Virus record (IMG/VR): IMGVR_UViG_3300044641_000519 | Strand: one strand, 5' to 3' | Length of the DNA: 17,320 nt | Source of the DNA: a virus | Lineage: Duplodnaviria; Heunggongvirae; Uroviricota; Caudoviricetes | Shown: positions 1-17,320 of the stretch, one piece after another | How positions within the stretch are numbered: position 1 is the first letter of the stretch | Layout: the number at the start of each line of letters is the position of its first letter | Made by a program: the position numbers and the translations under genes | The notes under the pieces: generated by a model | What the model saw: the letters and a program-made list of their open reading frames with translations, nothing else | The model's database searches: none | Told to the model about the DNA's origin: nothing

Positions 1-1
1 T

Positions 2-310
2 TGCAATAGCAGCTTGTTTAGCTAATGATTTACCAGACTTAGCCATTTTCTTAGCACCTGCAATTCTATCTGCTTGTGTAGGATTAGGGTTTTTGTCAAT
101 ACCAGCTTTCACTGATAACATACCAAATGCTCCCCCCTTTTCAGCCTTAGGAGCTTTCTTCTTAGCCATAGCAGCTTTACCAAATACACCAGACTTATCT
201 AGTTCTTTAGCTTGCTTATCTCCAATCTTATCAATTGCAGACTTTTTATATACTTTACCAGTCATTTCACCTGGAACCATTTTACCAGTTTGAGCTTTCT
301 TCATTTTCAT
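2..310 (-). CDS. Lys/Ala-rich small basic phage protein (3'-truncated by window edge; not in ORF track)
   Basis: Hand translation from ATG at 310: MKMKKAQTGKMVPGEMTGKVYKKSAIDKIGDKQAKELDKSGVFGKAAMAKKKAPKAEKGGAFGMLSVKAGIDKNPNPTQADRIAGAKKMAKSGKSLAKQAAIA..., open to the window edge; same composition and strand as neighbours. Confidence 0.8.
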   Translation of the reverse strand, partial: MKMKKAQTGKMVPGEMTGKVYKKSAIDKIGDKQAKELDKSGVFGKAAMAKKKAPKAEKGGAFGMLSVKAGIDKNPNPTQADRIAGAKKMAKSGKSLAKQAAIA

Positions 311-329
311 TTTATAAAGATTTTAATTT

Positions 330-749
330 TTAACATTTCCATTTACGTAAAGACTTATTGATTCTACTATTAGGATCATTAGCAGTCTTAGAACTTGTAA
401 GTTTCTTTTTCATACCACTCATCCTAGCACAGAATGATTTCTTTCTAGGACCACCTTCAGGTTGTGGAGCTTTAAGACCTGGCTTACCTGGGTTAGCTCT
501 GTTATAAGAGGCTCTACCTTTTGCATTGAGACCACCTGAAGGATTCTTGCCTTCTTTACGTTGCCAAGCTGGTGAGCTTCCACCATTCTTTAATGATGTA
601 CCATCTTTTTTAATTAGATGACCATTAGGAACAGGAGTAATAGAACCCTTAATAGGACTTAGAGTGTCCCCATTTTTAAGGACTCTCTTACCTACATAAG
701 CTTCAGCTTTCTGTGGGTTGTAAACTTTTGTCTTAGGTATTCTAGCCAT
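330..749 (-). CDS. Basic phage protein with C-terminal conserved domain (DUF6321-like, from recall)
   Basis: Start moved to MARIPKTK (ATG 749, one base after the upstream TAA at 751-753). C-terminal AWQRKEGKNPSGGLNAKGRASYN...RKKSFCARMSGMKKKLTS...DPNSRINKSLRKWKC resembles a family common in aquatic tailed phages. Confidence 0.75.
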   Translation of the reverse strand: MARIPKTKVYNPQKAEAYVGKRVLKNGDTLSPIKGSITPVPNGHLIKKDGTSLKNGGSSPAWQRKEGKNPSGGLNAKGRASYNRANPGKPGLKAPQPEGGPRKKSFCARMSGMKKKLTSSKTANDPNSRINKSLRKWKC

Positions 750-750
750 G

Positions 751-921
751 TTATTTAGCTTTACGCTTTGCAGCAATCTTCTTGAATGTCTTAGCTAATA
801 CTTTAGCCTTTCCTGTACAACCAGGTTTAGTGATAGGTGTACATTTGCCTTCTGTACCTCTAGCCTTAATAGACTTAGATACTTTCTGCATCCACTTGCC
901 ATCTTTTTTAGCTGTTGCCAT
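751..921 (-). CDS. 56-aa basic protein with two Cys (KCTPITKPGC)
   Basis: Start moved to MATAKKDGKW (ATG 921, TAA-C-ATG junction with upstream gene); Lys-rich. Confidence 0.75.
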   Translation of the reverse strand: MATAKKDGKWMQKVSKSIKARGTEGKCTPITKPGCTGKAKVLAKTFKKIAAKRKAK

Positions 922-922
922 G

Positions 923-1267
923 TTATTTCTTTTTAGACTTAAGTTTAGGAGCCATCTCACCACTACGCTTTTCTATTAATTCAGATTCACGCTTTAATGC
1001 TGCTTTTCTGAAACTTGCTGGATTCACTTCTTTTGTAGCAGCTTGTTTCTTATTAAGACCAAATTGCATTTCAGAACGTCCATTCTTTGCCATCTTAGTA
1101 GCACCAAGTTCTTTATCTTTAGTTAACTTAGCTTTGCCTTTAGCACCTGCTAAGGTAGCTTCTTGAACTTTAGTCCAAGCACCCTGAGGGTCAATAGGGC
1201 CTACACGCTTATCAGAAGCTTTCATTCCTGAAAGACTACCCATTCTGTCTTTTTTTACAGTTGCCAT
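923..1267 (-). CDS. Small basic hypothetical phage protein
   Basis: 114-aa ORF; TAATG overlap with upstream ORF at 1267; Lys-rich with MAKNG motif. Confidence 0.8.
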   Translation of the reverse strand: MATVKKDRMGSLSGMKASDKRVGPIDPQGAWTKVQEATLAGAKGKAKLTKDKELGATKMAKNGRSEMQFGLNKKQAATKEVNPASFRKAALKRESELIEKRSGEMAPKLKSKKK

Positions 1268-1416
1268 TATTTTTTAGTTTTAGCTTTTATTTTCTTTTCT
1301 TGTTTTAACATAGCAGCTGTAGGTTTCTTTCCAGATCCTTTAGCAGCTCTAATATTGTCCCAAAGACCACGCTGTGAAACAGAGCCATCTTTACGTTTAA
1401 TCATTTCCTTTGCCAT
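1267..1416 (-). CDS. 49-aa basic protein (not in ORF track)
   Basis: MAKEMIKRKDGSVSQRGLWDNIRAAKGSGKKPTAAMLKQEKKIKAKTKK*; fills the gap exactly with TAATG overlaps at both ends (1416 and 1267). Confidence 0.85.
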   Translation of the reverse strand: MAKEMIKRKDGSVSQRGLWDNIRAAKGSGKKPTAAMLKQEKKIKAKTKK

Positions 1417-1682
1417 TATAAACTAGATTTATTTTCAGGAACCTCTACTACTATACCAGCTTCAACTGCAGCAGCCAATGTATCTTCAAGAACATCTCCT
1501 GCTTGTTTAGCTAATAAAATAGTTTGTGCTTCCTTTGTATTAATAACTGCACGCATTGCGTTTAATAACATTCCAAAATTACCACCATCTAATACAAACT
1601 TAGCATTCATATCCCATGTATACTTTTTGTTTGGATCAAACTTAGGAACTTGTTGTTCTTGTAAATCAATAATCTCTGCCAT
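1416..1682 (-). CDS. Hypothetical acidic protein
   Basis: 88-aa ORF directly downstream of a predicted promoter; coupled to next gene by TAATG. Confidence 0.8.
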   Translation of the reverse strand: MAEIIDLQEQQVPKFDPNKKYTWDMNAKFVLDGGNFGMLLNAMRAVINTKEAQTILLAKQAGDVLEDTLAAAVEAGIVVEVPENKSSL

Positions 1683-1706
1683 ATAATTATATTTTTGGTT
1701 TAGTCA

Positions 1707-1738
1707 CAAAGATATGCATTTATTGCGTATCTTCCAAA
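1707..1738 (-). promoter_or_regulatory. Bacteroidota RpoD-type promoter (TTTG-N20-TATCTTTG)
   Basis: Minus strand: TTTG (1738-1735), 20-nt spacer, TATCTTTG (1714-1707); matches the -33/-7 consensus and lies just upstream of ATG 1682. Confidence 0.7.
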
Positions 1739-2013
1739 TTTATTTCAAATGTTATAGTTGCTGAACTTTTAATGCTTTTAGACAGATTCAGTCTAATCTT
1801 GAACATGTTGTGAAACTTTAAGATTTCTTCTAGCAACATCTCATTGTACATAGGCAATGAAGGTGCCAATCTAAAGTGATACGAATTAGGATTCTTAGTA
1901 ATCTCTAACGTAGATAGTTCATCAACTGAGGATATAATTCCCTCAAGGTGTGCAAAATAAACTATTTCATTATCTTGCATCACCTGAGGAAAAAATTTCT
2001 TGTTAATTTGCAT
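1720..2013 (-). CDS. Hypothetical protein
   Basis: 97-aa ORF with TAATG overlap to the upstream ferritin-like gene at 2013. Confidence 0.75.
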   Translation of the reverse strand: MQINKKFFPQVMQDNEIVYFAHLEGIISSVDELSTLEITKNPNSYHFRLAPSLPMYNEMLLEEILKFHNMFKIRLNLSKSIKSSATITFEINLEDTQ

Positions 2014-2417
2014 TAAGACAAGGTTAATAAGTATTTAGTTTTTGCTGCTTCTCCTGATAGGGCATCAGCTAAATTAGCTATATCATGATAGCTGTTTGAT
2101 TCAGCATATCTCTTTAAGTTACTAGAGAAGTCCATAAGTGCTGTGACAACTGAATTAGAGTCTGCCCCACTTAATGCTTCTATTTTATATACACCAGGAC
2201 GCTTACCTGTATAACCCATAAGCTTCTCTATCACACCATCTTTAAAATCTTGTACATATTCATATAACTTTCCAAGAGCCTTGTGCTGTGCATAACTAGT
2301 TGTCTGCCAGTGTAATAGATGTAATTGCTCATGAAAATATGTAAGCTTCCCAGCTATTGTTTCCAAGTTTAATTCTCCTGATTTCATCATCTCATCAGGG
2401 AATAATGATTTTGCCAT
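2013..2417 (-). CDS. Dps/ferritin-like four-helix-bundle protein (DUF5856-like, from recall)
   Basis: HLLHWQT-SYAQHKALGKLYE...DFKDGVIEKLMG matches the Dps pattern H-W...H..L..LY......D..(A/I)E; predicted all-helical. Confidence 0.7.
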   Translation of the reverse strand: MAKSLFPDEMMKSGELNLETIAGKLTYFHEQLHLLHWQTTSYAQHKALGKLYEYVQDFKDGVIEKLMGYTGKRPGVYKIEALSGADSNSVVTALMDFSSNLKRYAESNSYHDIANLADALSGEAAKTKYLLTLS

Positions 2418-2432
2418 TATTATTGGTTTTTA

Positions 2433-2858
2433 TTAGTCTTGAAAGATGTCAAATGATAACACTCCATCAGGACATAAATTATTTTTTACTGATAAAGGAA
2501 CACTTAATTGTACAGTGGTTGCATTTACAGCTGAATATGTTCCAAACGCTCTAGTTTCTTCATTACTATTAAGAAGATCAATTAGTTCAGTCATATTTGC
2601 TGCACCTTCTTGTGTAAAAACTGTAGATATATCTTCTTCATCACATATCATTATAACAGAGACAAACGTTAAAGGAAATGCTGCTGGAATAGTATCTGTT
2701 ATCAATGTAGGAGCAGGATTACAACACTCGTTTGCATCTATCTCTTGCCAGTTACCTACTTGTGGTTTGAATCTTTGTAAGATCAAACTACCTGCAATGA
2801 CACGTCCTGTACCATCGTAACGTACATATGCTTTTAATCTATTATTGCTATTTGCCAT
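2433..2858 (-). CDS. Module-B protein, long form (conserved N-terminal module + ~90-aa globular domain)
   Basis: N-terminal RLKAYVRYDGTGRVIAGSLILQRFKPQVGNWQEIDANECCNP is paralogous to the N-terminus of 2871..3122. Confidence 0.85.
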   Translation of the reverse strand: MANSNNRLKAYVRYDGTGRVIAGSLILQRFKPQVGNWQEIDANECCNPAPTLITDTIPAAFPLTFVSVIMICDEEDISTVFTQEGAANMTELIDLLNSNEETRAFGTYSAVNATTVQLSVPLSVKNNLCPDGVLSFDIFQD

Positions 2859-2870
2859 GTTTATTTAAGT

Positions 2871-3122
2871 TTAAGTAGGTTGAGTAGTAGTTGTAGTAGT
2901 AGTAGGAGTAGCAGTCGTAGTAGTAGTTGTTGTACTTGTACTTGTGCTTGTACTACTTGTAGTAGTTGTAGTAGTTGGATTGCAGCATTCATAAGCTGGA
3001 ATCTCTACCCACTTACCCACTTTTGGTTTCTTTCTTCTTAAGATTAGGCTGCTTGGAACGATTCTTCCAGTACCATCAAAGCGTACATAAGCTTTGAGAG
3101 GGCGATTGTCAATTGAGGCCAT
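2871..3122 (-). CDS. Module-B mini-protein with poly-Thr mucin-like tail
   Basis: RPLKAYVRFDGTGRIVPSSLILRRKKPKVGKWVEIPAYECCNP followed by 34 residues, 30 of them Thr/Ser. Confidence 0.85.
   Translation of the reverse strand: MASIDNRPLKAYVRFDGTGRIVPSSLILRRKKPKVGKWVEIPAYECCNPTTTTTTSSTSTSTSTTTTTTTATPTTTTTTTQPT
2874..2975. repeat. Degenerate GTA/GTT trinucleotide tract encoding poly-Thr/Ser
   Basis: gtagttgtagtagtagtaggagtagcagtcgtagtagtagttgttgtacttgtactt... on + strand; mixed ACN codons on the coding strand. Confidence 0.9.
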
Positions 3123-3124
3123 AA

Positions 3125-4141
3125 TTAATAATTTATATTATATTTTGTTTTTAATTCCATTAATTGTGTAAGGTAGTAATGATTAGCATGCTTTTTAGAT
3201 GTTTCATCATTTAAAACCTTATCTAAATGTGTATCTAGAAAAGGATCTTTACCAGTGTGGTATGCTCCCTTGTAGAAAGCAGGATATCCCATACTAGTCT
3301 GTCCTGTAATTCCTGCGTTATGTAATATAGTTGTTCTCTCTAGTTTCTCTATAGGATCTGAAGACCAACAGAATTCCATTTCAGGAATATTCTTTGTCTC
3401 TTGTTCTCTAAGCCAAACGTTCCATAACACAGCCCACATATCTGCACACCAGCTTTGAAACCCTTTATTCTCATCTTTAAAGAACTCTTTGTTTATGTTC
3501 TGAAGGTAGACACGTATTAATATACAGTCATTCATCACCTTCTTCCAGAAATTAGCATCTATGTTCTTAAGGAAGTATTGAGCTCCTCCTGAATGATCAT
3601 TGTTAGCTTCAGCTATCTCTCTTGTTATACCCACTAAGCTTGTAAGCTCAGCTAAGACATCTCTAGTTTGGTACTCTTCCACCTTATCGAATAAGACATC
3701 TCTTAATTTACTATCAAAATATGAAGCATTGATGTAGCTGTTTGTGTCAGATAGATAGTTTATATCATCATCTTTAAACTTGTCAACATCAAATTTATCT
3801 GTAAAGATTACGTCACAGTCACAGTAAAACACTGCTTTGGTAACCATATCAGGATTGTCCTGGAAATATCTCATTAAGCAATAAGGACGTAGAATAGGAA
3901 TATAAACTCCTAAATACTGACTTACGTCTCCTGAATCCTTGTAGAAAGCAAACTTTGCTTCAGGATACAGTTCCATGATCTTCTCCCATTGTCCATTGTA
4001 TTCTCTAAAACTAGGTGTGTACACTAAAACAATTGCCTTGTCTGAATGTCCAAGCTTCTTCAAGCTTTCCAACCATAGATGTACCTGCCATGTGTAGTAT
4101 ACATCATCTGGTTGTGCACAGATAAATTTAAGATCCTTCAT
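3125..4141 (-). CDS. GT-A fold glycosyltransferase, HPAT/peptidyl-serine galactosyltransferase (GT95/GT96)-like
   Basis: Start moved to MKDLKF (ATG 4141, 338 aa). DxD motif in VFYCDCDVIF; motifs YYTWQ, YIPILRPYCL, GGAQYFL, WCADMWAVLW and ILHNAG are ordered like those of plant HPAT/SGT1 enzymes (Y..WQ, Y..NKP, W..EMY). Confidence 0.65.
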   Translation of the reverse strand: MKDLKFICAQPDDVYYTWQVHLWLESLKKLGHSDKAIVLVYTPSFREYNGQWEKIMELYPEAKFAFYKDSGDVSQYLGVYIPILRPYCLMRYFQDNPDMVTKAVFYCDCDVIFTDKFDVDKFKDDDINYLSDTNSYINASYFDSKLRDVLFDKVEEYQTRDVLAELTSLVGITREIAEANNDHSGGAQYFLKNIDANFWKKVMNDCILIRVYLQNINKEFFKDENKGFQSWCADMWAVLWNVWLREQETKNIPEMEFCWSSDPIEKLERTTILHNAGITGQTSMGYPAFYKGAYHTGKDPFLDTHLDKVLNDETSKKHANHYYLTQLMELKTKYNINY

Positions 4142-4167
4142 ATATGTAGTTTGTTGGTTTCTCTTTA

Positions 4168-4341
4168 TTAAGGAGCAGGTGTAGTGGTCGTAGTAGTTGT
4201 TGGTGCCACTGTAGTTGTGGTTGTTGTTGTAGACGCTGGAGGATGAGCTGTAACTTGTGTTAAATATTCCAATTGTTTGGATATCTGCCAAAGTAAATTA
4301 TCTGTTGTACTCCAACCTATTTGTCTTGATGGTATTGCCAT
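4168..4341 (-). CDS. Module-A mini-protein with poly-Thr tail (57 aa; not in ORF track)
   Basis: MAIPSRQIGWSTTDNLLWQISKQLEYLTQVTAHPPASTTTTTTTVAPTTTTTTTPAP*; N-terminal ~25 aa nearly identical to the start of 4346..5104. Confidence 0.9.
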   Translation of the reverse strand: MAIPSRQIGWSTTDNLLWQISKQLEYLTQVTAHPPASTTTTTTTVAPTTTTTTTPAP

Positions 4342-4345
4342 GATA

Positions 4346-5104
4346 TTATCCTATTTGTGTTACTGTTAAAATTATTGATGGTATATCTGGATGAACAGGA
4401 GCGACTCCTACTGGTTCATGTGCAAGTGTTACAGCATTATCCACGTTACTATCTATATGCCAAGCCAGTTGAAATGTATTTCCTGCACCAGCATCTACTA
4501 AGAAGTTCCAAGCAGCTACAATATATACTGAGTTACCTGGGAATGATATATAACTAGCAGAAGATGGCACATCTACACCATTTTTTCTTAACCATATTGT
4601 TGCTCTTGTAGCACTATTGCCAGTAGTACTTACCATCTGAGCACTAAATTGTATATTATATTTTCCAGCGTTTGCTACAGTAATTAATGTAGGATTACTA
4701 GAACCATCGTTTGTTATACTTACACCATTACTCAAATCTGTATTACCAAACTTCATAAACAATACAGTAGCACGTGGTCCAGTTTGATCAGTTACATCAT
4801 AAAACGAACCATAATAAAGACTAGATGCTCCACTAATACCAGATGTACCAGAAAACCCTGTTGTACCTGATGTACCAGCTTGACCTGATGTACCAGCTGT
4901 TCCAGCTGCCCCACTTGTACCTGATGTTCCAAAGGTAGCACCACTAGTACCACTAGATCCTGTAAGTCCAGAAGTACCTGAAGAGCCAGAGCCTCCAGAT
5001 GTACCACATGCTACTATACAACCTATCCCTTCTATCTGTTTAGAGATTTCCCACAACAGGTTATCAGTTGTGCCCCATCCTATCTGTCTACTTGGTATCG
5101 CCAT
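4346..5104 (-). CDS. Fibre/decoration-like protein: module A + Gly-X-Y (GTS) collagen-like stalk + C1q/TNF-like beta-sandwich head
   Basis: MAIPSRQIGWGTTDNLLWEISKQIE; 20 Gly-X-Y triplets; C-terminal YGSFYD...GKYNIQFSAQ...IWLRKNGVDVP...AAWNFLV...PSIILTVTQ typical of C1q/BclA-CTD-like heads. Confidence 0.75.
   Translation of the reverse strand: MAIPSRQIGWGTTDNLLWEISKQIEGIGCIVACGTSGGSGSSGTSGLTGSSGTSGATFGTSGTSGAAGTAGTSGQAGTSGTTGFSGTSGISGASSLYYGSFYDVTDQTGPRATVLFMKFGNTDLSNGVSITNDGSSNPTLITVANAGKYNIQFSAQMVSTTGNSATRATIWLRKNGVDVPSSASYISFPGNSVYIVAAWNFLVDAGAGNTFQLAWHIDSNVDNAVTLAHEPVGVAPVHPDIPSIILTVTQIG
4823..5005 (-). repeat. Gly-X-Y (mostly Gly-Thr-Ser) coding repeat
   Basis: Residues 34-94: 8 triplets, a single Phe insertion, then 12 triplets; no Pro. 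Confidence 0.9.
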
Positions 5105-5111
5105 AATCTAA

Positions 5112-5141
5112 CAAAGATATGTTACTTTTTAATATTAACAA
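5112..5141 (-). promoter_or_regulatory. Bacteroidota RpoD-type promoter (TTG-N19-TATCTTTG)
   Basis: Minus strand TTG (5141-5139), 19-nt spacer, TATCTTTG (5119-5112); 7 nt upstream of ATG 5104. Confidence 0.7.
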
Positions 5142-5197
5142 TGAGTATCAATAATTTACAATAACAAAATTAGTTAAACATGTTTTAACTTTTTTAG

Positions 5198-6406
5198 TTA
5201 TAAATTTACCTTGCTTCCAACCACTGCAAAGAACAACATTGGTATGCTAGGATTTGTGCTAACACTAGTCTTTAGTCCTGTGTTAAACTTGAATCTTTTT
5301 GTAATTGAGTAGTCCATATTGAAGCCTGTAAGGAACATCATATCTTCACTTATTTCAAAGGTGTTATCCTTTATTCCATATGTTACAGGGCTCCCAGAGA
5401 TATATAGGTCAGGAGATATGGTCAGTCTTCTGTTTATAGTGAAAGGTTTTGTGTAAAACACTAACAATGAATGAGTTGTAGTGAACTGTTGTTCTGACTT
5501 CTGAATACTCACTGTAGCATTTATACCTGTCACTCCCCACTTTCCTAGTGGATATATTTGTGCATAGGTTAGGAAACCAAATGTATTTCCAAACGCATGC
5601 ACTAATGTGGCACCTGTGTTATCTATTCTATATAGTTTACCTTCATCAAAGTTCATTTTGGTATAGCGTCCACTAAGAGCAAACTGCTGTAGATTACTCC
5701 ATACCATACCTGTGAGTCCCCAACTTACATCCCCAGCCATAGATGTTTGTGATATACCTGATGTAACTATGAGCTGTACTGAGTTATCTAATGTTTGTCC
5801 TGCTGTAAGATCAGAGTTAAATAGTATAGGGTTCATTTTAGCTTGACCTTTTGCTCCCCCTTTACCACCTGACTTACCCCCTCCCCCCTTGCTTTCAGAT
5901 TTGCTTTCAGATTTAGATTCTCCTGAAGAACTTTCAGAAGAGCTAGACTCAGAACTTCCTCCTCCACCTCCACCACCACTGTCTCCTCCTGAGCTTGTAA
6001 CAGATCCACTAGCACTTGATGCTGCAGCACCTGCAGCTGAGCTAGCAGCAGAAGAGGCAGCTGAACTTACAGCCCCACTAACAGCACCACTTACAGCTGA
6101 TGAGACAGCAGTTGCTGTAACAATTGTAGCAGTTTGTGCTGCTTGAGCCACTGAACACGCAGAAAACTTTTTATATTCTTCGAAAGCTTGACTGATCCAG
6201 GCTTGAAGAGCCCCACTATATACATCACTAGCTGTAAAACTTTTAGATTTATTATAAATAACAATAGTGGTAGAACCAGTAATAGGTATACTAAAGACAC
6301 TTGTAACTTTTGTACAAGGATCTGTCCAAGTTTGTATAATGGTTTGAGAATACCCATATAATGGTAGTATAACTACTGTTATTAGAATAAATATAAACTG
6401 TTTCAT
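5198..6406 (-). CDS. Exported protein: signal peptide, small 2-Cys domain, Ala/Ser/Gly-rich linker, predicted outer-membrane beta-barrel
   Basis: Signal peptide ending YGYS-Q; C-terminal ~210 aa of amphipathic strands rich in G/Y/F, ending FFAVVGSKVNL. Confidence 0.65.
   Translation of the reverse strand: MKQFIFILITVVILPLYGYSQTIIQTWTDPCTKVTSVFSIPITGSTTIVIYNKSKSFTASDVYSGALQAWISQAFEEYKKFSACSVAQAAQTATIVTATAVSSAVSGAVSGAVSSAASSAASSAAGAAASSASGSVTSSGGDSGGGGGGGSSESSSSESSSGESKSESKSESKGGGGKSGGKGGAKGQAKMNPILFNSDLTAGQTLDNSVQLIVTSGISQTSMAGDVSWGLTGMVWSNLQQFALSGRYTKMNFDEGKLYRIDNTGATLVHAFGNTFGFLTYAQIYPLGKWGVTGINATVSIQKSEQQFTTTHSLLVFYTKPFTINRRLTISPDLYISGSPVTYGIKDNTFEISEDMMFLTGFNMDYSITKRFKFNTGLKTSVSTNPSIPMLFFAVVGSKVNL
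5840..6154 (-). repeat. Low-complexity coding tract (AVSS/AVSG/AASS, poly-Gly, SSES, ESKS repeats)
   Basis: Residues ~85-189 of the 402-aa protein; includes a tandem tgctttcagatt duplication near 5890-5915. Confidence 0.85.
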
Positions 6407-7119
6407 TACTTTGTGAAGATACCTTTCTTCACCATTCTATCCAAGATTCTAGCACAAGCAATATCTAGAGCCTTCTTTGTAGCAATAGATATAGTTGATT
6501 GATTAAATTTTACAGGATCTAGACTTGCGTCTGACAATCCTGAAGTTTCTTTAGTTGTTTTAGCATCTCCTAATCCAGAGCCAGAGAACACAACACCTGT
6601 CTCAGCATCTGTAAACCTCACCTGAAGACCAATGCGTGTCACCATAAGCTGGCTTGTTGCTAGCTTTGAGCTCACTGTTTCATCTTCAGAGATAGAATAG
6701 TCATAGCATTCAATAGTAACAAAGTATTTAGCTAAGTTTATCTTACCACGTCCATCTAGTTTGTTCTCAGATATTCCAGCAGCTGATGCTTGGAACTGCT
6801 TTACCATTCTGTTCTTAATCTCAGTCTTATCTTCAGTGAACTTAAATCTATTTAGATTCTCTAAGTATTCCATAGATATATTAGCCACCCCTAATCCTAC
6901 ACGCTTCTCTTTAAGCTCAGGATACATTTCATACATTTCATCTGATATACCACACTTCAGGATTTGGATAGGAATTTGAGGTCCTTCGTAATCCAGGAAG
7001 TCAGAAATGTCAATAGACTTCTCAAAGCTAGCTTTATACTGCTCTGTAGAAGTCTTTGCCAATTGACTATTTACTGCTCCAGAGAACAGTAAACAGCCTA
7101 TAAGAATTAAATATTTCAT
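6406..7119 (-). CDS. CsgG/HfaB-like exported protein
   Basis: Signal peptide ending AVNS-Q; LGVANISMEYLENLNRFKFTE...GKINLAKYFVTIECYDYS...TRIGLQVRFTDAETGVVFSGSGLGDAK resembles the CsgG pattern (RF.++ER; G.+..A.Y++; +.+.+R++D..TG.++). No lipobox seen. Confidence 0.7.
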   Translation of the reverse strand: MKYLILIGCLLFSGAVNSQLAKTSTEQYKASFEKSIDISDFLDYEGPQIPIQILKCGISDEMYEMYPELKEKRVGLGVANISMEYLENLNRFKFTEDKTEIKNRMVKQFQASAAGISENKLDGRGKINLAKYFVTIECYDYSISEDETVSSKLATSQLMVTRIGLQVRFTDAETGVVFSGSGLGDAKTTKETSGLSDASLDPVKFNQSTISIATKKALDIACARILDRMVKKGIFTK

Positions 7120-7718
7120 TATTCTTTGATTTTACCACAGTGAATACACTCATAGTCTCCATCATGATCTACATCTGCAAACACATGATCACATTGTCTG
7201 TGAGCTTTGATTTCATGTTCAAGCTTAAGTTTCTCCATCTCTTGCTCATGTTCTTGCTCATCAATCTCAAGAGCTTGTCTGTGCTCTTGTTCATCACGAG
7301 CGATCTCATGCTTTTGTTTATTCTCTGTAACAGCTAAGTCTCTAGCTGCAGCAGCACCTTGGACAAATGCATCAGGGATAGTTGGAGCTACAGGTTTATT
7401 GCTCTCTTTCATGTCATTGGTGTGAGACAGTGTAGTACCATCTTCCTCATCCATCTTCTGTACAAGCATCTTATCTTTGTCAGTATCACTAAACCAGTAG
7501 TCTATAATCTTACCATAGCTACCAATGAAGGCACCTAACATCAATAGTAATAACTCCTTCCATTCTGCAGCAGCAGAAATGTTATTGTTAAGAGCCATGA
7601 ATATACCAGCTATAATTAATATAAATGATCCTAATACTAAGGCAGTGATATACCACCTACGTAACATCATTGATCCTAAAAGTTCTTTAAAACCTGAAGG
7701 CTGTTGAGGCTTGTCCAT
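7119..7718 (-). CDS. Two-TM membrane protein with acidic coiled coil and C-terminal Cys/His motif
   Basis: Hydrophobic segments WYITALVLGSFILIIAGIFMAL and LLLLMLGAFIGSYGKIIDYWF; DEQEH repeated twice; ends CDHVFADVDHDGDYECIHCGK. Confidence 0.8.
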   Translation of the reverse strand: MDKPQQPSGFKELLGSMMLRRWYITALVLGSFILIIAGIFMALNNNISAAAEWKELLLLMLGAFIGSYGKIIDYWFSDTDKDKMLVQKMDEEDGTTLSHTNDMKESNKPVAPTIPDAFVQGAAAARDLAVTENKQKHEIARDEQEHRQALEIDEQEHEQEMEKLKLEHEIKAHRQCDHVFADVDHDGDYECIHCGKIKE

Positions 7719-7819
7719 ATGTTTGCAATTGTTTCTTGGTTATTTTTTACTAGCTCAGCTTTCTTTACACCAGATCTCCTAGATCTTTGAGCTTTTGGTT
7801 TGTTTTTCTTCTGTGCCAT
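7676..7819 (-). CDS. 47-aa basic peptide (not in ORF track)
   Basis: MAQKKNKPKAQRSRRSGVKKAELVKNNQETIANIWTSLNSLQVLKNF*; starts 3 nt after the upstream stop, fills the gap and overlaps the next start by 43 nt. Confidence 0.6.
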   Translation of the reverse strand: MAQKKNKPKAQRSRRSGVKKAELVKNNQETIANIWTSLNSLQVLKNF

Positions 7820-7822
7820 GGC

Positions 7823-8125
7823 TTACCATTTTGGAGCTTCTTCTTTAAACTCATCTCCTTCTTTCTTCTTTACAGGAGCAGGTTTAGCTGCAGCTTCTTT
7901 TTCTTTAATGATGACAGTCTTACCACCACCTGCAGCTTGTTGTTGAGTTTGTGAGTTAGTAATGTTAATTACTGGAGCTGCTTGTTGTACAGGAGCAGCT
8001 TCATCACCACCTCCTGTTAATTTATTAGTTACAAAGCCACCTACACCTAGTGTAACTGTGCTTACTAACGTTATGATAATTCCTTTAAAGGATTTACCAG
8101 TTGATTCTTCTTGTTCTTCTGCCAT
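7823..8125 (-). CDS. Single-TM protein with Gln/Ala/Pro-rich disordered tail
   Basis: IIITLVSTVTLGVGGFVT hydrophobic segment followed by AAPVQQAAPVINITNSQTQQQAAGGG. Confidence 0.8.
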   Translation of the reverse strand: MAEEQEESTGKSFKGIIITLVSTVTLGVGGFVTNKLTGGGDEAAPVQQAAPVINITNSQTQQQAAGGGKTVIIKEKEAAAKPAPVKKKEGDEFKEEAPKW

Positions 8126-8130
8126 GTTAA

Positions 8131-8487
8131 TTATTTTTTAATAGTTATTTGACGTTTGTATTCTTTACCAAAGATATCAATAAGTGTAACTGTGTAGTCT
8201 CCAGAATTAATATCTGAGTAGTCTAACTTCTTGATTACCATATTGTTATCAGCTGTAAATCCTGTAGCATATTTAACATCTCCCTTTAGATCAATTAACT
8301 GAATAGCATATTTAGCCCCTTCAGTTACACTTAATGTAAGTGTTATTGGTCCCTTTGTTATCACTGGTTCCACTCTTTCAATAGCTGTGGAGGTAGCTAT
8401 CTTACCCAAGCTAATCTCAGGTGTTGGTTGCACTTTTGTACAACTTGATATTATAAAAACGATACAGCAGATTATTATATTTCTCAT
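8131..8487 (-). CDS. Lipoprotein consisting of a single T9SS type-A CTD-like domain
   Basis: Lipobox IISS-C; PVITKGPITLTL...IQLIDLKGDVK...KKLDYSDINSGDYTVTL......KRQITIKK fits the T9SS CTD pattern (P....+.+ / +.++D+.G / +D+S.L..G.Y.+.+ / .K+++.K). Confidence 0.7.
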   Translation of the reverse strand: MRNIIICCIVFIISSCTKVQPTPEISLGKIATSTAIERVEPVITKGPITLTLSVTEGAKYAIQLIDLKGDVKYATGFTADNNMVIKKLDYSDINSGDYTVTLIDIFGKEYKRQITIKK

Positions 8488-8488
8488 A

Positions 8489-10186
8489 TTAAAAGTTGTT
8501 ATATCCTGTTAATTTAATTTGTGTTGTGTTCAAGTTGATTCCTAATTGGTTACCAGACATATCTGAAGCATCCATGTTAGAAGTTACTTTGATATATGAG
8601 TTGATACCTAATCCATTTTGTAATGTAGAAAACAAAACTTTGAATGGTATACCTTTTGTGTAAGGAGTTTTTAATTCTTTATCTACAGCTCCAAATTTAA
8701 TTCTGCCTGGTCCACGTGAAGCAAATACTAACCACACTGGTACATCTGTTGTAACAGACTCAAACTTCACTTTGGTTGGGTCATATACAAACTCAAACTG
8801 CAGTCCTGATAAGTTAGCACCTTTGCCATCTACAGCAACTGGTACAGTGAATTCGTTACTAGTAACAGTGATGTTATTCAAACTCACATCTATAGATGTA
8901 ATAGGGTTAGGTGTATTCACAACTGTTGATTTTAAACTGAAGGACTGTATTGTTCCATCAGGCTTAACTACCTGTGAGCTATGTGATCTATTAATGTCTC
9001 CAGGAATTAAGTACTTAAGGTTTAAATCTTGAGCCACTGTAGATGTCTTAAATCTAGTTCCATATAAGTTAGCCTGCTTCCAATATGCTGGTGTTAATGT
9101 GTCGTATTCACTATCCAATAACATAGGAATATTATACAATGTTTGACCAGGTGTAGCTTTTACCACTGTATCAACTCCAATCACTTGTGCAAATAAAGCT
9201 GTAACATCATTGCCATCAAATGCTTTGTTCATTATAATGTCAGAAGCAATCCAGCTAGCCCCTGTCTTTATATTTACATTAGTAAATGTACCATCTAAGT
9301 TCTGTTTAATAAACTCATTTTGAGCTGCTGTATAATCAGAGATGGTCACAGCTTTATTTAAGTAAGAAGGTATACTATCTGTAGGTATTGTAGCAAACAC
9401 ATTATATACAGTGTTAGGAGTTAGTTCAGATCCCAAGAAGAATGTACCATTGTTTGCTGGTACCATTTGTGCTTTGACAATACCTGTAGCTGAATCTACA
9501 AACATTATTTTAGGAACTATACCATTTATATCTACGTATCCATTTACTAATGCATTAGAACTAGGTATAGGTGTTATCCAAGAATTGCGAGGCTTAGGCA
9601 TAAATACTGTAGACAAATTGTTATACTGATTAGTATAAGCTTGTGCAGCATTAAAGTATACAGAGTCATAAGCAAATCCTGCACTTACATTAACCACTTT
9701 AAATCTTAAATATGCAAGATCACCATCTACAAGATTAGCAGTAGAAGCAGTGTTAATCCATATACGATTAATAGCTTTGTTAGAGGACTGGTTATAATTG
9801 TATTGAGCATAGTTGAAATTTGTGAGACCATTTGTAGTTGTGTTGTTTGGATTCTTTACAAACGTATATCCAGGATAGTACTGGTTTTGAAACGTAGCTG
9901 TAGCTCCTTGAGGAAGAGCTGAACCTTGATTACCTGCTTTTGGAAACACAATGTCTATAAAACTAATAGCAGTGTATTGGTGTTCAAAGTCTAAGTAGAA
10001 AGATCTTGCTGAAGAACCATTATTCTTATAAGCAAGAGCTAACTGCACTGTATCTCCTTTTGCAATCACCCCACCACGTATATCAACGTTTTGTTCTGTA
10101 GGTGTGAGCCTTAGTTCTGTTATTTGTCCGTAAGAAAATGTTACAATTATTTGAAAAATTGTAACAAAAAATAATAGTTTATTCAT
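8489..10186 (-). CDS. Exported cohesin-domain protein with degenerate dockerin-like motifs
   Basis: Signal peptide ending FSYG-Q; C-terminal FTVPVAVDGKGANLSGLQFEFVYDPTKVKFESV is a classic cohesin signature; N-terminal GDTVQLAL...GDLAYLRFKV is also cohesin-like; central SDIIMNKAFDGNDVTALF and PGDINRS are dockerin/EF-like. Confidence 0.7.
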   Translation of the reverse strand: MNKLLFFVTIFQIIVTFSYGQITELRLTPTEQNVDIRGGVIAKGDTVQLALAYKNNGSSARSFYLDFEHQYTAISFIDIVFPKAGNQGSALPQGATATFQNQYYPGYTFVKNPNNTTTNGLTNFNYAQYNYNQSSNKAINRIWINTASTANLVDGDLAYLRFKVVNVSAGFAYDSVYFNAAQAYTNQYNNLSTVFMPKPRNSWITPIPSSNALVNGYVDINGIVPKIMFVDSATGIVKAQMVPANNGTFFLGSELTPNTVYNVFATIPTDSIPSYLNKAVTISDYTAAQNEFIKQNLDGTFTNVNIKTGASWIASDIIMNKAFDGNDVTALFAQVIGVDTVVKATPGQTLYNIPMLLDSEYDTLTPAYWKQANLYGTRFKTSTVAQDLNLKYLIPGDINRSHSSQVVKPDGTIQSFSLKSTVVNTPNPITSIDVSLNNITVTSNEFTVPVAVDGKGANLSGLQFEFVYDPTKVKFESVTTDVPVWLVFASRGPGRIKFGAVDKELKTPYTKGIPFKVLFSTLQNGLGINSYIKVTSNMDASDMSGNQLGINLNTTQIKLTGYNNF

Positions 10187-10644
10187 TATAGTAGTTTGTT
10201 AACCAATGAGTTACATGCTTTCTTTAAAGCTGTGGATAGATTCTGTTGGTTAAATTTACCTCCCTCATCTATCAATAAGGTGGACATACTTGTTTCATCT
10301 GCAGACTCTTCTATGAGAGCCTTCTTAATCACCTTACCATTTTCATCAATGATAGTTCCATATAATCTGATAACTACTGACTCTTTGTTCTTATGCATCA
10401 CAGAAAAACTAGACTGTGTTTTCAATACGTCTAAGTAGACAATATCAATATCTAATCTTTTGTTTGAGTTGTGATCAATGTCATAGTTTTTATCCTGTAG
10501 GATTTCTTCTACAATGTTCTTTACACCAAACTCTAGTTTGCGATTGCCTGCAACAGCACCAATCTTCACCTTATTGGTAACATTACCAATAGCTATAGAT
10601 GGTGTTTGCCACCACAGTGATAATATTAATAATAGATGTATCAT
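10186..10644 (-). CDS. Short CsgG-like exported protein (paralog of 6406..7119)
   Basis: Signal peptide ending SLWW-Q; RKLEFGVKNIVEEIL vs RVGLGVANISMEYL, and KFNQQNLSTALKKAC vs KFNQSTISIATKKALDIAC. Confidence 0.7.
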   Translation of the reverse strand: MIHLLLILSLWWQTPSIAIGNVTNKVKIGAVAGNRKLEFGVKNIVEEILQDKNYDIDHNSNKRLDIDIVYLDVLKTQSSFSVMHKNKESVVIRLYGTIIDENGKVIKKALIEESADETSMSTLLIDEGGKFNQQNLSTALKKACNSLVNKLL

Positions 10645-10646
10645 TG

Positions 10647-10775
10647 TTATCTGCCCTGTCTGTTGTAAGGTTTAGTTGCTTTGTCCTTAGGACCTTTAAA
10701 CTTTTGTGCTTTACCACCTTTGCGTTTTCCAAATGTGATCTTTTTAGCACTTGCTGCTCCTTTTGCTTTTGCCAT
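10647..10775 (-). CDS. 42-aa basic peptide ending YNRQGR (not in ORF track)
   Basis: MAKAKGAASAKKITFGKRKGGKAQKFKGPKDKATKPYNRQGR*; fills the gap between the endolysin and the short CsgG-like gene; end resembles the Y-x-x-Q-G motif of tiny basic phage proteins. Confidence 0.75.
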   Translation of the reverse strand: MAKAKGAASAKKITFGKRKGGKAQKFKGPKDKATKPYNRQGR

Positions 10776-10781
10776 GTTGGT

Positions 10782-11381
10782 TTATGTTAATAGTGAAAAA
10801 TACTCTTTGAAATGCTTGATACGATCAGCAAGACCAATTGTACCACCATTTACTCTTTTAGTAATCATTGTTACAGCAGCATCTGTAGCTCCTGTATCTG
10901 CAATCTTATTCAATCCATTCTTACTCCAGAACCAAGCAGCTGATGCTAATGCAAACTCTGTAGCTACAAGATCAGGAGTCTCTTCAATTGGTTTGCCTAT
11001 AGACTTACCAAATGCTGTATAGTTATCACGTCCAGTTAATTGAATGTATCCTCTACCTCTAAACTTAAAGCCATCACCACTAGCTTCATTACCATTACCC
11101 ATTCTACCACCATACACTCTATTAGCAATCTTCTGTGGTTTCTTAGCATAGTCAAGAGCTATAGCTTCACTAGGGAAGTATTTCTTGAATATACCCTGCA
11201 GACCTTTGGCTGAGTAGTTTAGGTTTTCATTAGTGATTCTAAATCCACCAGACTCGTGACCACATTGTGCTAGGAAATGAGACAAGCGTAGGGGTGTATT
11301 CACTCCAAACTTATCTTGTATCCCAGGTATTTGTTCAATCACTTTATCTGGTACGTGACCTTTTAATTTATTTAGATCCAT
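10782..11381 (-). CDS. Glycoside hydrolase family 19 endolysin
   Basis: RLSHFLAQCGHESGGF, ENLNYSA, ANRVYGGRMGN, GFKFRGRGYIQLTGRDNY, ASAAWFW, TKRVNGGTIGLADR are GH19 phage lysin motifs. Confidence 0.93.
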   Translation of the reverse strand: MDLNKLKGHVPDKVIEQIPGIQDKFGVNTPLRLSHFLAQCGHESGGFRITNENLNYSAKGLQGIFKKYFPSEAIALDYAKKPQKIANRVYGGRMGNGNEASGDGFKFRGRGYIQLTGRDNYTAFGKSIGKPIEETPDLVATEFALASAAWFWSKNGLNKIADTGATDAAVTMITKRVNGGTIGLADRIKHFKEYFSLLT

Positions 11382-11547
11382 CTTTTTTCTTTTTGGTAGG
11401 TTTTTTCTTAGGTTTACTTTTAGGTTTAACTTCTTGAGGTTCTACCTTATATAAAGCTTCTTCTATTTGTTTGTCTATTTTCTCAACAGATTTAACATGT
11501 TCTTCACGTTTAGCAAACAATGACTTAATAAATAATAAAATGTTCAT
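11368..11547 (-). CDS. 59-aa protein with N-terminal amphipathic segment and Lys/Pro tail (not in ORF track)
   Basis: MNILLFIKSLFAKREEHVKSVEKIDKQIEEALYKVEPQEVKPKSKPKKKPTKKKKDGSK*; starts 1 nt after the upstream stop and overlaps the endolysin start by 14 nt. Confidence 0.75.
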   Translation of the reverse strand: MNILLFIKSLFAKREEHVKSVEKIDKQIEEALYKVEPQEVKPKSKPKKKPTKKKKDGSK

Positions 11548-11548
11548 G

Positions 11549-12148
11549 TTATTTGATTTTCCAATAAGAACTTATGCCATAGTTTAATTGACTACCTATG
11601 GTTGAGCCCACGTTGAATCCAACGATTTTATCTTTCTTAGACTTGTAAAGAATGCCAAGATGAGCACCTGTTACACCTAAGGTTTGGTTACCTTGTACAC
11701 CACCACCAAAGAACAATGCTGCTTTAGGAGGAGCATAGTTTGTAATAGTGTTAGTGATAGTTATTGTAGGAATCTTATAGTTAGATCTTACAGAACGTCC
11801 TTTGATATTGTTCTGGTTCACAGTGTCTGTAATAGCTACATAACCAAGAGTGTCCAGTCTAATTGTATCTTTAAACTCTACAAGAGCCATATACTTACTT
11901 AACAAATCCTTATACTGAGCTAAAAGCTTAGGGTAGTTTGTGTCAGCTATATACTCTGGAGGAGTGGCAACAGTATCATGTAACACTTTGCCTTTCAATG
12001 TTTTATAAATAGTTGTGTCATGTACAGACCATGTTGTATCATGTACAGTTACTGTATCAGACTTTTGATGTCTAGGACTGCAACCATTCTTAGAGAAGGC
12101 TACATAAAGCACTAAGACAACTATTATACCAGTTAATAATTTATTCAT
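11549..12148 (-). CDS. Membrane-anchored lysis-cassette protein, candidate spanin
   Basis: N-terminal hydrophobic helix followed by NGC; HDT repeats; C-terminal Gly-rich amphipathic beta-strands ending YWKIK; adjacent to endolysin and holin candidates. Confidence 0.5.
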   Translation of the reverse strand: MNKLLTGIIVVLVLYVAFSKNGCSPRHQKSDTVTVHDTTWSVHDTTIYKTLKGKVLHDTVATPPEYIADTNYPKLLAQYKDLLSKYMALVEFKDTIRLDTLGYVAITDTVNQNNIKGRSVRSNYKIPTITITNTITNYAPPKAALFFGGGVQGNQTLGVTGAHLGILYKSKKDKIVGFNVGSTIGSQLNYGISSYWKIK

Positions 12149-12383
12149 TACCTTTTGTTTTGTTTATCCACTTGTCTACAGATGCTATACCAAAACAAGC
12201 TATTGTTAATATCTTGAATGAGTCAAATATAAACTCATTAACTAACAGTGGTTTGTTCATAGCCCCTGTAACAATATCTGCTACAGCAAATATGATCATC
12301 ATAACAAAAGCTGCAAATCCAATTACAGCCTTCTCATTGATGGAATTATTGTCATCAAATAGATCAGAAAAGAATTTCTTCAT
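12141..12383 (-). CDS. Two-TM holin-like protein
   Basis: Start moved to MKKFFSDLF (ATG 12383; 80 aa); two hydrophobic segments and a charged C-terminus; in the lysis cassette. Confidence 0.55.
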   Translation of the reverse strand: MKKFFSDLFDDNNSINEKAVIGFAAFVMMIIFAVADIVTGAMNKPLLVNEFIFDSFKILTIACFGIASVDKWINKTKGNE

Positions 12384-12693
12384 TTTGTTTGTTTTTAATT
12401 GTTGTTCTATTGTTAGGTAGGATGGCAAATGTTTCAAACATTAACTCTTTATCATGCTCATTAAAAGGCATAGAAGCTGTTCTCTTATATACAAGTCTTT
12501 CTAGATTATCTATACGTGTCTTGTCTACATTAGATTGAGCCATTAAGGCTTTGACATCTGACTTTACCTCAGCTAAGTCATCTTTGATGTCTTTTAACAT
12601 CATACCAGCAAATATCCCAATGATTGTAACCACACCAGGAAATAGCCAGTTTTTAATTTCTGCAATAACAGAACTCTGTTGTTTTGTCGTCAT
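12364..12693 (-). CDS. Single-TM plus coiled-coil protein (lysis-associated candidate)
   Basis: Start moved to MTTKQQSS (ATG 12693; 109 aa); WLFPGVVTIIGIFAGMML then heptad-rich KDIKDDLAEVKSDVKAL...IDNLE. Confidence 0.7.
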   Translation of the reverse strand: MTTKQQSSVIAEIKNWLFPGVVTIIGIFAGMMLKDIKDDLAEVKSDVKALMAQSNVDKTRIDNLERLVYKRTASMPFNEHDKELMFETFAILPNNRTTIKNKQNEEILF

Positions 12694-12783
12694 TATAATA
12701 AGTTGTAGAAATAAAAATACACCCAGGACATGGATGTACAATATGGTCAGGACGACCTATTTAGGTTAATATCTAGTTCACTG

Positions 12784-12815
12784 CAAAACTAAGTAAAAAA
12801 GTTGAAACTACCAAA
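12784..12815 (-). promoter_or_regulatory. Bacteroidota RpoD-type promoter (TTTG-N20-TAGTTTTG) heading the lysis/export operon
   Basis: Minus strand TTTG (12815-12812), 20-nt spacer, TAGTTTTG (12791-12784), in the intergenic gap upstream of ATG 12693. Confidence 0.72.
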
Positions 12816-12822
12816 TCTTTTT

Positions 12823-13191
12823 TTAGTAGGGCTGGTAGGATTTCTCCTCTACAAAGTCAGAGCCATACTTAATATTAATTTCTTTTTTAATATGTGCTCT
12901 TCTATCATTTAATCTGTAGACAGATCTAGCTAAGTTAACAAACTCTTCTCCAAAACTACTAGATCTTTCAAAGTCTCTTAGAAGGTCTTCCACCTTCCAA
13001 AGATTTTGGTTCACTTCAAGCAGTCTGTCTGTCAAAGGATCATGTAAGATTTCAGGATGTACAGCATCATTCAAATAATTTCTCTCTTTGAAAACATTAA
13101 CTAGTTTGTCTTTGTCTGTAATGTTCAAAGCTTTGATGGAAAGTATAGTCCATTTGTCTACTACTTCTCCTACAGAAACTTCAATTTTCAT
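12823..13191 (-). CDS. DUF6165-like helical protein (from recall)
   Basis: Start moved to MKIEVSVGEVVDKWTILSIK (122 aa); LW.VED.LR, F..LARSVY..ND.RA.IKKEIN...GS..VEEKSY match a family usually found beside glycosyltransferases. Confidence 0.75.
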   Translation of the reverse strand: MKIEVSVGEVVDKWTILSIKALNITDKDKLVNVFKERNYLNDAVHPEILHDPLTDRLLEVNQNLWKVEDLLRDFERSSSFGEEFVNLARSVYRLNDRRAHIKKEINIKYGSDFVEEKSYQPY

Positions 13192-13201
13192 ATCAAAATG
13201 T

Positions 13202-13232
13202 TTTGTTATTTTCAACAAAAATAGTAACTTTG
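13202..13232 (+). promoter_or_regulatory. Bacteroidota RpoD-type promoter (TTTG-N19-TAACTTTG)
   Basis: TTTG 13202-13205, 19-nt spacer, TAACTTTG 13225-13232; ATG of the GT9 gene at 13250. Confidence 0.75.
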
Positions 13233-13246
13233 TTTGAAATAACCAA
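13216..13246 (-). promoter_or_regulatory. Bacteroidota RpoD-type promoter (TTG-N20-TATTTTTG), divergent and overlapping
   Basis: Minus strand TTG (13246-13244), 20-nt spacer, TATTTTTG (13223-13216); upstream of ATG 13191. Confidence 0.6.
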
Positions 13247-13249
13247 CAA

Positions 13250-14176
13250 ATGAAACCAGTTTGTTTAAATCTGGAAGAATGCAATGGATTGGGTGACCTT
13301 CTCTGTGCCACCCCCACTATCAAAAAACTTCATGACTCCTATCAAAAAAAGATAACCATCATCTCTCAGATGCCTGAGTTGTTTAAGATGAATCCATATG
13401 TAGAGAAGAGTTATAAGAGCAGCTCTGTAGATATGACGTACATACAATGTAATTACATTGTACATAATTCATTCTACTTAGTAGGTAAAAAGGACGAGCG
13501 TGGTATAGAGATGAAGCACAACATGATGGATATCAGACAGTTCCATGCTATACATCTAGGATTTATGCTTACTCAAGATGAACTAGAGTGTCACTACAGA
13601 CCTATAGAACAACAAGTTAATCATATAGAAGGTAAGTATGCTGTGATACATCCTGTTAATAGCTGGCCTAATAGAACCTGGTCTCAAGATAACTGGCTTA
13701 ATTTAGTTGATGAACTAATCAAATGGGGATATAAAGTGGTAGCTGTGGGTAAGGATAGCTCTGAGACAGGGTTCTTTAATGTAGACAAACCTGTACATGA
13801 GATGAATGATAAGGTGATTAACCTGATGAATCAAACATCTATCTCTGAGACTTGGCACTTGATTAACAATGCTGCAGTTGTTATCACTATGGATAGTGGC
13901 ATCCTACACTTAGCAGGTACAACCAACACTAATATTGTTGAACTAGGCTCTCCTATCAATCCAGAGTTTCGTAGACCATATAGAAAAGAAGGCAAACATA
14001 TATACGTAAGAGGAGGATGTGGATTACATTGTTCATCCAATATGAAATATGCTCTTGAGTATTGGGACACTATAGACTCTGTGCAACCATTGATAGGATG
14101 TTTAGAGAAGAAAGAAACATTTGAATGTCATCCATCTGTAGCTCAGGTTATTCATTCAATTAATACCAACTTATGA
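13250..14176 (+). CDS. Glycosyltransferase family 9 (ADP-heptose:LPS heptosyltransferase-like)
   Basis: GLGDLLCATPTIKKL, VIHP...WPNRTW, LMNQTSISETWHLINNAAVVITMDSGILHLAGT are GT9 signatures. Confidence 0.88.
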   Translation: MKPVCLNLEECNGLGDLLCATPTIKKLHDSYQKKITIISQMPELFKMNPYVEKSYKSSSVDMTYIQCNYIVHNSFYLVGKKDERGIEMKHNMMDIRQFHAIHLGFMLTQDELECHYRPIEQQVNHIEGKYAVIHPVNSWPNRTWSQDNWLNLVDELIKWGYKVVAVGKDSSETGFFNVDKPVHEMNDKVINLMNQTSISETWHLINNAAVVITMDSGILHLAGTTNTNIVELGSPINPEFRRPYRKEGKHIYVRGGCGLHCSSNMKYALEYWDTIDSVQPLIGCLEKKETFECHPSVAQVIHSINTNL

Positions 14177-16818
14177 AAAAATTATTAATCATTACTCCTC
14201 ATCTATCAACAGGAGGAGCTCCACAGGTGACAGTTAATAAGATTGAACTACTTAAGGATAGCTTTGATATCATGGTGGTTGAATGGGAGTGTATAGCCTG
14301 GGCATTTGTTGTACAAAGAAATAGAATCATTAACCTTGTAGGAGATAAGTTTAAGTCTTTAGGAGAGAACAAGAAGACTGAACTGTTGGAAATTATACAG
14401 GAGTTCCAACCAGATGTAATATCTATGGAAGAGTTTCCAGAAATGTTTATGCCTGATGATGTCACAGCACAAATCTACCACAAAGATACACCATGGAAGA
14501 TAGTAGAAACTACACATGATAGTTCCTTCAGACCTGAGTGGAAGAGATGGGCACCTGATAGATTTATATTTGTTAGTCCTTATAACGCATTCAAATACGT
14601 CAACTTAGATATACCAATGGATATAATTGAATATCCTGTAAATAAGAAAGGACGTAATAAAGTGGAGATGCAAAACAAGTTAGGACTAGATCCTAGTTAC
14701 AAACACATTGTCACTGTAGGACTGTTCACTCCTAGGAAGAATCAAGCTTATGCTTTTGAAATGGCTAAAGAGCTAGAGAAATATAAGGTGAAGTTTCACT
14801 TCTTAGGTAACCAAGCTGGTAACTTTGAGTCTTATTGGAAGCCATTAATGCAGAATAAACCAGACAACTGTGTCATCTGGGGAGAGCGTGATGATGTATC
14901 TGAATTCCTACAGGCTTGTGATGTGTTCTTCTTTCCATCTAAGGGAGACAGAGGTAACAAGGAACTTAATCCAATAGCCATCAAAGAAGCTATGGAATAT
15001 GACATAGTTAAGTTAATGTATAACCTAGATGTGTATTGTAACAAATACAATGGTCAGAAGGACATGATGTATTTAACAGGTGACATAACTATTGATACAG
15101 TTAATCTTATGATAAGACTAGACCTAGATAGACTAGACGAGGAGTTAATCATCATAGGTACCTATCCTAATCTAAAGGAGCGTGTTAACTTAACTAAGAA
15201 AACCATAGAGTCTATGAAGTCTCTAGGTAGAAAGATTATGTTAGTCTCACACTACCCTGTAGACGATGAGATTCAACGTATGGTAGATTATTACATCTAT
15301 GATGCACACAACCCACTCACTCATCACAGCTATTACACAAAGTTTTATAATGATACTTCTAACTACTATGCTGAGATAAACATCAATGGACTTAAGGATA
15401 CCAATCAGTCTCTTACAGTGTTAACTAATATGTACAATGGATTTAAAGCTGCTAAACAGTTAGGATACAAACGTGTGTTCTATAATACATATGATGTTAT
15501 TGTAGATCTTAGAGACTTACAGATGATAGAAACATCATTTGCTTCTGGTAAGAATGCATACTTAGCTACACTTCCTACACCTATGGGTAAAGGAATTCAG
15601 ACTAATGGAATGATGTTTGATATAGACTACTTCCTTAATACATTTGATGACACAGCTGACGCAAAAGAATACAATAGAATCTGTGAGCAAATAGGAGCTC
15701 AGAACTTCTTAGAGGATTATCTATCAAAAAGAATCAATGATGATAATGTAGAAATAGTTACCAATGAGCAAGAAACATTACTAATCCATAGTGGCTTAGG
15801 CACATCTTCTAACAGTGAGTATTATTCTATTGTTCCAATTGTTGGAAAACCAAACAATTATATGTTCTATTTCTTTACATATAATGTAGACCACAGAACT
15901 ATATATGTTACTATAGGAGATGTAGACAAAAGAATCCAAGTGGCTAAGACTAGAGAATGGATGTATCCTTTTAAGTTTAATGGAGATCCAATTGATATAC
16001 AACTAGACTTCTACGATGGAGATCATTGCTACAAAATAGAGAAGTATAACCTAAACAAGAACAATCTAGATAAGTATCAAAGCACAGGTAGGTTTGAATT
16101 CAAACAGAAAGATAGACCAAGAATAAAATTAGTTCACATACAAACTACATTAAACGATGAAAGAGAACAAGCCAGTAGAGCATCCCTTGAACAAGTCAAA
16201 GACCATGGTTGGGAATACAGGTTACACCTTAACAAGCCCTATAAATCACTACCACCATCATACAACTGCATTAGACCAGATTGTGTTTCAATGGAACTCT
16301 TCAATGAACAGCAAGTTCAACAGTATGGTACTGCACTTACCCCAGCACATTATGGATGCTATCAAGCATTCAGAGATGCCATCCTAAGTGAATTTCATGA
16401 TTGTGATTTCTTAATAGTGTGCGAAGGAGATTGTATCATTGAGACAGACATACACAATTTCATACGAAAAGTTGAGGAATGTGCACACTTATTAGTACCA
16501 AACAACATAGAGTTTATGTCATTTGGTGATAAGGATACATTAGAACATGGCTGGCCTCAGAGCCCTGAGGTAAGAAAAATCAATGATGTAATGTATGAAA
16601 CCAACCACATTATTGGTTTACAATGCATCATGTTCCCAGCTCACATAGCTCCATGGTTAAAAGAAACATTACGTAAAGAACCTTGGGATGCTGCAGATAT
16701 GTATTTCAACATTATATTTAACAACCAAAAGATGGGTATTGTATATGAAAGACTCACCACACAAGCAGATGGGTTTTCATTAATAGACAACATGGAAAAA
16801 TCATTCATAAAGAAATGA
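14173..16818 (+). CDS. Multidomain glycosyltransferase: GT4-like GT-B + GT-A-like domain + GT25-like domain
   Basis: N-terminal STGGAP...TVGLFTPRKNQ...FLQACDVFFFPS...ELNPIAIKEAM (GT4); middle IIIGTYP...IMLVSHYP...YNTYDVIV; C-terminal HYGCYQAF...LIVCEGDCII...GLQCIMFP...AADMYF (GT25-like). ATGA overlap with the GT9 gene. Confidence 0.8.
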   Translation: MKKLLIITPHLSTGGAPQVTVNKIELLKDSFDIMVVEWECIAWAFVVQRNRIINLVGDKFKSLGENKKTELLEIIQEFQPDVISMEEFPEMFMPDDVTAQIYHKDTPWKIVETTHDSSFRPEWKRWAPDRFIFVSPYNAFKYVNLDIPMDIIEYPVNKKGRNKVEMQNKLGLDPSYKHIVTVGLFTPRKNQAYAFEMAKELEKYKVKFHFLGNQAGNFESYWKPLMQNKPDNCVIWGERDDVSEFLQACDVFFFPSKGDRGNKELNPIAIKEAMEYDIVKLMYNLDVYCNKYNGQKDMMYLTGDITIDTVNLMIRLDLDRLDEELIIIGTYPNLKERVNLTKKTIESMKSLGRKIMLVSHYPVDDEIQRMVDYYIYDAHNPLTHHSYYTKFYNDTSNYYAEININGLKDTNQSLTVLTNMYNGFKAAKQLGYKRVFYNTYDVIVDLRDLQMIETSFASGKNAYLATLPTPMGKGIQTNGMMFDIDYFLNTFDDTADAKEYNRICEQIGAQNFLEDYLSKRINDDNVEIVTNEQETLLIHSGLGTSSNSEYYSIVPIVGKPNNYMFYFFTYNVDHRTIYVTIGDVDKRIQVAKTREWMYPFKFNGDPIDIQLDFYDGDHCYKIEKYNLNKNNLDKYQSTGRFEFKQKDRPRIKLVHIQTTLNDEREQASRASLEQVKDHGWEYRLHLNKPYKSLPPSYNCIRPDCVSMELFNEQQVQQYGTALTPAHYGCYQAFRDAILSEFHDCDFLIVCEGDCIIETDIHNFIRKVEECAHLLVPNNIEFMSFGDKDTLEHGWPQSPEVRKINDVMYETNHIIGLQCIMFPAHIAPWLKETLRKEPWDAADMYFNIIFNNQKMGIVYERLTTQADGFSLIDNMEKSFIKK

Positions 16819-17320
16819 AAAGAATAGTTATTATAAGTTGTTACCCTTCTGGACAGAGAGAAGTAGAAATTCTTAATAGATGTATAGAAGGATTTAGACA
16901 TACAGGATGGGACATCATGATTGTTAGTCATCTACCAATTGATGAAACCACTGCTAAGAAAGTGGAATACACCATCTATGATAGTAACAATACATTCCTT
17001 CCTCCTACATACACCCCTAATTGGTGGCTTCAAACAAATGAACATGCCATAAATATATTTAATGCAGGTCATACTCTTCCTATATGTAGAAACATGAGAT
17101 GTGGCATTGGCTTAGCAAAGGCTATGGGATATGATGAGTTTATATTTACAGAGTGTGATGTTCTTCTATCTGAGTTTGATGCAACTAAACTAGTAGGACT
17201 AATGGATGATATGAGTGGCTTAGATAAGAAGATGTTATTCTTTAGACCTGAGGAGTATAGAGACTGTGAAGGCTCTTATGTATATGAGACATTGCTATTT
17301 GGTGGTAACACTACCTTCTT
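16815..17320 (+). CDS. GT-A-like protein paralogous to the middle domain of 14173..16818 (3'-truncated; not in ORF track)
   Basis: MKRIVIISCYPSGQREVEILNRCIEGFRHTGWDIMIVSHLPIDETTAKKVEYTIYDSNN...AKAMGYDEFIFTECDVLL; open to the window edge; ATGA overlap at 16815-16818. Confidence 0.85.
   Translation, partial: MKRIVIISCYPSGQREVEILNRCIEGFRHTGWDIMIVSHLPIDETTAKKVEYTIYDSNNTFLPPTYTPNWWLQTNEHAINIFNAGHTLPICRNMRCGIGLAKAMGYDEFIFTECDVLLSEFDATKLVGLMDDMSGLDKKMLFFRPEEYRDCEGSYVYETLLFGGNTTF

Follow-up and report, generated by a model that had tools for sequence, protein, structure and literature searches.

A candidate protein-glycosylation-and-display cassette with poly-threonine tails in a freshwater phage of Bacteroidota

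Why would a phage encode a glycosyltransferase-like enzyme directly between two very small proteins that end in runs of threonine? The question is raised by five tightly packed minus-strand open reading frames (ORFs) at positions 2433-5104 of a 17,320-nt stretch of viral DNA, which was analyzed as a whole and is referred to below as the window. An earlier note on this DNA had described these ORFs as a mirror-symmetric cassette, and we found all five at the coordinates that it gave, in an arrangement far beyond chance. In transcription order, they encode a module termed A followed by a collagen repeat and a BclA/C1q-like head (A-long), the A module followed by poly-Thr (A-short), an enzyme of 338 aa, a module termed B followed by poly-Thr (B-short), and the B module followed by a globular domain (B-long). 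The successive intergenic spacers measure 4, 26, 2, and 12 nt.

The first gene, A-long (4346-5104; 252 aa), comprises the A module (5027-5104), the collagen repeat (4826-5005), and the head (4349-4822). A-short (4168-4341; 57 aa) joins an A module to a T7-VAP-T7-PAP tail (4171-4233). The enzyme gene (3125-4141) belongs to an unnamed family (phrog_4417) with a predicted GT-A fold, and its DxD motif, formed by D108 and D110, is encoded at 3812-3820. We rejected TTG at 4291, which overlaps A-short, as the start of this gene, because ATG at 4141 yields 338 aa, the length of the orthologues. B-short (2871-3122; 83 aa) consists of a B module ending in ECCNP (2976-3122) and a 34-residue Thr/Ser tail (2874-2975), and B-long (2433-2858; 141 aa) of a B module (2715-2858) and a 93-aa alpha/beta domain (2436-2714), with no Thr tract. 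At the head of the cassette, the box TATCTTTG (5112-5119, minus strand) corresponds to the Bacteroidota-type -7 consensus TAnnTTTG and sits within a conserved 50-nt upstream element. Among relatives, TAnnTTTG was found in the 100 nt ahead of the first A gene in 29 of 44 distinct upstream regions (background: 0.077 per 100 nt), and the box is likely a promoter. The surroundings of the cassette in the window look accessory (endolysin and lipoprotein-like genes, with no obvious head or tail module), and further GT9-like and GT4-like genes lie at 13250-16818.

The label of glycosyltransferase given to the enzyme by the earlier note found no sequence support in Pfam or in the PDB, but it was confirmed by the fold. 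No Pfam family was identified for the window protein or for 56 family members, among which two unrelated sub-threshold matches (E about 0.007) occurred in single members only, and a sequence profile search against the PDB returned no significant solved relative. The AF2 model (pLDDT 97.4) presents a single Rossmann-like alpha/beta/alpha nucleotide-sugar-binding domain that matches 235 PDB chains at E <= 1e-3; the 50 listed are glycosyltransferases, mostly GT-A, and the best neighbors are glycogenin, UGGT, and alpha-1,3-GalT (all GT-A). In Swiss-Prot, the top fold neighbor is the Arabidopsis peptidyl-serine alpha-galactosyltransferase (E 6e-10; TM 0.61; residues 2-335), followed by the hydroxyproline O-arabinosyltransferases HPAT1-3, RDN, and PLENTY (TM 0.59). 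GT96/GT95-type entries occupy ranks 1-9 in AFDB Swiss-Prot (TM 0.52-0.61), with GT8 and other GT-A entries below. Despite this closest overall fold, the enzyme is not classed as a member of GT96 or GT95; we observed no HMM-level match to GT96 (SGT1) or GT95 (HPAT) and 11-15% identity in structural alignments. The two aspartates of the DxD motif ("CDCD") are invariant in 56 diverse homologues (31-47% identity), and the predicted structure identifies the enzyme as a GT-A glycosyltransferase with an invariant DxD. Two other assignments were discarded: a DNA-modifying glucosyltransferase, for which both the fold class and the neighbors are wrong (the T4 DNA glucosyltransferases have a GT-B fold), and a mucin-type GT27 enzyme, since no GT27 entry is among the fold matches listed (PDB and Swiss-Prot). 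The family is large (at least 768 clusters at 50% identity and >2,000 close relatives) and is found in phages of Enterococcus, Staphylococcus, Lactobacillus, Lactococcus, Clostridium, and Bacteroidota.

The proteins around the enzyme are built on two unrelated N-terminal modules. Module A (about 26 aa) is formed by a strand and an amphipathic helix, and module B (about 47 aa) is beta-rich with an invariant Cys-Cys at its end. Neither module presented a tblastn match in 50,697 GenBank phages. Purifying selection on the diverged paralogues, as previously proposed, was borne out: pN is far below pS for both A (respectively, 0.15 and 0.95) and B (respectively, 0.20 and 0.72). The Gly-Thr/Ser-rich collagen repeat of A-long likewise proved to be a true match to Pfam Collagen (residues 34-93; E 7.5e-7; 29.3 bits relative to a cut-off of 27.2). 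The head had been called a C1q head, but its match to BclA_C in the window protein falls below the Pfam cut-off (E 1.3e-3; 19.1 bits relative to 38); with 19 of 42 homologues matching this family (best E 4.5e-9), it is better named BclA_C-type (C1q-like). Language-model (atlas) features of the head point to C1q/BclA_C clusters (score 0.93), A-long matches tail-fibre PHROGs, and sequence searches of the head against solved structures found nothing significant. For B-long (model pLDDT 86), a fold search in BFVD retrieved only uncharacterised phage proteins and the feature atlas returned no usable match. Using VIA-align against 48,161 PDB representatives, the best matches (surface insertion domains of phage sheath, LPMO, and flagellin) reached a Z of 5.8, below the meaningful level.

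Several types of payload were found behind these modules: collagen with a BclA/C1q-like head, LRR, BspA-LRR, Lcl_C, small globular domains, or a bare Thr tail. The proteins with adhesin-type payloads reach 1295 aa. In contigs from RNA libraries, the payload is replaced exactly at the module ends (5029 and 2715) and the tail of B-short varies in length; these contigs are metatranscriptome assemblies with possible DNA carry-over and are silent on translation.

We further analyzed the conservation of the cassette. The order A, enzyme, B is kept in 80 related phage contigs with hypervariable payloads, and among 72 relatives the B gene was found downstream of the enzyme in all 72 and the A gene upstream in 64. 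The long-short-enzyme-short-long mirror of the earlier note is present in the window, but only its polarity is kept among relatives, whose B side varies (short-short, long alone, or long-short). A and B are confined to the cassette in five complete genomes, and T7 tracts concentrate at the cassette in complete relatives. Thr-rich interdomain linkers are also common in the large proteins of these phages, in the absence of A or B. Among the partners of the enzyme, B-long is conserved most deeply, although it carries no Thr tract: orthologous B-long adjoins distant homologues of the enzyme in L174 and L176, and B-like modules, including tract-less B-long, are still found beside the enzyme where its identity has dropped to about 35%. 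This suggests that the link between B and the enzyme may be other than the Thr tail. The predicted complex of the enzyme with B-short received a score of 0.01, which gives no answer either way.

Does the enzyme accompany threonine tracts beyond this cassette? In cultured phages, a poly-Thr coding tract was found directly upstream of a distant homologue of the enzyme in 8/8 loci examined. In Enterococcus phiFL1A, Staphylococcus DH5, Arcanobacterium TPWB06, and Clostridium phiCTP1, the tract forms the C-terminal tail of the major tail/tube protein. In Lacticaseibacillus R3.3, a 306-aa protein without annotation ends in the tract, and in Lactobacillus Semele, the tract makes up the C-terminal half of a 115-aa protein that bears the annotation of major tail protein. 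Chryseobacterium MA9V-3 has it inside a 429-aa protein, and in Enterococcus Planchet it follows the capsid gene as a -1 frame that lacks a start. In a second, uncultured clade, ORFs with Thr tracts are enriched about 20-fold within 500 bp of the enzyme (0.207 per flank relative to about 0.01 at 0.5-4 kb). A strict Thr tract beside the enzyme is absent in 46/84 loci of this clade, so poly-Thr is not a universal neighbor; in those loci, the enzyme lies among other glycosyltransferases, methyltransferases, and radical-SAM genes. The co-occurrence of these enzymes with Thr-rich proteins that the earlier note predicted was therefore found in three independent data sets (cultured phages, the second clade, and the relatives of the cassette), and it extends across phyla. 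Together with a GT-A fold near protein O-glycosyltransferases, this co-occurrence makes the enzyme-substrate idea well supported by inference: the enzyme probably O-glycosylates the Thr tracts.

Our favored interpretation, which we consider fairly probable, is that the cassette allows a freshwater phage of Bacteroidota, of roughly 115 kb, to glycosylate and display proteins by means of one self-contained unit. We infer the following scheme for the acceptor and the sugar, for the place of the proteins on the virion, and for A and B as anchors. The 338-aa enzyme would be a soluble cytoplasmic GT-A protein that O-glycosylates stretches of Thr (and Ser) from a nucleotide sugar, with a metal bound by the DxD motif. 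It would prefer as acceptors the homopolymeric Thr tails and linkers in the products of the flanking genes, and Thr linkers of large structural proteins elsewhere in the genome would probably be further acceptors. A and B would serve as constant handles for attachment or oligomerisation, with payloads freely swapped behind them by recombination; the adhesin-type payloads and the swapping exactly at module ends suggest that they may dock onto the virion. With fixed handles and exchanged payloads, some of which are a bare Thr tail, the mini-proteins (37-97 aa, directly beside the enzyme) may be viewed as "anchor plus glycan brush" units borne on the particle beside adhesin-bearing siblings. Points that speak against this interpretation are the accessory look of the surrounding region, the 46/84 loci of the second clade that lack a strict tract, the deep conservation of the tract-less B-long, and the uninformative fold searches with B-long.

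The bacterial relatives of the enzyme offer another role for the modules. Across 10 genomes of Bacteroidota, at least one gene of RiPP type was found next to the homologous domain: a Peptidase_C39-ABC exporter at 6 loci, a LanC-like protein at 7, HlyD, or Cys/Ser/Thr-rich peptides with double-glycine leaders at 3. These clusters point to an unstudied class of glycosylated peptides, and peptide substrates in bacteria also speak for our favored interpretation. A and B could similarly be leader-like recognition handles for the enzyme instead of anchors, and the mini-proteins leader-plus-core glycopeptide precursors, with products that would work away from the particle once the cell is lysed, for instance as decoys, matrix binders, or signals. 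The small size of the mini-proteins and their immediate contact with the enzyme gene would fit this explanation, as would the deep persistence of B-like modules, tract-less B-long included. We nonetheless judge it unlikely, as the phage cassette comes without leader protease or exporter (of RiPP/glycocin features, no protease, ABC exporter, or LanC was found in the window), the same modules bear the large adhesin-type payloads, and Thr linkers occur in large proteins devoid of A and B. Moreover, the Firmicutes phages carry Thr tails on tail-tube/capsid proteins without A or B, and so the enzyme needs no handle. There is a modest chance that both views meet, with phages and Bacteroidota sharing one peptide O-glycosyltransferase family and the phage mini-proteins being viral "handle plus core" substrates; A and B would then be orthogonal plug-in handles that recruit the enzyme and subsequently fix its product on the particle. 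If true, the virion would carry a programmable mix of mucin-like glycan brushes and adhesin heads, with a composition set by cassette recombination at module borders, and trimers would be locked, in the manner of a collagen cystine knot, by the invariant Cys-Cys where B meets its payload and by the Cys pairs that follow A.

Against our favored display unit, the Thr tracts might also represent mere flexible, protease-resistant linkers or tails, the target of the enzyme being a host envelope polysaccharide, another glycan, or DNA. Thr-rich linkers are indeed common in the large proteins of these phages, many family members sit in multi-glycosyltransferase clusters that resemble glycan-building loci, and the window itself contains the GT9-like and GT4-like genes. 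However, a tail that joins nothing is not a linker, and anchor-plus-tail mini-proteins are the commonest neighbors of the enzyme. In addition, enzyme and tail are paired repeatedly in phages whose hosts (Bacillota, Actinomycetota, and Bacteroidota) have unrelated envelopes, and the nearest folds are protein O-glycosyltransferases; we regard this possibility as quite doubtful. Finally, the mini-ORFs are short, without known domains, and located in a recombination-rich place, but it is very improbable that they are untranslated debris of payload exchange (i.e., truncated copies of the long genes), as the gene closest upstream is a short A gene with T6+ in 51/72 relatives, the protein sequence of the modules is kept with saturated synonymous sites, the pure-Thr tails use mixed codons and finish in conserved (A/V/P)(A/T)P-type termini, and the spacers of 2-26 nt agree with co-translation in an operon.

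A glycosylation-and-display unit of this kind would have several implications. A full-text literature search found no paper on this family of enzymes or on phage proteins with poly-Thr tails, and, to our knowledge, mycobacteriophages are the only phages with experimentally documented glycosylation of particle proteins. The enzyme family is large and spread over many phage hosts, and so sugar-coated virions may be common. This would matter for how phages adsorb and how stable they are in the environment, for how the immune system recognizes therapeutic phages, and for how virion proteomes are interpreted. A poly-Thr tag with one small enzyme would also be an attractive minimal tool for site-directed O-glycosylation, and the two-anchor cassette suggests a natural plug-and-display system. 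Since cultured carriers exist, the central claim is open to direct test.

Several known systems share features with this cassette. The plant enzymes SGT1 (GT96) and HPAT/RDN/PLENTY (GT95), which are the best full-length fold neighbors (TM 0.59-0.61), belong to the GT-A type and attach the first sugar to hydroxy-amino acids of peptides with a highly repetitive sequence. They are Golgi membrane proteins, whereas the phage protein is soluble and its acceptor would be Thr and not Ser or Hyp. BclA of Bacillus anthracis forms a collagen-like filament of the exosporium with a C1q-like head and is O-glycosylated on Thr of GXT repeats. A-long similarly presents a Thr/Ser-rich collagen repeat with a probable BclA_C-type head behind it, and is encoded two genes away from a glycosyltransferase, but it is a phage protein with an N-terminal A module and the enzyme family differs; glycosylation of its collagen part is only a possibility. 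Glycocins (sublancin/SunS and glycocin F) are small precursor peptides encoded beside a dedicated peptide glycosyltransferase, although SunS-type enzymes belong to a different GT family. The bacterial homologues of our enzyme resemble them in clustering with a C39-peptidase ABC exporter, a LanC-like protein, and GG-leader peptides; in contrast, the phage cassette lacks exporter, protease, and LanC, and its modules also carry large folded payloads.

The closest parallel among phages is found in the mycobacteriophages Che8, Corndog, and Myrna, whose own glycosyltransferases glycosylate the C-terminal tails of their capsid/tail-tube subunits (Freeman et al. 2023, as cited in PMC12619734). In view of this system, the remark in the earlier note that it knew of no described phage system with this design has to be qualified. 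As in the mycobacteriophages, cultured relatives carry the enzyme gene beside virion-protein genes with a C-terminal acceptor-type tail, here Thr tails on tail-tube/capsid proteins; in the window, the neighbors are fibre- or adhesin-like proteins that would likewise be located on the virion. Unlike what is cited for the mycobacteriophages, the enzyme belongs to an unnamed family predicted to fold like plant GT96/GT95, its presumed acceptors are homopolymeric Thr tags, and in the cassette clade these tags are borne not by capsid or tube subunits but by two dedicated and exchangeable families of mini- and maxi-proteins.

We located all five open reading frames of the cassette (2433-5104, minus strand), confirming what the earlier note had observed there. 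In transcription order, A-long (5104..4346) and A-short (4341..4168) precede the gene of the enzyme, a 338-aa putative GT-A glycosyltransferase (4141..3125), which is followed by B-short (3122..2871) and B-long (2858..2433). Successive genes are separated by gaps of only 4, 26, 2, and 12 nt, which fits a single operon. Orthologues of the enzyme are uniform in length (337-342 aa), which identifies ATG 4141 as its true start; a longer frame from TTG 4291 was rejected because it overlaps A-short and is not conserved. The 93-nt spacer upstream of A-long contains a conserved element whose end, TATCTTTG (5112-5119), agrees with the Bacteroidota -7 box TAnnTTTG. Relatives gave 44 distinct upstream regions, and 29 of these hold a box of this type at a distance of at most 100 nt (background: 0.077 per 100 nt); we infer that the box at 5112-5119 would act as a promoter.

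We compared 80 IMG/VR loci with 67-95% enzyme identity to the window, and the order A, enzyme, B was maintained. A B gene was present downstream in all 72 loci with enough downstream sequence (at most 120 bp from the enzyme in 69), and 58 of these 72 encode at least one B protein with six or more consecutive Thr. Upstream, an A gene was found in 64 of the 72 loci with enough upstream sequence; the nearest one was the short form in 54 loci, and 51 of those 54 presented a Thr run of this length (six or more). The mirror arrangement (long-short-enzyme-short-long) holds true in the window, but it is one arrangement among many in the relatives. The payloads standing C-terminal of A or B are hypervariable (A proteins of 37-1295 aa, B proteins of 58-438 aa) and include collagen, LRR, BspA-type LRR, and Lcl_C domains, often tied to B via Thr linkers. 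Both modules are confined to the cassette locus in five complete relatives, and tblastn found neither in 50,697 GenBank phage records.

Relatives of the cassette (88-95%) were also identified on contigs of four freshwater metatranscriptome libraries, a sign of presence in RNA preparations in which strand, level, and DNA carry-over are not distinguished. One contig of 2331 nt covers the 5' part of the enzyme gene, A-short, and A-long, and another covers B-short, the enzyme, and A-short. Across these contigs the B-short tail varies in length, and the payloads of A-long and B-long are swapped from exactly 5029 and from 2715, respectively, the module ends. Such breakpoints are typical of N-terminal handles that stay fixed while the cargo behind them is exchanged, a design resembling tail-fibre and decoration proteins.

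The 26 codons shared by A-long and A-short at their start differ at 14.8 of 15.5 synonymous sites and at 9.2 of 62.5 non-synonymous sites (pS = 0.95; pN = 0.15), and the 41 aligned codons of B-short and B-long gave a pS of 0.72 and a pN of 0.20. These values agree with the claim that the paralogues diverged at synonymous sites while keeping their protein sequence, and they indicate that A and B are real modules under selection. For the adjacent A paralogues (5027-5104 and 4264-4341), the 95% of differing synonymous sites exceeds the saturation level for AT-rich DNA; this excess may reflect selection against recombination between adjacent repeats, a weak signal since only about 15 synonymous sites are involved. 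In an alignment of 34 B proteins, R13, D15, G16, P32, G35, and C45 are invariant and C46 is nearly so. The Thr tails are encoded by mixed codons (ACA, ACT, ACC, and ACG), which argues that they are maintained as protein and not as a DNA microsatellite.

Module A spans about 26 residues, a short strand and then an amphipathic helix, followed in A-long by Cys residues and a collagen repeat. Module B spans about 47 residues, ends in Glu-Cys-Cys, and is beta-rich in the model (pLDDT of 62-87 across that part); structure searches with the B-long model gave no informative match. In both families, paired or vicinal cysteines stand right at the junction of module and payload: Cys45-Cys46 in B-long (2718-2723), Cys46-Cys47 in B-short (2982-2987), and GCIVAC in A-long (about 5005-5020). 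Speculatively, they can be likened to the cystine knots that link the chains where collagen trimers end.

Neither the enzyme nor 56 diverse homologues matched a Pfam family, and a profile search with the enzyme found no match among PDB sequences. PHROGs places it in phrog_4417, of unknown function; the family comprises 768 clusters at 50% identity, and the enzyme has more than 2,000 close relatives. Its AlphaFold2 model, built with 56 sequences, reached a mean pLDDT of 97.4, and its structural matches in the PDB are GT-A enzymes: glycogenin (GT8), UGGT, and alpha-1,3-galactosyltransferase (E about 1e-6 to 1e-5). The nine top-ranking Swiss-Prot models all belong to protein O-glycosyltransferases of plants or algae, aligned over residues 2-335: the peptidyl-serine alpha-galactosyltransferase SGT1 (E = 6e-10; TM = 0.61), together with HPAT1-3, RDN1/2, PLENTY, and NOD3, which are hydroxyproline O-arabinosyltransferases (TM = 0.59-0.61). 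The DxD motif (D108/D110) is invariant among homologues (n = 56). The fold bears out the glycosyltransferase label of the earlier note, and the model suggests that the enzyme would work like a priming peptide O-glycosyltransferase. It was not assigned to GT95 or GT96, as there was no match at the sequence level. No signal peptide or membrane segment was found in the sequence, which makes the cytoplasm, before lysis, its expected site of action.

The co-occurrence of enzyme homologues with Thr-rich proteins, on which the earlier note had staked its proposal, was found in three data sets. By tblastn, homologues of 26-36% identity were detected in 77 GenBank phage records, with hosts including Enterococcus, Lactobacillus, Staphylococcus, Lactococcus, Clostridium, and Chryseobacterium; these cultured phages offer a clear experimental route to the system. 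In all eight cultured-phage loci examined, a poly-Thr coding tract lies directly upstream of the enzyme gene. The major tail protein gp50 of Enterococcus phiFL1A ends in a near-pure Thr tail, and Thr tails are also carried by the tail tube protein of Clostridium phiCTP1 and an unannotated 306-aa protein of Lacticaseibacillus R3.3. The tail proteins of Staphylococcus vB_SpsS-DH5 (terminal Thr run) and Arcanobacterium TPWB06 (terminal T9-P) are each accompanied by a second Thr-rich ORF. Thr-rich repeats form the C-terminal half of the 115-aa 'major tail protein' of Lactobacillus Semele, and a 429-aa protein of Chryseobacterium MA9V-3 has an internal Thr run. In Enterococcus Planchet, a start-less -1 frame of about 40 mostly Thr residues (L088 2773-2890) lies between the capsid stop codon and the enzyme homologue, consistent with a frameshift-made, Thr-tailed capsid variant.

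The second set was an uncultured clade of 84 loci, relatives of two distant enzyme representatives. Strict Thr-tract ORFs numbered 0.207 per flank within 500 bp of the enzyme versus 0.000-0.020 per further 500-bp bin up to 4 kb, and a tract ORF adjoined the enzyme in 29 loci, almost always upstream. The 46 loci without a strict tract presented shorter runs of four Thr or multi-enzyme glycan clusters; the pairing of enzyme and poly-Thr is therefore strong but not universal. In the complete relatives of the window, coding runs of seven Thr concentrate at the cassette, and the others lie in very large, probably structural proteins, as inter-domain linkers. Three of these genomes (G001-G003; loci L089-L092) encode 504-1235-aa proteins in which Thr/Ser runs link small Cys-containing C-terminal domains, and the three largest (938-1235 aa) belong to a single orthologous family, in which an N-terminal part of about 800 aa is conserved. 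These linker proteins are probable further substrates of the enzyme.

In ten Bacteroidota genomes (Chitinophaga, Sphingobacterium, Hanamia, Longitalea, Ferruginibacter, Mucilaginibacter, and others), the enzyme-homologous domain forms the N-terminal part of 479-829-aa proteins. In six of these proteins a second domain comes next, a homologue of that part of the Chitinophaga protein which bears Glyco_transf_7C; Pfam itself confirmed this domain in two. The flanks of the ten loci encode, each in some, a Peptidase_C39-ABC exporter (6 loci), HlyD, and a LanC-like protein (7 loci), and small ORFs in three loci present a double-glycine leader (…LKNVLGG) and Cys/Ser/Thr-rich cores. By gene content these are RiPP-type peptide-modification clusters, a context that supports peptide or protein acceptors for the enzyme family independently of the phage data. 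Six of them (L181, L183, L186, and L188-L190, from Chitinophaga, Hanamia, Longitalea, Ferruginibacter, and Mucilaginibacter) may represent a hitherto undescribed class of glycosylated Bacteroidota RiPPs.

The window has a low GC-content (about 35%), and up to about 13.3 kb nearly all of its coding sequence is on the minus strand. It is of phage character, with a GH19-type endolysin (10782-11381), PHROG matches, and further glycosyltransferases. The IMG/VR contigs most closely related to it measure 100-119 kb; several of them are rated as complete, and two have terminal repeats. All 15 enzyme homologues in prokaryote genomes belong to Bacteroidota. The best (66% identity) is part of the same cassette, on a 112-kb contig that was binned with a Sediminibacterium MAG. 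DNA runs containing the stretch come mostly from lakes and other freshwater metagenomes. These findings make a freshwater Bacteroidota host probable, possibly one of the Chitinophagaceae.

Directly downstream of the cassette lies a gene with DUF5856, resembling the phrog_858 'starvation-inducible regulator' (Dps-like; 2013-2417, minus strand). Just upstream, a 402-aa protein (5198-6406, minus strand), for which Pfam and PHROG comparison found no family match, has an N-terminus resembling a signal peptide, a long low-complexity stretch rich in Ser, Ala, and Gly, and a C-terminal half that is beta-rich. ORFs of 402-430 aa, judged orthologous by position and length only, occupy the same spot in L014, L031, L046, and L177, and their low-complexity part is Thr/Ser-rich in the first three. 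The genes at 6406-10644 (minus strand) have signal-peptide or lipoprotein-like starts, an unusual phage cargo, with weak, sub-threshold matches to a T9SS C-terminal sorting domain (8131-8487), cohesin (8489-10186), and Lipoprotein_16 (10186-10644). The region 12823-16818 begins with a DUF6165 gene (minus strand) and continues on the plus strand with a gene resembling GT9 heptosyltransferases (13250-14176) and one for a GT4-domain protein of 881 aa (14173-16818); the latter two are candidates to extend the glycan begun by the cassette enzyme.

Since the payloads behind A and B are adhesin-type domains, A-long matches tail-fibre PHROGs, and the breakpoints fall at module ends, we favor the view that both modules would anchor or oligomerize on the particle. 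Alternatively, B at least could interact with the enzyme itself: B-like modules occur together with distant homologues of the enzyme (L173-L176, a Saprospiraceae contig, and Chitinophaga sp. YR573), and one such partner is a B-long orthologue without any Thr tract. In Chitinophaga sp. YR573, a 94-aa ORF (L180 5037-5321) consists of two tandem B-like modules, each ending in Cys-Cys; two paralogous enzyme copies in tandem precede it.

The cassette described in the earlier note is thus a sound observation, and its interpretation as a glycosylated display cassette, with anchoring as the favored role of A and B, is supported in part. Full-text searches of the literature found no paper that deals with this enzyme family or with phage poly-Thr tails. 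The closest described system is mycobacteriophage virion glycosylation. The cassette would represent a partly supported variant of phage self-glycosylation, in which the enzyme family, the acceptor tags, and the display architecture appear to be new.

Follow-up and report, generated by a model that had tools for sequence, protein, structure and literature searches.

The window analysed here, a stretch of 17,320 nucleotides from a Caudoviricetes record (IMG/VR IMGVR_UViG_3300044641_000519), carries a block of seven tightly packed minus-strand genes, termed M1 to M7, that spans positions 5198-10644 (Table 1). Adjacent genes share a single base at 10186 (M1/M2), 7119 (M5/M6) and 6406 (M6/M7), while M2 and M3 are separated by 1 nt and M3 and M4 by 5 nt. 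Such single-base overlaps of start and stop suggest that translation is coupled. A conserved basic micro-ORF lies in each of the two larger gaps (10645-10781 and 7719-7822): m42 is kept at 57-86% identity across 35 related loci, m47 at 48-78% across 11. All seven products carry targeting signals for the envelope, that of M1 being weak in the window and clear in its relatives, and in M2, M6 and M7 a cleavable signal peptide precedes a Gln. The tight coupling of the genes, and the signal-peptide, lipoprotein or transmembrane (TM) nature of every product, had both been proposed in a first-pass annotation and are borne out.

Table 1. Coordinates of the block, its micro-ORFs and the neighbouring lysis genes
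Feature	Position	Strand	Length	Remarks
Upstream lysis cassette	10782..12741	(-)		h125, h98, u199, s59, GH19 endolysin; gene string shared with block
m42	10647..10775	(-)	42 codons	very basic; gap between endolysin gene and M1; from ORF listing
M1	10186-10644	(-)	152 aa	
M2	8489-10186	(-)	565 aa	
M3	8131-8487	(-)	118 aa	
M4	7823-8125	(-)	100 aa	
m47	7676..7819	(-)	47 codons	basic; fills M4-M5 gap, overlaps M5 start; from ORF listing
M5	7119-7718	(-)	199 aa	
M6	6406-7119	(-)	237 aa	
M7	5198-6406	(-)	402 aa	

The block forms one gap-free gene string with the upstream lysis cassette, and this string is preceded by a Bacteroidota-type promoter motif at 12784-12791, within a promoter-like TTTG-N20-TAGTTTTG stretch at about 12784-12815. 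Within the cassette, h125 combines a TM segment with a coiled coil, h98 is holin-like with two TM segments (TM scan), u199 has an N-terminal anchor and a Gly-rich C-terminus, and the endolysin matches phrog_181 (E 9e-75) and Pfam Glyco_hydro_19. With its holin-like proteins, GH19 endolysin and anchored Gly-rich protein, the cassette looks complete by itself. In most freshwater lineages the block lies directly 3′ of the endolysin gene, and in others h98, the endolysin or u199 is found within it or directly after it. This arrangement would also fit a lysis role and speaks against a surface structure.

The carriers of the block are an abundant group of lake-water phages infecting Flavobacterium-type bacteria. 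IMG/VR contains 513 relatives, many of which sit on viral contigs some 100-130 kb long, and there is a cultured one, Flavobacterium phage immuto. Among cellular genomes the block is absent, the sole two matches being short contigs binned into MAGs, so that the concern that the window might be an ordinary bacterial locus is dispelled. Relatives also turn up on contigs from RNA libraries, which document presence only.

Co-occurrence was counted, with M6 as the anchor, over the 46 related viral loci whose flanks were complete. M1 and M2 accompany M6 in all 46, M4 and M7 in 45, M5 in 42 and M3 in 33. This co-occurrence is far from chance, and the expectation that the genes would be found together in other genomes holds for M1, M2, M4, M5 and M7. 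M6 is the best-conserved gene of the block (median identity 84%), followed by M5 and M4 (56-61% overall) and by M2, M7 and M3 (37-44%); the last three have diverged to as little as 23-45%, yet M2 and M7 stay with M6. Profile searches recovered homologues of M1, M2, M4, M6 and M7 in immuto and of M1, M2, M4, M5, M6 and M7 in a marine phage, where M7 is reduced to its N-domain. In both phages the block adjoins RecA/exonuclease/DnaB replication genes and not lysis genes, the immuto endolysin lying about 8 kb away, and M1 has shifted from first to last position. Five partners of M6 are retained where M6 itself is at 35-52% identity, despite relocation and reordering. Since the block stands beside replication genes in these two phages, it travels independently of the lysis genes: it is an autonomous unit whose linkage to the endolysin is specific to the window lineage. 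The supposed co-transcription with lysis genes accordingly suits the window lineage, with its gap-free string and promoter motif, but not immuto or the marine phage. Some relatives' blocks grow from the 5.4 kb of the window to about 12.6 kb, and in some lineages unrelated genes, such as a nuclease, an amidase or a glycosyltransferase-like gene, are inserted inside the block.

M6 is a secreted, divergent CsgG/HfaB-family protein, as confirmed by its fold and by homologues that match Pfam CsgG. Its AF2 model (pLDDT 81.9, pTM 0.74) shares the core fold of the CsgG channel (PF03783; E. coli PDB 6LQH/4UV3), the top match being 6lqh_A (Z 13.3, 179 aa aligned, rmsd 3.2; Foldseek E 8e-8). The family profile matches E. 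coli CsgG at E 0.002, and Pfam CsgG is matched by 17 of 35 relatives (best 3.7e-23), the window protein itself staying below Pfam reporting. HfaB, PelC (Z 10.2) and LptE (Z 8-9) are also among the fold matches. The best match in Swiss-Prot, the N. meningitidis lipoprotein NMB1126/1164 (E 6.7e-14), and the mature size of 218 aa bring M6 closest to short uncharacterised CsgG-family lipoproteins. CsgG is a lipoprotein, as are the distant phage and bacterial relatives of M6; M6, although likewise secreted to the periplasm, has no lipobox and carries a signal of the signal-peptidase-I type. The counterparts in M6 of the two CsgG membrane hairpins are short segments with acidic tips, in which about 27% of residues are charged. 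Because of these hairpin segments and the missing lipid anchor, a curli-type pore is unlikely, and M6 is better read as a periplasmic protein with a CsgG fold than as a secretion pore. In bacteria, its relatives are joined to, or adjoin, caspase-like peptidases or a kinase, which indicates that the domain is often a periplasmic module.

M1 is a small exported YajG/Lipoprotein_16-like protein and at most a shorter, remote relative of M6. Its score against Pfam Lipoprotein_16 (22.3 bits) is under the cut-off of 25, but Lipoprotein_16 is recognised in 19 of 25 family members (best E 7.8e-7). When the M1 and M6 families are compared by hhalign, the C-terminal helix alone is aligned (probability 29%), and the M6 profile reaches the M1 homologue of immuto in three colinear segments (E 1.9e-5). 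The N-terminus is weakly hydrophobic in the window, whereas signal peptides, lipoboxes or TM anchors are evident in its relatives. Of the two CsgG-like paralogues initially proposed, M6 stands and M1 becomes a YajG-like protein, a remote paralogue at most.

The predicted outer-membrane β-barrel is M7, in which the model confirms a C-terminal barrel of about 12-14 strands (pLDDT ~70-79). The signal peptide is followed by a small α/β N-domain with two conserved Cys (~22-81), a low-complexity linker that is Ala/Ser-rich and then Ser/Glu/Lys-rich (~85-190), and the barrel (~194-401), an architecture repeated in immuto gp018. Foldseek matches comprise NanC/KdgM, FapF, autotransporter and intimin barrels (E 3e-7 to 5e-5), and those in AFDB and Atlas are autotransporter, KdgM, PorV/PorQ and PorP/SprF barrels. 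Type Va autotransporters and FapF consist of an N-terminal region, a linker and a 12-strand C-terminal barrel. M7 resembles them in layout as well as in structure: at E 4e-7 to 4e-5 its best matches include FapF and the translocators of NalP and EspP, and they also include an autotransporter cluster in the Atlas (TM 0.62). It differs in having no Pfam Autotransporter match, no predicted helix in or directly before the barrel, and a "passenger" of only about 60 residues plus low-complexity sequence. By analogy, the known theme of a periplasmic LptE-fold lipoprotein beside a barrel (LptD-LptE, PelB-PelC) would provide a precedent for an M6-M7 pairing: M6 and M1 have or resemble the LptE-type fold, and the overlapping M6 and M7 genes are direct neighbours. 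However, the M7 barrel is much smaller than those of LptD (26 strands) and PelB (16 strands), to neither of which it shows any sequence relation, and the window M6 has no lipid anchor.

M2 is, from its sequence, a secreted protein with likeness to cohesins and dockerins. A dockerin-like Ca-loop (~280-405), read by eye in the alignment, precedes a C-terminal cohesin-like domain (~430-565) that falls under the Pfam Cohesin cut-off (E 1.2e-4, 22.7 bits against 24.1). Among M2 relatives, Cohesin is matched in 17 of 28 (best 4.5e-7), Lectin_C in 2 and Dockerin_1, weakly, in 1. The marine-phage homologue, with which M2 aligns by BLASTP in the cohesin region (E 3e-5), joins Cohesin to Por_Secre_tail, a genuine T9SS sorting domain (precomputed Pfam). 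M2 recalls the cohesin-dockerin surface scaffolds and the T9SS cargo of Bacteroidota, and the lectin domain of some relatives is of the C-type; cohesin, lectin and T9SS-sorting domains are of the kind that proteins displayed at the surface typically carry. Unlike such scaffolds and cargo, the window M2 is phage-encoded, stays under Pfam thresholds and has no sorting domain. Nor does it carry any outer-membrane export signal, an observation that runs against a surface structure. The cohesin half of the suggested cohesin-dockerin protein is therefore backed by relatives, and the dockerin half by a motif and one weak match.

M3 is a small genuine lipoprotein, with an invariant lipobox Cys16 and probably an Ig-like β-sandwich fold. 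It is the least conserved part of the block and is missing from some lineages. Its description as a T9SS-CTD lipoprotein holds for the lipoprotein and hardly for the CTD, since only sub-threshold matches to Por_Secre_tail occur, in 3 of 22 members; moreover, a protein made solely of a sorting domain and a lipoprotein signal would not be T9SS cargo.

Both M4 and M5 are inner-membrane proteins of very high conservation. M4 has a single TM segment (15-33) and a low-complexity, Ala/Pro/Lys-rich tail that ends in a nearly invariant motif, KKEGDEFKEEAPKW; immuto has a homologue (E 5e-18), as does the marine phage (E 8.5e-7). The N-terminal half of M5 is invariant and comprises one scored TM segment, a second hydrophobic stretch and SDTDKDKMLVQKMDEEDG, and its alignment (A6) shows a long run of invariant columns at positions 53-94. 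The acidic and variable C-terminus of M5 bears a cluster of His and Cys and, in most relatives, DxDGDG Ca-type loops. The marine phage has a short form of 106 aa (E 2e-53). M5 falls into 6,322 database clusters, every one unnamed, and its Atlas look-alikes are viral only.

The main rival to a surface structure is an accessory to lysis, in which the block would stand in for canonical spanins by breaching or detaching the outer membrane, with M5 and M4 as holin-/antiholin-like proteins and with M6, M1, M7 and M3 acting on the outer membrane. The GH19 endolysin directly preceding the block in the gap-free, promoter-led string, and the interleaving with lysis genes elsewhere, favour it, as do the holin-like size and layout of the short M5. 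No canonical two-component spanin is recognisable, and finds of spanins in flavobacterial phages are rare (PMC8776804). In the window lineage the block occupies the operon slot after the endolysin, as do spanins and the phage phiKT "disruptin", a cationic peptide that acts as an outer-membrane lysis factor (bioRxiv 10.1101/515445); like phage lysis factors, its components would lie in the inner membrane, periplasm and outer membrane. Yet M4 has no coiled coil as an inner-membrane spanin would, M3 is unlike a short proline-rich outer-membrane spanin, and the block, even at 5.4 kb, is many times larger than spanins or disruptin and far above any known lysis function. It is detached from lysis genes in immuto and the marine phage, and the domains of M2 relatives fit display rather than disruption. 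Insertion of outer-membrane barrels needs the assembly machinery of a living cell, which for M7 speaks against a last-second role. Altogether, a lysis accessory appears unlikely, at about one chance in four.

Two further explanations seem less probable still. In a curli- or holdfast-like secretion system, M6 would form a CsgG-type oligomeric channel exporting M2 or the N-terminal region of M7. The CsgG and HfaB matches of M6, the Pfam CsgG matches of its relatives, the presence of the amyloid exporter FapF among the top matches of the barrel, and an M2 otherwise devoid of an export signal would agree with this. Such a channel is nevertheless rather improbable given the signal and hairpin segments of M6, a closest fold match that is a short Neisseria lipoprotein and not curli CsgG, the peptidase and kinase ties of its bacterial relatives, and the failure to find CsgE-, CsgF-, CsgA- or CsgB-like genes. 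Equally doubtful is that these are separate envelope accessory genes clustered merely by phage expression class. The dispensability of M3, the inserted genes and the expanded composition of some blocks point that way; the near-perfect co-occurrence, the retention of five partners with a diverged M6 and the overlaps suggestive of translational coupling point to one machine.

We do not think, then, that the block is a curli-like pore or the lysis machinery itself. The preferred reading, to which we give a probability of roughly 40%, is that the seven genes are one envelope-assembled phage module that builds an outer-membrane and surface structure during infection. Literature searches returned no characterised system with this gene set, as the first-pass annotation had supposed; its multi-protein trans-envelope machine survives as a conserved phage-borne module with inner-membrane, periplasmic, outer-membrane and secreted parts, without the curli-type pore. 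What the analysis establishes are folds, families, targeting signals and deep synteny; how the products would assemble in the host envelope during infection of a Bacteroidota (Flavobacterium-type) cell, where each would lie, and when and to what end they would act are inferred. M5 and M4, the latter with its extended tail and conserved C-terminal peptide, would sit in the inner membrane. The periplasm would hold two proteins of the LptE/CsgG superfold, the CsgG-family M6, free of a lipid anchor, and the YajG-like M1. The M7 barrel, tethered to its small domain via the long flexible linker, and lipoprotein M3 would occupy the outer membrane, and M2 would be secreted as a cohesin/dockerin-type scaffold. 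The uneven conservation, high in M6 and in stretches of M5 and M4 and low in M2, M7 and M3, fits constrained inner parts and exposed, fast-evolving outer ones. Matches to known defence or exclusion proteins are lacking, which tells against this reading. Our best guess is a complex built by the phage to remodel the host's outer membrane or cell surface. Such a structure would change cell-surface presentation, for example to keep further phages from adsorbing, to prevent progeny from being lost on debris, or to alter adhesion.

The seven genes M1 to M7, which run in that order on the minus strand from 10644 down to 5198, had been treated by the first-pass annotation as one trans-envelope machine, and they do co-occur in other genomes. 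Across 46 related loci whose flanks are complete, the counts are 46 for M1 and for M2, 45 for M4 and for M7, 42 for M5 and 33 for M3; gene order is kept even though the identity of M2, M7 and M3 has dropped to 23-45%. In the cultured Flavobacterium phage immuto, profile searches located five of the seven families (M2 split over gp014 and gp015, M4 in gp016, M6 in gp017, M7 in gp018 and M1 in gp019), and M5 and M3 were not detected. A distant marine phage known from metagenomes carries, in order, M2, a short M5 (E = 2e-53), M4, M6, the N-domain of M7 and M1, and its M2 has precomputed Pfam assignments to both Cohesin and the T9SS sorting domain. The block adjoins RecA, exonuclease and DnaB in both phages, and the immuto endolysin gene lies about 8 kb away from it. 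On this evidence the block is inherited as a unit and is not tied to the lysis genes. Speaking against this, in freshwater lineages the gene of the holin-like protein h98 or that of the endolysin may lie inside the block, and in some lineages the u199 gene directly follows M7 instead of preceding the endolysin gene.

The window is phage DNA and not an ordinary bacterial locus. IMG/VR holds 513 relatives of M6, many of which sit on viral contigs some 100-130 kb long, whereas the single M6 protein, scanned across 185,579 species genomes, matched only two short MAG-binned contigs. In these two (L093 and L094, from MAGs labelled Thiobacillus and Micavibrio) the identity of M6 is 81-89%, and both are probably wrongly binned phage contigs. 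At least six studies have DNA of the window in their lake-water metagenomes, which, together with the 513 relatives, indicates that phages with the block are common in lakes; a near-identity search of cultured phages returned a short endolysin match only. The RNA data consist only of Logan contigs of relatives in metatranscriptome libraries, and these show presence rather than timing or a shared transcript. The Bacteroidota -7 motif TAnnTTTG occurs 36 times in the whole window against 22.6 expected, a count reached by one of 200 shuffles, and this excess, along with the Gln that follows signal-peptide cleavage sites, fits a Bacteroidota host.

From h125 to M7 (about 12741 to 5198), the genes form a string without gaps on the minus strand, with single-base overlaps at 10186, 7119 and 6406; its only sizeable gaps are filled by two micro-ORFs. 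Directly upstream of h125 is a promoter motif of the Bacteroidota type, TTTG-N20-TAGTTTTG, and a second promoter-like motif of the TAnnTTTG type, TATCTTTG, is found at 5112-5119, ahead of the collagen-like tail-fibre gene that marks the downstream edge of the block, 3′ of M7. A candidate terminator after M7 was dropped: the hairpin concerned, AT-rich and located at about 5170-5190, is no more stable than those of shuffled sequence (z = -0.06).

Features surrounding the block and within its gene string
Feature	Position	Strand	Description
h125, h98	start of gene string	minus	TM proteins, holin-like
u199	11549-12148; with s59 between h98 and endolysin in listed order	minus	N-terminal membrane anchor, Cys not invariant; conserved Gly-rich C-terminus ending YWKIK
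s59	gene string, with u199	minus	
Endolysin	gene string	minus	GH19; phrog_181, E = 9e-75
Micro-ORF, 42 codons	10647-10775, between endolysin and M1	minus	very basic
Micro-ORF, 47 codons	7676-7819, between M4 and M5	minus	very basic
Tail-fibre-like protein	4346-5104	minus	collagen repeats; BclA/C1q-type C-terminal domain
Two adjacent small paralogous genes	2433-2858, 2871-3122	minus	shared N-terminal motif KAYVR.DGTGR...SLIL.R.KPKVG.W.EI.A.ECCNP
Three lysine-rich basic proteins	2-1267	minus	103, 148 and 114 aa; DUF6321 in one of them
Glycosyltransferase cluster	13250-17318	plus	family 9 (heptosyltransferase-type), 881-aa GT1-domain protein, further open gene

Related loci keep the 42-codon micro-ORF open in 35 cases and the 47-codon one in 11. 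Phage phiKT encodes a cationic outer-membrane "disruptin" (bioRxiv 10.1101/515445), which the putative cationic peptide encoded right after the endolysin gene recalls. The membrane-anchored u199 could be a spanin-like lysis protein. The divergently transcribed glycosyltransferase cluster, whose genes are common to only 1-3 of 80 related loci, may be glycan-modifying. The small paralogous pair, the second member of which ends in a long Thr/Ser run, gave no family match.

The predicted model of M6 (237 aa) is confident (pLDDT 81.9), and its best match among solved structures is CsgG (6lqh_A; Z 13.3, 179 aa aligned, rmsd 3.2), followed by PelC, LptE and PqiC at Z 8-10. Foldseek compared it to CsgG with an E of 8e-8, its named neighbours in Atlas are all CsgG clusters, and the Swiss-Prot entry closest to it in fold is NMB1126/1164 (E = 6.7e-14), a short lipoprotein of Neisseria. 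The window protein matched nothing in Pfam at E <= 0.1, while Pfam CsgG (PF03783) was matched by 17 of 35 aligned homologues (best 3.7e-23) and the family profile matched E. coli CsgG over residues 3-192 at E = 0.002. An exhaustive search gathered 201 clusters of relatives, and a phage protein automatically named CsgG was already present in a public structure library. M6 has the core fold of the CsgG/HfaB family but lacks the N-terminal lipid anchor: its signal, a plain signal peptide ending ...GAVNS and followed by Gln, is like that of close freshwater phage copies, and neither M6 nor these relatives have a lipobox. Distant phage homologues and bacterial ones are lipoproteins with LxGC. In bacteria, relatives of M6 occur as fusions with caspase-like peptidase C14 domains or with a Ser/Thr kinase, or next to a peptidase C14/PEGA protein, which shows the M6 domain to be a module that is often used in the periplasm. 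The pairing with peptidase C14 or kinase recurs (P0086, P0101, P0103, P0130, P0138; loci L088 and L091). Single-sequence hhalign found no M7-like protein beside the bacterial homologues, and complex prediction for M7 (22-402) with M6 (20-237) scored 0.00, which is no verdict and says nothing for or against binding.

M6 had been paired with M1 as two CsgG-like paralogs, an assignment that its fold and homologues sustain for M6 and that M1 does not share. M1 (152 aa) appears YajG-like: it scores just below threshold against Lipoprotein_16 (YajG, PF03923; 22.3 bits, cut-off 25, E = 1.2e-4), a family matched by 19 of 25 M1 relatives at E <= 0.05 (best 7.8e-7), and its window copy has no lipobox. 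Its relationship to M6 is weak, with an hhalign probability of 29% over the last helix only and an E of 1.9e-5 for the M6 profile against the immuto M1 homologue. For M2, proposed as a cohesin-dockerin protein, Cohesin (PF00963) is sub-threshold in the window (22.7 bits, cut-off 24.1) and matched at the C-terminus in 17 of 28 relatives (best 4.5e-7). For the dockerin part, there is a dockerin-like loop in M2 and a Dockerin_1 (PF00404) match in one relative (E = 0.005). Profile searches of the PDB gave weak scaffoldin cohesin matches (E = 0.05). A second, N-terminal cohesin-like domain, which would make an internal repeat, gave only weak matches (E 0.006-0.05 in a tiny database) and is not claimed. 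M3, described earlier as a T9SS-CTD lipoprotein, is a lipoprotein by its invariant lipobox; the CTD was not borne out, since the sorting-domain models PF18962 and TIGR04183 reached 18.4 bits (cut-off 27) and 13.7 bits (cut-off 23), with a weak match in only 3 of 22 relatives. T9SS sorting domains sit at the C-terminus of signal-peptidase-I cargo, whereas M3 is a lipoprotein made of the sorting-domain-like part alone. The marine M2 homologue that bears a CTD showed no M3-like domain in single-sequence hhalign, and PDB-sequence profile searches for M1, M7, M2, M3 and M5 yielded nothing useful.

The outer-membrane beta-barrel ascribed to M7 (402 aa) is confirmed at the level of the predicted model and its fold matches. 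A small N-domain is followed by a disordered linker, rich in Ala/Ser and in Ser/Glu/Lys, and by a C-terminal barrel of 13 strand segments with a purely structural resemblance to NanC/KdgM, FapF, autotransporter and intimin barrels. In type Va autotransporters a linker helix lies within a barrel of 12 strands, whereas the M7 model has no helix adjacent to the barrel and the protein no Pfam match to the autotransporter beta-domain (PF03797). The membrane proteins M4 and M5 both contain stretches of striking invariance, and relatives of M5 fill more than 6,000 database clusters, all unnamed. M4 and M3 were considered as a two-component spanin and rejected: such spanins combine periplasmic coiled coils with a short proline-rich outer-membrane lipoprotein, whereas the M4 tail is low-complexity Ala/Pro/Lys/Gln sequence with no heptad pattern, mature M3 is a beta-rich protein of about 100 residues, and there was no PHROG spanin match.

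We tentatively favour, with a probability of about 0.4, an envelope structure that is built during infection and alters the outer membrane or the cell surface. Display-type domains in M2 relatives point to it, as do the fast evolution of the putative outer parts beside constrained inner parts, the location of the block among replication genes in distant relatives, and the barrel itself, since its insertion requires a cell that is still alive. The main rival, a role in lysis, draws on the operon position in the lineage of the window and is rated as rather unlikely. That the seven are unrelated accessory genes fits poorly with their deep co-inheritance and is improbable. PADLOC defence models gave no meaningful match.

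A curli-like pore is similarly doubtful. The CsgG curli channel is a nonameric ring in which two amphipathic membrane hairpins per subunit build the pore, whereas the equivalent M6 segments (141-163 and 186-206) are short and 26-27% charged, with acidic tips; these segments, of 17-23 residues including core strand ends, are read from sequence and not from an oligomer structure. The lipid anchor is missing from M6, and no csgE-, csgF-, csgA- or csgB-like partner is among the neighbouring genes scanned (Pfam, NCBIfam, PHROG). M6 would on these grounds be a periplasmic CsgG-fold protein and not a pore.

A bolder proposal, to which we give rather low odds, is that the virus uses the block to build an envelope-spanning apparatus of a new kind, a phage secretion or surface-display system without characterised counterpart. 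The inner-membrane pair M5/M4 would be coupled via the periplasmic CsgG-fold M6/M1 to the tethered outer-membrane barrel M7, and the M2 cohesin/dockerin(/lectin) scaffold would be placed or held on the surface of the infected Bacteroidota cell. Known families account for the parts; their combination in a phage is uncharacterised, and no account of such a set of genes turned up in literature searches. Five of the seven families are present in the cultured immuto, so laboratory testing is possible. For a lytic phage it is costly to give over a conserved block of 5-12 kb to the host envelope, and this outlay points to a step, so far unstudied, in the handling of the outer membrane or cell surface by Bacteroidota phages, which may concern the exclusion of competing phages, adhesion of the infected cell or exit from it.
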